Positions 1 through 64,000 of a DNA stretch of 64,000 nucleotides are shown piece after piece. The notes below the pieces were generated by a model that saw only the letters and a list, made by a program, of their open reading frames with translations, made no database searches and was not told the origin of the DNA. The DNA is from Caldisericia bacterium (GTDB taxonomy: Bacteria > Caldisericota > Caldisericia > JAAYUI01), in NCBI GenBank assembly GCA_963674785.1, contig OY771555.1, forward strand, positions 144,851 through 208,850, in the 5' to 3' direction. Made by a program: the position numbers and the translations under genes. Within the stretch, counting starts at the first letter, position 1. Every line of letters begins with the position of its first letter.

Positions 1-185
1 CCTGATGATTCAATATTATCTTTCAATTGGTCAGCAATATCCTCAGAAATCAGGATTATCGCCACCTCTTTATCATTCAGATATTTGTCAAATTCAGTTT
101 CAATTTCATCTTTTTTCGGAGAAACAACCTCTGCACCCATATACCCCCAAGGCGAAACCTGAAGCGAGTTTCCAAATGCCACCAT
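1..185 (-). CDS. atpF: A/V-type ATP synthase subunit F (partial; N-terminal 61 codons, runs off window start)
   Basis: Reverse-strand translation from ATG at 183-185: MVAFGNSLQVSPWGYMGAEVVSPKKDEIETEFDKYLNDKEVAIILISEDIADQLKDNIESSG, matching the subunit F fold pattern. Not in ORF track because it has no stop inside the window. Lies 25 nt downstream of the subunit C stop. Confidence 0.75.
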   Translation of the reverse strand, partial: MVAFGNSLQVSPWGYMGAEVVSPKKDEIETEFDKYLNDKEVAIILISEDIADQLKDNIESS

Positions 186-210
186 CTTGCTTCTTTTATT
201 TTTTGTCTGC

Positions 211-1146
211 TCAGGAGGCATATGTCCTCCTATAGGCACTCTCAAGCTCTTCAGGTGGAATTGCAACCATGGCACCCGCAATCAACATCGCAGCATTCCT
301 AAATTCACGCTCAAGTTCCCAGAGATAACCAAATACAACCTCGGGGCCAGCTGGAATCAGTCTTGACTCAACTATTACATCAAACAATCTCTCATCAAGT
401 TTCTTCTCTATTTCATACATATCGGATGTATGAATACCGAGATTCCTTCCAACGGTTTCAAGGTCAGTATCGGAGCGAAGATTCAGGTTTCCTCCCGGGA
501 GTCCTCTGTAAGTACCATCACGTAAACCGGCACTTATAAGCAATCTTACATCCAATGTATCAACCCAATAACCCAAGATTTTTTTGAAATATGGAAGTTT
601 TGCGAACCTTGATGCTGATAAAAGATCGATCATGGTTTTTGACATTAATCTTCGGGCATTCCCAACCAACTCAAATTCATAGAGTCTTTTTGCCTTTGTA
701 ACAACATCTACGAGCTCAGATGGTAAATCAGAAATTTCACCGGATTCGCAAAATTTTGCTGTAACCGGTACAAGTGCATCAGTTATTATTGCGCCCTCAA
801 GAACCGCTTGTACCTGCTCAACCCCTCTTGGGAATTGGAAATAGTATGCAAGGTCGGGTGAACCACACTCTTCAGCCATCTTCTGGGATACTTCGTAAAG
901 ATGTGTATTTGCTTGAAAAGAGAAGGTTTCGGGATTTCCATCAAACCAGGTGAAGGTTTCCTCAATAACAGCTACCCGATTTTTTGATGCAAGATTTCTG
1001 AATCTTAAAAAATCAGACTCCGCAAGCAACCTAGTCTCCAAAACCTTGATTCTTGCTGATGTATATCTAAATTCCTCAGGATCAGGATTTGGTAAGGATG
1101 GCAACGAACTCATCTGCATCATCATCCACAACCCTCCTGCATTCAT
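211..1146 (-). CDS. atpC: A/V-type ATP synthase subunit C (V0 d-subunit homologue)
   Basis: 311-aa ORF in canonical position between subunits E and F. True start probably an internal Met (about 1113-1125), since the ORF-track start overlaps subunit E by 65 nt. Confidence 0.8.
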   Translation of the reverse strand: MNAGGLWMMMQMSSLPSLPNPDPEEFRYTSARIKVLETRLLAESDFLRFRNLASKNRVAVIEETFTWFDGNPETFSFQANTHLYEVSQKMAEECGSPDLAYYFQFPRGVEQVQAVLEGAIITDALVPVTAKFCESGEISDLPSELVDVVTKAKRLYEFELVGNARRLMSKTMIDLLSASRFAKLPYFKKILGYWVDTLDVRLLISAGLRDGTYRGLPGGNLNLRSDTDLETVGRNLGIHTSDMYEIEKKLDERLFDVIVESRLIPAGPEVVFGYLWELEREFRNAAMLIAGAMVAIPPEELESAYRRTYAS

Positions 1147-1633
1147 CCACGAGATCTAATACTTCATTGTATCCTGTGGTTTCAAAGACAATTTGGTAAT
1201 CATTTGCCTCAGAACTTATCACCAGATTCTGTTTCTTTGCAATTTCAGGAATCTCAGGTATTGATTCAGAAATCCTTACTCCAACTCGAATATTCCCATC
1301 TTTGCATCCAGAAACCCAATCCCTGATATGGTTTCTAACATCAGAATCGGAAAGCAATATTTCGGCTGATTTCACTGTAAGAGAATCAAGAGCATGATGA
1401 ATTACACGAAGATTGCTTGCTTTTTCCAGTGAGTTTAACTGGGCTTCTTTTGAGGAAGCTAAAATCTCTCTTTTTTTGGCAAATTCACGAGAAATTAATT
1501 CTTTCTTCTCGGTTATCATTTTCTCATTATCGGAGGTTATTTTTGCAATCTGCTGTTTTGCCAATGAGAGGATTTTTTCAGCTTCGAGCCGTGCCTCATC
1601 CTTAATGAGTTCAATCAGAGACTCTTTGCTCAT
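1082..1633 (-). CDS. atpE: A/V-type ATP synthase subunit E
   Basis: 183 aa with an N-terminal coiled-coil and C-terminal globular part; positioned between K and C as in ntp/atp V-type operons. Confidence 0.8.
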   Translation of the reverse strand: MSKESLIELIKDEARLEAEKILSLAKQQIAKITSDNEKMITEKKELISREFAKKREILASSKEAQLNSLEKASNLRVIHHALDSLTVKSAEILLSDSDVRNHIRDWVSGCKDGNIRVGVRISESIPEIPEIAKKQNLVISSEANDYQIVFETTGYNEVLDLVDECRRVVDDDADEFVAILTKS

Positions 1634-1635
1634 TT

Positions 1636-2118
1636 TTATATGATTGCACCCATCAAAATGATTGTAAGAAGAAGTCCAAGAACAGCATATGTCTCAACAA
1701 GTGCTGGCATGATGATTGCCTGACCAAAAGTTTGTTCCTGTTTTGCGACCATATTAATTGCTGCTGCGGACGTTCTTCCCTGGTCAACTGCCGAGAAATA
1801 ACAAACTATTCCCATTCCGATGAGCAAGAACATTAATCCAAGTGCCTGCCCGATTGATGGAATATTACCAGACATGATAGTCTGCGAACCAGCAAGGAAA
1901 GAGGCGATAAAGCCATAGAACCCCTGTGTTCCAGGAAGAACCGTGAGAACAAAGAGTTTACCGAAAAGCTCAGGACGTTCTGACATTACACCAGTTGTTT
2001 GAACTGACGCAGTTCGGAGCCCTCGGGCTGAACCCATTCCACTCAAAAATACGTTGACAATCATTCCAAGAACAATCCATGTCACTGGGTTATTAAACAT
2101 ACCAAATTCTATACTCAT
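1636..2118 (-). CDS. atpK: A/V-type ATP synthase subunit K (16-kDa, 4-TM proteolipid)
   Basis: 160 aa, two hairpins; motifs ERPELFGKLFVLTVLPGTQGFYGF and PALVETYAVLG. Single ion-binding Glu in the second hairpin. Confidence 0.9.
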   Translation of the reverse strand: MSIEFGMFNNPVTWIVLGMIVNVFLSGMGSARGLRTASVQTTGVMSERPELFGKLFVLTVLPGTQGFYGFIASFLAGSQTIMSGNIPSIGQALGLMFLLIGMGIVCYFSAVDQGRTSAAAINMVAKQEQTFGQAIIMPALVETYAVLGLLLTIILMGAII

Positions 2119-2121
2119 TTG

Positions 2122-4122
2122 TTACCTCCTGGAGGGAGACTCCTCCATCACATTGATTCTAGTATGATTTATTTCTGAATATGGTGTATATTTTTTCCCA
2201 CCACTCTCATAGAAACGTGAGTAAAACTCAAGGAAAACCAATCTTGCAGGATGCACAAAACTTCCAATTATGTTTAGGAAGAAATTGAAAAGGTGACCTA
2301 CAAAAAGTATTAAGATCGCAAAGATGATACCAAAACCCTTCAACCCCATCATCGCGGCGATTGAATTAAAAGCTTGTCCAACAATAGATGTCGTGAGTCC
2401 AAGAGCCAAAAGCCTTGAGTAACTCATAACATCTGATAAAAAACCGGTCGTACCGTATCCACCAAGTACACCATAAAGCGATATTACACCTACACCAATT
2501 CTTCCACCGACCGATTTTGCATCTCTTCCCTGTGAAAAAATAAGGAACAACGCACCGACACCAATCAGAATATACATTGTCATCATGAATACGGATGATG
2601 ATGCTCCAGGTGTCAGGAAATCGATTGCAAACATTGTTAGACCTGACAGGAAAACAATCCAACCAAGGGAATCGGTTACCGCATACAACCACTCACCATT
2701 CTTGATCTGCAGATATGCCTTATACAGAATCCCAAGAAACTGAGTTCCAATTCCAATATAGAGTGTCAGAACAAAGAACGGTATTGTTTTGATTAGTGGA
2801 TCAATTCCTATTTTCACAAGATCGTTTCTAAGACTAACAAGGGGTTCCCATGTAATAATTGTTCCAACCATGTCTCCACCCCAGGCACCAGTTAGAGCAC
2901 CAATGATGGTTACATATACACCACAGGTAATGAACGTTCCAAAAAACTTCTTTGCGCTTTCTTCATGTTTGTAGATTCTTCCAAACCAAAGTGAAAAGCC
3001 AATGAGCATGAGTCCATACAAAACATCACCAAAGCAGAATCCAAAAAAGATTGGGAAGATTATTGAAATTATAAAAGTACTATCAATTCCTCTGTAACCC
3101 GGTAATCCATACATTGCAGAGAGCATTTCAAAGTTTTTTGAGTATCTATTATTCGAAAGCTCTACAGGTGGATTATCCTCGTCAGTTATGTCTGTGATCT
3201 GAAGATGATATTTTTCAAGATTCTGTGAGATTTTGTTTTTGAAACCTTCAGCTTTTTGGGCAGGAAGATAGCCAACAAAAACTGAGGCATACATGGAATC
3301 CAACCCTAGATTTTTCACCCTCTCAGATTCTATATCGTTTTCGAGGTTATCAATGTTTACAATCAGAGCTAATTTATGTTTGTGAAAATCTTTTTTTAGG
3401 AGCTTAAGAATCTCTTTTTGCTCTGATTTGAGCCTTTCAATTTCAGCATCTATTTTCTCGACTTGTTCTTTTGGCGTGAGCTCCGAACTTGGAATCGGAA
3501 GAGATTCAAAACCATATTTTGAAAGTTCGAGTTTGACATCATCGCACTTCTCATGCTTACATGAAATTAGGACAACCCCTGAACTATAAACGGTTACTGC
3601 AACCTCATCCTCTGAATTGAGTTCTGAGATCTTTCCCAGATTTCTTCTCGGTATTTGACCAAGAATAAATGCAATGTGTTCCGTGTTTTCAATTCTTGTT
3701 GGGACAGGAAGGAATTTGTATCTTGAAATCAGATGTTTTTCATTCGAAATCTTTGAAATTGAATCTTTAAGTTTGTTATACTTTTGAGAATACTCATTCA
3801 CAGATGAAATAAATTCATGGAAATCAATACTATTTTTTAGTTCAACATATTTTTCAGGTGTAAGTCTTGGTCTTGGCCAGGAAAAATTAGATATAAATGG
3901 TAGCTTTTCTGGAAAAAAACTATCGAGATTTTCAAGAGCTTTTTTTGCTCTGTCAAGTCTCAGAGAAAACTCATTTTCACTAGAATCAGTGAGTTTTCCT
4001 TCTTTTCCAGTCTCAACTTTTCTAAAGTGCAAAAGGTTTTGTTTTTTGACAAGGTCTAAAGCTTCCCTTGCAGACCTCGAAGGAACTGCAAGCGTCACCT
4101 TCTTCATAGCAACTATTGCCAT
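2122..4122 (-). CDS. atpI: A/V-type ATP synthase subunit I (a-subunit)
   Basis: 666 aa; hydrophilic coiled-coil N-terminal half and polytopic C-terminal half; N-terminus MAIVAMKKVTL typical of subunit I. Confidence 0.9.
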   Translation of the reverse strand: MAIVAMKKVTLAVPSRSAREALDLVKKQNLLHFRKVETGKEGKLTDSSENEFSLRLDRAKKALENLDSFFPEKLPFISNFSWPRPRLTPEKYVELKNSIDFHEFISSVNEYSQKYNKLKDSISKISNEKHLISRYKFLPVPTRIENTEHIAFILGQIPRRNLGKISELNSEDEVAVTVYSSGVVLISCKHEKCDDVKLELSKYGFESLPIPSSELTPKEQVEKIDAEIERLKSEQKEILKLLKKDFHKHKLALIVNIDNLENDIESERVKNLGLDSMYASVFVGYLPAQKAEGFKNKISQNLEKYHLQITDITDEDNPPVELSNNRYSKNFEMLSAMYGLPGYRGIDSTFIISIIFPIFFGFCFGDVLYGLMLIGFSLWFGRIYKHEESAKKFFGTFITCGVYVTIIGALTGAWGGDMVGTIITWEPLVSLRNDLVKIGIDPLIKTIPFFVLTLYIGIGTQFLGILYKAYLQIKNGEWLYAVTDSLGWIVFLSGLTMFAIDFLTPGASSSVFMMTMYILIGVGALFLIFSQGRDAKSVGGRIGVGVISLYGVLGGYGTTGFLSDVMSYSRLLALGLTTSIVGQAFNSIAAMMGLKGFGIIFAILILFVGHLFNFFLNIIGSFVHPARLVFLEFYSRFYESGGKKYTPYSEINHTRINVMEESPSRR

Positions 4123-4442
4123 TTATCTTTTACCTTTGAGACAACCTTTCTTGCACAAACATCAATGTTTGTTTCTATTTTTGCTTTTTTTGTTTCGAAT
4201 CTTTCGGAAAGCACACCTTCGGCTGACTCGATCTCCTTGAGGCTAGCATCAGAAAGTCTCCTAAAAGCAATTAGCTCGGACTGTCTAGCTTCTTTGATGC
4301 TGTCATCAAGTCTGGATTTTGCATTACGGACTGCATCATCAACCATCTCTGATGCGTCACTTTTGGCAGTTTTTATGATCTGTGAAGCAAACTCTTCAGC
4401 TTCTTTTATTTGATTTATTATTTCCTCATCCATGATGACCAC
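4113..4442 (-). CDS. A/V-type ATP synthase subunit G/H-like (peripheral stalk)
   Basis: 109-aa Ala/Glu/Lys-rich coiled-coil protein at the head of the operon, overlapping the subunit I start. Likely true start at MDEEIIN (about 4433). Confidence 0.6.
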   Translation of the reverse strand: MVIMDEEIINQIKEAEEFASQIIKTAKSDASEMVDDAVRNAKSRLDDSIKEARQSELIAFRRLSDASLKEIESAEGVLSERFETKKAKIETNIDVCARKVVSKVKDKWQ

Positions 4443-4520
4443 ATCCTAACTCTTAAGCTAAAATCAGCAACTAAGCGTACATGTTGCTATGACACATAAA
4501 TCTGGAAATAGTTTTTCATT

Positions 4521-4868
4521 CTATTCCACCAAATCAATCGGGATCATCTCTATTTGTTCACTGTCGATTGCGACAAGAAAAAACTTTTGCTCGTAATCCT
4601 CAAAACTCTTGTTTTCAGAAATAAAAACCTGACTCGCAGAAAATAATCTCTTTATTCTCGTTTCTGAAAGGCTCTCTTTTGCCACACCGAATCGATTCGA
4701 TGTTCTCATTTTAACCTCAACAAAAGCAATTTCAGAAGCATTTTTTGCGATAAGGTCTATCTCACCTTCTCTTACTTTATAGTTTTTAACAACAATACTA
4801 AATCCTAGCTTGGTAAGATGTTCACTGGCTCTTTTTTCGCCAATCTTACCAACAATCTGGTTTCTCAC
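4521..4868 (-). CDS. yraN: UPF0102 family protein YraN (endonuclease-like)
   Basis: 115 aa; family resemblance (GEIDLIA...FVEVK); conserved position downstream of rnhB as in Firmicutes. Confidence 0.8.
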   Translation of the reverse strand: MRNQIVGKIGEKRASEHLTKLGFSIVVKNYKVREGEIDLIAKNASEIAFVEVKMRTSNRFGVAKESLSETRIKRLFSASQVFISENKSFEDYEQKFFLVAIDSEQIEMIPIDLVE

Positions 4869-5599
4869 TGGTTTTTTAGTAGGTCAATAATTTGGTTTTT
4901 TAGCTCTCCAGGGATTGTCTCTTTTTCGGAATCCCTTGAGATGATAAACTCAGAAAGATCGTTTGAGTGCAAGACTTTGATTGGAGAGTCAGTGATTCTA
5001 AGTGTTGTGTTTGGATGTGTGAAAACAACAACAGGTTCAATCCAGAGTCCATCGGTGTTTTCTGCTACTGATTCATCAATCACTTCCTTCAACTCCCAAG
5101 TTGAACGTTTGATTTGTCTTGCTGGATTTCCTATATGCCCTCTATAAAATCCACCTGCACGACCCCTTTTCAAATAGCTCCATTCTTCTCCCTGCCCATA
5201 TATCTCACCGTTATAGTGTTTGCTTTCGATTGCAAATATTGCGGATTTCCCAACAACAATGTGATCAATATCACAATTTCTGCCTTTCAGCGAAATATTA
5301 TTTAAAAGGGTGAAGTCATCGGAAATTTTCTCCAATGTCTTTGGAACGACCTTTTGACCAGCAAGACCAGCTCTCCAGATTGCAATCTCTCCAGCTCTAT
5401 TCATCAACACTATTCCACCAAAAAGAAAGAGTATAGTTCCGAGAATTATTAACATCCATGGCTGAAAAACACCGTCTGACGAGATTCCATAAGCAACAGC
5501 CACGAGTCCAAGTAAGATTAAAACAAAACCGCCAATAACTCCAAAAGTTTCTTTGACTATTTTTCTTTTTACAAAATCTCTTTTATTAATGACTAACAT
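4865..5599 (-). CDS. NERD domain-containing membrane protein
   Basis: 244 aa; two N-terminal TM helices followed by a NERD-like motif CDIDHIVVGKSAIFAIESKHY. Overlaps neighbours by 4-7 nt (operon). Confidence 0.7.
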   Translation of the reverse strand: MLVINKRDFVKRKIVKETFGVIGGFVLILLGLVAVAYGISSDGVFQPWMLIILGTILFLFGGIVLMNRAGEIAIWRAGLAGQKVVPKTLEKISDDFTLLNNISLKGRNCDIDHIVVGKSAIFAIESKHYNGEIYGQGEEWSYLKRGRAGGFYRGHIGNPARQIKRSTWELKEVIDESVAENTDGLWIEPVVVFTHPNTTLRITDSPIKVLHSNDLSEFIISRDSEKETIPGELKNQIIDLLKNQ

Positions 5600-6153
5600 A
5601 TCCTGAAGCTCCTTCTATGTATCCTTGAAAGCGCATTTTCCTTTATCGCCCTAAAATGCTCTGCGGTTCCATACCCTTTATTTTTTTCAAACCCATACTC
5701 TCGATAGATTTTTGAATACGTATACATGATATAGTCTCTTACGACTTTAGCAACAATTGAGGCTGCGGCAATTGCCTGAAATATTGAATCCCCTTTGACA
5801 ACAGACTCAACACAAGATGGCATATCATTGGGGATATGTGGTCCATCAATTAGAATCTTACCATCGGGATGATCAGAAAAAATGTCGAGAGCAACTCTCT
5901 TCATTCCACCCATAACAGCTCTAGAAATTCCATTTTCATCGATAAAATCATTCGAAATAACGGTTAGACTTACTAAAGAACTTTCTAGAATAATATTTGC
6001 CAAAAGAGTTCTCTTTTTTTCAGATAATTTCTTTGAATCGTTAACATCTTCAATTGATTCGAACAATTTGCAACCACAAATAACAAGGGGGCCTGCAATA
6101 GGCCCCCTTCCTGCTTCGTCAATTCCAATGTGATTTTTATCAAATATTAAAAT
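5593..6153 (-). CDS. rnhB: Ribonuclease HII (start codon non-canonical or unresolved)
   Basis: ORF track gives 5593..6066 (TTG start), but the conserved N-terminal catalytic motif IGIDEAGRGPIAGPLVICGC lies in the same frame upstream (about 6070-6135). No ATG/GTG/TTG exists between the in-frame TAA (6169-6171) and 6066; candidate AUU at 6151-6153 is preceded by AGGUAGGAA. 5' end uncertain. Confidence 0.75.
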   Translation of the reverse strand: MLIFDKNHIGIDEAGRGPIAGPLVICGCKLFESIEDVNDSKKLSEKKRTLLANIILESSLVSLTVISNDFIDENGISRAVMGGMKRVALDIFSDHPDGKILIDGPHIPNDMPSCVESVVKGDSIFQAIAAASIVAKVVRDYIMYTYSKIYREYGFEKNKGYGTAEHFRAIKENALSRIHRRSFRIC

Positions 6154-6160
6154 GCAGTTC

Positions 6161-6745
6161 CTACCTGATTATATGAAATCTATTGAGAGGCCAGAAAATA
6201 ACAAATGCCTCACCAACAATACTCTTTTTTTCAATTGGCCCAAACGATCTGGAGTCTTTTGAAGAATCTCTATTGTCTCCAAGAACAAAATACTCGTTAT
6301 CACCAAGCAACTCTCCACGCTTATGGCCTTCAGATTCTGGAGGGAGGACTTCTTGGCTATAATCGGTATCTGGAAACTTGTTCTCTTCAATAAACGGAAC
6401 ACCGTTTAAATAAACAGTTTTTGTATCTTGATCGTAGTCAATCCACTCGCCCGGAAGACCAATAACACGTTTGATATACTCTTCGCCATTATTCACACTT
6501 TTTGGTGGGTGAAAAACAACAATATCGCCACGTTTGGGTCCCGCCGAGATAAAAGCAAGCTTATTCACAAGAATCAGATCATCGTTGAGAATAGTCGGAG
6601 TCATTGAACCCATCTGCACCCTAAAAGGTTGAACCAAAAAAGTTCTGACACCAAAGGCAAGCAGCAGCGCAAGGACTACAACCGCGATCCACTCAAGAAT
6701 CTCTCTTCTTTTCGACTTTGTTTTAGGAGAAGCTAATTCGGACAC
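6161..6745 (-). CDS. lepB: Signal peptidase I (paralog 1)
   Basis: 194 aa; N-terminal TM anchor; Ser box GSMTPT, Lys box YIKRVIGLPGE, box E GDNRDSSKDSRSFGPI. Confidence 0.9.
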   Translation of the reverse strand: MSELASPKTKSKRREILEWIAVVVLALLLAFGVRTFLVQPFRVQMGSMTPTILNDDLILVNKLAFISAGPKRGDIVVFHPPKSVNNGEEYIKRVIGLPGEWIDYDQDTKTVYLNGVPFIEENKFPDTDYSQEVLPPESEGHKRGELLGDNEYFVLGDNRDSSKDSRSFGPIEKKSIVGEAFVIFWPLNRFHIIR

Positions 6746-6748
6746 TTT

Positions 6749-7132
6749 TTAGTTCTCTTCCGATTTTTTAGCTTTTGTTTCCTTTCTAACAATCCTGTCT
6801 TTAAGACGCTGTTTCTTACCAATCCTGTCTCTAAGGTAGTAAAGTTTTGCCCTTCTGATTTTACCGTGTCTGACAACTTCAATTTTGTCAACAAGCGGGG
6901 AATGTAGTGGATAAACTTTTTCTACTCCAAGGTTCTTTACAACTTTTCTTACAGTAAAAGTTTCAGCTACTCCGCCATTTTTTCTTGCAATCACGGTTCC
7001 TTCAAATATCTGAATCCTTGTTTTTGATCCTTCAGTAATTTTCTGATAGACCTTTACTGTATCACCGATCTCAAAACAATTCGGATCCTTCTTGAGCTGA
7101 TCCTTCACCACATCTCTAAGTAATGACTGCAT
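6749..7132 (-). CDS. rplS: 50S ribosomal protein L19
   Basis: Strong L19 resemblance (GDTVKVYQKI..., HSPLVDKIEVVRHGKIRRAKLYYLR). Start moved to ATG at 7130-7132, preceded by AGGAAGGA; the ORF-track start at 7168 is an upstream alternative. Confidence 0.9.
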   Translation of the reverse strand: MQSLLRDVVKDQLKKDPNCFEIGDTVKVYQKITEGSKTRIQIFEGTVIARKNGGVAETFTVRKVVKNLGVEKVYPLHSPLVDKIEVVRHGKIRRAKLYYLRDRIGKKQRLKDRIVRKETKAKKSEEN

Positions 7133-7242
7133 TTTATTCCTTCCTAATCTCCCTGGCAAAGGACACACCTAACCCAGGGCATACTTCTCATAACAGAATA
7201 TCGAATATATGGTAGTGTAGGACAATATTCAAGTATTTTGTT

Positions 7243-7794
7243 TTAAGGAATAAACTGAAAATGCCCAGGTGGCAGAAAAATTAAAAACGCTTTTCCAAGA
7301 ATCTTTGACTTTTTGACAGGTCCAAAGGCTCTCGAATCAAGTGAGTGTGAACGATTATCACCAATAACGTAGTACTCATCTTCACCAATCAACTCACCAG
7401 ATGCAGAATCACTGTTTTCGAGATTTGTTATTTCTCCAGTTGGGTCAGATAAAACATGGTCGCTGGTTTCAGAAATTCTTTCACCATCAATCCATATCTC
7501 TCCAGCTTTATATTCAATTCTTTCCCCGGGAAGCCCAACAACTCTTTTGATATAGTCATCTTTCCCAGTATATGGTGGTTCAAAAATAACAATATCCCCT
7601 CTTTTTGGTCCATCAAAAATATACGCCATTCTATTTACAAGGATATAATCACCATCATTTAGTGTGGGATACATTGAACTCATTCTCACCTGTCTGGGCT
7701 CAATTGCATAAACCCTGACAACCATCGCAAGACCAATAATCACAGTAAGAACAACTACCCACTCGAGAATTTTCCTCATCTGTTTACTTTTCAT
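7243..7794 (-). CDS. Signal peptidase I (paralog 2)
   Basis: 183 aa; SSMYPTL, YIKRVVGLPGERI, GDNRSHSLDSRAFGPV. Confidence 0.9.
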   Translation of the reverse strand: MKSKQMRKILEWVVVLTVIIGLAMVVRVYAIEPRQVRMSSMYPTLNDGDYILVNRMAYIFDGPKRGDIVIFEPPYTGKDDYIKRVVGLPGERIEYKAGEIWIDGERISETSDHVLSDPTGEITNLENSDSASGELIGEDEYYVIGDNRSHSLDSRAFGPVKKSKILGKAFLIFLPPGHFQFIP

Positions 7795-7807
7795 TTCACA
7801 CTAACTT

Positions 7808-8377
7808 TTACTTTATGAGACCAACATGGTCAAGAGGCCAAAAGACGAAAAAGGCTTTCCCAACAATCTGATTTCTTTTTATCGGGCCAAAACTTCTTGA
7901 ATCCATGGACACATTTCTATGGTCCCCAACAACATAATACTCATCTGAATTAAGCTTTATCCCTTTTTCAAGAATCTCGGAAGCAGAATTAAAATCTTGC
8001 TTATAGTCTGTTTTTTGTTTATCACTATTTTCAACAAAAAGTTTTCCATTGATATAAATCTCATCGCCTGAGACAGAAATGTATTCACCCGGAAGACCGA
8101 TAACCCTTTTTATTAAATCATCTCCAAAACCTTTATTTGGATGGAAAACTATCACATCTCCACGTTTTGGTTTAGATGTATAATAACACATCTTGTTTAT
8201 GAAGACTCTGTCATGATCTTCGATCGTTGGATACATAGAAGATTGTCTCACACCCCTTGGTTCAAATGCATAAATCCTTGTCACCAAAGTAAGGGATGAT
8301 GCAAAAACTATTGCCAAAACCCAACTTATAATCTCTTTTCTTAAACTACTTTTCATAAAAACCCCTCCAACAATCAA
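7808..8377 (-). CDS. Signal peptidase I (paralog 3)
   Basis: 189 aa; SSMYPTI, LIKRVIGLPGEYI, GDHRNVSMDSRSFGPI. Likely start at MKSSLRK (about 8356). Confidence 0.9.
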   Translation of the reverse strand: MIVGGVFMKSSLRKEIISWVLAIVFASSLTLVTRIYAFEPRGVRQSSMYPTIEDHDRVFINKMCYYTSKPKRGDVIVFHPNKGFGDDLIKRVIGLPGEYISVSGDEIYINGKLFVENSDKQKTDYKQDFNSASEILEKGIKLNSDEYYVVGDHRNVSMDSRSFGPIKRNQIVGKAFFVFWPLDHVGLIK

Positions 8378-8931
8378 AAAATACTCAGGTGATCAAGTGG
8401 CCACATAACTATCAAAACCTGACCCTTGATAAGTTCTTTCTCAATCGGCCCAAATGCTCTTGAGTCTCTGGAGACATCTCTGTTGTCCCCTAATACATAA
8501 TACTCGTCATCCCCCAGAATAATTCCATCGTCCGAGTTGCTTATTTGCATTCGGTTCGAGGCTTCAAAATTATGTCTAATGTTATCTTTGTCAAAAATCT
8601 TGCCATTTACAACAAGTTTACTTCCATTGTCTTCAATCACATCACCAGGTAAACCTACGACTCTTTTAACAAGGTCTTCTTCTTTATCAGGTGACCTGAA
8701 AACGATAATGTCCCCTCGATGGGGTTTTCCAAACGAATATGCAAGTTTTGAAACAAGGATAATATCCCCGTCCATAAGAGTTGGAAGCATTGATCTCTGT
8801 CTAACCTGTCTTGGTTCTAGAACGGATACTCTCAGGAAATAAAAAACTGTCAATACCAGAAGTATCGACACAGCCATTTTTATAGAATTTGCAAAAACTT
8901 TATTCATCTCTAAGACCATACAACCTATCAA
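8374..8931 (-). CDS. Signal peptidase I (paralog 4)
   Basis: 185 aa; RSMLPTL, LVKRVVGLPGDVI, GDNRDVSRDSRAFGPI. Likely start at MNKVFAN (about 8907). Confidence 0.9.
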   Translation of the reverse strand: MIGCMVLEMNKVFANSIKMAVSILLVLTVFYFLRVSVLEPRQVRQRSMLPTLMDGDIILVSKLAYSFGKPHRGDIIVFRSPDKEEDLVKRVVGLPGDVIEDNGSKLVVNGKIFDKDNIRHNFEASNRMQISNSDDGIILGDDEYYVLGDNRDVSRDSRAFGPIEKELIKGQVLIVMWPLDHLSIF

Positions 8932-9451
8932 GAATAATTGCTCCAGCAGCTCGAACCGAAAGATGATTAAACTCGGTTGGTCCGCAGATAGGATTCAGAA
9001 TATAATCACATCTTTTCATCGTCTCATCCGTCAAACCCCAACCTGTTCCAAGAATTATCATTATGTTTTCTAGTTCCAATTTTCTGAAATCACCAAAGCT
9101 TATTGAATTTTCATTTCTCTTTGCACTGGTGCCAATGATACGAGGTTTCGCACCTGCGATCTTTGTAAAGTCTTCAATCGCCAAATCGAAATTGGGAGTT
9201 ATTCTGCAAAGCTCAAGTGCATGTGATCTGTGTGGATTCCACGTCCTTCCACCACCAACATTCCAGAAACCAAGGATTCTCTCAACGATTCCTCTCTGAA
9301 GTGGAGCAGGATGAGTGATGTAAAACCTATCAATTCCAAATGTTCTACTTGACCTTGCAAGGTCGTGAATATCAAATGGAGTCACAGATGAAGCTTGAAT
9401 TTCATTTTTCCTGTCAAGTACCGGATGATGTATGAGGACGAGTGATTTCAA
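8900..9451 (-). CDS. SPOUT-superfamily methyltransferase-like protein (trmD-operon associated)
   Basis: 183 aa; motifs ILGTGWGL and HLSVRAAGAIILDRL resemble SPOUT proteins; start overlaps the trmD stop (ATGA). Family assignment is from memory and tentative. Confidence 0.5.
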   Translation of the reverse strand: MKSLVLIHHPVLDRKNEIQASSVTPFDIHDLARSSRTFGIDRFYITHPAPLQRGIVERILGFWNVGGGRTWNPHRSHALELCRITPNFDLAIEDFTKIAGAKPRIIGTSAKRNENSISFGDFRKLELENIMIILGTGWGLTDETMKRCDYILNPICGPTEFNHLSVRAAGAIILDRLYGLRDE

Positions 9452-10194
9452 AGTTTTTCCTCCAGCTCTTTTATCTCAGATATGATTTTTAGGAGAATTT
9501 TTTTGTCAGTATTACAAAGATCAGCATTTAAAAGGAGGTCGGGTCTCATCATAAGTGTTCTTCTGAGTGCCTGTTCAGTTCTCCACTGCGAGATCTTTTT
9601 GTGATTACCAGATCTGAGGATTTTTGGAACCTCTGATTCCAAAAGTTCTGCAGGTCTAGTGTATTGAGGATATTCGAGAAGATTGTCATCAAAAGATTCA
9701 ACATCAAGTGAATCGTGTTTGCCAAGAATGCCTGGAATCAATCTTGTGACGGCATCAGCCATCGCAAGTGCTGCAAACTCGCCACCTGTCATTATAAAAT
9801 CACCGAGTGATAACCAATCTGTGCAATAGGAGGAGACTCTTTCATCAATTCCTTCGTAGTGCCCACATATAAAAGTAATGGCGGGAGCGTTTGAAAGGTC
9901 TTTTGCAATTTTCTGGTTGAAGGTTTTCCCAGCAGGCGAGGTCAAGACAATCCTGGAATCCTCTGGTAAATCAAGTGAGTTAAGTAACCTGAAAATAGGT
10001 TCAGGTTTCATAAGCATTCCGGCACCACCACCATACGGTGTATCATCAGTTGTATTGTGCCGATCTCCCGAAAAATCCCTGATGTTTATTGCCTGAAATT
10101 CAAGGAGGCCAGCCTCTACTGCCCTCCCCATTATTGAAACTCCACAAGAGTTTTCAAAAAACGACGGGAAGGTCGTTGCAAAGACCAGCCTCAA
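9448..10194 (-). CDS. trmD: tRNA (guanine37-N1)-methyltransferase
   Basis: 248 aa; motifs DDTPYGGGAGM and ICGHYEGIDERV; TGA stop. Confidence 0.9.
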   Translation of the reverse strand: MRLVFATTFPSFFENSCGVSIMGRAVEAGLLEFQAINIRDFSGDRHNTTDDTPYGGGAGMLMKPEPIFRLLNSLDLPEDSRIVLTSPAGKTFNQKIAKDLSNAPAITFICGHYEGIDERVSSYCTDWLSLGDFIMTGGEFAALAMADAVTRLIPGILGKHDSLDVESFDDNLLEYPQYTRPAELLESEVPKILRSGNHKKISQWRTEQALRRTLMMRPDLLLNADLCNTDKKILLKIISEIKELEEKL

Positions 10195-10203
10195 AATTAA
10201 TTC

Positions 10204-10608
10204 CTAACCTTCGGTTATTGATTGAACAATTCCATCTTTCACAACAATCTCTGCTGCGCCAAGCTTTGAATCAAGATTATCTCCTACTTTGATTTCGGTT
10301 GTTCCCTCAAGTAATCCCTGATTGAACAAATCTCCGTCCTTCATTTTGGAAACCTGATTCACTCTTGACTCGAGCTCCTTGATCGTTGCTTCTCTGGAGC
10401 TTTTTTCTCTTTCAAGCTGTTCTTTGACCTGCATAATCTGGTTATAATCCATACTACCAGTTTTAAGCATGAGCTGTTGCTCTGATGATTTCAGCTTATC
10501 AAGTTCAACCTTGATCTCTGAGATCATACTCTGAACTTGTCCTGAGAACTGTTTTCTGAATTCTTCCGTAACCACCGATTTGAGGGTTACTTTTCTGTTA
10601 ATCAACAC
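10204..10608 (-). CDS. YlqD-like coiled-coil protein
   Basis: 134 aa, coiled-coil-rich; sits where ylqD lies in the Firmicutes rpsP-ylqC-ylqD-rimM-trmD-rplS cluster. No PRC-barrel, so not RimM. Confidence 0.5.
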   Translation of the reverse strand: MLINRKVTLKSVVTEEFRKQFSGQVQSMISEIKVELDKLKSSEQQLMLKTGSMDYNQIMQVKEQLEREKSSREATIKELESRVNQVSKMKDGDLFNQGLLEGTTEIKVGDNLDSKLGAAEIVVKDGIVQSITEG

Positions 10609-10851
10609 TTATTCAGAGGCCTCAATAACGTTTACTTCAGCTTTTTTACCATGTTTGTTGGAGACGGCACGGATGAGAACACGGAGAGCGTTAATTGTGC
10701 GACCCTGTTTACCAATGACTTTTCCGAGATCAGCCTGGTCAACTTTGATTTCATATGTGAGGTGCTGTTCGCCAACGAGTTCGTTAATGTCTACCATGTC
10801 TGGGTTATCAACAAGCTGCTTTACGATGTAATTGAGTGTGTCTTTAAACAT
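10609..10851 (-). CDS. KH domain RNA-binding protein (YlqC/UPF0109)
   Basis: 80 aa; GKVIGKQGRTINALR KH motif; immediately downstream of rpsP. Confidence 0.8.
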   Translation of the reverse strand: MFKDTLNYIVKQLVDNPDMVDINELVGEQHLTYEIKVDQADLGKVIGKQGRTINALRVLIRAVSNKHGKKAEVNVIEASE

Positions 10852-10855
10852 AATG

Positions 10856-11161
10856 TTAATCCTCCTGGTTAGTGGCAGAATCTGCCTGCTTTGTGTTTGT
10901 CTTCTGTTCCTGATACTTTGCCCATGTCCCCGTCTGCTTCAGCATTGCTAGTGCTGAATCGGTGTATTCAACTCCGACTCCGAGCCAGTAGAGAACTCTG
11001 TCCTCATTATAGTTGGATACTTTGTTATCATGAATGAAATCGATGTGTCCAAGCAGTTCGATATAATCACTGCTTGTTGCCTGTTTTCTGTCCATAACAA
11101 CAAGACGGAAGCTGGGTTCGTGCTTCTTACCTACGCGTACAAGTTTGAGTTTCGCGGCCAA
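10856..11161 (-). CDS. rpsP: 30S ribosomal protein S16
   Basis: S16 pattern AAKLKLVRVGKKHEPSFRLVVMD. ORF track starts at an upstream TTG; the second in-frame TTG (codon 13 of the track ORF) gives the usual N-terminus. Confidence 0.85.
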   Translation of the reverse strand: MAAKLKLVRVGKKHEPSFRLVVMDRKQATSSDYIELLGHIDFIHDNKVSNYNEDRVLYWLGVGVEYTDSALAMLKQTGTWAKYQEQKTNTKQADSATNQED

Positions 11162-11338
11162 TTTGGTCTGGTCCCCCTTCTTTTGATTATGTTGCAATCG
11201 TGGAATTTTATGTATCTACCGCTGATTGTCAAGTGATTTAGGTTATAAGAATGTTTTTAAGATGTTTACATTTATTTTTATCTAGTTATTGCACCCATAT
11301 GAAACTCGAGTAGAATAGCACAAAACACTGGAGGAGCG

Positions 11339-12850
11339 ATGAAAAATAAAACGATAACAGCCATAGCAATAACAGTATCAGTTATTATTGTTGCAGGAAT
11401 TGGAGCATTTGCACTTATGAGCATCTGGAAGAATTCCTCAATAGATCCACTTGCATTTATACCAGAAGATTGCGGATTCTACGCCGTCTTTGATTCAGGT
11501 TTAAACATGGAGGATGTAAAAAGACCTATCGAATCACTTGGAGACACATACAAAAACGAATTTGAAGACTATTTTGACGAATTCATGGAGACTGACCTTT
11601 CATTTCTAAACCTCAACGGTTTTGTTGTGAAGAACTCCGACAGCATTTTATCACAGGATTTTGTTATTGGTCTTGAAATCACAGATAAAGCTGGTGCAAG
11701 AAAAGGGCTAGAAAATATCTACAATATCTTTGATTTTGAAGATAAACCCGAAATTATTGAAGATGAAAAAGGATTCATAAAAATCGGGGATGATTTTGTG
11801 TGTTTTGTTGAAAAGAACTTCCTGCTAATATCTCAAAGCTCAAGAGCAATAAATGATGTCCTTGATGTAAAATCAGGGGAAGATAAATCCATAATGGAAA
11901 ATGCCGATTGGAAGAAAATCAGCCACGAATTGTCCACTAAATTTTCAATTTTTGTACAAGTCCCCCTGGGTAAAGAACCTCTTGTTGTCGCTGCAACAGA
12001 ACTTTCAGAAAAGACTTCGGAGCATGGATTAGAGATAATACTTATCGAAGGGCGTCAAAGATTGAAGTCATCAATTCCAGATAAAGAAACAAGAGAAATA
12101 ATCGCACTTTTTGATGAAGTTTTCGAAAATAGCCGAGATTTGTCAGGCATTCTGTCGATGCTTCCCGATGCACCAATTGTTGGCGCTGCTTCTATGATTC
12201 CAAATTTCAACCTAGACATTTCAGACTCCAATGATAAGAATGTTTTCTTGGATGGTGATTATGGTTTCTGGGTCGACCCTGATGAATTCAATTCCCCAGC
12301 TATTTTTTGTCAGCTTATGAAGCCAACGGGTGTTTCAACAAGTAAACTTCTTGAATACATTTTCCCAGAGGATGAATTCAAGATTGAAGATAATCTGGGT
12401 GTAAAAGAAATTTATTCTTCCTTCTTTTTTCCAATGTCCCCATTTAATGATGAAGAACTAGAAGAGATTTCATTTGAAACCGAACCATCTTTTTTTGCAT
12501 CAGAAAAGAACGGAACAGCAATTATCTCAACAGAAATTGATGCCCTGGATTTTCAGCCATCCAAAAAGAACATAAAAACTGAGGATGCGGTGGCTTACTG
12601 CATAATCGATTTCAAAACCATGATTCAAAACAGTCTTGATTCAATAAAGGATTCCGAATATCAACCCGCATACGGATTAGATGAATACAAGGAAAGACTA
12701 AAGAAAATCGATCTTAAAGCAGTGATCAGACTCTATGAAAAGGACACAGATATGAGACTTAAACTCTCGTTCTCTGGTGATTTAAAAGAAATAAAATCAA
12801 TATTGATGGATGCTGCTGGCGAGATAACAAAAGAATCAAGTGAACAATAG
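11339..12850 (+). CDS. Membrane-anchored hypothetical protein (tandem paralog 1)
   Basis: 503 aa; N-terminal TM helix then acidic domain. Shares blocks with the next gene (ADWKKISHELSTKFSIF, EHGLEIILIEGRQ, NSRDLSGILSMLPDAPIVGAASMIPNF). Confidence 0.7.
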   Translation: MKNKTITAIAITVSVIIVAGIGAFALMSIWKNSSIDPLAFIPEDCGFYAVFDSGLNMEDVKRPIESLGDTYKNEFEDYFDEFMETDLSFLNLNGFVVKNSDSILSQDFVIGLEITDKAGARKGLENIYNIFDFEDKPEIIEDEKGFIKIGDDFVCFVEKNFLLISQSSRAINDVLDVKSGEDKSIMENADWKKISHELSTKFSIFVQVPLGKEPLVVAATELSEKTSEHGLEIILIEGRQRLKSSIPDKETREIIALFDEVFENSRDLSGILSMLPDAPIVGAASMIPNFNLDISDSNDKNVFLDGDYGFWVDPDEFNSPAIFCQLMKPTGVSTSKLLEYIFPEDEFKIEDNLGVKEIYSSFFFPMSPFNDEELEEISFETEPSFFASEKNGTAIISTEIDALDFQPSKKNIKTEDAVAYCIIDFKTMIQNSLDSIKDSEYQPAYGLDEYKERLKKIDLKAVIRLYEKDTDMRLKLSFSGDLKEIKSILMDAAGEITKESSEQ

Positions 12851-12935
12851 CCTATCCAAAGCATATTAAAAACGATAACTAAATCCTTGTGTCAAAATAA
12901 GAAAGCAGATACTATTTTCGGTGTTTGGAGGAAAC

Positions 12936-14402
12936 ATGAAAAATAAAATTACTGTTGTTTTAATAACCGTTCTTTTGGTTATTTTTATTGGTGGGGCAGT
13001 CTCACTTGGGCTTGTGGCTGATGCAAACGAGAATTCTCCTGGTCAGACAGATTACGCCAGTGAAAATGCTATGTTGTTTGTGCAGTTTGACTTAGAGTAC
13101 AACGCTCAAGATTTGATTGACGAAGTAAAACTTGTAATTCCGATGTTTGAAGATTTGATTGATGAAGAATTTGTTGGATTACTTGATTTTGATTACTCAT
13201 TCATAGACCTAGCGGGTTTTTATGTATTCGAGTCATACAGCGAAATTGACTACTCAATAAACAGCACCTTTGGGTTAAGGCTTTCAGGGGAAGGTGATCC
13301 TGAAAAAGGAATCGAATCAATTCTTGGCTATCTTGAAGAAACTTTTGAATTAGGAATTGAACATACAGACGAAGGCTACATAATCATTGATAACATCTAC
13401 ACAATGTATTTGGCTGAAGACTACATTCTTTTTGCTGAAGATACTCAATCAATTGAGTTTGCTCTTGACATAAAAGAGAACGACAAGCCAACCATCGCTG
13501 ATAGTCCCAATTGGAAAAAAGTTGAAAACGATTTATCTAAAAACTTCTCTTTCCTCATTAACTACCCATCCTTTATGGGCGAAAGCAGCATTCCAATTGC
13601 TGGAACATATATAAATCCAAGCAAAAATGAATATGGAATCGAACTTATTCTGGTTGATGGAAGAGAACAATTCGAAAACATGTTTTCTTTTGATGCTACG
13701 GGAGAGATTGCATCAAGTCTCAACTCTCTTTTTGATCAATCCAGAGACCTGTCAGATACAATATCATATCTTCCTGACACTGGACTTCGTGGGGCAATTG
13801 CTGGAATCCCAAATTTCGATGAATATTTCACTACTGTCGAGTTTCTTGAGGGCAGCAATGGGTATTGGTTAGACCTAGAAGATGAGTATCTTGGTAAAGA
13901 AGGTTTGATGTATGAGGCAACTGACATTGAACCAAAAGAGCTTCTTCTGAAGCTCTATCCTGAGAAAACTTACCACTATGAAGAAACCGAAGATGGGTTT
14001 GAGCTATACAGACTTCCATTCTTTTTTGATCCGTCAGAGGATGAATTTGACATAACCGACAAAACTCCAGATTTGTTTTGTCAAATCGATGAAAGCAAGA
14101 TATACGTCGTCTCAGACGAATCAATGAAACAAGAAACCTGGGAAAAATCAGAATTCAAGGATACTGGTGATTCTGTAGCATTCTTTGAGCTTGACTATGG
14201 AGAATTGCTCGAATCGATGGCTTCATCTGATGATGAAATGGGTTTTGGAATTGATCCATCTCTTTTAGCGGGACTTGTCAAGGAAGCTGACATAAAAGTA
14301 AACGTCAGATTATTTGAATTAAAACCAAATATAAAGCTTGATGTAATTATGAGTGGCGACTTCGAACTGCTTTCTGAGCTTGTTGAGAGTCTATTGCCTT
14401 GA
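12936..14402 (+). CDS. Membrane-anchored hypothetical protein (tandem paralog 2)
   Basis: Paralog of 11339..12850 (SPNWKKVENDLSKNFSFL, EYGIELILVDGREQ, QSRDLSDTISYLPDTGLRGAIAGIPNF). Start moved to ATG at 12936, preceded by GGAGG. Confidence 0.7.
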   Translation: MKNKITVVLITVLLVIFIGGAVSLGLVADANENSPGQTDYASENAMLFVQFDLEYNAQDLIDEVKLVIPMFEDLIDEEFVGLLDFDYSFIDLAGFYVFESYSEIDYSINSTFGLRLSGEGDPEKGIESILGYLEETFELGIEHTDEGYIIIDNIYTMYLAEDYILFAEDTQSIEFALDIKENDKPTIADSPNWKKVENDLSKNFSFLINYPSFMGESSIPIAGTYINPSKNEYGIELILVDGREQFENMFSFDATGEIASSLNSLFDQSRDLSDTISYLPDTGLRGAIAGIPNFDEYFTTVEFLEGSNGYWLDLEDEYLGKEGLMYEATDIEPKELLLKLYPEKTYHYEETEDGFELYRLPFFFDPSEDEFDITDKTPDLFCQIDESKIYVVSDESMKQETWEKSEFKDTGDSVAFFELDYGELLESMASSDDEMGFGIDPSLLAGLVKEADIKVNVRLFELKPNIKLDVIMSGDFELLSELVESLLP

Positions 14403-14440
14403 TATTTTAATATATTTCATCTATACTTAGGCAAGCGCAG

Positions 14441-16684
14441 ATGAGAAGTCAAAGAGCGAGAATAGCATTCGTATTGTTTTTGGCAATCTCGCTTGCCTTT
14501 GCGCCCTACTCTGCTTCCGCAAGATCAATCTCTTGGAATATGTTTGGTTTCAATGCAAGCCATACATTTGCAACAGATGAGCAGATTTCCACAGACTTAT
14601 CAGTCGACTGGATGTATGATACTGGAGGAGGAGTTGTTGCAACTGCAACCCCGTGTTACGAATCTGGGAGATTTTACGTCCCTCAAGCATCGGGCATGAT
14701 CAGTTGTTACAATGAGGAAACGGGAAAGAGATTGTGGAGATCAAAGCTTTCTTCTGCCCCAATCGTTTCGAAACCAAAACCCGTTGGTGGATACCTAGTA
14801 ACCACTTCTTATGATGGAAAACTCTACTCACTTTTTGCAAAAGATGGCAGCACCTACCGAAGCCGTGATATTGGATCACACACCTCAACCTCTCCTGTTG
14901 TGAGTAATGGGTATATCTTCACTGTCACAGATGAAGGTGAACTTGCCAAATGGACAATAAATGGTGTTTTCAAGGTTCAACAAAAAAATATAGAATCGCA
15001 AGTAAAATTAGATACTGACCCTGTCGTAACGAGAAAAGGGATAGCTATTGCAACAAACGATGACAAGATAAAATGTTTCGACATAAGATGGGGTAAAAAT
15101 CTTGAACTTAAATGGGAACGCTCAATTGCCATTCCATCTGGATCGAACTCCATGACCGAGACTGCCGATGGAATTTTGACAGTTGATTCTGATGGGATAC
15201 TTCATTATCTAAACTGGGACAATGGTAAAGATATCTGGGCTCTTCCTCTTGGTGAAGAGGTTCTATCAGGGATCATAACTGACTCTGGGAATGCTTATCT
15301 TGCAACAATGAGTGGTAATGTTCACTCAATATCAATTTCAGGTGGACGTTCTGATTGGATGAGAAGCCTCAAAGAAGAGGTTGTAAGCTCAAATCTTTCC
15401 ATCTCTGGTGGCAAGCTTTATGTCGGCAGCAAAAGACCTGCGAGACATTTGCACTGTTTAACATTGACGAGTAGCTCACTTTGGAACGAATGGTTCGAAA
15501 TGCCGTTTGGATGTAATATCTCTGCGGGGCAAAACGGCGTGCTTGTTATCCCAACAAGTGGTCAGGGTCAATATTTATCTCTATCGACATCAGATACCAT
15601 CTGGAAGTGTGATGTTGGAGGGCTTTCAGAAAGTGCACCAGTAGTCGACGGCAACCAAGTATTTTTCACTCTAACGGATGGTTCAGTTAGATCGATCAAC
15701 TCAGACAATGGAAGACTTATTTGGAGAAAAGATTTTGAAACACAAATAAATTCATCTCCTGCAATTGGAAACGGCAAGATAGTGCTTGCCCCAAGCAACA
15801 AACCTGTTGTGTGTCTGGACTCAAAAAATGGCAGGGAATTATGGCAAACAAATCTTTACAAGTATGTTGGCTCTGCACCAACCATCTATGGTAACACTGT
15901 ATTTGTTGGGGCATGGGATGGACTTGTGTACTCGTATGACCTTCAAACAGGCAACCCTGAAAGACAATACAAAACCTACGGACAGATAACTTCCTCCCCG
16001 ACGATCACAAGAGACGGTGTATTTGTTGGATCACACGACAGATTCTTCTACAAATTTCACAGAATTAACGGGAACAATGAGTGGCTTTATCCAACAGGAA
16101 AAGTTAAGAGAACCTGTGCTGAATCAAACAGGAACGGTTTTGTAATCTCTGAGAACACTATAACCTCACTTGACATGAAAAAGAGTCACGTCAGCTTGAA
16201 TTGGAGCCGCAAATTTGACTCTTTGGTCATCGCTGAACCCGCCTATAGCCAGACTCACCTTTTTGTAATGACTGCTGATGGCTATGTTACATGTATTGAC
16301 CAGAACGAGGATAATGGGGAAACCTATGTGTGGAAAAAGAAGCTTTCTCTGGATGGTTCTTACAAGAGCATTATTTTATGCCGAGACAGATTATGCATTT
16401 TGACCGGAAAATCCATTTATATTTTGTCCGCCGAGACAGGTAAGGAATTGTGGAATTATAAGCGAGGAATCAATATTACAGGGATGGTTCTCTCAAATGG
16501 CAAACTCATAATCTCAACACAGTCTGGTTCAATTGTCTGCATGAGTCCAACTCAAAATGTAAACGTACAAAAACCAGACAAGCTTCCATCCGCAGAGTAC
16601 ACACTCGACCCAAAATCCAAAGAGGATGTAATTAATGAAGCAATTCAAAACAAAACAACACCTGACCAAATCATGGTTTGGTAG
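14441..16684 (+). CDS. Secreted PQQ-type beta-propeller repeat protein
   Basis: 747 aa; signal peptide MRSQRARIAFVLFLAISLAFAPYSASA; repeated propeller-blade motifs (ETGKRLW, KNGRELW, AETGKELW). Confidence 0.75.
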   Translation: MRSQRARIAFVLFLAISLAFAPYSASARSISWNMFGFNASHTFATDEQISTDLSVDWMYDTGGGVVATATPCYESGRFYVPQASGMISCYNEETGKRLWRSKLSSAPIVSKPKPVGGYLVTTSYDGKLYSLFAKDGSTYRSRDIGSHTSTSPVVSNGYIFTVTDEGELAKWTINGVFKVQQKNIESQVKLDTDPVVTRKGIAIATNDDKIKCFDIRWGKNLELKWERSIAIPSGSNSMTETADGILTVDSDGILHYLNWDNGKDIWALPLGEEVLSGIITDSGNAYLATMSGNVHSISISGGRSDWMRSLKEEVVSSNLSISGGKLYVGSKRPARHLHCLTLTSSSLWNEWFEMPFGCNISAGQNGVLVIPTSGQGQYLSLSTSDTIWKCDVGGLSESAPVVDGNQVFFTLTDGSVRSINSDNGRLIWRKDFETQINSSPAIGNGKIVLAPSNKPVVCLDSKNGRELWQTNLYKYVGSAPTIYGNTVFVGAWDGLVYSYDLQTGNPERQYKTYGQITSSPTITRDGVFVGSHDRFFYKFHRINGNNEWLYPTGKVKRTCAESNRNGFVISENTITSLDMKKSHVSLNWSRKFDSLVIAEPAYSQTHLFVMTADGYVTCIDQNEDNGETYVWKKKLSLDGSYKSIILCRDRLCILTGKSIYILSAETGKELWNYKRGINITGMVLSNGKLIISTQSGSIVCMSPTQNVNVQKPDKLPSAEYTLDPKSKEDVINEAIQNKTTPDQIMVW

Positions 16685-18080
16685 TCTTTTACTCGTAATT
16701 TTTTTTAGCACAAATGTTTTTGCCGGAGGGGAACTTATCCGAATTGGGCAAGCATGGTGTCAATGTGCTTTTCAGCCAACTGAAGTTTGTCTGATGGATA
16801 ATTGGGTTTTGTATGTAGACAAGGAACTTCATCAAATATACACATTCACACACAGCGGGACTTTTAATGGCAATCTTTCTCGCGATGGAAACTGTGTAGG
16901 TCCTGAGGATTTCACACCATTTAGACTTGCATATATCGACAATCTTGTTTTTGCAACCTGTCACCACGATAACGCAGTAAAAGCACTCAGAAATGGTAAA
17001 GTAACCGAGAAAATCACAACTGCAGAGCTCGGTTTCCCAAATGCCAAACCAACCGCAATAAATGCTGGTGATTACTTCATATATGTTGCACTTGATAATG
17101 ATAAACTCGTTGCCATGTATTATGATTTTGAGGTTGAAACAATTATCGATACTAATTGTGTTGCAATGGATTTTTTGGATGAAAACCTGATCGTCATAAC
17201 TGAAAATGGGTTTTTAAAAACATACGATGTTGATTTGAATTTCATTTCTGAGAAAGACCTTTCGGGTCATTACGCTGGTCAGATTCAAAATCCAACAGAT
17301 ATGGTTATGGATGATGAGGGTTTGATATGGATTACCCATGATGGTGGATTAACAGTTCTAAACAATGATGGCACTTTTGGGGTATGGGGTAACAAATATT
17401 CTGATATGGAAATCGAACGAACAATAATCAGTGGTGATCCGATTGTTGGGTCAAAAGGGATATTCCCAGCAAATGCTGTAGACACAAGTGGTGGCTACTT
17501 TTATCTCACCCAAAATGGAAAATACGGTTTAACAGTCTCAAAAGACCTTATAAATCAGGTTCCAAGCTCCCAGGTTCATTTTATGGCAATTGCACTAACA
17601 GAAGATGAATACTGGAAACAAGCGATAAATATTTGGAAACTTCAACAGTATCTTTATCCACAAGTCTTAGTTGCAGTATTCCAAGATAGCGGACTTGAAA
17701 AAATTGGAATAAACGGAAATGGCGTATACCTAAATGGTGAATATATAACCGATGATTTCTCAGAAATCGAAAATGTTGAGATTTTCGGAGATGAAATTCT
17801 TGAATGTTCTGCTGAAACATCAAACATCAATATCAACGTAACTGAAGGAAAGCTTGTGGCTGATGTGAGCAAATCTGATGAACCTTTTGAAACCTCTCTT
17901 GCTCTCCTTGAGATACATGGTGAAAAGACACCGCTCATCGTTGATGATATAAGTCTAATCCATGCAAACAGATTTCAAAAAATTGAATGTGATATAAACA
18001 TTCCAGAGTACCCATCTGTTTTGTTTGCTGTGATACTAAACAAGCAAGGAAAGTCACTTGGAGCAAGGATTATCAGATAA
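16635..18080 (+). CDS. Secreted hypothetical protein (possible beta-propeller)
   Basis: 481 aa with signal-peptide-like N-terminus; overlaps the upstream gene by 50 nt. Its last ~18 codons are duplicated at 18475-18539. Confidence 0.6.
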   Translation: MKQFKTKQHLTKSWFGSLLLVIFFSTNVFAGGELIRIGQAWCQCAFQPTEVCLMDNWVLYVDKELHQIYTFTHSGTFNGNLSRDGNCVGPEDFTPFRLAYIDNLVFATCHHDNAVKALRNGKVTEKITTAELGFPNAKPTAINAGDYFIYVALDNDKLVAMYYDFEVETIIDTNCVAMDFLDENLIVITENGFLKTYDVDLNFISEKDLSGHYAGQIQNPTDMVMDDEGLIWITHDGGLTVLNNDGTFGVWGNKYSDMEIERTIISGDPIVGSKGIFPANAVDTSGGYFYLTQNGKYGLTVSKDLINQVPSSQVHFMAIALTEDEYWKQAINIWKLQQYLYPQVLVAVFQDSGLEKIGINGNGVYLNGEYITDDFSEIENVEIFGDEILECSAETSNININVTEGKLVADVSKSDEPFETSLALLEIHGEKTPLIVDDISLIHANRFQKIECDINIPEYPSVLFAVILNKQGKSLGARIIR

Positions 18081-18087
18081 ATTAATT
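18023..18087 (+). repeat. Direct repeat copy A (~65 bp; 3' end of CDS 16635..18080)
   Basis: gtttgctgtgatactaaacaagcaaggaaagtcacttggagcaaggattatcagataaattaatt, about 90% identical to copy B at 18475-18539. Confidence 0.8.
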
Positions 18088-18152
18088 AAGGATCTCGCAA
18101 ACTTTAGAGTGGCATCTTCCTAAAAGTCTTAAGGAGAGTATGGTAGGCACTC

Positions 18153-18464
18153 TTACTTGCCACTCTCATATTCCATCTCCATTGAGACTCTTTCAAGTAC
18201 CCGACCTTTGGTGATTGGTATGAGTTCATTTCTTGAACAGTTCTTCACAATCTTTGTGAATACTTTATCTCCTCTCTTTATGATACCGAAGACAGGTATC
18301 TTTGAGTCTGCTCTCCTACCCCTCTTTCCTCTTATTCTCTTTCCTCCAAAATAGCTTTCATCAAGTTCTACTTCACCTTCTACTGGTGATTCATCTGCTA
18401 GTGTAAGAATCCTTCTTCTGAATTTGTTGAACAACTTCCCTACTGTTACACGAGAAATGTTTGA
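18153..18464 (-). pseudogene. IS1595-family (ISXO2-like) transposase fragment
   Basis: Contains ...VELDESYFGGKRIRGKRGRRADSKIPVFGIIKRGDKVFTKIVKNC..., the region around the first catalytic Asp of the IS1595 DDE domain; lacks the Zn-ribbon N-terminus and the rest of the DDE domain. The first 18 codons of the track ORF are antisense to repeat copy B. Confidence 0.65.
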
Positions 18465-18474
18465 AAAATCTGCA

Positions 18475-18539
18475 GTTTGCTGTGATTCAAAACAAGCAAG
18501 GAAAGTCACATAGAACAAGGATTATCAGATAAATTAATT
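18475..18539 (+). repeat. Direct repeat copy B (~65 bp)
   Basis: gtttgctgtgattcaaaacaagcaaggaaagtcacatagaacaaggattatcagataaattaatt; would encode ...FAVIQNKQGKSHRTRIIR*, a degenerate copy of the C-terminus of 16635..18080. Confidence 0.8.
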
Positions 18540-18869
18540 TATTTTAATTAAAGTTTATATTCTTCATTTCTTGGCTCAAATGTTGTTACTATTGACATTT
18601 TTAATTAAATAATAGTAAATTTTACACCTTCATACTTATTTAGATTGTGCTAGAATCCTCTTACATATTGATAACAAACGTTGTCTAGGAGAGATTACAA
18701 TAACAGATTAGGAATAATATTAACAACTAAAACATGGAACATGATTCATCGATCAGTTTGTTAAATATGTTTAACGTTTTGTATCGCAAAACGAAGCTTG
18801 TTGAGAAAGCACATGGTAGAAGTATCTTCCTCAACAAGGCAAAGAACTTGAAAGGAATGATTACAAAAG

Positions 18870-19289
18870 ATGGTAACAGTAGAATTCCAAGGGGAATACG
18901 ATAAGGAAAAGAATCTGTCGATATTCAAATATGTCGATATACCACAATCAAAAGAAGACGTAGAGTTTGTCGTTGAAAAAGCCACACCACTTTGGAAAGG
19001 CGACGGTATTCATAAAAGCTGGAACATCACAGACATAACAGCACTCGGACAAGCCTCACCAAGTCTTGTCATTTACTACAACAAGCTCTGTAAACCAATC
19101 TTGAAAAAACACGTACACAATTATGTCGTGGTAGCAGGAACATTGCTTGAAAAAGTTGCAACAAGTCTGTTTAACACATTTATGGGTGAAAAACACCCTG
19201 TTGCATCATCAATGGAAGAAGCGCTTGAAATAATTGAAAGACTCCAAAAAAGAGACGGAGTTTTTCCATCAAAAGCAGAAAATCTGTAG
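18870..19289 (+). CDS. Hypothetical protein (tandem paralog A)
   Basis: 139 aa; about 60% identical to the next ORF (WKGDGIHKSWNITDITALGQASPSLVIYYNKL...LEKVATSLFNTFM). Family not recognised. Confidence 0.65.
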   Translation: MVTVEFQGEYDKEKNLSIFKYVDIPQSKEDVEFVVEKATPLWKGDGIHKSWNITDITALGQASPSLVIYYNKLCKPILKKHVHNYVVVAGTLLEKVATSLFNTFMGEKHPVASSMEEALEIIERLQKRDGVFPSKAENL

Positions 19290-19304
19290 AAAGGATGACA
19301 GTCT

Positions 19305-19721
19305 ATGAGAGTTGTTGAATTTGAAGGAAACTATGACAACGAAAAGAACATTTCATTTGTGAAATTCATAAATACACCTAAATCAAAGGAAGACATAGAG
19401 TATTTTGTAGACAATACTCTTCCACTTTGGAGAGGTGACGGGATTCACAAATGCTGGAATATAACTGATTTAACTGGTCTTGGGAAGGCATCCCCAGGTC
19501 TTGTGATCTACTACAACAAGTTGGTAAAGCCACACATCAAAAAGCATCTTGAGAACTATGTTGTTATTGCCGGATCAACACTTGAGAAAGTTGCAACAAG
19601 TTTGTTTAACACCTTCATGAGGGAAAGGCATCCCATTGTCTCAAGTATTGATGAGGCAATGGTGATAATCAAAAAATGGCAAGAGGAAAAGGGTATTTTC
19701 TTCTCAAAGATTGGCGAATAG
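19305..19721 (+). CDS. Hypothetical protein (tandem paralog B)
   Basis: 138 aa paralog of 18870..19289. Confidence 0.65.
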   Translation: MRVVEFEGNYDNEKNISFVKFINTPKSKEDIEYFVDNTLPLWRGDGIHKCWNITDLTGLGKASPGLVIYYNKLVKPHIKKHLENYVVIAGSTLEKVATSLFNTFMRERHPIVSSIDEAMVIIKKWQEEKGIFFSKIGE

Positions 19722-19723
19722 AA

Positions 19724-20173
19724 TCAGAGAGTAATCAGGGAGTTCTCGTAGTCTTTTACTCGAAGCTTTGTACTTCTTTTTGATTTGCCAGTCCAGATTA
19801 TGTGTCCTTCCTCTTCGAGAAGTTCTTTCTGATAGTCAGGAGCTCCGGGGTATTTTTCTGAAAGTAATCCGTCCTTTTTAACGCATCGCCACCATGGAAA
19901 AACCTCTTCACCGATTACCTTATTCTCCTCAGACGCTCCCGCTACCATATTCATAAAAATCCCTGTGCACATGGGGCATGTCCAATCCGCACCAAATTTC
20001 TTTGCAAGCTGATCTCGTATTTGATTCGCAGTAAGAAGTTCACCTTTTTTTGGAATTCTCATCACTTCTGCAACATCCATGGGAGTAGGCACCAGAAGAA
20101 GACCTTTTTCAGTTTCAGAAAAACTTCTTTCGCATTCCTTATAGAGTTGTTCTCTTTTGGTTTTTCTGGCCAT
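19724..20173 (-). CDS. MGMT-family alkyltransferase-like (ATL) protein
   Basis: 149 aa; PWWRCV in place of the MGMT active-site PCHRV, i.e. Trp where the acceptor Cys sits, as in ATL proteins. Confidence 0.55.
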   Translation of the reverse strand: MARKTKREQLYKECERSFSETEKGLLLVPTPMDVAEVMRIPKKGELLTANQIRDQLAKKFGADWTCPMCTGIFMNMVAGASEENKVIGEEVFPWWRCVKKDGLLSEKYPGAPDYQKELLEEEGHIIWTGKSKRSTKLRVKDYENSLITL

Positions 20174-20419
20174 CTAATTTCGATCTTTCCAGGCCGGAAG
20201 TTTAGCAAGATTCTTGATCGCCATCTCTCTTGCAGCGGCTTCGTCAAAGCCTTGTGACTGAACTAAAAAACCAGTCATACCAGCAACACATTCTTCATAA
20301 CTTTTCATTGAGCCATCTTCTCTTGCACAGTAGAGGCAATAGTCCTTTGACTCATCTCCAAGAGCAAAATCCTCCTTCTTCTCCATCGGCATTCCGCAAC
20401 AAATACAAATTTTACTCAT
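20174..20419 (-). CDS. Zinc-ribbon domain protein
   Basis: 81 aa; CICCGMPM...CLYCA Cys pairs. Its TAG stop directly abuts the ATG of the ATL-like gene. Confidence 0.6.
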   Translation of the reverse strand: MSKICICCGMPMEKKEDFALGDESKDYCLYCAREDGSMKSYEECVAGMTGFLVQSQGFDEAAAREMAIKNLAKLPAWKDRN

Positions 20420-21017
20420 CTTTCCAGTTCCTTTCTGAAATCAGATTCATATAGTTATCAACAAGTTCATATCCTCTTTTTTTAAGTAATGACCCTTCTA
20501 CACAATAAAATCTTTTATTCTGAAGATAGTGATGAATAAGCCCAATCCAGGTTGTAAAAAGAAAGCTCATGGGCATTCTTTTTATTAAACCTTTTTCCAT
20601 TTCGGTTTTTGCGGCACTATACATTGAGTGAGAAATCGCGGAATGAATAGAAACAACACTTACCTGTACATCCTCGGGCAAGGTGTTTAGTTCAGAAATC
20701 AACCTTGCATAAAGGTCTTCATACTCAGATAAAGTTGCAAGATGTGTTTTTAGTACAGTTCTTATACCCATATCCGCATCAATATCCGCCCTCATTTTCC
20801 TTGTGACACGCATACCAAAATCATGCATTACGGTAACAAGTAATTCATCGCGAGTTGGAAAATGCAAAAAAACCGTTCCGTGCGAAACGCCTGCAGTATT
20901 TGCAATATCGATCGTTCTAGCTCCACTTATCCCATCAAGCTCAAAGTGTTTCATTGCGGAATCAATAAGCTTCCTATGAGTATCTTCACGTTTTTCTTTT
21001 CTAGATTTTGCGATCAT
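20412..21017 (-). CDS. TetR/AcrR family transcriptional regulator
   Basis: HTH ARTIDIANTAGVSHGTVFLHFPTRDEL. The ORF-track N-terminus (WARQDSNLRPLPCEGNALPTEPP) is antisense translation of tRNA-Val, so start moved to MIAKSRKEK (ATG 21015-21017). Confidence 0.8.
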   Translation of the reverse strand: MIAKSRKEKREDTHRKLIDSAMKHFELDGISGARTIDIANTAGVSHGTVFLHFPTRDELLVTVMHDFGMRVTRKMRADIDADMGIRTVLKTHLATLSEYEDLYARLISELNTLPEDVQVSVVSIHSAISHSMYSAAKTEMEKGLIKRMPMSFLFTTWIGLIHHYLQNKRFYCVEGSLLKKRGYELVDNYMNLISERNWKDE

Positions 21018-21133
21018 ATCTTTTAAACTGAGTTCAGACTCACTGAGTTTTGACTCATAATATGCCGAAACATCAACATTGTCAAGTTCAACTGTTGACT
21101 TGTGAATACGTAACAATAATATATTAAACATGT

Positions 21134-21209
21134 GGGCGGGTGGCTCAGTTGGTAGAGCATTTCCTTCACACGGAAGAGGTCGCAGGTTCGAGTCCTGTCT
21201 CGCCCACCA
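21134..21209 (+). tRNA. tRNA-Val (anticodon CAC), CCA encoded
   Basis: GGGCGGGTGGCTCAGTTGGTAGAGCATTTCCTTCACACGGAAGAGGTCGCAGGTTCGAGTCCTGTCTCGCCCACCA folds as cloverleaf: 7-bp acceptor, D arm GCTC/GAGC, anticodon loop TTCACAC, T loop TTCGAGT. Confidence 0.9.
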
Positions 21210-21243
21210 ATAAGTGCTCAAAAGAGATTAAAGGGGTGCAGTT

Positions 21244-23262
21244 TTGTTGCTTTACACGGTACCAATAGTCGGCTTACTTGGACTTATCACAGCACTAATA
21301 CTTGGTGTTGGAATTTCAAGAAGTGATCCGGGAATCGGAAAAATGGTAAGCATTGCCGCCGCAATTAGAGCCGGGGCATTCGCATTCCTCCTGAAAGAAT
21401 ACCAATATATGCTTATCGCATCAATCCCATTTGGAATTGCAATTGCGTGGATTATTGGCCTACAGGCACTGATTGCGTTTGTTTGTGGGGCTCTCTTTTC
21501 AATCACAGCGGGTTTCATTGGAATGAACATTGCAACGCTTGCAAACAACAGAACAGCACAAGCAGCAAGTAAACACGGTGAAGGAAAGGCTCTTGAGGTT
21601 GCATACTCAGGTGGTGCGGTCATGGGACTTGTTGTTTCATCACTCGGAATAATCGGTGTTTCACTTTTCTTCCTCTTCTTCAAAGATGTCACTGATGCAA
21701 ATACCCTTCGAGGAATTCTTGTCGGATTCTCAGTTGGTGCATCATTTGTTGCCCTTTTTGCAAGAGTCGGTGGAGGAATCTTTACAAAAGCGGCCGACGT
21801 TGGCGCAGACCTTGTTGGTAAGGTTGAAGCAGGAATACCTGAGGACGACCCAAGAAACCCAGCCGTTATAGCAGATAACGTCGGTGATAATGTTGGTGAT
21901 GTTGCCGGAATGGGTGCAGACCTTTATGAATCATACGTAGGAGCGATCGTATCGGCGCTTGTCCTTGCAGCAGTCGCAGGAGACTCAGTAGAAAAGATCA
22001 AGTTGATTCTCTTCATAGTCGCGGGTGGACTTCTTTCATCAATCGTTGGTATCCTAATTGTCAAGCTTGGCGCAAGAGCCGGAAAGGTCAAACCTTCAGT
22101 TGGACTCCAGCTTGGAACTGGCGTTGCAGGACTTCTTTCACTTGGAATCCAACTCTACCTTTCGATTTCATTGCTCGGTAGCATCAGATATTTCTGGGCA
22201 TCCGCAGGCGGACTTGCCGCAGGGCTTCTCATTGGGTTTGTAACTACATACTACACATCAGCAAAACCAGTGAAATATATTGCTGAACAGAGCAAAGGTG
22301 GCCCAGCTACCAACATCATCGCAGGGTTTGGTGTTGGAATGGAATCAGCGGTTGTTCCAATTATTATCATTGCGATAGCTATCATTCTTGGGTACACGGT
22401 TGTTAATGGAGTCTTCGGAATCGCCCTTGCGGGGGTTGGAATGCTCTCAACCTTAGCCGCGACACTAACCGTTGATGCTTATGGTCCAATTGCCGATAAC
22501 GCAGGCGGAATTGCACAGATGAGTGGACTCGACCCAAAGGTCAGGGAGATAACTGATAAACTGGATTCACTCGGGAACACAACTGCTGCCATGGGGAAAG
22601 GATTTGCAATTGGCTCTGCGACTTTAACAGCACTTGCATTCTTTGTTTCATACACTCATGCAGTTGGACTAAACACACTCAATTTCCTTGAGCCAGGAGT
22701 GCTTGCTGGTGGACTTATTGGTGTTGCTATGCCAGCACTATTTTCATCACTCACAATAAGATCGGTTGGATCGACAGCAAGCATGGTTGTTAACGAAGTT
22801 AGAAAACAATTCAAAGAAAAAGTTGGTCTTCTCGCTGGAAAAGCAGAACCTGATTACAAAAAAACTGTTAGTATTGCTACTCAGGGCGCATTAAACCAAA
22901 TGATTCTGCCATCAATCCTCATGATTGCAACACCTTTTGTGGTTTTTTATCTTTTTGAATTATTCAAAAAAGGGACAGGTATCCAAGCTCTCGGTGGAAT
23001 GCTTGTTGGAGCAACACTAACGGGAGTCCTACTTGCGATCTTTATGGCTAACGCTGGCGGCGCTTGGGATAATGCAAAAAAATATATCGAAGAAGGATTC
23101 TTCGGTGGAAAAGGTTCAAGCGTTCATAAAGCAACTGTTGTTGGGGATACCGTTGGTGATCCACTAAAGGACACAACTGGCCCATCAATAAACATACTCA
23201 TAAAACTTATGTCAGTAATTTCACTGCTATTTATACCATTTTTGTTAGAATTAATGAAATAA
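21244..23262 (+). CDS. hppA: Membrane-bound K+-dependent pyrophosphate-energised ion pump (H+ or Na+)
   Basis: 672 aa; hallmark GGIFTKAADVGADLVGKVEAGIPEDDPRNPAVIADNVGDNVGDVAGMGADL; GNTTAA (Ala rather than Lys) indicates the K+-dependent subclass. Confidence 0.9.
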   Translation: MLLYTVPIVGLLGLITALILGVGISRSDPGIGKMVSIAAAIRAGAFAFLLKEYQYMLIASIPFGIAIAWIIGLQALIAFVCGALFSITAGFIGMNIATLANNRTAQAASKHGEGKALEVAYSGGAVMGLVVSSLGIIGVSLFFLFFKDVTDANTLRGILVGFSVGASFVALFARVGGGIFTKAADVGADLVGKVEAGIPEDDPRNPAVIADNVGDNVGDVAGMGADLYESYVGAIVSALVLAAVAGDSVEKIKLILFIVAGGLLSSIVGILIVKLGARAGKVKPSVGLQLGTGVAGLLSLGIQLYLSISLLGSIRYFWASAGGLAAGLLIGFVTTYYTSAKPVKYIAEQSKGGPATNIIAGFGVGMESAVVPIIIIAIAIILGYTVVNGVFGIALAGVGMLSTLAATLTVDAYGPIADNAGGIAQMSGLDPKVREITDKLDSLGNTTAAMGKGFAIGSATLTALAFFVSYTHAVGLNTLNFLEPGVLAGGLIGVAMPALFSSLTIRSVGSTASMVVNEVRKQFKEKVGLLAGKAEPDYKKTVSIATQGALNQMILPSILMIATPFVVFYLFELFKKGTGIQALGGMLVGATLTGVLLAIFMANAGGAWDNAKKYIEEGFFGGKGSSVHKATVVGDTVGDPLKDTTGPSINILIKLMSVISLLFIPFLLELMK

Positions 23263-23272
23263 AGGAGGCGCT

Positions 23273-24274
23273 ATGAGAAGAATAGGTGTCGTTACATCTG
23301 GTGCAGACTGTCCGGGTCTTAATGCAGCGATAAGAGCTGTTGCGAGAAAAGGCTTTGACCTTGGTTATGAAGTAATCGGCGTTCGAAATGGCTGGAAAGG
23401 TCTTATTGAAGATGACGTATATGTGATGCATAAAAGACATGTCTCTGGGATTTTGTATCTTGGCGGTTCTATTCTTGGCTCAGGTCGCTTTGATCCCTTT
23501 AGTTCAGAGAAAGAATTTGCATCATTCCAGGAGAATTTTAAAAAATATTCCCTAACATCATTGATAGTAATCGGAGGATTCACATCGCTTCGAATTGCAT
23601 CAAGGCTCAATGAGGCTGGTTTTGCAACAGTTGGAATACCCGCAACAATTGATAATGATGTATCATGTACAGAGGCCTGCATTGGCTTCGACACAGCAAC
23701 AAACTTCGTTACCCACTCACTCGATAGACTTCATGCAACTGCATCTTCACATCATAGAGTAATGGTTGTAGAAGTTATGGGTGGAGGCTCAGGATGGATA
23801 GCTCTTATGGGTGGACTTGCAGGTGGAGCAGATTACGTCATCACACCAGAAGAACACACATCGTTTGATAAAGTTGTCAAACACATTGAACACAGAAGAT
23901 CATCAGGCAAAAACTTCTCGATCATCGTCATCACAGACACAGCACAAGTTGATGGAATGCCTTTTGAAATTGGTGATTCACCTCAGACTGGCGTTGGTGC
24001 AAAGCTTGCCAATGAAATAGAAAAAAGAGCCGGAATCGATTCAAGATACACCGTTCTTGGACACCTGCAACGAGGTGGAACACCAACGGTTGTTGACCGT
24101 GCGCTTGCAACAAGATTTGGATACGAGGCAATCGAATTACTCAAACGTGGTGAGGTTGGTAAAATGACATCCCTTAAGGCTGGACTTGTTGTTCCTGCCG
24201 ATATGGATGCTGCAACACGTGAACGCAGAAGACCTGACCCAAAAATGTTCGAGTATGCGAAACTCTTCTATTGA
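23273..24274 (+). CDS. 6-phosphofructokinase family protein with divergent active-site motifs
   Basis: 333 aa; PFK-A family (GADCPGLNAAIR, GIPATIDND, TVLGHLQRGG) but GGFTS replaces GGDGS and EVMGGGSG replaces the MGR box. Confidence 0.8.
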   Translation: MRRIGVVTSGADCPGLNAAIRAVARKGFDLGYEVIGVRNGWKGLIEDDVYVMHKRHVSGILYLGGSILGSGRFDPFSSEKEFASFQENFKKYSLTSLIVIGGFTSLRIASRLNEAGFATVGIPATIDNDVSCTEACIGFDTATNFVTHSLDRLHATASSHHRVMVVEVMGGGSGWIALMGGLAGGADYVITPEEHTSFDKVVKHIEHRRSSGKNFSIIVITDTAQVDGMPFEIGDSPQTGVGAKLANEIEKRAGIDSRYTVLGHLQRGGTPTVVDRALATRFGYEAIELLKRGEVGKMTSLKAGLVVPADMDAATRERRRPDPKMFEYAKLFY

Positions 24275-24301
24275 TAAATTGCAAAATCGACCACAATAAA
24301 C

Positions 24302-27300
24302 TTGTTTAATTCAAGATTCAATATAATCAGAAAACTCGGGGAAGGAGGAATGGGTGAGGTGTATCTTGCCCACGATACCAGAACTGGGTCTGATGTTGCT
24401 CTCAAGATCGCAAACCTTGAGAGTTCAACTGCTAGAGAGAGATTCTTACGTGAAATTGAGATTCTTTCAAGTATTTCACATGAAAACATTGTTGACTACA
24501 TAGACAATGGGATCAATGGAAATACTCTCTGGTATGAAATGGAATATATTCCCGGACTCCAGTTAATCCACTGGTTTAAGGGACAAAGCAATATTGATTT
24601 TAAAAGTCTTGCAAAAATCTTTTCTAAGATTGCATCAGCCTTATCTACTCTTCATACAAATGGGATTATTCACCGCGACATAAAACCCGATAATATTTTG
24701 GTTTGTAATGGGGAACCAATAATCGTTGATTTTGGTGTGGCACATCTAATCGATAAGGGAGATCGAGCAAAGCTTACGAGAGCAGGTTCTGTTGTAGGTA
24801 CAATCCAGTATATGTCTCCAGAACAAGTAACGGGAAGCCATATCGATGGGCGCTCAGACCTTCACTCACTTGGTGTGATCATGTATGAATTATTAACTGG
24901 AGAACACCCATACGAAGCAACCACTCTGCCGGGAATGATCTCAAGAATCCTTCAAGAAAGACCAATAAAACCATCAAGTCTAAACCCAGATATACCCGAC
25001 AACCTTGAAATGATAATACTCAAGCTTCTGGAGAAAAACCCTGACTTGAGGTACAAATCAGCCGACGAACTCGAAACAGCTCTTCTGAGGTATTGTAGTG
25101 GAGGGGTTCTGACTGAGGCTGTCAATCTTTCACCACTAAAGACTAATGCTTCAAGAGATATTCCATTCGTTGGAAGAGATAAAGAACTAAATCAGCTCGA
25201 ACTCTTACTTCACTCAGCAATCTCAGGAAGAGGACAGGCTATTGAAATCTTTGGTGAAGATGGTTTAGGAAAATCAAGATTGATTGAGGAATTCAGAGCA
25301 CAGGCTCTTGGACACCTTTCAAAATTCCTATTGTGTTCACCACAAATAGAGGGAAGCTCAAGACTAGCAATATCATCAATTCTCGACCAACTAGCTGATT
25401 ATGAAATCAATTTTGACAACAGGATTATAAAAAAACATCCACACATGATTAGAAGTCTTTCTGCAAAATTTGCAGACTCTGTCGGAATAGAAGAAAAGCC
25501 GCCTAACATCGGAGATTCAAAAGATATCCCAAACGTTGTTGCTGAAATAATAATCAATGCCTTCCCAGAAATCCCATCTATTTATGTTTTTGAAGATGGA
25601 ATTGATAGTCTTACATTTGAAATCGCAACAGAGATTTCAAAAAAAATTGCAGATAGAAAAATAGTTGTGTGTTTTGCGACAGAAAATGAGTTAAGCAAAA
25701 CGATAGCAGAAAAAAAAGGCTTATCAGGGCAAGCAAATTTTTCAAAACTAATTCTTAAACCACTTCAAAAAAATGAAATTGACGCGCTTTCAAGAGCTAT
25801 CCTTGGCAGAGATTTATCCGAACCAGAAATGGATAAGATCTTTGCCAGTTCAAACGGAATGCCAAATGTTGCAATCCAGCTTCTCTCAAATATGCGTGAG
25901 GGTAGTAGGACAGTCTCACTCACATCTCTACCTGAAAATGTAAACAGCATTTATCTTGAAAAAATCTCAAAACTTGGAGGGGAGACAAAACAACTTATTG
26001 AAGTGATGTCTCTTTTGAAGAAACCAATTCCAATCGGTCTATTGAGTCCAATTTCATCTCTTGAAAAAGTGGATTTTGATCTTGCGTTTGAAACTCTTGA
26101 TTCAATTGGATTCATTAAAGAAAAAAACATAGGCAGAGAACTTGTTGTAGAACTTGCAACAGCTGATTTGAAAAAGATAGTCTGTGAAGAACTGAAAAAA
26201 GAAAAAGCAAAAGAATACCATAATCGAATCGCTTCAACTCTTGAAATCTACTACTCAGACACAAAAGATCAGGACATAAAAAAACGTATAGCAGAACACT
26301 ATGTTGAAGCTGAAGAATTTGATAAATCATCAGAGCTATATTTATCAATATTCAGTTATTACAACTCACATGGGAATTCAAAAAATGCAATTGATGCGAT
26401 TAATGAACTTGAAAGAAACTTTGAGAAAATAACCAAAAAATCTCTGATTATAAATTCTGTGTACTATTTCCTTATCAATTTTCCACTAACAAACCAAATG
26501 GAATTGTTTGAAAAATACAAGTTAATTGGTTTGCAACTATTAGAGAAAAATGACCTACCTGGTTACACAGTTTTTTCGTATTATTCTGCAATTGGTGGTG
26601 CATACTTAAGGCAAAGACTTCTACTTGAATCGAGAAAACACATTGATAAAGCAAGAACTCTATACGACCAGGTCGAAGACAGTCGAAAACTGGATTTAAA
26701 TATCCACGAAATTAATCAGGCAATTTTTGAAACAAACATTGAAACGCTCCGTGAGCTACTTGAAGAGCGAAAACGACTGCTTGAAAACACAAATGCTTCG
26801 GAGATTGACTGGATACCTTATTACAATAGTGAAGCAATATATTTCTCTGAAATTGGAAGCCATGCAAACGCCGTAGAAAACTTTAAAAAATCGCTTTCGA
26901 TTGCCAAAAGACTCAACCATAAAAGGCAAGAACTTAGGGCGCTCACAAATCTTGGAACTGCATGCGCTCACGCTGATCTTAATTTCAAAGCGATCGATTA
27001 TTATAAACAGGCTCTAAAACTTGCAAAAGATCTTACTCTTGAAAACATTCATGCCCTAATCTTAAATGACATGGCAAACCTTTATCTAAATGAAGGTAAA
27101 ACCGTAGAATACCGAAATATATTACTTGAATACAAAAGACTGTATGAGGATAAGGAAATCACAAAGGCTTTGATTGATTGGACATATAATTATTCACACC
27201 TCAAGGTTTTAGAAAATGATTTTGATGAAGCAGAAAACATCTTATCAAAAATGAAAAACAGGGTAATTGAGTCAAACAGAAGTTTCTGGCTTCGCGAAGT

Positions 27301-27919
27301 CCTATATTATGAGGCACTGTGCACATTTGATAAAAACAATTTTAGAAGAGCAAAACTTCTGTTTTTACAACTCCTTGACCTTTTCAAGATTGATAAATTA
27401 GAGGACACCTTAACTCAGCTTTTCATATCAAATATTCATCTTGCCCACATATATGTCATCGAAGGCGAACTTGATGAAGCCGAAGAACACTACCAGAAAG
27501 CTTATTCTCTCTGCAGGAGTTACAAACAAGATATTCTTGAAAATAACCTCTTTTTTGCTGAAGCCCATATTGAGTTTGCAAAATCCATAAAAAAAGGCAG
27601 CTTTGGATTCAAAGAGTTTTTTGATGAAAGCTCATGGAGAACCTCATACAACATTTTGATGCAGTTATCCAAAAAGTGTGAACACAAAAAATATACTATG
27701 TCAATTCTTCCAACAAGTGCTACAGAGCTTTTCGCAAAACTCGTTATCCTCAGAATAAAAAACGACAAGAAACTCCGGACAATTGAAAGAAGACAGATTT
27801 TTGAGCAGGCTGTAAATCAAATCGAACTATTATTGAAAAAATATTCAGAACACAATTTTTCTTACAAACGTGATGAAATCATTGAGCTTAATAACGAGCT
27901 TATAATGCTTCTCGAATAG
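24302..27919 (+). CDS. Ser/Thr protein kinase fused to STAND-type NTPase and TPR repeats
   Basis: 1205 aa; kinase motifs GEGGMGEVY, HRDIKPDNIL, DFGVA; P-loop GEDGLGKSRL; C-terminal TPR-like helical repeats. Confidence 0.85.
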   Translation: MFNSRFNIIRKLGEGGMGEVYLAHDTRTGSDVALKIANLESSTARERFLREIEILSSISHENIVDYIDNGINGNTLWYEMEYIPGLQLIHWFKGQSNIDFKSLAKIFSKIASALSTLHTNGIIHRDIKPDNILVCNGEPIIVDFGVAHLIDKGDRAKLTRAGSVVGTIQYMSPEQVTGSHIDGRSDLHSLGVIMYELLTGEHPYEATTLPGMISRILQERPIKPSSLNPDIPDNLEMIILKLLEKNPDLRYKSADELETALLRYCSGGVLTEAVNLSPLKTNASRDIPFVGRDKELNQLELLLHSAISGRGQAIEIFGEDGLGKSRLIEEFRAQALGHLSKFLLCSPQIEGSSRLAISSILDQLADYEINFDNRIIKKHPHMIRSLSAKFADSVGIEEKPPNIGDSKDIPNVVAEIIINAFPEIPSIYVFEDGIDSLTFEIATEISKKIADRKIVVCFATENELSKTIAEKKGLSGQANFSKLILKPLQKNEIDALSRAILGRDLSEPEMDKIFASSNGMPNVAIQLLSNMREGSRTVSLTSLPENVNSIYLEKISKLGGETKQLIEVMSLLKKPIPIGLLSPISSLEKVDFDLAFETLDSIGFIKEKNIGRELVVELATADLKKIVCEELKKEKAKEYHNRIASTLEIYYSDTKDQDIKKRIAEHYVEAEEFDKSSELYLSIFSYYNSHGNSKNAIDAINELERNFEKITKKSLIINSVYYFLINFPLTNQMELFEKYKLIGLQLLEKNDLPGYTVFSYYSAIGGAYLRQRLLLESRKHIDKARTLYDQVEDSRKLDLNIHEINQAIFETNIETLRELLEERKRLLENTNASEIDWIPYYNSEAIYFSEIGSHANAVENFKKSLSIAKRLNHKRQELRALTNLGTACAHADLNFKAIDYYKQALKLAKDLTLENIHALILNDMANLYLNEGKTVEYRNILLEYKRLYEDKEITKALIDWTYNYSHLKVLENDFDEAENILSKMKNRVIESNRSFWLREVLYYEALCTFDKNNFRRAKLLFLQLLDLFKIDKLEDTLTQLFISNIHLAHIYVIEGELDEAEEHYQKAYSLCRSYKQDILENNLFFAEAHIEFAKSIKKGSFGFKEFFDESSWRTSYNILMQLSKKCEHKKYTMSILPTSATELFAKLVILRIKNDKKLRTIERRQIFEQAVNQIELLLKKYSEHNFSYKRDEIIELNNELIMLLE

Positions 27920-28035
27920 ACCATAAATAAAAAAGTAAACATTGATTCTTGAAGAAGCCACATTGTTGTTGTATATTCATGGCACTTATGAAGGAGATTG
28001 TAATGACAACTTACAGATCGCTTTGAGCAAACAAA

Positions 28036-28091
28036 GGCAGATGGTTCATCTGCCAAGCCCAGACGGTCTGTTGCTTCATTTTGACCGTCTG
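28036..28091 (+). promoter_or_regulatory. Structured 5' leader (two hairpins) upstream of the ABC-selD operon
   Basis: GGCAGATG-GTT-CATCTGCC (8-bp stem) and CAGACGGTC-N14-GACCGTCTG (9-bp stem), 27-80 nt upstream of AGGAGG-N7-ATG(28118); no U-tract follows. Function unknown. Confidence 0.3.
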
Positions 28092-28117
28092 AAAACTTAG
28101 ACTTAGGAGGTCATTTT

Positions 28118-29281
28118 ATGAAGCGTTTCGTTACATTTGCACTTATTCTTTTCCTCGCACTTGGAGTCTTTGTCTCGTGTGGTGCTGAAAAAAAGGTGGA
28201 TACAGAACCGACACCAGCAGACGTCACACCAGCAGAACTCCCTCTTTTGAGAGTGGGACACGTCAATCAGGATCATCACCTTGCACTCTACGTCGCAGCA
28301 CTAAAAGGCGAATTCTTTAAGGATCAAGGTGTCTGGATGACAGAGATCAAACCTAAAGAAAGATACACACTCCACACAGAAAATGGAGCTATCGCTGAGG
28401 TTCAACTTGTCAAATCTAAAGGTGGTTCAGAGATGACAAACAACCTCCTTGCAGGTCTTTTTGATATTGGCTTTGGTGGAGTTCCTGCAGTTATGAGTGT
28501 TGTTGATAAAGGAAAAGATGTCAGGATTCTGATGCCTTTGCAAAACGCTGGCGACCAGCTCATCGTAAAAAAAGATATGCCAGTCGAAAACTGGGAAGAG
28601 TTTGTAGAATACGTAAAAAATAACGAAACACAGCTGAAACTCGGATACAAAGCCCCAACTGCAGTTCAATACATCGTTGCTCAAAAGGCATTTACAGAAG
28701 TTGGAATCACACAAACAGAAGACCCAACAAATACAGATGCAATGGTTCTTTGGATCAATCAAAAGGGTCAAAATAACATGACCACAAATCTGGCTGCAGG
28801 TCAAGTTGATGGGTTTGTAGCAAATCAACCAACACCGGCACAAGCGATCATATCTGATGTAGGAAAATTTATCACTGAACTTTCTGTATTGCCACCAGAT
28901 GGAATGTGGAACCATCACCCATGCTGTATGGTTTGCAGCAATGAAAAGGTCAAAACAGAATACCCAGAGGAAACAAAACAGTTCCTTAAACTCATCATGC
29001 TTGCAACAGACCACATAAATGACGACATGGATGATGCAATCGAAATTGCCTACGAATTCCTCGGACAAAAAGAAGGGGTTGAACACTTATCCATTCCAAC
29101 TGTATACTACAACTGCGATGACGATGAAGTTTGGAGAGGTGGAGTTGCAACATGGGCAGTTGTTATGAATGAAATCGGAAAATATACAGGAGAACTAAAG
29201 GATATCAACGATGAAAGAGCAGTTGATCTCTGTGTTGATTTCACATTCCTTCACGAACTTCAAAAGGAGTTAGGAAAATAG
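28118..29281 (+). CDS. ABC transporter substrate-binding lipoprotein (NMT1/SsuA/ThiY-like)
   Basis: 387 aa; lipobox FVSC; periplasmic-binding fold resemblance; unusual WNHHPCCMVCSN Cys/His cluster. Confidence 0.8.
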   Translation: MKRFVTFALILFLALGVFVSCGAEKKVDTEPTPADVTPAELPLLRVGHVNQDHHLALYVAALKGEFFKDQGVWMTEIKPKERYTLHTENGAIAEVQLVKSKGGSEMTNNLLAGLFDIGFGGVPAVMSVVDKGKDVRILMPLQNAGDQLIVKKDMPVENWEEFVEYVKNNETQLKLGYKAPTAVQYIVAQKAFTEVGITQTEDPTNTDAMVLWINQKGQNNMTTNLAAGQVDGFVANQPTPAQAIISDVGKFITELSVLPPDGMWNHHPCCMVCSNEKVKTEYPEETKQFLKLIMLATDHINDDMDDAIEIAYEFLGQKEGVEHLSIPTVYYNCDDDEVWRGGVATWAVVMNEIGKYTGELKDINDERAVDLCVDFTFLHELQKELGK

Positions 29282-29313
29282 ACCGACAAAAGATTTCTAA
29301 AATTTTATGGAGC

Positions 29314-30123
29314 GTGGGTGGAGCAATTGTTCTACCCCTGCTTCTTTTTCTTGTTTGGGATTACAGTGCTGCAAGACTTGGCTCATCAACTCTGCTTCCC
29401 AGAGTATCCGATGTTTTTGATGTGGTTTTGCATCCCACAGAAGACCTAATCAGACAAGGCACCCTGCTCTTCCATGTCTATGTTTCATCGATTCGGGTAT
29501 TGATGGGTTTTGTGATAGGATCGTTGCTTGCCATAGTTCTTGGAATGATAATGGGTTTATCAGACAAAGTAAGGCATTTTGTCACACCATTCATCGAGAT
29601 ACTAAGACCGCTTTGTCCTGTTGCCTGGATTCCCTTCGCGATAATTATCTTCGGTGGAGCGACCCTTTCAAACACATTTGGATACAAGTTTACTGATTCG
29701 ATTCTTGATTATGTTCAGATTGCTCAACTATTCATTATCGCCTGGGGAGCATTCTTTCCGGTATTAATAAACACGATTGATGGCGTCAGTGGTGTCAGAA
29801 AAATATGGGTTGAAACAGCAAAAACGATGAACGCATCCAAACTACAGATTTGGTCAAAGGTGATTCTCCCCGCAAGCTTCCCATCCATTTTGACTGGGCT
29901 TAAGGTTGGACTTGGTATCAGCTGGATGGTTGTAATTGCAGCCGAGATGTTTCCGGGTCCTTCTGCTGGAATCGGGTATCTGATGATGGAGGCATACGCA
30001 CAAACTGAAATCCATATTCTCGCTGCCGGATTAATCACAGTTGGAATCATCGGAGCGCTTCTGAACGCCATTTTAGCGGTTATCCATAAAACCTTTGCGG
30101 GTTGGCAGGCGAAGGAACGATAA
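29314..30123 (+). CDS. ABC transporter permease (NitT/TauT-type)
   Basis: 269 aa; six TM segments with the binding-protein-dependent permease signature region. Confidence 0.85.
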   Translation: MGGAIVLPLLLFLVWDYSAARLGSSTLLPRVSDVFDVVLHPTEDLIRQGTLLFHVYVSSIRVLMGFVIGSLLAIVLGMIMGLSDKVRHFVTPFIEILRPLCPVAWIPFAIIIFGGATLSNTFGYKFTDSILDYVQIAQLFIIAWGAFFPVLINTIDGVSGVRKIWVETAKTMNASKLQIWSKVILPASFPSILTGLKVGLGISWMVVIAAEMFPGPSAGIGYLMMEAYAQTEIHILAAGLITVGIIGALLNAILAVIHKTFAGWQAKER

Positions 30124-30125
30124 AC

Positions 30126-30935
30126 ATGATAAAACTCAGTGCAATATATAAAGATTTTGATAAGCAGGAAGTTTTGAAAAACATCAATTTGAAATTCTTA
30201 CCTGGGGAGTTCAACTGTATTCTTGGGCCAACCGGTTGCGGAAAAACAACTCTTTTGAGAATTATTGCAGGGCTTCTAAAACCAGATTCAGGTGTAGTCA
30301 AAATCGAGAAGCCATCGATTTCAATGATTTTCCAACAGCAAACCCTTTACCCATGGAGAAATGCACTCTCAAATGTTTGTCTTCCACTTGAGTTCAAGGG
30401 ATACTCAAAAAAAGAACGCATCAAAATGGCAATGGCTAGATTAGCCGAGGTTGATGTAGCAGATGCAGCCAAAAAAAAGGTCTTCCAGCTATCTGGTGGA
30501 ATGCAGCAGAGAGTACAGATTGCAAGGGCTTTGGTCTCTAATCCATCAGTACTTCTTGCTGACGAACCATTCGGTTCACTTGATGAAAAAACAAGATACA
30601 AGCTTCAAAAAAAACTCAGAGAGATAACCCTTTCAAACAATACAACAACAGTTTTTGTAACTCATAATATTGAAGAGGCAATTTATCTTGGAGATAGAAT
30701 TATTGTAATTGGAAACAAAGGGGTTCAAGCAGATTTTGATCTTACCACCCCACACCCTAGAGACAGACTTTCGAAATGGTTTACAAGTAAAATTCTTGAA
30801 GTAAGAAATGTTTTTGAAACACTCATCGAAGATGAAGATACAACTGATGGGATTGAAAAAAGCGAAGAACCCGAAGAAAATAACGACCCATTCAAAACAA
30901 TGAAACTCGATGTGACAACAGATGAAAATGAATAA
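30126..30935 (+). CDS. ABC transporter ATP-binding protein
   Basis: Walker A GPTGCGKTT, signature LSGGMQQR, Walker B LLADEP. Start moved to ATG at 30126, right after the permease stop. Confidence 0.9.
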   Translation: MIKLSAIYKDFDKQEVLKNINLKFLPGEFNCILGPTGCGKTTLLRIIAGLLKPDSGVVKIEKPSISMIFQQQTLYPWRNALSNVCLPLEFKGYSKKERIKMAMARLAEVDVADAAKKKVFQLSGGMQQRVQIARALVSNPSVLLADEPFGSLDEKTRYKLQKKLREITLSNNTTTVFVTHNIEEAIYLGDRIIVIGNKGVQADFDLTTPHPRDRLSKWFTSKILEVRNVFETLIEDEDTTDGIEKSEEPEENNDPFKTMKLDVTTDENE

Positions 30936-31956
30936 AGAAGAAGAGTTCAGGCTTACAAAATTTGCCGGATGTGCTGGTTGAGAGAGTAAGTGGGGGCCGG
31001 GAGCTCTCAAGAAGTTACTCAGTGACTTACCTGTTTTTGAGTCACCAGATTTAATCACTCGTGACGTCAATAAAGCTGATGCTGCCGTTTATAAAATCAA
31101 TGATGATTTATACGGTATCTATACAATTGATGTTTTCTCACCAATTGTTGATGACCCTGAAGACTTTGGTGCAATCGCCTTTGCAAATTGTATTTCTGAT
31201 GTTTGCGCAATGGGTGGGACACCAGTTCTTGGGCTAAATGTTTGTATGTTCCCAGCAGCAGCTCCAGTTGAAAAACTCAACCTTATACTTAAGGGTGCAT
31301 CTGAGTCAGCCCAAAAAGAAGGGGTAATAATTGCCGGTGGACACACAACCAAAAATGATGAACTCCACTACGGACTCTCAGTTTATGGGACTGTAAAACC
31401 AGTAGATCTCAGGCTTTCATCAAATGCAAAACCCGGAGACCATATCATCCTTACAAAAGGACTCGGGACGGGTATCCTTTTTGCAGCAAAAGATAGGGCT
31501 GAGGGCGTTAACTGGCAATCAGCAATTGATTCGATGAAACAGACATCCGTTATTGCGTCAAAAATCCTAACCGAATTTGGATGCAGGTGTAGCACCGATA
31601 TTACAGGTTTTGGGTTTGTACCACATCTTCTTGAAGTACTCGAAGAGTCAAGGGTAGCAGCCAAAATTAATCCAGAATCTCTTCCGCTTCTTCCTGGCGT
31701 GATTGACTTTTCTAGATCATTTGCCTGTCCGGTTTTATCAACAAACATGGAACTTGCCGGGGCAAAGTTCGACTCTGGCAAACATGATCCTAAATGGATC
31801 AACATCTGCTTTGACGCCCAAACTTCTGGTGGCTTTATTGCATTTGTTTCAGAAGAAAATGCCGGTAAGTGTTTAGAAAAGCTTATTGATGCAGGATATC
31901 AGGCAGCAGATGTTGGTGAGGTTGCTGAGGGTGAGTCGAAAATTACATTGGTTTAG
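30922..31956 (+). CDS. selD: Selenophosphate synthetase with in-frame UGA (selenocysteine) at 30979-30981
   Basis: Frame of ORF 31210..31956 extended upstream: MKMNKEEEFRLTKFAGCAG[U]ESKWGPGALKKLL...DAAVYKI...SPIVDDPEDFGAIAFANCISDVCAMGG. UGA aligns with E. coli SelD Cys17 and the Lys three residues on with Lys20. Start ATG 30922 (or 30928) overlaps the ATPase stop. Confidence 0.85.
30982..31008 (+). promoter_or_regulatory. Candidate SECIS hairpin immediately 3' of the selD UGA
   Basis: GAGAGU-AAGUGGGGGCCGGGA-GCUCUC: 6-bp lower stem with G-rich apical region starting directly after UGA. Hand-folded, not energy-evaluated. Confidence 0.35.
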
Positions 31957-31982
31957 AGATATTCCAACCTGGGCTCGATCAA

Positions 31983-33812
31983 TTAATGGTTTCTGATTGG
32001 CCAAATTGTTTGTGTTTTGATAAAGTCTTCGTAACCAGACACATATCCAAATCTTGACCTATTATAATAATTTGAAGGCATCAATTCAGACTCCAAAACA
32101 TCGATAACTCCATTGCTAAGGAACTCCAATCTTACAAATTCCAAATCTTCCCTGCTGTCCTTTAATCCCCTGAAATATTCAAAATCACTACTCAATAAAA
32201 CAGAACCTCTTTCTGGTAATCTAAAGGTCAAGAGTTTTTTCTCACCAAATTTTAAATCTGTTATTTCTATTGATTCAGAAAACCTAGAATAAATAGGAGC
32301 AGCTTCCTTTAACTCATCCTTATAAGTATACCTCTCGTGCCCCCAACCCATCAAATAAAAAACTCCTGAAAGATTCTCACCAAATCTATCCCCTCTAGTG
32401 TTAACTATTTCGAAAGTTATAGTTTCAGTACCCTGATCTATCATTTTTATTGAAAATGTTGGGCATGGTTTCGTTTCATACAAATAGTTATAAAAATCAC
32501 CACCTGCGCCAAAATGGAGAGTTCTATCCTGATAGATTATTTGAGGATCTCGAATCCACTGAACTGAATCAACCATAGATGAATACCAATACATAGGCAT
32601 ACTATCGATATTAACCTGGAATATATCCGAATCGATTTCTGGGAATTTTTCATTGTGAAAAATATTCTTAGCAACGGAAAAGTCAATACATGAGATCCTG
32701 TCTAAATACCTGATACCACTTAAATATTCGGGGTTTTCCAGGCTATCTATGTATAAATCATCTCCAATTGCAGTAATAATTTTCCCTTTAAAATGTTTGT
32801 TTATTCCACCATTTTTTACAATCTCTATTCTTTCCATCAATTCGTCATAGTAGACAATCGTTGATGGTGTGAAGATAAACTCTTTAGGTTTTGAGCTTAA
32901 AACAAGTTTATTTGATTCACCTGTTGTTAGATTTATCGATAAAACTAGAAATCTTTGTTTCCCTGATGCCCTTTCTTCCAAATCGAAGACTTTTCCAAAG
33001 AAATCATTACATACTATATCTGTCTCATCTTCATCTATATCATCGATCCATGGACTTATCCTGTATTTTTCCAAATCGATTTTTTCGTATCCAAACTCCA
33101 GGATTTCACCAGTCCTCAAATCAATTTTCCGCATAATTCCATTTTCATGGTACGAATAACAGAAGAATCCTTTGTGGTAATATGATCCAGCGAAAAAATA
33201 ATCCTCTTCATTAACATCAAAACTTACCTCTCCTCGCATACCACCATATGATTCAACACTAACTGTATAAGCATCTTCATTTTCCTCTACATCCACCCTG
33301 CATCTAACTCTAGCATTTGAATCAGCATCATTAATCTCACTACTTGTAACACTATCTGAATAATCAAATGTCAAATCGTCCTTTAACGCAAAAGCACAAA
33401 CAAAAGAATCACTGCACCAGTTTGACTCATGTGAGTAGTCATAAGCATAAATTTTCCCATCGATGTTTTTGCCACCTGATTCTGCATTTGCTAAAACTCT
33501 TTTTATCAATTCACCAGTTTTCAAATCATAAATATCAAACTTCCCATAATCTCTCGTAAACAAAAAATCACCAGCCAAAAACAAAGTTTCGATATGGTTT
33601 CTATCACAATATGGGATACTCAATACCTCTTCTTGGCTCTCAAATGAAATCACCTTGTAGCATTGATTCCTAAATGTCCCCTCATCTTCGATGAATTGAG
33701 CTGATCTCATACAGTGATACTTCTCATTAAAATCATAGGTAACGCTCTGACAACCATTGTTTTCAAATTGAATCCTTTTTATAATTTGCCCATCTTTGCC
33801 CAATAAAAACAT
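31983..33812 (-). CDS. Hypothetical protein (609 aa)
   Basis: Long ORF, no recognised motifs, no obvious signal peptide. Confidence 0.6.
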   Translation of the reverse strand: MFLLGKDGQIIKRIQFENNGCQSVTYDFNEKYHCMRSAQFIEDEGTFRNQCYKVISFESQEEVLSIPYCDRNHIETLFLAGDFLFTRDYGKFDIYDLKTGELIKRVLANAESGGKNIDGKIYAYDYSHESNWCSDSFVCAFALKDDLTFDYSDSVTSSEINDADSNARVRCRVDVEENEDAYTVSVESYGGMRGEVSFDVNEEDYFFAGSYYHKGFFCYSYHENGIMRKIDLRTGEILEFGYEKIDLEKYRISPWIDDIDEDETDIVCNDFFGKVFDLEERASGKQRFLVLSINLTTGESNKLVLSSKPKEFIFTPSTIVYYDELMERIEIVKNGGINKHFKGKIITAIGDDLYIDSLENPEYLSGIRYLDRISCIDFSVAKNIFHNEKFPEIDSDIFQVNIDSMPMYWYSSMVDSVQWIRDPQIIYQDRTLHFGAGGDFYNYLYETKPCPTFSIKMIDQGTETITFEIVNTRGDRFGENLSGVFYLMGWGHERYTYKDELKEAAPIYSRFSESIEITDLKFGEKKLLTFRLPERGSVLLSSDFEYFRGLKDSREDLEFVRLEFLSNGVIDVLESELMPSNYYNRSRFGYVSGYEDFIKTQTIWPIRNH

Positions 33813-33827
33813 AATTGTTGTCGTTTG

Positions 33828-34661
33828 TTAATCAAATTCATCTTCCCCCACAAAAGTCAGATAAACCAGATATAAATCCTGCCTATTTAATACACTAAAC
33901 CGTATATCTTCATCATTGATGATTTTTTTGATTTCTTCAGGGAGATCAATAAATACTCCTTCTTTAAGATTTGCGATTTTTTCAGCAGTCATAAGCAAAG
34001 TGTCTTTCGAATAACGCTGACTTTTCCTTCGAAGAACTTCTTTCCCACTTTTCAAATCAATATATTTGTATTCATATTTTTCTCTGAATTTATCTGAAGA
34101 ACCATCAATTTCTCTAATAAAAACCAAAAATTTGCCAAACAAAAGATCATTATACATGAATCCTTCATCATCAACAGTAGGAGAACTCCAGGCAATTTGC
34201 ATATCAATAAAGTCAAAAAGCTCAAGATAATATACACCATTAACCTCATAAATATTCTCAATATACCGTGTATTCCACTCCCAAGAATTATCAAGAAACC
34301 CAATATTTTCAGTTTTCATTTTCTCATCTAAAATCTGATTTTTATCATAACCAATCGGATACAGCTTTTCATTCTTAAAACCTGTTAGGTCTTCATATTC
34401 CTTTGAATAGATATCCAATGGTCCATGAATATTGAGGTTTTTGTCAACAACATATCTGAATCTGTGATAACTGGAATCCATGTATGATTCACCCATACTC
34501 TCATCAAAAGGCATCACATCGACCCCAAAGGTCAATGGAATGATTTTCGAAGGAGCAACAGGCAAATGAACTGTTACTTTCTCATTCTGCCCAGCAGAAA
34601 TATTAATAAATTGAACAAACACGAAAACAACAACCAACAATAAAACCTGAAGTTTTCTCAT
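33828..34661 (-). CDS. Secreted hypothetical protein
   Basis: 277 aa; signal peptide MRKLQVLLLVVVFVFVQFINISAG. Confidence 0.6.
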   Translation of the reverse strand: MRKLQVLLLVVVFVFVQFINISAGQNEKVTVHLPVAPSKIIPLTFGVDVMPFDESMGESYMDSSYHRFRYVVDKNLNIHGPLDIYSKEYEDLTGFKNEKLYPIGYDKNQILDEKMKTENIGFLDNSWEWNTRYIENIYEVNGVYYLELFDFIDMQIAWSSPTVDDEGFMYNDLLFGKFLVFIREIDGSSDKFREKYEYKYIDLKSGKEVLRRKSQRYSKDTLLMTAEKIANLKEGVFIDLPEEIKKIINDEDIRFSVLNRQDLYLVYLTFVGEDEFD

Positions 34662-34782
34662 CTTGCCTCCACATGAAATACTATAATAATTATGTATGGT
34701 TTATGACAAAAATCCATAACCTAACTTTTCTAACATGACCCCCGTACTATATCTTGAAAGCAGCAACCGAAAGGAGAACGAA

Positions 34783-36078
34783 ATGAAAAAAATAATAACA
34801 ATCGTACTACTGGGAGCACTTGTTTTAGGAATGGCAATCACAGGAACTGCATTTGCAAGAGAAGGACAGAGGAATTCAGCAAATGGACAGACTCCTGCAA
34901 ATGGAACTTTGGCAGAAAAGGTAAGAGAGATTCCACAGATGGGAACAGTGGTTTCAAAAAATGCAAACCAGATCGTAATTTCTGGTCCAGGAATGGATTT
35001 TGTTCAGATCACAATTACACTTAATGATGAAACAAAATTCTACGACGGAACTGTCGAGCATGAGCAGGGTGAAGAGCCAACAGAAATCTCAATCTCTGAC
35101 ATTAAAAAAGGCGACAAGATTGTTGCTCACGGAAAGATTGTAAGAGACGACGAAGAATCACCAACATCTTACATTGCAGCAAGAGTTGTTAAAGTTAACC
35201 AGTTTCCAAGACTGGATGCACCAGGAGACAGTGGAAGAGAGCAGCCACCAACAATGAACGTTCTTTTCAAGTCAGCAAGCGGAAACACAATCACGGTTAC
35301 AGACCCAGCTGGTGAAAATGAACTAACAGTGACACTTGCTGAGAATGCAAAAATCTTCAAACTCGTCAAGGGTGAAGATGATGAAAAGGCAACCAGAGAA
35401 GAAGTTGAAGTAAGCGGACTCTCAGAAGGTGACAAGCTTGTTATCACCGGAAAAAGAGTAAAAGACGACGAAGGAAACGTAACTGTCACAGCAATGATTA
35501 TCCTCGTTGTTGACGAATTCCCAGCACAGCGTCCTGGAAAAGACAGAGGCGACGACAAAATGCACCAGGTTCTTGGCACATTCAACAGCTTTGATGGTGA
35601 CTACATGATTCTCGATCCAATCGCAGAGGATGCCGAGCAGATTAAGATCAAACTCTCCGAAAAGACAGCCTTCGTCAAGTTTGAAAAATCAGAAACCGAA
35701 GGTGAAAAACCAGAAAAGATTGAGATGTCAAAAGATGATCTTAAAGCTGGACAAAAAGTCTCAGTTCAGGTCATCCCAACAAGAGATGGTGATTCAGAAA
35801 CAAGAGAAGCCACAGCAGTGGTTGTTGTCTTCCTTGACGAGTTCCCACCAGCAAGAGCAGGCGGAGAGATCACAGCAATCAACGCAAAGTCAATCACAAT
35901 CAAGATGAAGAATGAAGACGAGGTAACATTTGAAATCACTGATGAAACAGTATTCCAGATTCACTCAAAAGATGCTGACCCAGTTGAAGCAACAAAGTCG
36001 GATTTCAAAAAGGGTGACATGGTCGGAATCGTCCACAGAGATGGTGCGGCAATCCTCATCACAAAAAGAGCAGAATAG
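34783..36078 (+). CDS. Secreted protein with four DUF5666-like repeats
   Basis: Start moved to ATG 34783 (AAAGGAG-N6-ATG; MKKIITIVLLGALVLG signal peptide). Four ~90-aa repeats each ending in a KKGDKIV / EGDKLVITGK / KAGQKVSV / KKGDMVGIV-type motif. Confidence 0.7.
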   Translation: MKKIITIVLLGALVLGMAITGTAFAREGQRNSANGQTPANGTLAEKVREIPQMGTVVSKNANQIVISGPGMDFVQITITLNDETKFYDGTVEHEQGEEPTEISISDIKKGDKIVAHGKIVRDDEESPTSYIAARVVKVNQFPRLDAPGDSGREQPPTMNVLFKSASGNTITVTDPAGENELTVTLAENAKIFKLVKGEDDEKATREEVEVSGLSEGDKLVITGKRVKDDEGNVTVTAMIILVVDEFPAQRPGKDRGDDKMHQVLGTFNSFDGDYMILDPIAEDAEQIKIKLSEKTAFVKFEKSETEGEKPEKIEMSKDDLKAGQKVSVQVIPTRDGDSETREATAVVVVFLDEFPPARAGGEITAINAKSITIKMKNEDEVTFEITDETVFQIHSKDADPVEATKSDFKKGDMVGIVHRDGAAILITKRAE

Positions 36079-36108
36079 TAGCGAATAAATAAATCTTCTC
36101 ATCAAAAA

Positions 36109-36135
36109 CCCCCGAGGAATCCTCGGGGGTTTTTT
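36109..36135 (+). terminator. Rho-independent terminator
   Basis: CCCCCGAGG-AAT-CCTCGGGGG followed by TTTTTT, 30 nt after the stop of 34783..36078. Confidence 0.75.
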
Positions 36136-36796
36136 AAATTTGTTATGTAAATAAAACAATCAGAACACGTTGGAAGAAAAGTAGTTGATCAGCTTGTGAA
36201 TGCTCTGAAATCGTCACTACAAAAAAGCAAAGCTGACAGCCAGGAAAGACCTAAAAAGACTTCATTATGAAAGGTGTTTTGTTACTTTTTCATTCACAAA
36301 GAGTGTTTATGAAGAGCATGCAAGACTAAAACGTGAAGATGATATTGATATTGAACTTATGACTGTGGAGGATGTTGTAAAGGAATTCAAACAATAAACG
36401 ACTGACAGTGTTGTTTCCTCATCTCAATCAGTATAATCACTATGACAGACTAAAAGAGGGGAGGCGTACATGGGAAGAAAATCTTCATCTAGGAAAAGCA
36501 AGACTTCATAAAGAAAGACTGGTTCATCTCGTAATAGAAAAACCGTTAATGTTAACTCCAACACTCGAAAAGACGGAACAAAAGTCCATGAGCACAAACG
36601 TTCTAAACCAGACTAATAAATCCAAGACTTTATCATCACACCACCAATAGGCAAAATACAAAAAAGAACTGTCGAGTCATTGAATGACATTAAAAAAAAA
36701 TGAATAAAAATCCTTAACTTGCGAAGTGTAGCTATACTGACTTTCTCTGAGATTCCTACGTACTATCTCATATAACAACAATACGAAAGGAATATC

Positions 36797-37450
36797 GTGA
36801 AAAGATTATTATCTATTGTGCTTATTGGAATGCTTTTATCAGGAGTGGTAGCCCTAGGAGTTACATTTGCAGAGGAAGAAACTCTTCCCGAGAAACCAGA
36901 ACGACCAGAAACAATCAGATTAAAGCTCTGGGTTAACACTTCAAAATTTGTGAAGGATGATGTTCAGATTACTGATCTTGACCCTGCACCGACAACAAAA
37001 TCACCACCTCTTCCATCAGAGCTTGCAGGAAACACATACATGCCTGTAAGAGCAGTTTTTGAAGCTCTTGGGGCAGATGTGCAGTGGATTGATGACGACA
37101 GAAGGGTAGACGTGCAGCTCGGAAGAATAAAGCTTCAGCTTTGGGTTGACAATGTATCGACGGCAAAAATCAATGACGAAGAGGTGACCATATACAATGC
37201 CGACGAATCAAAGGTTCTCTACCCAACGATTGTAGATGGAAAAACAATGCTTCCATTAAGATTTGCCTGTGAATCACTTAAAGCTGATGTTAACTGGATT
37301 GAAAGTGAATCGGCAATCGAAATCGTATACCCCTCTGAAACGATGGAAGAGCCACCAGCAGATGGCGAAGAAAGACCTGAACCTCCAGGAGATGGCGAAA
37401 CTCCGCCAGACAAACCAGAACCACCAGAAGATGGAGGAGAACAGCCGTAA
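36797..37450 (+). CDS. Secreted copper-amine-oxidase N-terminal ('stalk') domain protein
   Basis: 217 aa; GTG start; signal peptide; stalk-domain motifs (YMPVRAVFEALGADVQWIDDD..., MLPLRFACESLKADVNWIESE); Pro/Glu-rich tail. Confidence 0.75.
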   Translation: MKRLLSIVLIGMLLSGVVALGVTFAEEETLPEKPERPETIRLKLWVNTSKFVKDDVQITDLDPAPTTKSPPLPSELAGNTYMPVRAVFEALGADVQWIDDDRRVDVQLGRIKLQLWVDNVSTAKINDEEVTIYNADESKVLYPTIVDGKTMLPLRFACESLKADVNWIESESAIEIVYPSETMEEPPADGEERPEPPGDGETPPDKPEPPEDGGEQP

Positions 37451-37477
37451 AAAAGGAAACTGATCAAAGTTTTTAAA

Positions 37478-37508
37478 ACCCTCTGTCTTTTAAACAGAGG
37501 GTTTTTTA
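37478..37508. terminator. Bidirectional rho-independent terminator between convergent genes
   Basis: ACCCTCTGT-N7-ACAGAGGGT followed by TTTTTT on the plus strand, with an A-run on the other side. Confidence 0.6.
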
Positions 37509-37577
37509 TTGATATTCATTATCTGGTAAAAGTGTTCAGGAATTTCAATTATCTTCTTTGATAAACTAAGAGGGTCA

Positions 37578-38411
37578 TCATTTTTTTAGATAAACAAAAT
37601 AGTAGATACCGCCAATAAATATAGCCCCACCTACGATATTTCCAAGTGTGACAGGTACGAGGTTATTAACAAGAAAAGTTGACCATGTAAGACTACTTGC
37701 TCCACCACCCAGCCCACTTGCAGCTAAAACCCCAGCATTTCCTTTCAGAAACAATCCCAAAGGTATGAAATACATGTTTGCAACACTGTGCTCAAAACCA
37801 CTCGCAACAAACGCCATTATTGGGAAGTATATCCCAGCAATTTTACTAACTAAATCTTTTCCTGAGATAGCCAACCACACAGCGAGAACAACAAGTATGT
37901 TGCAGGCAACACCTCGTAAAAATGCCTCCAGAAAACCTAGGTTTACCTTTGTGACAGCAATATTCAGAGCATATGTCCCTACCCCATAATCACCCATTTT
38001 GTAAAGACCACCAAAGTAGACAAGGATAACCAAAAAAATAGAACCCACAAAGTTAGCCGAGAAAACGATTGACCAGTTTCTAAATAAACCAGAAAGAGCT
38101 ATTTTACGCTTAAAAAGAGAAATACTCATCAATGAATTACCAGTAAAAAGTTCTGCTCCACCAAGCACAACAAGAACAAGTCCAACACTAAAAACACTAC
38201 CTCCGATAAACTTGCTCAATCCGAGTCCAAAATACCTAGAAACATCATGGGTGACAACAGTATAAAGATGTGATCCAAATCCAATGTATAACCCAGCTAA
38301 AATTCCCGACAAAAAAAGTTTGGAAAAAGAAAGTTTTGATTTATCTTTGCCAATATCAACAAGCTTTTGTGCTACTTCACATGGAGTTAAATAGTTTATA
38401 TTAATACACAC
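37578..38411 (-). CDS. Formate/nitrite transporter (FNT) family channel
   Basis: 277 aa; FNT pattern (LFLSGILAGLYIGFG..., GAELFTGN..., FVASGFEHSVANMYF). Substrate not assignable. Confidence 0.85.
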   Translation of the reverse strand: MCININYLTPCEVAQKLVDIGKDKSKLSFSKLFLSGILAGLYIGFGSHLYTVVTHDVSRYFGLGLSKFIGGSVFSVGLVLVVLGGAELFTGNSLMSISLFKRKIALSGLFRNWSIVFSANFVGSIFLVILVYFGGLYKMGDYGVGTYALNIAVTKVNLGFLEAFLRGVACNILVVLAVWLAISGKDLVSKIAGIYFPIMAFVASGFEHSVANMYFIPLGLFLKGNAGVLAASGLGGGASSLTWSTFLVNNLVPVTLGNIVGGAIFIGGIYYFVYLKK

Positions 38412-38601
38412 CTTACTGTCTATGGATCACTCTTAGATACACCATAGACTTTAATATGTGATCAAATTAACAAGGCACATACTTATCGTCAAGATTGTTT
38501 CAATAACAGTTTCGGTGATAGTTGATTAAGGATAAATATAAAAAGAGGATTTAAAATAATATATTTATACTTAGATATAATAACAATAATACAATAGATA
38601 C

Positions 38602-38626
38602 AAAAAAAGCCTCTATTACTAGAGGC
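38602..38626 (-). terminator. Rho-independent terminator downstream of 16S rRNA
   Basis: Minus-strand GCCUCUAGUAAUAGAGGC hairpin followed by UUUUUUU, about 120 nt 3' of the 16S end; next gene starts about 190 nt further on. Confidence 0.55.
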
Positions 38627-38746
38627 AAATCTTTGTGTAATAGTAAGAAAACTAGATAGCAATGTTCCAAAAAAAGTCAACGGGTCATCCGGTGAATTAA
38701 ATCTTTTTTTGTTGTCTTGATATTTCTACCAAGAAAAGCTCCTTAG

Positions 38747-40280
<1,534 letters not shown>

Positions 40281-40668
40281 CATCTTATATATGTATTATA
40301 TATAAAGTGTTATATTAAATAACTAGGTGCTCTCACACCTATATTGTCATTCTGGAATTGCACCGGATATTGACTTTCATGTGTTAATTGCTATCTAGTT
40401 TTCAAACTACTACATTTCCCAGAAGTGAATCGAGGAAAGTTCAGTTTACCACAAAAGGTGACCACCGTCAAGCAGTTACCCTTTCGGCCAACGAGTAATG
40501 AAATATAACCCAAAAAGTTATAGAGTCAAGGAATGGATATAACATGAATAATATATTGCATTCATGGGACTTTCTTGAGAATCAAATTCAATAATCGAAA
40601 GGTTCCTTTAACCATCATTCGAAAGATTTTCACCAAAACGCTTCACATTCAACGATTAAATCGAATCC

Positions 40669-40699
40669 TTGACATTTTACGATATTCGGTCACTATTAT
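40669..40699 (+). promoter_or_regulatory. Candidate sigma-70-type promoter for feoAB
   Basis: TTGACA (40669-40674), 19-nt spacer, TATTAT (40694-40699), 29 nt upstream of ATG 40729. Spacer is longer than optimal. Confidence 0.3.
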
Positions 40700-40728
40700 T
40701 GCAACTATATTGCAAAAGGAGGCACTCG

Positions 40729-41040
40729 ATGACTGAACATTCAAAACACAGAGGATCTCGATTCAGAGGTCATTGTTGTCAAAAACATGGAGACAATGAA
40801 AACTCTCTTCCTGTTTTATCTGAGTTCCCAGTAGGCAAAAAATGCAAGGTTGTCTCTCTCATGGGTTGCATGATGAACAAAAGGCTCGCAAATATGGGTC
40901 TTGGTGTTGGCTCGATTATAGAGATAATCAAGAATGATTTATCAGGAGGACCGTTGATCGTTTTTTCTGATTCTGTAAGAATCGCCATTGGTAGAGGAAT
41001 GGCAAGGCAGATTTGCTGTGAGGAGATAAAAGATGAGTAG
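40729..41040 (+). CDS. feoA: Ferrous iron transport protein A with His/Cys-rich N-terminal tail
   Basis: FeoA fold motifs (VGKKCKVVSL..., GPLIVFSDSVRIAIGRGMARQI); ATG 40729 preceded by AAAGGAGG; N-terminal HSKHRGSRFRGHCCQKHGD. The ORF-track start at 40669 is the TTG of the -35 box. Confidence 0.8.
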   Translation: MTEHSKHRGSRFRGHCCQKHGDNENSLPVLSEFPVGKKCKVVSLMGCMMNKRLANMGLGVGSIIEIIKNDLSGGPLIVFSDSVRIAIGRGMARQICCEEIKDE

Positions 41041-43297
41041 AGAATACGAAATAGGATTGGCAGGAAATCCGAACGCGGGTAAAACTTCTGTTTTTAACCA
41101 CATAACCGGAGCAATGCAAACGACCGGCAACTGGCCAGGAGTAACAGTATCAAAAGTCTCTGGAAAATGCAGCGTTAAAAACGAAAAGATGAACATCGTT
41201 GATCTTCCAGGGACATATTCTCTCTCAGCACATTCTGAGGATGAACTCGTTGCAAGAGAATATATCGTAAAGGATAACCCAGATGTTGTGATAAACGTTC
41301 TAGATGCAACCGCACTTGAACACAATCTCTTCTTGACGCTTCAAATTATTGAACTTGGGGTTCCTGTCGTAATTGCCCTTAACATGACAGATGAAGCAAA
41401 AAAAAGGGATTTAAAGGTTGACGCAAAACGTCTTTCAAACATCCTCGGCGTTCCAGTAATTGAAACAATCGGAACATCTGGCGAAGGTGTTAAGGAACTT
41501 ATGTGTGCAGTTCTTGATGTCGCAAAGTCCAGAAAGAGAAGTAACTATCTCGTCGATTATGGTCCCGAGATTGAACATTCGACCCAGAAGATTCAGGAAG
41601 TACTCTCCGAAACTGAAATCGCTAAAACAAAGTATCCTCCACATTTCTTTGCTCACAAGCTTCTCGAAAATGATAAAGCAATTTGCAACGAAGTAGAAAC
41701 AATAAAGCATCCAGAACTCGTTCACGAAATCGTCAATAAGGAGATAAAAAGGTTAAAGGGGATTTTTGGGGATGATGTTGAAACTCTCGTCATAGATCGT
41801 CGTTACGAACAAGCAAGAATAATCTCGAAAGAAGTGGTGAAAGGAATCGTTAGAAGACAAAGATTTGTTGATAAAATTGATAGATTTCTTGCAAACAGAT
41901 TTATTGGAATTCCAATATTTGGTATCGTTATGTGGGGGATATTCTATGCAACATTTACTTGGGGTGCCCCACTCAGTGATTGGGTAGCCGAGGGGTTAGC
42001 ATGGATAGACACAACATTGTTCGGTGCTCTCGTTGACTCATCATCCGTTCTTGTTTCAAATATTGGGAACTTCCTAAGTGGAGTTATCAACGATGGTATC
42101 GGTGGAATATTAGTATTTTTCCCATTCATTGTCATCCTCTTCCTTATCCTCTCGTTCCTAGAAGACAGCGGGTATATGGCTCGAATTGCGTACATAATGG
42201 ATGGCATAATGTCCAAAGTCGGGCTTTCGGGAAAAGCATTCATACCATACGTTGTCTCATTTGGATGTGCTGTACCTGGTGTTGTTGCCACAAGGACGCT
42301 TGATTCAAAAAGGGAAAGAATTTTAACTATACTTACTGCACCTCTTGTTTCCTGTGTTACAAGAATGGAAGTTTTCTTTTTCCTAGCAGCAATTTTCTTT
42401 GCAGGTTCGGCACTTGCTCAATCACTTGTTGTATGGTCAGTATTCATTTTTGGTATCCTGCTGGCTATCACTCTCGTTGCGATATTCTCTAAGATCTTCT
42501 TCAAAAACGAACCAGCAACACCACTTCTTATCGAGCTTCCACCATACAGATGGCCAACACTTAGATCAGTTCTAATCCACACATGGGATAGAACCAAACA
42601 CTTCCTCCAGAAAGCTGGTGGTGTCATACTTATTGGTGCAATTATTTTCTGGATCCTTTCAAACACACCAACAAGTGGAATAACCTCCTCAGCAACCCCA
42701 TGGTTCATTGTACTTCTAGTTCTCGCTTTATGGATGGTTATAAATTCAGTTTTTTCAAAAAGATTATATAAGAACACCGAAACTCGATCAAAAACGGTTA
42801 AAACAATCAACATCATTCCATTCGTATTGATCGTTGGAGTATTCGTTCTTGGTGTCATGCCACATATCAGCTTAAGCGTTGATGCAATCGAACAGTCACT
42901 CGTTGGAAAAATAGGACACTCACTTGAATGGTTCGTTAGACCATTGGGACTTGACTGGAGAGCAGTTATTGCACTCATTGCAGGATTTGTTGCAAAAGAA
43001 CTTCTTATTTCAATCTTCGGCGTTCTTGGCAATTTTGCAGAGGATGCAGAACCAGGTGGGCTTGAAGCAGGGCAAAATCCAGAGGGAACACCAGCAGTTA
43101 TTGCCACTTGGTACACAACACCTGCTGTTCTCGGAATGATGGTTTTCTTTAACCTTTACTCCCCATGCCTTGCAACAATCGGTGCGATCAAAGCTGAGGC
43201 AGGTTGGAAATGGATGTGGTTCTCAATAGCTTATGGAATCGCTCTCGGATGGATAATGTCATTCATTGTTTACCAGGTCGGGTCGCTTTTCATTTAA
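41033..43297 (+). CDS. feoB: Ferrous iron transport protein B
   Basis: 754 aa; N-terminal G-domain GNPNAGKTSVFNHITG followed by polytopic membrane domain; overlaps the feoA stop. Confidence 0.9.
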   Translation: MSREYEIGLAGNPNAGKTSVFNHITGAMQTTGNWPGVTVSKVSGKCSVKNEKMNIVDLPGTYSLSAHSEDELVAREYIVKDNPDVVINVLDATALEHNLFLTLQIIELGVPVVIALNMTDEAKKRDLKVDAKRLSNILGVPVIETIGTSGEGVKELMCAVLDVAKSRKRSNYLVDYGPEIEHSTQKIQEVLSETEIAKTKYPPHFFAHKLLENDKAICNEVETIKHPELVHEIVNKEIKRLKGIFGDDVETLVIDRRYEQARIISKEVVKGIVRRQRFVDKIDRFLANRFIGIPIFGIVMWGIFYATFTWGAPLSDWVAEGLAWIDTTLFGALVDSSSVLVSNIGNFLSGVINDGIGGILVFFPFIVILFLILSFLEDSGYMARIAYIMDGIMSKVGLSGKAFIPYVVSFGCAVPGVVATRTLDSKRERILTILTAPLVSCVTRMEVFFFLAAIFFAGSALAQSLVVWSVFIFGILLAITLVAIFSKIFFKNEPATPLLIELPPYRWPTLRSVLIHTWDRTKHFLQKAGGVILIGAIIFWILSNTPTSGITSSATPWFIVLLVLALWMVINSVFSKRLYKNTETRSKTVKTINIIPFVLIVGVFVLGVMPHISLSVDAIEQSLVGKIGHSLEWFVRPLGLDWRAVIALIAGFVAKELLISIFGVLGNFAEDAEPGGLEAGQNPEGTPAVIATWYTTPAVLGMMVFFNLYSPCLATIGAIKAEAGWKWMWFSIAYGIALGWIMSFIVYQVGSLFI

Positions 43298-43315
43298 AGG
43301 ACATAAAAACACAAA

Positions 43316-43615
43316 ATGATACTTAAAAAAACTCTCGACGCTCTAAAAACTGGAGGATTTAGAACCCTTCCAGAGCTTGCTGGTCACCTTAAGATAACTA
43401 CTGAAGAGTTAAAAAGCATCATAGACATACTCGTTGCTACGGGAAAGCTCCGAAAAAAAGAGCAGCAAATAAGCGGAAGCACTGGCTGTAGTGGTTGTTG
43501 CTGTTCCCAATCATGCTCAGGTTGTTCTTGTCATAATTCAAAGAGTAAAGCATCTTCAGTAGAAAGCACAAGCAAAAACAGTATTTCATTCTATGAGATA
43601 GCAGAAAACCCATAG
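43316..43615 (+). CDS. FeoC-like winged-helix protein with Cys-rich C-terminus (paralog 1)
   Basis: 99 aa; N-terminal HTH-like region then CSGCCCSQSCSGCSCH. Confidence 0.55.
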   Translation: MILKKTLDALKTGGFRTLPELAGHLKITTEELKSIIDILVATGKLRKKEQQISGSTGCSGCCCSQSCSGCSCHNSKSKASSVESTSKNSISFYEIAENP

Positions 43616-43746
43616 CTATGAATGTCATCGAGTTTGCATGCAAACTCAAACTATTGTTAAATTTCTATATGTACACATTATCAGTTTTTCCAACACACCT
43701 AGGGTCTAGAATCATCTAGGAATTTCCAAGAAAAGGAGTAGAAATT

Positions 43747-44649
43747 GTGAAAACTATACAATATAGTTGCAAATTTATCGCATTAGTTGCTATCATCGCA
43801 TTAGCCACGACATTTGCAATCACAACAATATACGTAAACGCACATACACCAGGTGCAAAACCAGAACCAATCTTCGAATTCAAATCGATAACACTCATGG
43901 ATGGAACAGAAGTTATCGAGCTATCAATCGATCAGTTGAATAAATTCCACGCTGAGGGAGTAGCGTTATCAACAGAAAGACAGCTTATAAAACAGGGAAA
44001 AAGTGATGAAGAAATCAGAGAAGCGATTGAGGAAAAAAGAAGTACAGAATCAGGGGCAGGACCGTGTGGGATTAGTGTATATAGGGCAATGCTGATTGCT
44101 GCGCGTGAACTTTGGGAAGATGGGATAATCACTAGATCGGAACTCAAGATTGAATCAAATTGGACTGGAGGAGGATCAATAGATTTTTGCAGGTATCTGA
44201 CTGGAAACACGGATAGAATTGCAGTTGAATCAAAGGGAGAGTTCGTACTCTCAAACAAAGGGAAAACAGTAGACATCGATATTGATTATCCGGAAATCAA
44301 GAAAATTTCAAAAGAAATGAACTCAAGTTCTTTCTTTTACCGAATAACAAATAAAAGTACAGGTAACTCGATAGATTTCCAAATAGCTGAAGATATTATT
44401 CCTGAAGGATATTTCTCACTTAGAAGTGATGCAAAATTCAATAGCGAGGTTTCAGAGAGTATTCTTAATGAATTCGCATCCTCATGGTCAGAGTTTCGGG
44501 ATAATCTGCTTCTACTGAATGATTGGGAAATATTTGAGGGGATAGAGGAACCACCAGCAAAAGCACCAGTAATGGCACTTATTGTTATCTTTGGAGTTCT
44601 AGCTCTCATCGTAATTATGTGGATTGTGGGTAAAACGAGGAGATTTTAG
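43747..44649 (+). CDS. Membrane-anchored hypothetical protein
   Basis: 300 aa; GTG start; N-terminal signal/TM and C-terminal TM anchor (VMALIVIFGVLALIVIMWIVG). Confidence 0.6.
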   Translation: MKTIQYSCKFIALVAIIALATTFAITTIYVNAHTPGAKPEPIFEFKSITLMDGTEVIELSIDQLNKFHAEGVALSTERQLIKQGKSDEEIREAIEEKRSTESGAGPCGISVYRAMLIAARELWEDGIITRSELKIESNWTGGGSIDFCRYLTGNTDRIAVESKGEFVLSNKGKTVDIDIDYPEIKKISKEMNSSSFFYRITNKSTGNSIDFQIAEDIIPEGYFSLRSDAKFNSEVSESILNEFASSWSEFRDNLLLLNDWEIFEGIEEPPAKAPVMALIVIFGVLALIVIMWIVGKTRRF

Positions 44650-45017
44650 TTTCTCGTTTTGTGTTTATTTTCATGTTTAAGAAAGTTTTATTATGAGTCA
44701 ATCTCAAGCAATCGGTTAAAAACTAACCAGCTTAAGGTCTTCACACATCAAAGGTTCACCGCCTTTCCATTCTTGAGAACCCATAACCCACAATATGGGT
44801 TCTCATCAAAAAAGTAATTTTCAAACCAAGCAGGCAAAATATGATCACAACAAAAATGCTTGATACACCATCTCTTTTCCAGGAGCCAGAACTCACCTCT
44901 GGCTCCACGACCTAAAGTCCATCAAAAAGTTATATGAATCAATCATTGATGAGCTAATGCAAAAGAATAAAATAGGGCTTATAAGAAAAATAAATGAGTT
45001 AAGGAATGTGTGACGCT

Positions 45018-45299
45018 ATGCAGAAAATTAGACCCGGTCAGTTGATTGATTTCATAAAGGAAAAAGGATTCACAACCATTAAAACAGCTGCAGGAGAGCT
45101 GAACGTCAGCGAGGAAGGAATCCTTGAGTTAATAAAACTACTAAGGAACAAAAAACACCTCGTAAAAATAGATTTAACAGAAGATTCTGATTGTGAAAGT
45201 GGAAGTTGCAGTGGATGCAGTGGTTGTGGTGCAAGTTATGTGATTCAAGTAGACGATGAGCAAATTGCATATGCTCTTTCATCCATTGCCTCCAGGTAA
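45018..45299 (+). CDS. FeoC-like winged-helix protein with Cys-rich segment (paralog 2)
   Basis: MQKIRPGQLIDFIKEKGF...ELIKLLRNKKHLVKI...CESGSCSGCSGCG; same architecture as 43316..43615. Confidence 0.55.
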   Translation: MQKIRPGQLIDFIKEKGFTTIKTAAGELNVSEEGILELIKLLRNKKHLVKIDLTEDSDCESGSCSGCSGCGASYVIQVDDEQIAYALSSIASR

Positions 45300-45438
45300 A
45301 ACTAGAAAACTTTTTCGGTATACAAAAAGTAAACAGTATAAACATCCCTATATTTTACAATTTAGATATATTTCTAAAAACATCTGATAACAATTGTATC
45401 AAAAATTATAGTAAACTCATGGTGTCAAGGAGGGCACA

Positions 45439-46038
45439 ATGAAAAAAATTGGTACAATTACGCTTATAGTTTTATTAGTTTTAGTATTTTTCCCATCCTA
45501 TTCCCACAATGAAGAAGTGATAGCAGACGTTCTTGAATCATGTCCCGAAATCAGATCTTTTGGGGTTCTTCCAGATAGCATATATGTGAATACCAATGTC
45601 GCTCAAACCCAAAGTGGCGTTGTGATGCACGATTTCTATGGAGATATCGAACTTACAACGCGGTCAATAAACACAGGGAGTTATAAATGCGATATCACAT
45701 GTGAATTTACATATACGGATGTTAACTACACCCATCTCTATTGGAGAGTTATCATTTATGATGGAAAAGTTCACGATGTATGGCTTGACGGAAAAAAGAT
45801 CAAACCAAAACTCGAAGAAGATGACGGTCTCATGTGGATATCCACGGAAATTGATGAAGACTTCGAGTATGGTGAGCATTCGATGAGATTTGTCTACAGT
45901 GTCGATTTTGAGCAATCAAATCCCGACAACACAAGATATCAATGCTTTGTAAAACGGATACCATGCTCATATGTACGAGGGATGGTGGCCAACGCATTTT
46001 GCACAGCAGTACACAGACATAATTCATACCTCATTTGA
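45439..46038 (+). CDS. Secreted N-terminal segment of a split zincin-like metallopeptidase (possible frameshift)
   Basis: 199 aa with signal peptide MKKIGTITLIVLLVLVFF; overlaps the next ORF by 68 nt in a different frame. Confidence 0.55.
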   Translation: MKKIGTITLIVLLVLVFFPSYSHNEEVIADVLESCPEIRSFGVLPDSIYVNTNVAQTQSGVVMHDFYGDIELTTRSINTGSYKCDITCEFTYTDVNYTHLYWRVIIYDGKVHDVWLDGKKIKPKLEEDDGLMWISTEIDEDFEYGEHSMRFVYSVDFEQSNPDNTRYQCFVKRIPCSYVRGMVANAFCTAVHRHNSYLI

Positions 46039-48784
46039 TCTTAAAATGCCAAACACATGGTTCATGATGGGAGATTTTATCCCTGAAGAATACAGAGATG
46101 AACCTAGTCCAACAGGTGAATATCACATGGAACAATACGAATCATATCCTCCTATCATGAGGATATGCTGCGGTGAATATGAAGTCACAAAGTATGAAGG
46201 TGACACCTATGATGTCAGGATGTATGCCTTCAGGGGCCAATCTGGAGATGCCGAATATCTAATTGGCACAAGCAAAGATTCAATCGAGTTTTTCTCGGAA
46301 TACTACGAACATCCTTGCACAAATGATTTCTTTATTGCCGCACAAACTGCCGGCAGAGGAAGCGGAAGAGGGATGGACGGCGGATTCATAATGGATACCA
46401 ACTATCTGAATCGTCAGAATATGGCTGAGGATTTTATATCTCATGAGGTATCACATGTTTGTTGGTGGGGAGGAACCGGAGTAATGGGGAATACTTCTCA
46501 ACCAAACTTAAGATTTCTAAACGAAGCAACCGCAGAATTCTCAAGTCTTCTGTTCTGTGAGCAGGTACTCTCAGAACAGAAGGGTTTTGAAGAGTGGAAG
46601 CTTAGGATGGAGTGGTACAGAGACACGAAAGACTATTACAAATCAAAAGGGTGGACAGAACCTCCAATAATAAACCCGGCATCTGCAGACAATTTTTCAA
46701 TCACGTACTATAAAGGTGCATGCGTTTTCTGGGCTTTAAGATATTACATGGGTGAAGAGAATTTTAGAAATGCGATGATCGAGATTTTCAATAATTACGC
46801 TAGATCAAATGCTCCAAGCGATGATGAGTGGTACAGACCATCAATTGCCGATTTTTACAACACATTCAAAAAACATGCGAAAAGGGATATCAGCGGATTC
46901 TGGAGCACTTATGTTGGAAGCACTGAACTCCCAAGGCTTGATTATTCTATTAACCGAATCAGATATAAAGGAGTAATCTATGATTCAGTAAACCTGAAAA
47001 ATCTTACAGAACACAAATCACCATTAATGGTTCATGTGTACCACTCAGACGGCACATATGAAGAAGTGATTCTGGAAGAACTTGACCAATCATTTAGGAT
47101 CGATGGGCATGCCTCAGGAGTGTTATTTCATGATTACATGGGATCAATGCCAGAGCCAGACGATATTTCAAATAAAATGAATACGGCGTCTATTGCTGCT
47201 GTTGTTTCCTGGGAACCGCCAACTATCTTCGTATCCAAAAAAGATGGAGAAGAGTACGTAACTCGAGCTGAAAAATGGGTTGAAAAAACTGGTGGAGAGG
47301 TTGTAATTGATGATTTTACAGAACTGCCTTTTAAAAAGCCTATTCTTCTCGTCGGACCATCAGCAATTATCGAGTTTGCAGCCGAAGAGTACAAAAATCT
47401 CCGAATCAAAGACACAGAAGATGGATTAAATTGGCTTGGAAAAAAATTTGAAGGCCGCTTTAGTACAATTGTTGTCACATATGACAAGGATGATATTGAG
47501 AGACCAATTATAATCGATACTGGTGTTGGAGAAATCCCAGAAAACCTTTCATATACAGGGTTATACACAACACAAGACAACCGAATAGTGATGGGATATA
47601 ACTACCTGGATCCTGAAACGGAAGAAATCCCGGGGCCAGATGCACTTTGTCAGCTTCCATGGGAAAAAATTGATTCACAGGTTGACAAATCAGCGTTCTA
47701 CGTTTCTTTTACAAACCCGAGACCTTTTGAAATCTCCTACAATGGTTTCTCATTCGAAGACTTTGAGTTTAAGGATATTGAACAGAAGTTTGAGCCAGAG
47801 ACACTTTCCTCTGAGGTGCTGCTTGATCTCTCAGGCGGAAAAACTCAAAATGTCAAAATATCACACTCGGATAGATTTGTAACTGAGGAATGGGATTTCA
47901 ATATCAGTCTTGATCCCAATATAGATGAGTTTAATGGACTAAAAAAGATAATTATTCCAGAAATAGTCAAAGGTGAATCCATTGAGATAAAATGGATTGA
48001 ACAAATGGAGTACATATACGCTATTGACGATTTTAAAATGACTGACTGGAAGATGGGCTCAAGATTAACGCTAACCGATCTAGCAAAGGGAAGACATACA
48101 CTCAAAATGCTCTTCAACGATAACGGTTTACTTAGCCCTCTAATCGAAAAAGAATTTGTGTCAGGTGTGAGTGAACCAGAGCTTCAACTGGACAAAACAT
48201 TCGCCCTGTGGAAAAATGGAGAAATCAGAATTACAGGCAAGGCAACCCCTGGGGTTGAATTGATTCCACCAGGTGAAATCGATGAGGAAGGGAACTTTGA
48301 AATAATTGTTTCTACCAATGAAATCCCTCAAATCATATCCATTACTGCAAAAAACGAATATGGTCTGGAGACATCAAAAAGCATAAGCATCATCAAGTTC
48401 ATCAAACTTGACATGTTCCTGGGAAAGGAAAATGTAACATCTGATATTGGAGAGACCTGGACTCTTGATGTTCCACCCCAGCTTGTAAATGGGTCAACAT
48501 ATGTTCCGATGAGATTCATTGGTGAAAGACTGGGTGCTGATGTCTCCTGGGTTGCTGATGAAAAGAAAGTTATCTACAGCCTTAGGAACACCCAAATCGA
48601 GATATGGATCGGTAATGACATCTCAAAAGTCAACGGTATCGAAACAAAGATGCCCGGAGAGCCAGTGATCATATCCGGAAGAACGCTTGTACCGGTAAGA
48701 TTTGTATCTGAAGCGTTGGGTGCAAAAGTCACCTGGTGTGGTGAAGAGAAGAAGATAACTATAGAGTATCCGAATTTGGAGTAG
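45971..48784 (+). CDS. Zincin-like metallopeptidase (HExxH...E) with C-terminal copper-amine-oxidase N-terminal domains
   Basis: 937 aa; HEVSHVCWWGG...NEATAEF gluzincin signature; C-terminal stalk repeats (YVPMRFIGERLGADVSWVADEKK, LVPVRFVSEALGAKVTWCGEEKK); no signal peptide of its own. Confidence 0.7.
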   Translation: MYEGWWPTHFAQQYTDIIHTSFDLKMPNTWFMMGDFIPEEYRDEPSPTGEYHMEQYESYPPIMRICCGEYEVTKYEGDTYDVRMYAFRGQSGDAEYLIGTSKDSIEFFSEYYEHPCTNDFFIAAQTAGRGSGRGMDGGFIMDTNYLNRQNMAEDFISHEVSHVCWWGGTGVMGNTSQPNLRFLNEATAEFSSLLFCEQVLSEQKGFEEWKLRMEWYRDTKDYYKSKGWTEPPIINPASADNFSITYYKGACVFWALRYYMGEENFRNAMIEIFNNYARSNAPSDDEWYRPSIADFYNTFKKHAKRDISGFWSTYVGSTELPRLDYSINRIRYKGVIYDSVNLKNLTEHKSPLMVHVYHSDGTYEEVILEELDQSFRIDGHASGVLFHDYMGSMPEPDDISNKMNTASIAAVVSWEPPTIFVSKKDGEEYVTRAEKWVEKTGGEVVIDDFTELPFKKPILLVGPSAIIEFAAEEYKNLRIKDTEDGLNWLGKKFEGRFSTIVVTYDKDDIERPIIIDTGVGEIPENLSYTGLYTTQDNRIVMGYNYLDPETEEIPGPDALCQLPWEKIDSQVDKSAFYVSFTNPRPFEISYNGFSFEDFEFKDIEQKFEPETLSSEVLLDLSGGKTQNVKISHSDRFVTEEWDFNISLDPNIDEFNGLKKIIIPEIVKGESIEIKWIEQMEYIYAIDDFKMTDWKMGSRLTLTDLAKGRHTLKMLFNDNGLLSPLIEKEFVSGVSEPELQLDKTFALWKNGEIRITGKATPGVELIPPGEIDEEGNFEIIVSTNEIPQIISITAKNEYGLETSKSISIIKFIKLDMFLGKENVTSDIGETWTLDVPPQLVNGSTYVPMRFIGERLGADVSWVADEKKVIYSLRNTQIEIWIGNDISKVNGIETKMPGEPVIISGRTLVPVRFVSEALGAKVTWCGEEKKITIEYPNLE

Positions 48785-48788
48785 GATA

Positions 48789-50336
48789 CTACTTTTTATA
48801 GGTAAGGCGGATCTCTTTGGTTTCTGCAATCCAATCAACATTGCAGCCATGAGATTCGCCGAGAAATCTGAATGGAACCATTGTTCTACCATTGATGATG
48901 CTCGGAACAACTCCCGGGTTTGGGTCAATCTCTACAATCTTTCCATCAACTCTCGCCTGGTTTTTCCCAATCCAAAACTCAACAATTTCGCCTGCAAAAT
49001 AGCTTGTAACTTTTCGTTCAGCAGCATCCCATCTGACCCATCCACCAAGGGGCTCAATTACGTATCTTGCGGGGATGAGTGTCCTGTCGTGAGCAATAAC
49101 AGGTTCAGAGTCTATTGAGATATTCGTACTGTCAATCGTTAGCGATGATTGACCAAGCTGGAAACCAAGATATTTGGCACCAGCACCAAAGGAACAGATT
49201 TTACCCAACTCATCACCAATAAATATTGAACCATCTGAAATGGCTGGAGCTGATGTAAACCCTCTAGTATGCTCTATCTGCCAAAGAGTCTTCCCACTCT
49301 TTGAGTCAATACAGTAGATGACCCCCTGAGTATCAGAAGAGCCGCTTACCTTAGTCGCAAAGTATGTTTTGCTTGATGAGATCGGTGCTGAGACAATCTC
49401 CTCGCCAACCTTCAAACTCTTAATCCATTTCGATGAACCATCAGAAGTCTTGATGGCCTTCAGGAAGTTTTTCGAACCTATCTTTACACCAACTATAAGT
49501 GAATCATCATATATTGAAGGAAGAGTTTCGATTGAATCACCCACATCAATGTTCCATTTTTCTGAACCATTTGAGGAGCTTAAACAAAACATCTCACCAC
49601 TTTCAAAAGACACAAAACAATTGTCTCCTGAGACCGTAACACTCTGCTCAAAAAGCCCTTTACTGAGAGTTTTTTTCCATATCTTTGAACCTGTTCTATA
49701 ATTAAAACAATGAACACTTTTTTCTGAAGCTACATAAACTCTACCGGCAGAGTATGAAGGTATCCCAGCAGTTTCTCCAGAAAGCTGTTCTGTCCAGTCC
49801 TTCTTTTGTTGAAGAGGGTTTTTTAGATAGGTTATATTAGTAATTCCATTTTGGGTACTCGTATAGAAAAGACCCCTTTCAGGTACAACAAGCACAGAAT
49901 CAACTTTTGTATTTGTTTCAATAGAAAATCGTTCTCGACCATTTTTAAGATAAAAAACATCAATCGATCTCCACCCAGGAACAAAAATCAAGTCGTTCCA
50001 TATGGCCGGGATTGTATCAGAGTCAACCGAACCGAGAGTCTTTGACCATTCTTTTCGGCCGTTGCTGCTTATACAATTCAACCTGCCACCATCTGAAATA
50101 TATACAATTTTATCACCATAAACGATAGGCGGAGAAAGGGTTGCAGCATTTGTGTCATACTCCCAATATTTTGCGAATCGATTCAATGACAGCCCACAGG
50201 AGTCATCAAATGCACCTGTCCTTGCAGGGTTGCCTCGGTGCATCTCCCAATTGCAGCCGATAGCAAAAGTACAGACAGGATTGATTGTCAATACTGCCAG
50301 CAAAAATAGTATTATCGCGACTCTTTGAACGTTCAT
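48789..50336 (-). CDS. Secreted PQQ-type beta-propeller protein with C-terminal copper-amine-oxidase N-terminal domain
   Basis: 515 aa; signal peptide; propeller-blade motifs (RTGSKIW, NGSEKW, DGSSKW, KSGKTLW); C-terminal stalk motifs (LIPARYVIEPLGGWVRWDAAERK, MVPFRFLGESHGCNVDWIAETK). Confidence 0.75.
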   Translation of the reverse strand: MNVQRVAIILFLLAVLTINPVCTFAIGCNWEMHRGNPARTGAFDDSCGLSLNRFAKYWEYDTNAATLSPPIVYGDKIVYISDGGRLNCISSNGRKEWSKTLGSVDSDTIPAIWNDLIFVPGWRSIDVFYLKNGRERFSIETNTKVDSVLVVPERGLFYTSTQNGITNITYLKNPLQQKKDWTEQLSGETAGIPSYSAGRVYVASEKSVHCFNYRTGSKIWKKTLSKGLFEQSVTVSGDNCFVSFESGEMFCLSSSNGSEKWNIDVGDSIETLPSIYDDSLIVGVKIGSKNFLKAIKTSDGSSKWIKSLKVGEEIVSAPISSSKTYFATKVSGSSDTQGVIYCIDSKSGKTLWQIEHTRGFTSAPAISDGSIFIGDELGKICSFGAGAKYLGFQLGQSSLTIDSTNISIDSEPVIAHDRTLIPARYVIEPLGGWVRWDAAERKVTSYFAGEIVEFWIGKNQARVDGKIVEIDPNPGVVPSIINGRTMVPFRFLGESHGCNVDWIAETKEIRLTYKK

Positions 50337-50406
50337 TTTCCTTTAGTGTTTATCTTAGCAACGATTCACTCAGTTTCAATACAAAATTTCAAACTGATGG
50401 TTCAAA

Positions 50407-51009
50407 TTAAGCAATTTCTTCAAATCCAAGCTCAGTTAAAGCAATCCTTTTCATAAACGGGTACGCAAATATCTCCCCTGTTTGTTCGACCTTTAAAAGA
50501 CCTTCGGTTTTGAGTTTTTTTGCCATTTTTGCAATCTCATCAACACCTGCAGAGCTAAAGATTTTTAGATATTCCTCTGGCACAACATATTTATCATCAA
50601 AAAATCCATACTCCATAAAAACATCAACTTCTGAAAGTTTTACAATAGTTCGAAGCAAATTTTTTACACTTAGTGTTAACTCATCAAGCTGTATTTTGGG
50701 CTTTTCCTGGGGAGGAGGTTCTGGTAGCTCAGATATTTCTTGAGCATCCACTTCATCCACAACTTCAGGTATAATTAGGTTTTCAGTTTCTTTGTCATCT
50801 ATCCAATCTGGTAAAACATCAGCTTCAAGAACTTCTTTTTCTGCCGAGACCGGTGGAAAAACTTCGTCTTTTGCAAACTCATTAATGATTTCATCAAGAG
50901 CATCAACAGTAGACTCCCCAGAAAACTCAGCTCTAACATCTGATTTTAAATCATCCTCATCAACCTTCAATCTATAGCTTCTTTTGGTAATCCTTGGTTT
51001 ATCAGCCAT
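50407..51009 (-). CDS. Acidic hypothetical protein
   Basis: Start moved to ATG 51007-51009, preceded by GGAGGGG; no recognised domain. Confidence 0.6.
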   Translation of the reverse strand: MADKPRITKRSYRLKVDEDDLKSDVRAEFSGESTVDALDEIINEFAKDEVFPPVSAEKEVLEADVLPDWIDDKETENLIIPEVVDEVDAQEISELPEPPPQEKPKIQLDELTLSVKNLLRTIVKLSEVDVFMEYGFFDDKYVVPEEYLKIFSSAGVDEIAKMAKKLKTEGLLKVEQTGEIFAYPFMKRIALTELGFEEIA

Positions 51010-51222
51010 CTCACCCCTCCAAATCACTTTTGATACAAACTTATTGTACAGCATATTGAATAATTTTTCATCTAATCCTTTTGACACCCAAAAATCGATT
51101 AAGATTATTCAGAAACAAAAAATATAAAACACATAAGAAAGTCTTTTGTGAAGCGAGTTTGATTAACAATTAGTTTACATTTCGCCCTTGTATTGGAATT
51201 CCAATTCCTTACTATTCCCTTC

Positions 51223-51912
51223 ATGAGTTCGGGGAAATTAGCAATTGTCGATTTTGGTACAAGGCATATCAATTCGTTGATATCGCTTGTTCATCAATAT
51301 CTCTCTGATGATGAGATAAGGCTTATAAGGGTTACATGGCCTGGAGCAGAAATCAGGACTTTGAAGTTTGATATCCCTGATGTTGATTATGTAAGAAATA
51401 CATTTGAGCTTTCTCATTTAAGAGATTCGGATGTTGGCTTGGTACTAACTGGAAGCCCGGACACAGTAGGTTCTAATAAGGGATTTCGATCAATGTCTGA
51501 TGATATTTATTATGAATTTGAAAAACCAATGCTCTGTATCTCATACGCTCACCACCTGATCAGCACACTTGTAGATCCAAACTGCCACATGATCCCCAGA
51601 GGTGAGAGAGGAAGAACAATGCTCCTACCGCATCCAGATGCCATGAAGGATGATATCTTCAAAAACCTTCCACCTGGATTCCTCGTTTCAAATTACCACG
51701 ATTGGGCAATTTCAAAGATACCAAGAGGATTTCATCTTCTCGGTGAGACTCGTGGTGCCCAGAGTGTCATATCAGCGATAAAACATGATTTCAAACCAAT
51801 ATACTCCTTCCAGTTCCATCCAGAGATTCCTGTCTCAGGGTATTGGTCTGGTCCAGATATTGTGAAGCATTTTGTAGAGCAAGCCATTCCTCAAAGAGTA
51901 ACAGTCCAGTAG
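51223..51912 (+). CDS. Class I glutamine amidotransferase-like protein
   Basis: Candidate nucleophile Cys in MLCISYAHHL and His/Glu region FQFHPE; start set at MSSGKLAIVDFGT. Confidence 0.6.
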   Translation: MSSGKLAIVDFGTRHINSLISLVHQYLSDDEIRLIRVTWPGAEIRTLKFDIPDVDYVRNTFELSHLRDSDVGLVLTGSPDTVGSNKGFRSMSDDIYYEFEKPMLCISYAHHLISTLVDPNCHMIPRGERGRTMLLPHPDAMKDDIFKNLPPGFLVSNYHDWAISKIPRGFHLLGETRGAQSVISAIKHDFKPIYSFQFHPEIPVSGYWSGPDIVKHFVEQAIPQRVTVQ

Positions 51913-51990
51913 ATTAAAGCTCACTCATACTCTGCTGCATATCAGCTAAAATTTTGACTGTTTCTCTAAGTCTGCTATCATTCTAGGTGG

Positions 51991-53433
51991 ATGATGAAAA
52001 TGAAAGAGACAATCAATTCAGTTGAAGAGTATCTTGGAACAATAAGAACTCTTACAAAAAATGTTGGGGATTTTATTTTTAGAGGTCAAGAGGATGCTGG
52101 TTGGCCAGTTGAATGCAGTGCCTCAAGACGGCTTCGTGTCTTTTTAAAAGACGACTTAGTCCCAGAGTTTCTAATCCACTACCATTCAGCTATTCTGACA
52201 AATATTAAAACAAAACGTTTTCCCGAATATCAAAAACAGGACATACACGAAATAGATATAATCGCAGACCAACAACATATGGGAGCAGCCACAATGCTAA
52301 TCGATTTTACAAGAAACTCCCTTGTTGCACTCTATTTTGCATGCCTCTCATCACAAATCAAACCAATCAGGGGTGCGGTTTTTGTCGTAAACTGTAATGA
52401 TTTAAAGCGATTCAATTACGATGAGAACAGGAATTATTTTGACCCAGATACTCACCAAATAACTGGAGATCTTATAAAAAAGGATATTTTTTTCTGGGAG
52501 CCCAGTTTTATAAACCAAAGAATACAAGCTCAGGATTCTGTTTTTGTGTTTGGTATACCAATCCTTAATATTTCTGATGAAAATGTCATTCTGATTGACG
52601 AGAATGCAAAAGAAACAATCCTGAAAGAGTTGGATGACTTCTTTAACATAAATAGTTCAACCCTTTTCAATGATTCCTTCGGATTCGCAAAAGCCAACAG
52701 CGTCGAATCTCCAATGAGTTACAGAGATCAATACAGCGAGCGAGCCATAATTCTGTCTTTCATAAAGAATAAAGAATTCGAAAAAGCAGCAACTAAACTC
52801 GATATATACATAGAAAAATATCCGAATGATGATTTCGGATATTACCAAAGGGGCTTATCTAGATTTCGACTCGGGAAAATAAGAGAATCGATAGTGGATT
52901 TTAGCGATGCCTTAAAGATAAAACCCAATGATTATAAGATTCATAATGCTAGTGGGATTGGAAAGTCTAAAATTGGAGATCTAGATTCTGCCATAATGGA
53001 CTTTGATAGAGCAATTCAACTTCATCATGATTCAGCGGAAGTTTTTTACAACCGTGGAAATGCCAAAAGGAAAAAGGGTGATTTTGAAGGGGCGCTTGCT
53101 GACTACAACAATGCGATTCTTTTGAAACCAACCATCGCTGGCTTCTATGTAAACAGAAGCATCATAAAATCAAATCTCAACGATGTCAGAGGAGCGATTT
53201 CTGACCTCGACGAAGCCATCAGACTCAACCCCAATGTTCCTGAAGCGTTCTATAACCGTGGCTGTGAATATGAAACCCTCAGCAAACAAGAGAATGAAGA
53301 GGAAAACACCAGAAAGAAGCTTGAGAATTTCAGAAAAGCACGAGAGATTGCAGAAGAACAAGGCAATGAGCTTATTATAAAAAAGATTCAGGAATCTCAG
53401 AATCAGAACTGTTCAAAGATTACAGATCAGTAA
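51991..53433 (+). CDS. FRG-domain protein fused to TPR repeats
   Basis: 480 aa; FRG signature DFIFRGQEDAGWPVECSASRR; C-terminal TPR-like repeats. Confidence 0.7.
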   Translation: MMKMKETINSVEEYLGTIRTLTKNVGDFIFRGQEDAGWPVECSASRRLRVFLKDDLVPEFLIHYHSAILTNIKTKRFPEYQKQDIHEIDIIADQQHMGAATMLIDFTRNSLVALYFACLSSQIKPIRGAVFVVNCNDLKRFNYDENRNYFDPDTHQITGDLIKKDIFFWEPSFINQRIQAQDSVFVFGIPILNISDENVILIDENAKETILKELDDFFNINSSTLFNDSFGFAKANSVESPMSYRDQYSERAIILSFIKNKEFEKAATKLDIYIEKYPNDDFGYYQRGLSRFRLGKIRESIVDFSDALKIKPNDYKIHNASGIGKSKIGDLDSAIMDFDRAIQLHHDSAEVFYNRGNAKRKKGDFEGALADYNNAILLKPTIAGFYVNRSIIKSNLNDVRGAISDLDEAIRLNPNVPEAFYNRGCEYETLSKQENEEENTRKKLENFRKAREIAEEQGNELIIKKIQESQNQNCSKITDQ

Positions 53434-54677
53434 ACCCCTTCGGGCAGATTCTCGGCTCTTGAAAGCAGGAACTGGAATGAGAGAAGATTAAAATCTGGGT
53501 CTCTTTCATCTACCAAGATGCTGACTGCTCCATCGGTTGGAAGATTAACATCTCTTCTTACTTTCAAGATCACGTATGAGTTCGGATCTTTATCGTAGAG
53601 CTTTCTTTCAAGCATCCATCTTTGATTAATATCCTCGGTGTCAAGTCTCACAATCTGGTCGCCAACCATAAGCCCCGAGATTTCAGCAGGAGTCTCTTTT
53701 ACAAAGCCAGAGATTATAAGATTTTCGCTCTCATCATCAATTACAATTCCTATTCTTGCAGGATCAACCAATCTCACAAGCAATCTCTCATATATTGGAT
53801 TTGAAGCATCTTCAATTCCATATGGCACAAGTTCTTTTAGGGACATATCCTTAAACTGCATGAAGTTACCAGCCCAATGCGAAAGCTGTGCTGAAAAGAT
53901 GTGATTAAACTTAACCGAGGAATAGACTAGATAGGTCATCATATCAGGATCAAGTTCAGCACCACACCAAAGCTGCAATGCATAAGCAAAATCAGAAAGG
54001 AATTGTTCCCAACCACTTAATGCAGTTCCATATTGTTTGGTCAATTTCTCAATCTGTGTGAGATCAAAATCCTCTTTTTTCGATTCACGCATAAGCAAAG
54101 CTGCAATATACCCTTGCTCAACATACTCATATGTAACCTCTGTATGGATAAAAATTTCGGCTGAATTCCCATCAACTGAAACTCTTGTTAATCCAGGTGC
54201 AAGCGATGGATCAATTTGGATATTGATTCTCTCAAAGTTATTCTTTACACGGAGTTTATCGTTCAACTTTGTAATTCTTGTTTTGATATTATCTGCATCC
54301 AAAAGCTCCAAAGAATGTTGTGAAGTTGCAATCGCCTTATCTCTAAACATATCCAGAGTCTCATCTGTGAGATTCAAAAGACTTTCAAATCTACTATCTG
54401 GAACCGGATTTCCAACAATATCAATTGAATTGGTAAGATCAGATCTGTCAGTTGAATAAAGAACCTGATTCGTGATAACCCCAAGATTCCTCACATAGTA
54501 CTCAAAGCTTTCAAGTCTACCTGTATCCCACCCGCCATATGAGGCAAGCAACAACCCAACCTTTAAATCGTTCCAATCGGGATCCAACGTAACCTCAGTA
54601 TCTATGGGTCTAGTAGCCCCGCTACAACCAGCAAATAAAAAAACCATAATCAAAAATGAAGCTAGTAAGTTCCTCAT
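53427..54677 (-). CDS. Lipoprotein with C-terminal PDZ domain
   Basis: 416 aa; lipobox LFAGC; PDZ-like GFVKETPAEISGLMVGDQIVRLD. Confidence 0.7.
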   Translation of the reverse strand: MRNLLASFLIMVFLFAGCSGATRPIDTEVTLDPDWNDLKVGLLLASYGGWDTGRLESFEYYVRNLGVITNQVLYSTDRSDLTNSIDIVGNPVPDSRFESLLNLTDETLDMFRDKAIATSQHSLELLDADNIKTRITKLNDKLRVKNNFERINIQIDPSLAPGLTRVSVDGNSAEIFIHTEVTYEYVEQGYIAALLMRESKKEDFDLTQIEKLTKQYGTALSGWEQFLSDFAYALQLWCGAELDPDMMTYLVYSSVKFNHIFSAQLSHWAGNFMQFKDMSLKELVPYGIEDASNPIYERLLVRLVDPARIGIVIDDESENLIISGFVKETPAEISGLMVGDQIVRLDTEDINQRWMLERKLYDKDPNSYVILKVRRDVNLPTDGAVSILVDERDPDFNLLSFQFLLSRAENLPEGVY

Positions 54678-55567
54678 TTTATCTCCTTGAGTACTTCTTC
54701 TATATTGGGTGGGTTAGGAAAGTTATAGATCACACCACCCGGTTTCTCATTATAATACGGTCTATTGCAACCAGGACAACCAGGAGTTTGAAAGTCAGCG
54801 GCAACTGTATCGGATGCAAAAGCTTCCACACTTATAAGCATATCATTCTCATCAAACTCAAATCTACTTTTCGGATTCTTCCTCAAGGTTGCAACTGCAA
54901 CCTGAATTTTTCTATATCTTTCGACTGATGGCTGGGATTCATTTTTAAGTCTTGTTCCCGGAATAGGAGTAAATGCAAAAAGCGAAACATTCACATTTCC
55001 AACAATCAGTTCTCTTGATAGCTCAACAAGTTCTCTATCAGTTTCTCCGAGCCCAGCAATAAGATGGGTTGTTATTTTCCTTGGGTATTTTGCAGCTAGT
55101 TTCAAAATCAAATCTTTTGTTTTTGGAAATGAAATCGACTTAATACTACTAGAAAGTTTTTCTGAAGCACAATCTAGAGCAATCGAAACGATATCCGCAC
55201 CGGCATCAAATAGTTTTTTTACATCATCCTCTGATTCTATACTCATTGAGATTGAAATCGGAATATCAGTAACACTCTTAATTCGATTCAGAACATCAAA
55301 AACCTCAGCTGAGGCTTGTTTGTTTTTGACTGCCTGAAGACAGATTCTATCGGCTTTTGATTCAGGAATCTTTTTCAAAATCTCTGAAAGTTGAACTTCA
55401 GGCCATGTGACCCTGGAAAGCAAGGCATTATTCCCCGACGACTGTGGACAGAATGCACATCCACCAAGGCAGTTTTCCCCAATCAACAAAAAGATAGTCT
55501 TTGGTGAAAAAGGGAATCCTCCTGGCTTTAAGCCAAGTAATTGTAACGTTCCATATGACGCTCTCAT
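54674..55567 (-). CDS. Radical SAM domain protein
   Basis: 297 aa; CLGGCAFC (Cx3Cx2C) near the N-terminus; extra C-terminal Cys pair PGCPGC. Confidence 0.7.
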   Translation of the reverse strand: MRASYGTLQLLGLKPGGFPFSPKTIFLLIGENCLGGCAFCPQSSGNNALLSRVTWPEVQLSEILKKIPESKADRICLQAVKNKQASAEVFDVLNRIKSVTDIPISISMSIESEDDVKKLFDAGADIVSIALDCASEKLSSSIKSISFPKTKDLILKLAAKYPRKITTHLIAGLGETDRELVELSRELIVGNVNVSLFAFTPIPGTRLKNESQPSVERYRKIQVAVATLRKNPKSRFEFDENDMLISVEAFASDTVAADFQTPGCPGCNRPYYNEKPGGVIYNFPNPPNIEEVLKEIK

Positions 55568-55571
55568 TGAG

Positions 55572-57278
55572 TTAATTTATATCATATGTGACTGTAATAT
55601 CAATTCTTTTTTCGTCACCATCCCACCCAATTTCACCATTTAAGGTGTCCTGGGCAATAAATCTGAGTGGAACAAGTGTCGTACTATTTTGAATAAATGG
55701 TGCTGCATCAAGTTTTAGAAGCTGCCCATCAAGAAATGCTGTTGTTGAATCAATCATAACAATACAAGTATGCTCTGGACCGACTACCGTTACTGATCTT
55801 GTATCACCGTCCCATTTTACCTCAGACCTCAATGACTCCGAGACAAACCTGACGGGAAGAAATGTTCTTCCATTTTTAATGGTTGGTGGAACCTGAAGAT
55901 AAACCCTTACTCCATCAACATAGGCTTCAGGTTGACCAATCCACATAGAGACTTTAATCGTTTCCTGAAGAACAAGTTCAACTTCTTTAGTCCAGGTGGT
56001 TTCATTCCCTGCAGTATCAACTGCAACCAAAGAAAGTGTGTTTGTCCCAGATTTTAAAGGAAAACTCACTGAGAACTTTCCATCATCCACAGCCTTAACG
56101 GGTTTTGAACCATATTTAATTGTTGCACCAGGCTCAGTAATTCCATTTACTACAAGTGGATTTTTGTGAACAACGTCACCGGGATCTGTTACAGAAAGAA
56201 CCGGTTTTACAGTGTCTAATGTGACTTGAACAGTTTTTTCTGTCACTCCACCCTTATCATTTTTTGCATAAAACTCAATCTTATTGAGTCCTTCATTGAG
56301 CATCAATTCATGCTCGAACGAACCATCAACGGCGATCTCTCTTGGCATCCTGTTGATTTTTAAGCTTACACCAGGGTTTGTTCTACCCTTAATAGTAATG
56401 GTACTCTGGTTGGTAATCATGCCTTCTTTTGGTTCATCAATTGTTATATCAGGTGGAATTACCTCTTCTACAGCTTTTTCCATAAGGTAGAAAGTACACA
56501 AAACTTCAGCAGTACCACCATTTGAATATATTTCACATCTGCTTTTATAATTCTTATTCACCCTCAATCCTTCAGTTGGTGGATTAACAGTCAGTGAAAT
56601 CTCTTTCTCATCTGCTGTAAAATTCACAGGATCAACTGAAAGCCAAGAGCTATTGCATTCGGCAGTCGCCTTCAGACCTTCTTTGCCAATGTTTTTTACC
56701 TTCGCTGTAAGAGTCTTTGAATCTCCAGGATACATCGAACCAAAATCAAGTGTTTCTGGGCTTACTGTTATTTTTGGTTTTGTTGGAGAAGAGACAACTT
56801 CAACATAAGAATCTTTTGTTGTAAGTTCGACACTTTCAAACCCTTTTGTTTTAGCGATAACCTTTTCTATCTTAATATCTGATTTTTCAGATGGTGTGAG
56901 TCCAACAAAATTAAGCATACAAATAGTTTTCAATTCAGATGGAAGGGTTGTTTTTTTATCGATATGAGAAACTGTCACCGTAACTGTACCAGATTTTGCA
57001 TTATTAATCTCAGCAACAGGTTCCACTTCACCCTCGATAAAGCTTCCCCACTCATAATCGTTGAACTTTAAAACTTTTGCCTCATAAACAATTTCAAAAG
57101 ATAAGGCATAAACATCCTTGAGGTCTCTTGATCTGATGTCAACACGAAGTGTGTCATTCTTCATGATTTTCTTTAAAACTGGTTCAACCGTAAGCTCACC
57201 CTCAGATGAACTCACATATCCAGCAGAAATTATCATCATCGAACAGACAATCACTGATAAAATTTTATTTCTCATCAT
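55572..57278 (-). CDS. Secreted multi-domain protein with two C-terminal copper-amine-oxidase N-terminal domains
   Basis: 568 aa; signal peptide; Ig-like beta-rich middle; C-terminal FLPVRFVSESLRSEVKWDGDTR and LVPLRFIAQDTLNGEIGWDGDEK. Confidence 0.7.
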   Translation of the reverse strand: MMRNKILSVIVCSMMIISAGYVSSSEGELTVEPVLKKIMKNDTLRVDIRSRDLKDVYALSFEIVYEAKVLKFNDYEWGSFIEGEVEPVAEINNAKSGTVTVTVSHIDKKTTLPSELKTICMLNFVGLTPSEKSDIKIEKVIAKTKGFESVELTTKDSYVEVVSSPTKPKITVSPETLDFGSMYPGDSKTLTAKVKNIGKEGLKATAECNSSWLSVDPVNFTADEKEISLTVNPPTEGLRVNKNYKSRCEIYSNGGTAEVLCTFYLMEKAVEEVIPPDITIDEPKEGMITNQSTITIKGRTNPGVSLKINRMPREIAVDGSFEHELMLNEGLNKIEFYAKNDKGGVTEKTVQVTLDTVKPVLSVTDPGDVVHKNPLVVNGITEPGATIKYGSKPVKAVDDGKFSVSFPLKSGTNTLSLVAVDTAGNETTWTKEVELVLQETIKVSMWIGQPEAYVDGVRVYLQVPPTIKNGRTFLPVRFVSESLRSEVKWDGDTRSVTVVGPEHTCIVMIDSTTAFLDGQLLKLDAAPFIQNSTTLVPLRFIAQDTLNGEIGWDGDEKRIDITVTYDIN

Positions 57279-58075
57279 CTCATCAACCTCTCAAGAATAA
57301 CTGCAACACCATCTTCTTCATTACTTGGCGCTACAAAATCCGCTTTTTCTTTTACTGTTTCTGTTGCATTCTTCATCGCGTAAGACATTCCACACACTTC
57401 AAATGCTGGAATATCATTATCCTGGTCTCCAAATGCAACAGCATTCATCAAATTCCATCCGTTTTTTTTGGCAAGCAGCCTTAAGGCATTCCCTTTTGAA
57501 ACACCAAGCGCTCCTGCCTCAAGAAATGAAGACCAAGAGCTTACGAAATCGAGTTTTCCAGAAAACTTCTCACTCAATTCATAATACAGCCCATTTTCAC
57601 CCAAGGTTTCAGATAGAATAAAAACTCTTGTAGGATCTTCTTTTTTATTCCTCAAAAACCCTGAAAGATTTGGGACAACAATTGACTTCATACTGGTTCG
57701 GTACTCATACATATGAGATCTTTCATTTTCCTCTTGTATGTGAAATCTATCTTCCAGATAAAAACCAATGAGGTCAACCCGGTCAATCATCATATCGATT
57801 AACTCAACTGTATATTCCCACGGCATCTTCTTATGAAAAATAGGGGTATCTATATCGGAATATCTTATATACGATCCCGAATAAGCAATTATCGGGCAAT
57901 CGAATCCAATAATCTTAGTGTATGGGAATATCGAGGCATACCTTCTACCAGAGGCAAGCACAACCTCAATACCTTTTTCTCTTGCACATCTTAAGGCTTC
58001 AATGTTTCTTTTTGAAATATCCTTCTCATTCGAAAGCAGAGTGCCATCAAGGTCAACACAAATTAACTCGATCAT
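57275..58075 (-). CDS. HAD-superfamily hydrolase, Cof-like (HAD-IIB)
   Basis: 266 aa; motif I DLDGTLL, motif IV GDQDND. Confidence 0.85.
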   Translation of the reverse strand: MIELICVDLDGTLLSNEKDISKRNIEALRCAREKGIEVVLASGRRYASIFPYTKIIGFDCPIIAYSGSYIRYSDIDTPIFHKKMPWEYTVELIDMMIDRVDLIGFYLEDRFHIQEENERSHMYEYRTSMKSIVVPNLSGFLRNKKEDPTRVFILSETLGENGLYYELSEKFSGKLDFVSSWSSFLEAGALGVSKGNALRLLAKKNGWNLMNAVAFGDQDNDIPAFEVCGMSYAMKNATETVKEKADFVAPSNEEDGVAVILERLMR

Positions 58076-59463
58076 TTTTTCTTTAATCTTGAAAATGGTT
58101 TTCGGAGCTTTTTCAACAGGGCGCTCTCAGAAAGTGAAGGAACTTTTGATTCATATGGTTCAACTGCGATACCAAATTTTGCAAAGACATCTGTATTTTG
58201 CCTGAAGTATTCAAAAATAGCTTTAACAAAAACCAAAAATGGGATTGCAAGGAGAATAGCAAATGGTCCAAAAAGTGTCGAGAAAGCAAACATCACAAAC
58301 ACAATCAAAAGTGGATGTGTTTGCGTAACCTTTGCAAAAAGAGGTTTTGAAATCAGGAGATCTATTGTTTGTTCAATGATAATAAACCCAATTGAATAGT
58401 AGAGGATTATGCTCCAATTTCCCGTCGGAATTGCAGAGGCAAACGCAAGCAAAAGTCCAAGCGTAAACGATAGAATCGGGCCAACATATGGAACCATCTC
58501 ACCAAACGCCACTATCACCCCTATTATAAATGCCGAGGGTAGACCCAAAATCGCACACATTAATCCTACCAATATACCCGTTGTCGCTGAAAGAAGTGAC
58601 TGCGCCCTTACATACGTCCAGATTTTCTCATAAACATTTGCAAGCACACCTTTTACAACATTTCCAGTTTTATTTGGGAAAATCGAGAATAACACAGCAT
58701 TGGCCAAATCCCAGTCAAGTAGCAAAAATATTGTAATTATAAGGATTATTAGCCCATTGAAGATTCCATTTGCGATCTTGCCAACAAGATTCACAGTTCC
58801 GGAAATAATTGAAGTCGCAAGTGATGAAAGCCAACTTGAAAGGTTTTGAAGTGCAGTATCAATTGTTTCAGATATCGAAGCAGATGGTGAGATAACCAAA
58901 ATCTGGTATTGCAAATCATTTATTATTCCATCTAGCTCCTCAATCTCATCAGCATTTTCTACCGGATCAAGAACCGAGATTCTATTTTCGATTGAATCAA
59001 TTGCGGTACCGTATGAAAGAGTTAAGGCGTTTGAAACATGTCTACCTTCACCATTCAAGGTAAGGTTTACGATCCAACCCTCAACGGAATTTTTTATCTC
59101 ATTTACATCCAACTGTTGAAAAGTATCAGCAAGCTCTGTTACCTGAGTTCCAATAACCTTTGATGCAGGAATAATAATCCAAACCATAATCGTTATGATC
59201 ACAAGGAAGCTTATAACAATTGACAAAACACGAGGTAATTTCAGTTGGACTTTTTTCTTTTTCGCGACCTTAAAACTTCCCCTGGACAAAAAGTCGACCA
59301 TCGGTCGAACCAGGAAAACAAATACAAGCGAAATCAAAAATAGAAGTAGCAATGACCTTAGAAGCCAAAGACCATAAAACAACAAACAAATAAGGAGAAC
59401 TACAGCGATTGCCAAAAGAACTTTTAGGAAACCGTTGAGTTCTCCTCTTGTAATTTGAATCAT
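58072..59463 (-). CDS. AI-2E family transporter (UPF0118/PerM-like) with large extracytoplasmic insert
   Basis: 463 aa; C-terminal TM core resembling AI-2E transporters (GEMVPYVGPILSF...). Confidence 0.75.
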   Translation of the reverse strand: MIQITRGELNGFLKVLLAIAVVLLICLLFYGLWLLRSLLLLFLISLVFVFLVRPMVDFLSRGSFKVAKKKKVQLKLPRVLSIVISFLVIITIMVWIIIPASKVIGTQVTELADTFQQLDVNEIKNSVEGWIVNLTLNGEGRHVSNALTLSYGTAIDSIENRISVLDPVENADEIEELDGIINDLQYQILVISPSASISETIDTALQNLSSWLSSLATSIISGTVNLVGKIANGIFNGLIILIITIFLLLDWDLANAVLFSIFPNKTGNVVKGVLANVYEKIWTYVRAQSLLSATTGILVGLMCAILGLPSAFIIGVIVAFGEMVPYVGPILSFTLGLLLAFASAIPTGNWSIILYYSIGFIIIEQTIDLLISKPLFAKVTQTHPLLIVFVMFAFSTLFGPFAILLAIPFLVFVKAIFEYFRQNTDVFAKFGIAVEPYESKVPSLSESALLKKLRKPFSRLKKK

Positions 59464-59480
59464 TTTTTACCTGGAATTAT

Positions 59481-59729
59481 TTAGTGAAGTTCAGAATCAA
59501 ATTCTTCTGTTGCTTTTTGTGGAACTCTTTTGTCAATTTCTTCTTTGACTTTTGAAGCTATTTGACCAGCAATCTTTCTGGCTTCTTTTGAGTATTCCAT
59601 TCCCTTTTCATAAACGAGTTTTTGTGTGTCCTCACCTTTGGCTGGGGCAAACATTATTCCAAGGATAAAACCAATTGCTGAACCGATAACAACACCTGCT
59701 ACAAATCCGCTTCCATCTCTGTCTGACAT
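59481..59729 (-). CDS. YtxH-like membrane protein
   Basis: Start moved to ATG 59727-59729 (AAAGGAGG-N8-ATG): MSDRDGSGFVAGVVIGSAIGFILGIMFAPAK... Confidence 0.7.
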   Translation of the reverse strand: MSDRDGSGFVAGVVIGSAIGFILGIMFAPAKGEDTQKLVYEKGMEYSKEARKIAGQIASKVKEEIDKRVPQKATEEFDSELH

Positions 59730-59733
59730 ATTT

Positions 59734-60084
59734 TTAATCCTCCTTTTTATTTCTTTTTCTTCTACCAAGCATGCTTCCCACAAATCTCATGCCATCAACG
59801 ATTGACCCGAGACTTGAGATAACCGTACCAATCAATAGTACAGACTTATTAACCACAGGTTCAGCCTCAGTAACAATTGAATTAACTTTTGGCATGATCT
59901 CCGTGTTTACCGTTTTTGTCATTTTTTCGGCCTCGGATAGCGTTCTTTTTACTTGAAGTAACATTGGTACAAGGTAAAGAACAACAACCAATGCACAAAC
60001 TCCCAGAAGACCGATAAGAATCCACATCGCCGTTATTTGAACGTTCAATCTTTCAATAAGCGTCGAAACTTGCCCTTGAGTCAT
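59734..60084 (-). CDS. DUF948 (YtxG-like) membrane protein
   Basis: Start set at MTQGQVSTLIERL, preceded by GAGGTGGG; single TM helix plus coiled coil; paired with the YtxH-like gene as in Firmicutes. Confidence 0.7.
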   Translation of the reverse strand: MTQGQVSTLIERLNVQITAMWILIGLLGVCALVVVLYLVPMLLQVKRTLSEAEKMTKTVNTEIMPKVNSIVTEAEPVVNKSVLLIGTVISSLGSIVDGMRFVGSMLGRRKRNKKED

Positions 60085-60131
60085 TTTTACCCACCTCACA
60101 TTTCATTGCCCCACAAATGCCGTGATAGCCG

Positions 60132-60303
60132 GGGGTTTCTGCACCCCTCATCAAGTGGGTCGCAACTTTCATAAGGCTTATGAACCAGATCTTTACAGGC
60201 ACAGTCGCCTCAAGGCTTCGCAACCCTTCCATTTACGTTAGGCAGAAAACGTAGCGTATGCACGAACACAGCAGGGCATATGAATATTCTAGCACAAACC
60301 CCA
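60132..60303. ncRNA. Candidate structured RNA (GC-rich intergenic element, identity unknown)
   Basis: About 170 nt at roughly 50% GC in an AT-rich genome; termini GGGGGUUUCUGC (60132-60142) and GCACAAACCCC (60293-60303) can pair (10 of 11 bp). No SRP, tmRNA, RNase P or tRNA motifs found. Confidence 0.25.
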
Positions 60304-60327
60304 GTAAGTTCAAGCTTGATGAGCTAG

Positions 60328-60858
60328 TTATGAGAAAAATATGTTGATGATAAATCTTATAAGACCGAGAGCAAACATCGTAAGTAGTATTGCCATCAAC
60401 CATTCTGAGATTTTCCCCCATGGGAGAATTCTTGTCTGCCCGGTTGCTGCAGGGAGTCTTTTTGGTAAGTCAATTGTCAAACTTTCGCCATTTTCTATTC
60501 TTTCGATTGGAAAAGAGATCGATGGTGAATTGCCCCATTTTGTGTATAGGTTTATCTCCCAACCTGAAAGCTTTCCACAATCAACAAGTTCGAGAAGGGT
60601 GACCTCATTGCTATTAATATTTCCATTGCTTGAAACAATCTCAGTATCAGAAAAAACCGAAAAAATATGCGGTCGGGGTAGCAGTGTGGTTAAAGGATAT
60701 ATCACTGAGATAGACACAATCAAAAGGGCAGCCAACAGGGTGCTGTTTATTGTTCCTAGTGGTAACCAAAGAAGAACAATTGATGGAGAGAGGGTTAGAA
60801 ACCACACCCAAAAAGATGACATTCCAGACTTCGTTTTTATTGCTTTCATAACATCCAC
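60328..60858 (-). CDS. Hypothetical membrane protein
   Basis: 176 aa, several hydrophobic segments; no recognised motif. Confidence 0.55.
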   Translation of the reverse strand: MDVMKAIKTKSGMSSFWVWFLTLSPSIVLLWLPLGTINSTLLAALLIVSISVIYPLTTLLPRPHIFSVFSDTEIVSSNGNINSNEVTLLELVDCGKLSGWEINLYTKWGNSPSISFPIERIENGESLTIDLPKRLPAATGQTRILPWGKISEWLMAILLTMFALGLIRFIINIFFS

Positions 60859-60861
60859 CTA

Positions 60862-61455
60862 CTAAAACAACTTCCAAAAAAACAAAACTGCGAGAGCAAC
60901 AACCGATACAATCAGCCCCCAATCAACCATGTGATAACCAGCATATTGCTCAGTAAAAGTCGCATTTGGAATCGCAACTTTTATATCTTCGATCAATTCA
61001 TCAGGTTTTTGAAGCTCATCCAGGGCGATAGATCCAAACAACCTGAGATCTGAACCAGTAAATATTTGAAGCTCTCTTCCAAACTTGCTTGACCTTTTGA
61101 CAAGCACAATTCGAACAACATCTTCAAGCTGGACTACTTTCGCAGTAACCTGCAGAAACGTGTCGGAAAGGTAAACCCTTACGATCCCAGTTCTGAAGAA
61201 AAGCCTGGAAAGCCATGCCACAAAAATTGCCAGTCCAATAGTCCCGATTACGTATACCCATCCAATATTCAATTTATAAAACTCCACAGGCAACAACATA
61301 GAAAACACTGCCGCATAGACAATAACTGAATAATAAAAATTGATCGGATGACCTGAACTCAACGTATAATACTTTTTTATCTTCTCTTCTTCCACGCTCT
61401 GGATTATATGACTTGACCAAGCATAAGACAAGTTAGTAAAATGAAGCAAGTGCAA
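60862..61455 (-). CDS. Hypothetical membrane protein
   Basis: 197 aa with two N-terminal TM helices; no recognised motif. Confidence 0.55.
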   Translation of the reverse strand: MHLLHFTNLSYAWSSHIIQSVEEEKIKKYYTLSSGHPINFYYSVIVYAAVFSMLLPVEFYKLNIGWVYVIGTIGLAIFVAWLSRLFFRTGIVRVYLSDTFLQVTAKVVQLEDVVRIVLVKRSSKFGRELQIFTGSDLRLFGSIALDELQKPDELIEDIKVAIPNATFTEQYAGYHMVDWGLIVSVVALAVLFFWKLF

Positions 61456-63669
61456 TACTCGCTGTATGAAAAGAAGAGAACCAAGATTCCGTCACCGAGA
61501 AATGACGAAAAACTCAAAGCGCTAAGGAAATACTTTTTTGTTTCATTCTCTATTCTAATCCTCATTGTATCGGTGTTTTTAATAATTCAAATATGGCCAA
61601 AAAAACCAGAAATAAAACTGATACTTGGTACAGAAGGCGAGGTAGTTTTTGATGGGAAAAGCATCGGAATTGGAACAGAATTCACCCTCAGAAAACTCGA
61701 AAAAGGACTTCACACGATTGTTGCAAAGTCAACAGAAAAAATTCCTTTTTTACTTGAAGAAGTCGAAGAAATAAATATCCAACCTGGGGTTAAGACTGAA
61801 CTTAAGATGCTTTCTGTTTGTGAACTGAGCATCAACAGCAATCCTCCAGGCGCAAGGGTAATGATCAGCTCAATAGATGGTGAATTGAATCTTGGAAAAA
61901 CTCCGATCGACACAAAAATCCAATCCGGTCATTTTGAAGTTACTGTCAGGCTTCCTGGTTATCCAGAGTACAGAAAATCCATATTGACCGTTGATCTTGA
62001 ACCTATCGACTTGAATATTGACTTAGAGCAACAAGCACTTTCAGAACCAGGTGCAAAAAGACTCATCAACAATCTTACAATCAAATCGATGATGCATGGG
62101 TCAAGCTTCATAATCAATGGAAAAAATTATACTTCACCTGGATCATTTGCAATTGACCCTGGAATTCATGAAACCACCTTGATATATGGGAAAAATGAGA
62201 TATTCAAAACTGAAGTGGTATTCCCATCCGTAGGGAAACCAGTAGTTTTGTCTTGTCCAGCAAATATAACAAATCCATCCATCCATTTCTCAGGTAATCT
62301 TCATGTCATCCCTCAGGATGCAAGAGACATATCGATATCAAATGATGATAAATTTCTTTTTTACTCAACACCAACAAGATATATCTACGAGACGGTTAAA
62401 TCAGTTGATCTTGAAACTGGAGAAACAAGATGGGTCGTTGATGTTGATTCCGCATGGGAAAACCGACCAATCATAATTGGTGGATGCAGCAACACCAGCG
62501 TATACGGGATGGCTGGAGTCCCTCCAAAATTCTCGGCCTCTCCATTTGCAATCGACATAAGACACGGAGTTGAAAATCAGAGATTCTACAGTGAAAACTC
62601 TGCTCTTCCATTATCAGAAAAACCTATTGACCATTTGTCAACACCCACTTATGCAGGAGTTTGGAGTGGTTATTACAAAACCAGCAAAGAGGTTACAGGG
62701 TTAGAGGTTCTAATTAAGTCTCAAAACGAGGACGAGAGATTTTTGAAAATACTTGATAAAGGATGGGATGCAAAATATCTGGGGTACTCAGAATCCGCAA
62801 AGGATAACTCAAAACCAATTTTCATATTTCACGTGTGGAAGGGAAACATAAACAGGCTCCTGATACTTGACCCCGAAAAAAAATTGTCGGACATCGAATT
62901 GGATAAGAACCCTAAGGAGAAAAATCCTGAATGGGTAACAATTGGTATATCAATCCAACCTGACTTCCTCGTTTCAGATTCGCACAAAATCCCTGCGAAA
63001 CATTTTCTGATATGTGATAGCAAAAACACATATGCAATCACTTATCCAAGTGGAAAGGTAAAATGGAAAAGATATTTCAATATCCCAACAACAGAAAAAC
63101 CGGAATTTAAGATTATCAAGGACAAACCGGTAGTTCTATACACATTCGATGTAAACCCATTTGAAGTCCAGCTTGACGTGAAAACTGGAAAAGAGGTAGA
63201 TCGAAGAGAAAACCCAATCACTCCTCAAGAGTTTTTCAATCCAGATTCTAATATGATGGGCATTTTTCTTAAGGAAGATAAATTATTTTCAGGGGTTTAC
63301 GAAGACCCTCAGGGTGGTTTTAGCTATAGATGGGAAAAAAAGGTCGAAAATGGACTAGCATTTTTAACTGAATGTGGTGGCATAACAATTTCTAGAGGCA
63401 CCTTCACAGTTCTTGCGAGCCATGGGTTAGAAGAGATTTTATCTTTTAATGTCCCAGGATTTGATCCAACCCTCCCATTTGACTATATCTCAACTCCAAA
63501 CCATATTGCTCTACATAGTAACAATAAATGCTGGGTCATTAACCAAGATGGTCTAATTGTTGGATTTTATCAAGACATTTCAAAAATTGAGAAAGCTAAT
63601 GACTCGTCAACTTATGCATTTTTAGCGGTTTCTAAAAATCAAAAACTCATAATCCCCTGGTCGAACTAG
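61441..63669 (+). CDS. PEGA domain-containing membrane-anchored protein
   Basis: 742 aa; N-terminal TM anchor; PEGA-like segment NSNPPGARVMISSIDGELNLGKTPIDTKIQSGHFEVTVRLPGYPEY; large beta-rich C-terminal region. Confidence 0.7.
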   Translation: MKQVQYSLYEKKRTKIPSPRNDEKLKALRKYFFVSFSILILIVSVFLIIQIWPKKPEIKLILGTEGEVVFDGKSIGIGTEFTLRKLEKGLHTIVAKSTEKIPFLLEEVEEINIQPGVKTELKMLSVCELSINSNPPGARVMISSIDGELNLGKTPIDTKIQSGHFEVTVRLPGYPEYRKSILTVDLEPIDLNIDLEQQALSEPGAKRLINNLTIKSMMHGSSFIINGKNYTSPGSFAIDPGIHETTLIYGKNEIFKTEVVFPSVGKPVVLSCPANITNPSIHFSGNLHVIPQDARDISISNDDKFLFYSTPTRYIYETVKSVDLETGETRWVVDVDSAWENRPIIIGGCSNTSVYGMAGVPPKFSASPFAIDIRHGVENQRFYSENSALPLSEKPIDHLSTPTYAGVWSGYYKTSKEVTGLEVLIKSQNEDERFLKILDKGWDAKYLGYSESAKDNSKPIFIFHVWKGNINRLLILDPEKKLSDIELDKNPKEKNPEWVTIGISIQPDFLVSDSHKIPAKHFLICDSKNTYAITYPSGKVKWKRYFNIPTTEKPEFKIIKDKPVVLYTFDVNPFEVQLDVKTGKEVDRRENPITPQEFFNPDSNMMGIFLKEDKLFSGVYEDPQGGFSYRWEKKVENGLAFLTECGGITISRGTFTVLASHGLEEILSFNVPGFDPTLPFDYISTPNHIALHSNNKCWVINQDGLIVGFYQDISKIEKANDSSTYAFLAVSKNQKLIIPWSN

Positions 63670-63744
63670 AAACAACTCAAAGAAGCAACATCTGAAAAGG
63701 GTTTACCAACCAATGAACACTACAACAAAACACTGTGAAAACAA

Positions 63745-63890
63745 GTTCAGCCGGGCGTGGGAGGGTCACCCGGCTGGGAGCATCCCCCTTTCAGGGGATT
63801 TTGGGAGGTGGGATCTGGGGTAGATCCCTTCACGGACCTGGGGAAATCCGCGTAGCACCAAGCTACCACACCACTGTATGTTTTCGATTA
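63745..63890 (+). ncRNA. Candidate structured RNA (GC-rich multi-hairpin element, identity unknown)
   Basis: About 145 nt at roughly 60% GC with five consecutive hairpins (AGCCGGG/CCCGGCU; AUCCCC/GGGGAU; GGGAUCU/AGAUCCC; CGGA/UCCG; GUAGC/GCUAC). Strand not determined. Confidence 0.25.
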
Positions 63891-64000
63891 AAAAAAAGTT
63901 GTATCTCGTGTGTATATAACTGATTATTCCATTGTTTCTCAAAACCTGCAATGGTAATTTTGATTAAGATTACTTGTTCAGAAATAACTCGGGCATTAAC

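What the first reader, a model, noticed from the sequence alone, without database searches (positions are those of the whole stretch)
60100..60327. GC-rich structured intergenic element upstream of the ytxG/ytxH-like pair (6S-like size and closing stem)
Seen in sequence: a ~228-nt spacer between minus-strand genes is about 50% GC. Its ends can form a long-range stem (60132-60142 with 60293-60303, 10 of 11 bp), enclosing about 150 nt with further local hairpins (e.g. GGGGGUUUCUGCACCCC at 60131-60147). Size and closed-rod shape are compatible with a 6S-type RNA or a long regulatory leader; I found no SRP, tmRNA, RNase P or tRNA signature.
Basis: seen in the sequence. Interest (0 to 1): 0.45.

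Follow-up and report, generated by a model that had tools for sequence, protein, structure and literature searches.

The report
6S RNA gene of a Caldisericia bacterium
The GC-rich spacer holds an ordinary 6S RNA gene on the minus strand, the small RNA that mimics an open promoter and ties up RNA polymerase; standard annotation misses it only because it scores just under the Rfam cut-off.

Summary
The spacer is real: 228 nt, 48% GC against 39% for the window. It contains a 177-nt 6S (SsrS) RNA gene on the MINUS strand, 60280..60104.

Evidence:
- Full-length match to Rfam RF00013: 43.4 bits, E 1.9e-7, cut-off 46.4.
- Only the minus strand folds better than shuffles (z -3.2; plus strand -0.1).
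- A sigma-70-type promoter (TTGAAC-16-TGcTAGAAT, 60313..60286) places the start at about 60279.
- Ten full-length orthologous copies from Caldisericia metagenome assemblies sit in the same gene order. All match RF00013 end to end (37-47 bits; 2 of 10 pass the cut-off). Eleven of 44 predicted pairs show compensatory changes.
- Its end motif (CCCTGCNGTGTTCGT ... CACGGCA) occurs in at least 120 metagenome contigs. All 20 tested are RF00013 hits of 47-121 bits.

That pairing is off by one base, uses the promoter spacer and decays in relatives. The true closing stem is 60277-60261 with 60124-60108.

No terminator separates the RNA from the DUF948-like/YtxH genes, whose ribosome-binding site starts 7 nt downstream. 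This arrangement resembles ssrS-ygfA in gamma-proteobacteria.

Verdict: a new member of a known family, of low surprise.

The parts
60104..60280 (-). 6S (SsrS) RNA gene, 177 nt. RNA position p corresponds to window coordinate 60281-p.
   Evidence: Full-length RF00013 match, model 1-187, 43.4 bits, E 1.9e-7. Fold z -3.15 on this strand against -0.09 for the plus strand. It is the only match in the window to the Caldisericia model R1, at 195 bits.
60286..60313 (-). Sigma-70-type promoter: -35 TTGAAC (60313-60308), 16-nt spacer, extended -10 TGcTAGAAT (60294-60286). The predicted start is about 60279.
   Evidence: Promoter scan. The -35 block AGCTTGAA is invariant in the first three orthologues aligned, and TTGAA plus a TAnnAT -10 keep the same spacing in all copies.
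60261..60277 (-). 5' strand of the closing stem (RNA 4-20, GCCCUGCUGUGUUCGUG).
   Evidence: RNAalifold pairs columns 4-20 with 181-197. Compensatory or one-sided changes occur at columns 6/195, 11/190, 12/188 and 4/197. 95-99% of cells are paired in the 87-sequence alignment.
60108..60124 (-). 3' strand of the closing stem (RNA 157-173, CACGGCAUUUGUGGGGC).
60241..60250 (-). 5' strand of the internal stem (RNA 31-40, GUUUUCUGCC). This is the predicted stretch copied into pRNA.
   Evidence: Paired to RNA 137-146 in the Rfam alignment. Invariant within Caldisericia. The same helix shows many compensatory changes across 87 6S sequences (helices 3-5).
60135..60144 (-). 3' strand of the internal stem (RNA 137-146, GUGCAGAAAC).
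60227..60240 (-). 5' strand of the central bubble (RNA 41-54, UAACGUAAAUGGAA).
   Evidence: Unpaired in the Rfam consensus alignment and flanked by G-C pairs on both sides.
60145..60156 (-). 3' strand of the central bubble (RNA 125-136, ACUUGAUGAGGG).
60157..60226 (-). Terminal (apical) stem-loop (RNA 55-124).
   Evidence: RNAalifold columns 58-66/135-143, 72-77/121-128 and 81-86/112-117 show compensatory changes, for example 75/123 AU:6 GC:5 and 72/128 CG:5 UA:4. Length variation is confined to the apical loop.
60132..60147 (-). Alternative hairpin on the 3' arm (RNA 134-149, GGGG-UGCAGAAA-CCCC).
   Evidence: Columns 154-157/167-170, with 155/169 GC:5 AU:5. The isolated 3' arm folds at -9 to -12 kcal/mol, z -1.3 to -3.7, in the Caldisericia copies. 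Mean z is -2.0 over 87 6S RNAs, against -0.34 for the 5' arm.
60090..60097 (-). Ribosome-binding site GAGGTGGG of the downstream gene, starting 7 nt after the 6S 3' end.
   Evidence: Read from the sequence. No terminator-like site anywhere in 59400-61000.
59734..60084 (-). DUF948-like membrane protein gene (116 aa from ATG 60084). It is probably co-transcribed with 6S.
   Evidence: Pfam DUF948 at 23 bits, below its cut-off. Sources name its homologues DUF948. It lies directly downstream of 6S in every orthologous locus that covers it.
59481..59729 (-). YtxH-family protein gene (82 aa).
   Evidence: Pfam YtxH at 44.8 bits, above its cut-off of 37.5.

Best explanation
Positions 60280..60104 on the minus strand encode the 6S (SsrS) RNA of a Caldisericia bacterium.

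Shown by the sequence:
- The gene has its own sigma-70-type promoter.
- The 177-nt RNA folds into the canonical 6S rod. This consists of a 16-bp closing stem, an internal loop, a 9-bp internal stem, an open central bubble (14 nt on the 5' side, 12 nt on the 3' side) bounded by G-C pairs, and a long terminal stem-loop.

Inferred from what is established for E. coli and B. subtilis 6S RNAs:
- The rod imitates an open promoter and is bound by the housekeeping RNA polymerase holoenzyme, holding it away from DNA promoters when growth slows.
- When nucleotides return, the polymerase copies the 5' bubble strand and the 5' strand of the internal stem into a short product RNA, predicted to be about 5'-GUUAGGCAGAAAACG.
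- This frees the 3' strand, which folds into the covarying hairpin GGGG-UGCAGAAA-CCCC, and the polymerase is released.

Also inferred: no terminator follows the RNA, and the ribosome-binding site of the DUF948-like gene starts 7 nt after its 3' end. The RNA is therefore probably cut out of a longer transcript that continues into the DUF948-like/YtxH genes.
For: - RF00013 matches end to end on the minus strand only (43.4 bits, E 1.9e-7 for the 601 nt searched).
- All ten full-length orthologous copies match RF00013 end to end at 37.3-46.9 bits. L001 (46.9) and L004 (46.5) pass the 46.4 cut-off.
- Folding is strand-specific: z -3.2 for the minus strand and -0.1 for the plus strand.
- A promoter with a TG-extended -10 lies at the right distance. 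It is conserved in all relatives while the sequence around it drifts.
- In the 11-sequence Caldisericia alignment, 44 pairs are predicted and 11 have compensatory changes. Indels are confined to the apical loop.
- The end motif CCCTGCNGTGTTCGT-N(125-155)-CACGGCA is found in at least 120 metagenome contigs. All 20 of 20 tested are RF00013 hits of 46.8-120.7 bits, and their coordinates are the same as or within two bases of those taken from the motif.
- A model built from the Caldisericia copies with the Rfam-type structure aligns 87 sequences. 92.3% of cells are paired against at most 51% when partners are slid, 32 of 45 pairs show double changes, and 0 of 500 shuffles reach the observed values.
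- The 3' arm alone forms a stable hairpin. A hairpin in this arm is reported to take part in the pRNA-induced rearrangement and polymerase release in B. subtilis and E. coli (PMC4793215).
- There is a precedent for 6S lying in the 5' UTR of the next gene: ssrS-ygfA (PMC4064990).
Against: - The window's copy scores 3 bits below Rfam's curated cut-off, so it does not appear in the gathering-threshold scan.
- Within Caldisericia the internal stem and bubble are invariant. Support for that helix therefore comes only from the wider alignment, which was fitted to the model.
- The orthologues fall into few clades, so the compensatory changes represent few independent events.
- No expression, end-mapping, RNAP-binding or pRNA data exist for this lineage.
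- No terminator defines the 3' end.
Confidence: 0.9

Rival explanations
1. The element is a cis-acting 5' leader (a riboswitch or attenuator-like element) that controls the DUF948-like/YtxH/AI-2E operon, not a trans-acting RNA.
For: No terminator lies between the structured region and the downstream gene. The ribosome-binding site starts 7 nt after it. The linkage to DUF948-like/YtxH holds in every orthologous locus that covers it.
Against: - The whole element matches the 6S model end to end and no riboswitch or leader family matches at E<=10.
- Its signature is shared with at least 120 6S genes, none of which has a detectable DUF948 or YtxH homologue anywhere in the fetched locus.
- There is no terminator/antiterminator pair, and the RBS is outside the fold.
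- Lying in a 5' UTR is itself normal for 6S (PMC4064990).
Confidence: 0.05
2. This is the reader's model: a rod closed by 60132-60142 pairing with about 60292-60302, spanning nearly the whole spacer.
For: A 10-of-11 complementarity exists once the coordinates are shifted by one base. Only 9 of 200 shuffles give one as good.
Against: - One arm sits between the -35 and -10 hexamers, upstream of the predicted start.
- The pairing falls to 7, 7, 6 and 3 of 11 in orthologues without compensation.
- The minimum-free-energy folds do not use it.
- The other arm is already used by the conserved internal stem and 3' hairpin.
Confidence: 0.02
3. The spacer encodes a small protein: the 59-codon minus-strand ORF 60232..60053, or one of the other short ORFs.
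For: Short ORFs are listed on both strands. The sense ORF starting at RNA position 49 stays open in the two closest relatives checked.
Against: - That ORF is absent or interrupted in L130, L001, L003 and L002.
- Substitutions are pair-compensating rather than codon-patterned, and length differences of 7-19 nt fall inside it.
- It runs into the DUF948-like start region.
Confidence: 0.01
4. The spacer is a non-functional GC-rich stretch whose structure arises by chance.
For: None beyond the sub-threshold Rfam score.
Against: Folding is strand-specific. The element is conserved with compensatory changes in relatives whose neighbouring proteins are only 51-59% identical. The promoter is conserved.
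Confidence: 0.01

Closest known systems
6S / SsrS RNA (Rfam RF00013), as studied in E. coli SsrS and B. subtilis 6S-1
   Same: - Length (177 nt) and a single rod made of closing stem, internal stem, central bubble bounded by G-C pairs and terminal stem-loop.
- Conserved GUGUUCGU ... CACGGCA closing-stem signature.
- A U-rich 5' strand next to the bubble.
- A 3'-arm segment that can refold into a hairpin.
- Its own housekeeping-type promoter.
(PMC4064990, PMC4793215)
   Different: - It scores at or just below the curated cut-off in this lineage (37-47 bits; 2 of 10 pass).
- No U-run or terminator follows the closing stem, whereas many of the metagenomic 6S genes have one.
- The downstream partner is a DUF948-like/YtxH pair, not ygfA.
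ssrS-ygfA arrangement of gamma-proteobacteria (6S in the 5' UTR of the next gene)
   Same: The 6S gene lies directly upstream of a protein gene on the same strand with no intervening terminator, which implies co-transcription and processing (PMC4064990).
   Different: The partner genes are unrelated: small membrane/stress-type proteins instead of 5-formyltetrahydrofolate cyclo-ligase. Co-transcription here is inferred, not shown.
Ms1 RNA of Actinobacteria
   Same: It is a structured RNA that binds RNA polymerase, described as structurally related to 6S (PMC9130861 abstract).
   Different: According to that abstract, Ms1 binds the RNAP core rather than the holoenzyme and belongs to Actinobacteria. 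No family other than 6S matched the region meaningfully.

Membership tests
6S / SsrS RNA (RF00013) | Covariance-model match at or above Rfam's gathering score (46.4 bits) | tested here: inconclusive
   The window copy scores 43.4 bits with a full-length match and E 1.9e-7, so it is absent from the gathering scan. Orthologous copies of the same gene score 37.3-46.9 bits, and L001 (46.9) and L004 (46.5) pass. The cut-off is an operational threshold, missed here by 3 bits.
6S / SsrS RNA (RF00013) | Size of about 160-200 nt, with 5' and 3' ends paired in a long closing stem | tested here: met
   The RNA is 177 nt. A 16-bp closing stem appears in the MFE fold, the Rfam alignment and RNAalifold, with compensatory and one-sided changes. 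95-99% of cells are paired across 87 sequences.
6S / SsrS RNA (RF00013) | Large single-stranded central bubble bounded by G-C pairs, between an internal stem and the terminal stem (open-promoter mimic) | tested here: met
   The bubble is RNA 41-54 / 125-136. It is flanked by C39-G139 and C40-G137 on one side and G55-57/C122-124 on the other. The internal stem covaries in the 87-sequence alignment, for example UA:29 GC:22 CG:16 at one pair. That alignment was fitted to the model, and this stem is invariant within Caldisericia.
6S / SsrS RNA (RF00013) | Terminal stem-loop conserved in structure but variable in sequence and length | tested here: met
   There are 20 pairs with several compensatory changes within Caldisericia. 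Indels are confined to the apical loop.
6S / SsrS RNA (RF00013) | Conserved primary-sequence signature in the closing stem (GUGUUCGU ... ACGGCA) | tested here: met
   The signature is present in the window. The same motif pair retrieves at least 120 metagenome contigs, and 20 of 20 tested are RF00013 hits above the cut-off.
6S / SsrS RNA (RF00013) | Binds the housekeeping sigma-RNAP holoenzyme and inhibits transcription | not testable with these tools
   This needs gel shift or co-immunoprecipitation with Caldisericia or heterologous holoenzyme.
6S / SsrS RNA (RF00013) | Templates short product RNAs whose synthesis refolds the RNA and releases RNAP | not testable with these tools
   The evidence is only consistent with this. 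The 3' arm can form a covarying hairpin that excludes the internal stem. The mechanism is as described in PMC4793215.
6S / SsrS RNA (RF00013) | Abundant discrete transcript | not testable with these tools
   No expression data are available. A promoter is predicted and conserved.
Riboswitch / cis-regulatory leader | Match to a known aptamer or leader family, and an expression platform (terminator or RBS-sequestering helix) | tested here: not met
   No such family matches at E<=10. No terminator-like site occurs in 59400-61000. The RBS lies outside the fold.

The most novel reading that the evidence does not exclude
In Caldisericia the 6S RNA is not a stand-alone gene. It is the first cistron-like unit of a conserved transcript, 6S / DUF948-like / YtxH (and perhaps the AI-2E transporter and HAD hydrolase), and is released by processing. 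Production of the RNA-polymerase-sequestering RNA would then be mechanically coupled to a pair of small membrane/stress-type proteins. This linkage was not seen in 120 other 6S loci.
Probability: 0.45. Interest if true: 0.3.

Novelty: new member of a known kind. Interest (0 to 1): 0.2.

Why it matters
The finding adds a correct gene call to a genome where threshold-based annotation would leave the spacer empty. It also shows that a whole class of a little-studied phylum (Caldisericota) carries 6S RNAs sitting at or just below the Rfam cut-off. Adding these sequences to the seed would fix that.

The conserved fusion to DUF948-like/YtxH genes is a small, testable lead about how 6S is expressed in this lineage. 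Otherwise the finding confirms what is expected, since 6S RNA is described as present in almost all bacteria (PMC8998176 abstract).

Tried and rejected
- The plus strand as the RNA strand: no Rfam match and fold z -0.09.
- A hairpin on the 5' bubble arm predicted by RNAalifold: no covariation, broken in L002 at one pair, and 5' arms are not more stable than shuffles across 87 sequences (mean z -0.34).
- A conserved small ORF: rejected.
- DUF948/YtxH linkage as a general 6S feature: no homologue in 120 other 6S loci, and only three distant AI-2E hits.
- Identifying the exact source genome: the window's own 173-aa protein is in the protein collection (NCBI/ENA, 2.23-Mb contig) but carries no name and has no contig on record. 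The organism is therefore inferred from relatives named Caldisericia.
- Literature: no paper in the held library mentions both 6S RNA and Caldiseric*. Wehner et al. 2014 and Barrick et al. 2005 are not held, so I could not check whether Caldisericum was already listed there.
- Protein-based searches found few relatives, 5 and 4 clusters, so the covariation set is small.

Full report
OBSERVATION

The spacer between the minus-strand ORF ending at 60328 and the DUF948-like ORF is 228 nt. The DUF948-like ORF has its first possible start at 60099. The likelier start is ATG 60084, preceded by GAGGTGGG.

The spacer is 48.2% GC in a 39.1% GC window, which is the 97th percentile of 228-nt windows.

The long-range stem is not in register as written. 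Positions 60132-60142 pair at 10 of 11 with 60292-60302, not with 60293-60303, where only 5 of 11 pair. Nine of 200 shuffles give an equally good long-range stem.

WHAT IT IS

A gathering-threshold Rfam scan of the whole window reports only a 16S rRNA and one tRNA. A permissive scan of 59900-60500 gives one strong match: RF00013 (6S/SsrS) on the minus strand, 60280..60104. The match covers model positions 1-187, scores 43.4 bits and has E 1.9e-7. That is 3 bits under the curated cut-off of 46.4.

Folding is strand-specific. The minus strand gives -79.3 kcal/mol (z -3.2, 0 of 200 shuffles as good). The plus strand gives z -0.09. The 177-nt core alone has z -3.15.

A promoter-like site lies at 60313..60286 on the minus strand: TTGAAC, a 16-nt spacer and TAGAAT with an upstream TG. 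This puts the start at about 60279, which is the first bases of the Rfam match.

RELATIVES

The neighbouring AI-2E transporter finds two genomes. One is an uncultured bacterium (L001, 73% aa identity). The other is a 'Caldisericia bacterium' MAG (L002, 54%).

Searches with the two proteins flanking the spacer find only 5 and 4 clusters among 5.8 billion. Two of these are named by their sources as Caldisericia MAG proteins. Their contigs supply further copies of the locus.

The gene order is the same wherever the contig is long enough:
- PEGA protein (convergent)
- ~195-aa membrane protein
- ~175-aa membrane protein
- spacer
- DUF948-like protein
- YtxH
- AI-2E transporter
- HAD hydrolase

Every full-length spacer gives a full-length RF00013 match:

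| Copy | Bits |
|---|---|
| window | 43.4 |
| L001 | 46.9 |
| L004 | 46.5 |
| L131 | 46.0 |
| L003 | 45.8 |
| L006 | 45.5 |
| L130 | 41.6 |
| L005 | 39.1 |
| L128 | 38.0 |
| L002 | 37.3 |

Two of the ten reach the cut-off. This lineage sits on the edge of the model, which explains the missing annotation.

STRUCTURE AND COVARIATION

Eleven copies were aligned, one of them cut at its 3' end. RNAalifold predicts 44 pairs, of which 11 have compensatory double changes. The elements are:
- A 16-bp closing stem (RNA 4-20 with 157-173).
- A terminal stem in three segments, with changes such as AU:6/GC:5 and CG:5/UA:4. Length variation is confined to the apical loop.
- A short hairpin on the 3' arm (GGGG/CCCC changing to GAGG/CCUC).

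The Rfam alignment additionally pairs RNA 31-40 (GUUUUCUGCC) with 137-146 (GUGCAGAAAC). This internal stem, together with the terminal stem, frames the central bubble. The stem is invariant within Caldisericia, so it cannot be tested there.

To test it more widely I scanned metagenome contigs for the closing-stem signature CCCTGCNGTGTTCGT-N(125-155)-CACGGCA. All 20 of the shortest loci are RF00013 hits of 46.8-120.7 bits, and their ends are the same as or within two bases of those taken from the motif.

A covariance model was built from the Caldisericia alignment with the Rfam-type structure. It finds one site in the window and aligns 87 sequences in total. On that alignment:
- 92.3% of cells are standard pairs, against at most 51% when partners are slid by 1-3 columns.
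- 32 of 45 pairs have double changes.
- No shuffle of 500 reaches the observed values.
- All nine internal-stem pairs covary.

One caveat applies: the alignment was fitted to the model.

PROMOTER AND ENDS

The -35 block AGCTTGAA is invariant in the three copies first aligned. TTGAA is present in every copy, and each has a TAnnAT -10 at a spacing of 16-17 nt, while the surrounding spacer drifts.

No terminator-like site exists in 59400-61000. The downstream ribosome-binding site starts 7 nt after the closing stem. Orthologues keep a similarly short gap of about 15-35 nt. The 3' end is therefore probably made by processing of a longer transcript. This parallels ssrS in the 5' UTR of ygfA (PMC4064990).

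MECHANISM

Steps shown here:
- The sequence has the size, strand, promoter, rod architecture and conserved motifs of 6S RNA.
- Its 3' arm can adopt two mutually exclusive pairings: the internal stem, or a local hairpin.
- The isolated 3' arm folds at -9 to -12 kcal/mol (z -1.3 to -3.7) in the Caldisericia copies.
- Across 87 6S RNAs the 3' arm is more stable than shuffles (mean z -2.0), whereas the 5' arm is not (-0.34).

Steps inferred from the established behaviour of E. coli and B. subtilis 6S RNAs (PMC4793215; PMC4064990):
- The rod mimics an open promoter and sequesters the housekeeping holoenzyme.
- The polymerase copies the 5' bubble strand and the internal-stem strand into a pRNA.
- The freed 3' strand forms the hairpin, and the polymerase leaves.

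The predicted pRNA (about 5'-GUUAGGCAGAAAACG, antisense to RNA 44-30, window 60237-60251) assumes a start position analogous to those organisms. That assumption rests on my own recollection.

RIVALS

- A pure cis-leader is unlikely. No leader or riboswitch family matches. There is no expression platform. The same RNA signature occurs in front of unrelated genes in 120 other loci, none of which has a DUF948 or YtxH homologue.
- A small ORF is rejected. The sense ORF is open only in the closest relatives.
- Chance is excluded by the strand-specific fold, the conservation and the covariation.

COMPARISON AND NOVELTY

This is a 6S RNA in every sequence-level respect that can be tested. Biochemical membership (RNAP binding, pRNA synthesis) cannot be tested here.

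It differs from the textbook cases in three ways: its sub-threshold Rfam score, the absence of a terminator, and its lineage-specific linkage to DUF948-like/YtxH genes.

No held paper mentions 6S RNA together with Caldisericota. The two survey papers that might list it are not held.

Verdict: a new member of a known kind and of low surprise, but a correct and useful annotation.

SEEN IN PASSING

A second GC-rich intergenic block at 63738-63880 is a stronger candidate for something undescribed. The details are in the separate list.

Noticed in passing
window 63738-63880, minus strand (orthologues L136:6210-6352, L134:6904-7047, L135:3362-3505, L137:2629-2772): A second GC-rich intergenic element of about 143 nt lies convergent to the PEGA gene.
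- Its core is about 97% identical between clades whose flanks cannot be aligned.
- It forms five hairpins ending in a terminator with a U-run, with two compensatory pair changes.
- The minus-strand fold has z -2.2, against -0.7 for the plus strand.
- The loops and linkers are C-rich: CCCC, ACCCC, CACCUCCCAA and ACCCUCCCA.

This is the design of sRNAs that pair with Shine-Dalgarno sequences (RsaE/RoxS-like, from my own knowledge). No Rfam family matches at E<=1 and ARAGORN finds no tmRNA. It is a candidate new sRNA.
   Followed up: partly
window 38747-40282 (minus strand): A complete 16S rRNA gene has no 23S, 5S or spacer tRNA anywhere in the 64-kb window. That includes 38.7 kb on its downstream side. 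The only tRNA is tRNA-Val at 21134-21209. The rRNA genes therefore appear to be unlinked in this genome.
   Followed up: no
window 60328-60858 (-) and 60862-61455 (-): Two adjacent predicted membrane proteins (176 and 197 aa) have no Pfam match. The 176-aa one has only 5 homologous clusters among 5.8 billion proteins, and the relatives that carry a name are Caldisericia MAGs. Both always lie just upstream of the 6S gene.
   Followed up: partly
window 60341-60865 (+) versus 60328-60858 (-); L128:727-1266: The 176-aa gene region is open on both strands: 174 aa on the plus strand and 176 aa on the minus strand. In one NCBI MAG the gene caller chose the opposite strand (179 aa). In the other assemblies it chose the strand co-directional with 6S. 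One of the two annotations is probably wrong.
   Followed up: no
loci L008-L127 (metagenome contigs): The simple pattern CCCTGCNGTGTTCGT-N(125-155)-CACGGCA works as a very specific 6S finder. It gives at least 120 hits, and 20 of 20 checked are RF00013 members. Many of these have a U-run directly after the closing stem, which the Caldisericia copies (apart from L002) lack.
   Followed up: partly

Follow-up and report, generated by a model that had tools for sequence, protein, structure and literature searches.

A strongly conserved candidate small RNA gene with C-rich single-stranded segments in Caldisericia

The GC-rich cluster of hairpins at positions 63745 to 63890 of the window (the whole 64-kb stretch of Caldisericia DNA analyzed here) very probably marks a free-standing, noncoding RNA gene of ~140 nt on the minus strand, running from ~63880 to ~63738. 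Over this interval (63738 to 63880), the putative small RNA folds better than shuffled sequences (z = −3.6 to −3.8; 0/200 shuffles as good), and it is kept in six other contigs. By analogy with known regulatory RNAs, it may represent a new family of trans-acting small RNAs (sRNAs) that carry C-rich seeds and block ribosome-binding sites; we regard that whole statement, mechanism included, as evenly balanced between right and wrong. All five stems listed in the initial annotation of this region were found in the sequence, and the compositional contrast that it described was borne out: within 100-nt windows, the element reaches 65% GC, compared to 39.1% for the whole window (GC contrast, 55 to 65%), and is the only GC island of the window besides the 16S gene. 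The annotation's suggestion of a structured small RNA also stood, given the conservation, the strand-specific stable fold, and the lack of a conserved open reading frame (ORF), except that the strand is minus rather than plus. Nor does the element lie immediately after the PEGA gene, as had been stated; it starts ~75 nt past the PEGA stop codon (63667 to 63669).

A covariance-model scan, which the initial annotation had proposed, found no family in Rfam; our own model matched six homologues in other Caldisericia contigs (L001, L002, L014, L005, L038, and L045) at 125 to 139 bits. Two of these were found through contigs encoding homologues of the window's PEGA protein, with the element in the same place: L001, a Caldisericia metagenome-assembled genome (GCA_041391325.1) whose PEGA protein is 81% identical to that of the window, and L002, a contig from a JGI metagenome (PEGA identity, 50%). 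A degenerate DNA pattern derived from the loops was also scanned against GTDB genomes and JGI metagenomes. The GTDB scan gave 33 matches, two of which were real (L005, from an uncultured member of the Caldisericales, and L014); the others were C-rich low-complexity sequences or cyanobacterial CCCACACCTCCCAC-type repeats. The JGI metagenome scan gave one match, L038. L045, the seventh copy, lies upstream of a homologue of the gene that neighbors the element in L005, and a search of ~300 kb of sequence with covariance model R2 returned only the known homologues and L045. A peptide-pattern scan of the GTDB genomes with the window's PEGA protein gave no match. The RNA is specific to a subgroup of the Caldisericia (Caldisericales) and has been sampled from three lineages.

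Conservation of the element is both high and sharply bounded. Its core of 111 to 114 nt is identical to that of the window at 98% of positions in L001, 93% in L002, and 85% in L005. Between the window and L002, identity is 92.9% for the core, compared to 76.9% for 6S RNA, 61.8% for the nucleotides of the PEGA gene, and 34% for the stretch from the element to the PEGA stop codon (the 3′ flank). One block of 43 nt is identical across all seven sequences, and the stems are as invariant as the loops. So high a level of conservation, ending so abruptly at the edges, points to a functional sequence that is under strong purifying selection.

In the predicted architecture, all of it on the minus strand, the 5′ hairpin region varies between lineages, and the 111-nt core that comes after it, with four hairpins, is nearly invariant. 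The variable 5′ part (63852 to 63880; hairpins CAUAC/GUGUG and GUAGC/GCUAC) is replaced in other lineages: the first of its hairpins is changed to UAUAU/AUAUG in L001, with pairing kept, and the 5′ hairpins of L002 and L005 are unrelated. Core helix 1 (63832 to 63851; GCGGAUUU/AGGUCCGU; 96.9% of cells paired) closes an invariant CCCC loop (63843 to 63840; unpaired probability, 0.8 to 1.0) and includes three G-U pairs that exist on the minus strand only. Core helix 2 (63810 to 63828; GGGAUCU/AGAUCCC; 100% paired) closes an invariant ACCCC loop (63821 to 63817) and holds the one fully compensatory change, from A-U to G-C at alignment columns 30/42. It is followed by a single-stranded linker, CACCUCCCAAA (63800 to 63810), which looks like an anti-Shine-Dalgarno (anti-SD) sequence and in which CCCACCUCCCAA is invariant. 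One-sided changes (A-U to G-U; U-G to C-G or U-A) leave the stem of core helix 3 (63782 to 63799; AUCCCCU/GGGGGAU) intact, and since the loop of this helix varies (GAAA, UGAAAA, UAAC, or UCAC), the helix is probably structural only. Core helix 4 (63748 to 63776; stem CAGCCGGGUG/CGCCCGGCUG) is terminator-like; all 10 of its base pairs are invariant, nine of them G-C or C-G, and its invariant 9-nt loop, ACCCUCCCA (63766 to 63758), has an unpaired probability of 1.0.

Substitutions in the stems amount to the one compensatory change and four one-sided changes through G-U (helices 1 and 3), and the single change that does not pair is a G·G mismatch in L005 and L038. The covariation score was reached by 64/500 shuffles; with only 4 to 5 distinct sequences, it is not significant, so that the case for the structure comes mainly from thermodynamics and from strand asymmetry.

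Signals resembling a promoter and a terminator flank the structured region. A −10-like box, TTTAAT (63892 to 63887), shares a short stretch of the minus strand (63883 to 63892) with TAATCGAA (63890 to 63883), which lies ~40 nt upstream of the core and is invariant in 7/7 aligned sequences (alignment positions T13 to A20) while its flanks diverge. The box reads TATAAT in L002, CATAAT in L014, and CTTAAT in L005, L038, and L045. No −35 consensus was seen, and a promoter scan made no sigma-70 call here or in the homologues. At the other end, inspection revealed a U tract, UUGUUUU (63738 to 63744), which begins 3 nt beyond helix 4; L001 has U6 here, L002 has U8, and L014 has U7, and the tract takes the interrupted form CCUCCUUUCUU in L005, L038, and L045. 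A terminator scan made no call at this locus or in the homologues, since a loop of 9 nt and a spacer of 3 nt fall outside the rules of the tool (a loop of ≤8 nt and a tract ≤2 nt after the stem). Read by eye, the box and the tract would be the promoter and terminator of the element. If the element is transcribed in this way, the 5′ end of the RNA would be set by the −10-like box and its 3′ end by the U tract. In the L005 clade, the tail past the terminator hairpin (L005, 905 to 950; L038, 519 to 565; L045, 1001 to 1045) reads GACCUCCUUUCUUGAUG, after which comes an additional hairpin, GCAUCACGGC/GCCGUGAUGC. Within this 3′ tail, ACCUCCUUUCU matches 11 nt of the 16S 3′ end exactly, and to judge from these letters, the RNA may be longer in this clade and carry a third anti-SD copy.

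The single-stranded parts of the core are rich in C (23 of 47 unpaired positions, compared to 4 that are G). The unpaired segments that do not vary are CCCC in loop 1, ACCCC in loop 2, CACCUCCCAA in the linker, GCUCCC in the spacer, and the terminator loop already described, and the predicted unpaired probability of the C-rich segments is 0.7 to 1.0. The 3′ end of the 16S rRNA of this genome is GGAUCACCUCCUUUCU; CACCUCC in the linker matches seven nucleotides of its anti-SD region exactly, and the terminator loop comes close to doing so. The linker is predicted to be accessible in the window, L001, and L005 (unpaired probability, 0.7 to 1.0) and to be sequestered by a 5′ GGAGGGAG in L002 and L014 (0.04 to 0.21). 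The sequestering segment is lineage specific (GGAGGGAG or GAGGGAG; L002, 9595 to 9610, and L014, 6688 to 6703, both on the minus strand); its predicted pairing partner is CCUCCC of the linker. Judged by invariance and by unpaired probability, the RNA possesses the conserved, accessible single-stranded seed looked for in a trans-acting sRNA.

We hypothesize that the exposed C-rich segments act as seeds. In this scheme, the last hairpin and the U tract would form the intrinsic terminator of the RNA, and the seeds would pair with G-rich stretches of mRNA, above all with ribosome-binding sites of the GGAGG type, which are present on many genes of the window. Such pairing would block binding of the 30S subunit and so repress translation, and it might also change mRNA stability. 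We infer both the base-pairing mechanism and this class of targets from the likeness of the seeds to those of known RNAs. When the 43 start regions of the window were scanned, duplex energies tracked SD strength (r = 0.53 to 0.64 with the 16S anti-SD sequence); no extended specific complementarity to these regions was found, and we propose no individual target. The only other copy of the ACCCTCCCA 9-mer in the window lies within the PEGA coding sequence (63469 to 63477, plus strand), in the same sense as the loop, and is probably there by chance.

The main rival to a base-pairing regulator is an RNA that binds a protein or the ribosome as a decoy, sponge, or scaffold. Its repeated C-rich, anti-SD-like motifs would titrate a protein that binds C-rich RNA or a factor that recognizes the 16S 3′ end, by a logic analogous to that by which CsrB and RsmZ titrate CsrA through repeated GGA loops. 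We consider this explanation rather unlikely, although several features speak for it. The stems are as invariant as the loops, and the 43-nt block is identical even though the proteins of these lineages are only ~50% identical; the element is more conserved than 6S, itself a protein-binding RNA; several similar motifs are set on separate hairpins; and the L005 clade adds ACCUCCUUUCU as a third motif. The constraint on the stems exceeds what a simple seed-plus-scaffold sRNA would need, and a partner protein or the ribosome would fit it equally well. Against this, no candidate partner protein is encoded beside the RNA, and the neighbors differ between lineages. Moreover, we know of no bacterial protein family that is titrated by CCUCC-type loops. 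Finally, the C-rich-loop RNAs that have been described act by base pairing (PMC6486639, PMC4615179).

A related proposal, to which we give less credence still, is that the RNA mimics the 3′ end of 16S rRNA, so that its anti-SD copies would rival the 30S subunit globally for SD sequences, or else would titrate some factor recognizing the 16S 3′ end. It would draw on a highly conserved and probably abundant RNA with two or three anti-SD copies: the linker has CACCUCCC, the terminator loop has CCCUCCC, and one clade adds the exact ACCUCCUUUCU of the tail. The self-sequestration of the linker by the 5′ GGAGGGAG in one lineage would then be an on/off switch. If this proposal were true, the RNA would be a global translation governor, not specific to particular genes, in a deep-branching phylum for which no sRNA has been described.

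The genomic context of the element bears on whether it acts in trans at all. In the window, it sits between two convergent genes. The first is the PEGA-domain gene (61441 to 63669, plus strand; 742 aa; PF08308), which is convergent with the RNA and whose nearest protein relatives are labeled Caldisericia bacterium; the second is represented by its 3′ end only (63970 to 64000, minus strand; … LMPELFLNK*), the last 31 nt of the window. This second gene is the orthologue of a 426-aa protein in L002 and L014 and of a 269-aa ORF in L001. Identification of the downstream gene, which the initial annotation had called for, thus gave the convergent PEGA gene as the one downstream of the RNA and the 426-aa orthologue as the one upstream; both genes are of interest here as context only. 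In L001, the orthologue is split into ORFs of 269 and 83 aa (12523 to 13624, minus strand), possibly by a frameshift, as a pseudogene, or through an assembly error.

Four sequences (the window, L001, L002, and L014) have the 426-aa gene on one side of the RNA and the PEGA gene on the other; in L005, L038, and L045, the RNA instead adjoins an unrelated gene of 187 to 209 aa. In L005, at least 760 nt without an ORF precede the RNA; this stretch (positions 1 to 760) has stop codons in all six frames and is unusually long for noncoding sequence in a compact genome. In more distant Caldisericia (L003, L004, and L039 to L044), the PEGA gene directly abuts its neighbor with no RNA between them, and covariance models found no copy of the RNA in these contigs (8 to 22 kb each). 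No second copy was found beside the homologue of the 187-aa gene in the genome of L001 or on L046, from the sample of L002. The element keeps its sequence while changing its neighbors, which argues against its being merely the 3′ untranslated region (UTR) or terminator of one gene, and with a third lineage showing a different context, it behaves as an autonomous gene.

It nevertheless has to be considered that the element works in cis only, serving the upstream 426-aa gene as a structured 3′ UTR and terminator (and possibly stopping the PEGA transcript as well), with no function in trans. In the window, L001, L002, and L014, the element lies 75 to 80 nt past the stop codon of the 426-aa gene with no recognizable terminator between them, so the last hairpin and U tract would end that mRNA too. 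However, the RNA is present without the 426-aa gene in L005, L038, and L045, and L003 and L004 carry both convergent genes without the RNA. In addition, 111 nt at 93% identity, loops that do not vary, and a conserved −10-like box are more than a terminator requires. We therefore judge a purely cis-acting element to be improbable.

The choice of strand rests on the fold, on base pairing across lineages, and on the flanking signals. The minus strand of the element in the window has a minimum free energy of −62.0 kcal/mol (z = −3.79; 0/200 shuffles as good), whereas the plus strand, at −52.2 kcal/mol, is no better than its dinucleotide shuffles (z = +0.30; 119/200 as good). The minus-strand fold is the better one because several G-U pairs turn into A-C mismatches on the plus strand. 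In four lineages, z values for the RNA strand were −3.58, −4.29, −5.31, and −4.13 (0/200 shuffles each), compared to +0.30, +0.03, −0.54, and −0.10 for the opposite strand. Likewise, the 32-pair, four-helix structure has standard pairs in 99.2% of cells on the RNA strand and in 86.7% on the opposite strand, and the promoter-like box and the U tract occur on the minus strand only.

A structured RNA on the plus strand, whether an element of the PEGA 3′ UTR or a riboswitch, leader, or sRNA for a gene beyond position 64000, is accordingly very unlikely. The plus strand has the stems too, and its loops carry GGA and GGGAGG motifs, but in none of the lineages tested does it fold better than its shuffles, with the G-U pairs becoming A-C. 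The GGGGAU-then-UUUU stretch that had been noted as a terminator-like feature of the plus strand is not conserved; the U run is replaced by AUAUU in L002 and CGUU in L005. The initial idea of a riboswitch or leader for a gene beyond the window also fails, since that gene is on the minus strand with its stop codon at 63972 to 63970, which places it upstream of the RNA and leaves a plus-strand leader nothing to lead into.

We see hardly any prospect that the element encodes a small protein. Candidate ORFs exist (63735 to 63923, plus strand, 62 aa; 63747 to 63869, minus strand, 40 aa; 63766 to 63951, minus strand, 61 aa), and L002 has GGAGGGAG upstream of an AUG. However, lineages differ by 0, 1, or 3 nt in the length of the linker between helices 1 and 2, so that the reading frame moves against the invariant flanks; in the alignment, the variable loop of L005 brings a UAA into the frame of the 40-aa ORF; and substitutions show no third-position pattern, being concentrated in loops and linkers. 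A six-frame peptide query also matched nothing similar among 5.8 billion proteins. Equally remote is a repeated extragenic palindrome, miniature inverted-repeat transposable element, or other mobile-element remnant: although the element is an intergenic hairpin cluster whose locations differ between lineages, it is single copy in the window (by blastn) and in ~250 kb of related contigs, has no terminal inverted or direct repeats, and is orthologous and syntenic across genomes whose neighboring proteins are only ~50% identical.

Other RNA genes were seen in the window. A complete bacterial 16S rRNA gene lies at 38747 to 40282 (minus strand) with long ORFs on both sides; no 23S, 5S, or spacer tRNA gene was found anywhere in the 64 kb, so that this 16S gene looks like part of an unlinked rRNA operon. 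One tRNA-Val gene is present. A probable 6S RNA gene at 60104 to 60280 (minus strand) scored 43.4 bits against a gathering score of 46.4 (E = 2e−05); the syntenic positions of L002, L003, L004, and L014 score above the threshold (46.5 to 57.2 bits), and the counterpart in L001 (8662 to 8835) is 93% identical. This 6S candidate is probably what the initial annotation had counted as the first of two GC-rich multihairpin elements. A weak His_leader match at 36099 to 36248 (minus strand; 30.4 bits, with the gathering score at 49; E = 0.6) can most likely be put down to chance.

We searched Rfam at both gathering and permissive thresholds with the window and eight related loci and found no family for the element. 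The initial annotation had recognized no resemblance to tmRNA, SRP, RNase P, or 5S RNA, and Rfam agrees: no Rfam or ARAGORN match to SRP, tmRNA, RNase P, 6S, 5S, or tRNA was found at 63700 to 63900. A passing resemblance to SRP RNA (CAGGUCCG.GAAGG) was rejected, given that there was no Rfam SRP match and no long closing helix and that the register of the tetraloop does not fit. A match to snoR9, at 19.5 bits, was far below threshold. The only structured near-match in Rfam on the minus strand was ar14 (RF02344), at 15.7 bits (E = 1.2) against a gathering score of 58.8; this match is far below threshold and contains many noncanonical pairs. RsaE (RF01820) and 6C (RF01066) gave no match at E ≤ 10 with permissive filters over 63500 to 64000 and none over the whole window.

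To our knowledge, only one genus of the Caldisericota has been cultured. A literature search found no paper on regulatory or small RNAs in this phylum. Rfam 15 has no entry for the candidate described here, although its sequence is more tightly constrained than that of the 6S RNA in these genomes. If the RNA is expressed, its covariance model would serve annotators for a gene that is now left blank or could be miscalled as an ORF.

Several well-studied systems resemble the element in how they present C-rich sequence. The closest in layout are the cuckoo, alpha-r14, and CcsR RNAs of the Alphaproteobacteria. Cuckoo RNAs consist of two to four adjacent hairpins without a multiloop, leave anti-SD-like C-rich motifs unpaired, and, like ar14, carry CCUCCUCCC in each hairpin loop (PMC4615179). 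The element described here shares the adjacent hairpins and the unpaired anti-SD-like C-rich motifs. Unlike cuckoo and ar14, it has no CCUCCUCCC, its loops being CCCC, ACCCC, the variable GAAA, and ACCCUCCCA, and it places one motif in the linker (CACCUCCCAA) and one in the terminator loop. Moreover, its stems are invariant, whereas those of cuckoo RNAs are highly variable; it is single copy, whereas cuckoo RNAs are multicopy; and it belongs to a different phylum.

In the 6C RNA of Actinobacteria, the C-rich hairpin loops are direct mRNA-binding sites that act through G-C-rich pairing without a chaperone (PMC6486639). Our candidate is likewise small and highly conserved, with C-rich hairpin loops, but it differs from 6C (RF01066) in the number of hairpins and in loop sequence, and the phyla are unrelated. 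In RsaE/RoxS, IsrR, and RNAIII, unpaired C-rich motifs pair with G-rich or SD regions and block translation (PMC2790875, PMC6158497, PMC5419742, PMC9410917); UCCC motifs occur in RNAIII and the Rsa RNAs (PMC4615179). With RsaE/RoxS and the other C-rich sRNAs of Firmicutes, the element has in common a 3′ terminator hairpin (a putative one here) and high conservation across a clade; unlike RsaE/RoxS, it has at least four C-rich sites, including near-exact anti-SD copies, and there is no sequence similarity. As in the sponge RNAs CsrB, RsmY, and RsmZ, an array of hairpins presents a repeated short motif, but here the motif is C rich rather than GGA. Motifs of the GGA type occur on the plus strand only, no Rfam match to these RNAs was found, and the strand evidence led us to reject a CsrB-like reading of the plus strand.

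The element shares only its working principle with RsaE/RoxS, 6C, and cuckoo/ar14, to which it has no sequence relation. A regulator of this kind would open no new category of mechanism; the family would be new and the working principle a known one. If the RNA is expressed, the pairing of C-rich loops with ribosome-binding sites would have arisen independently in another deep lineage besides the Firmicutes, Actinobacteria, and Alphaproteobacteria.
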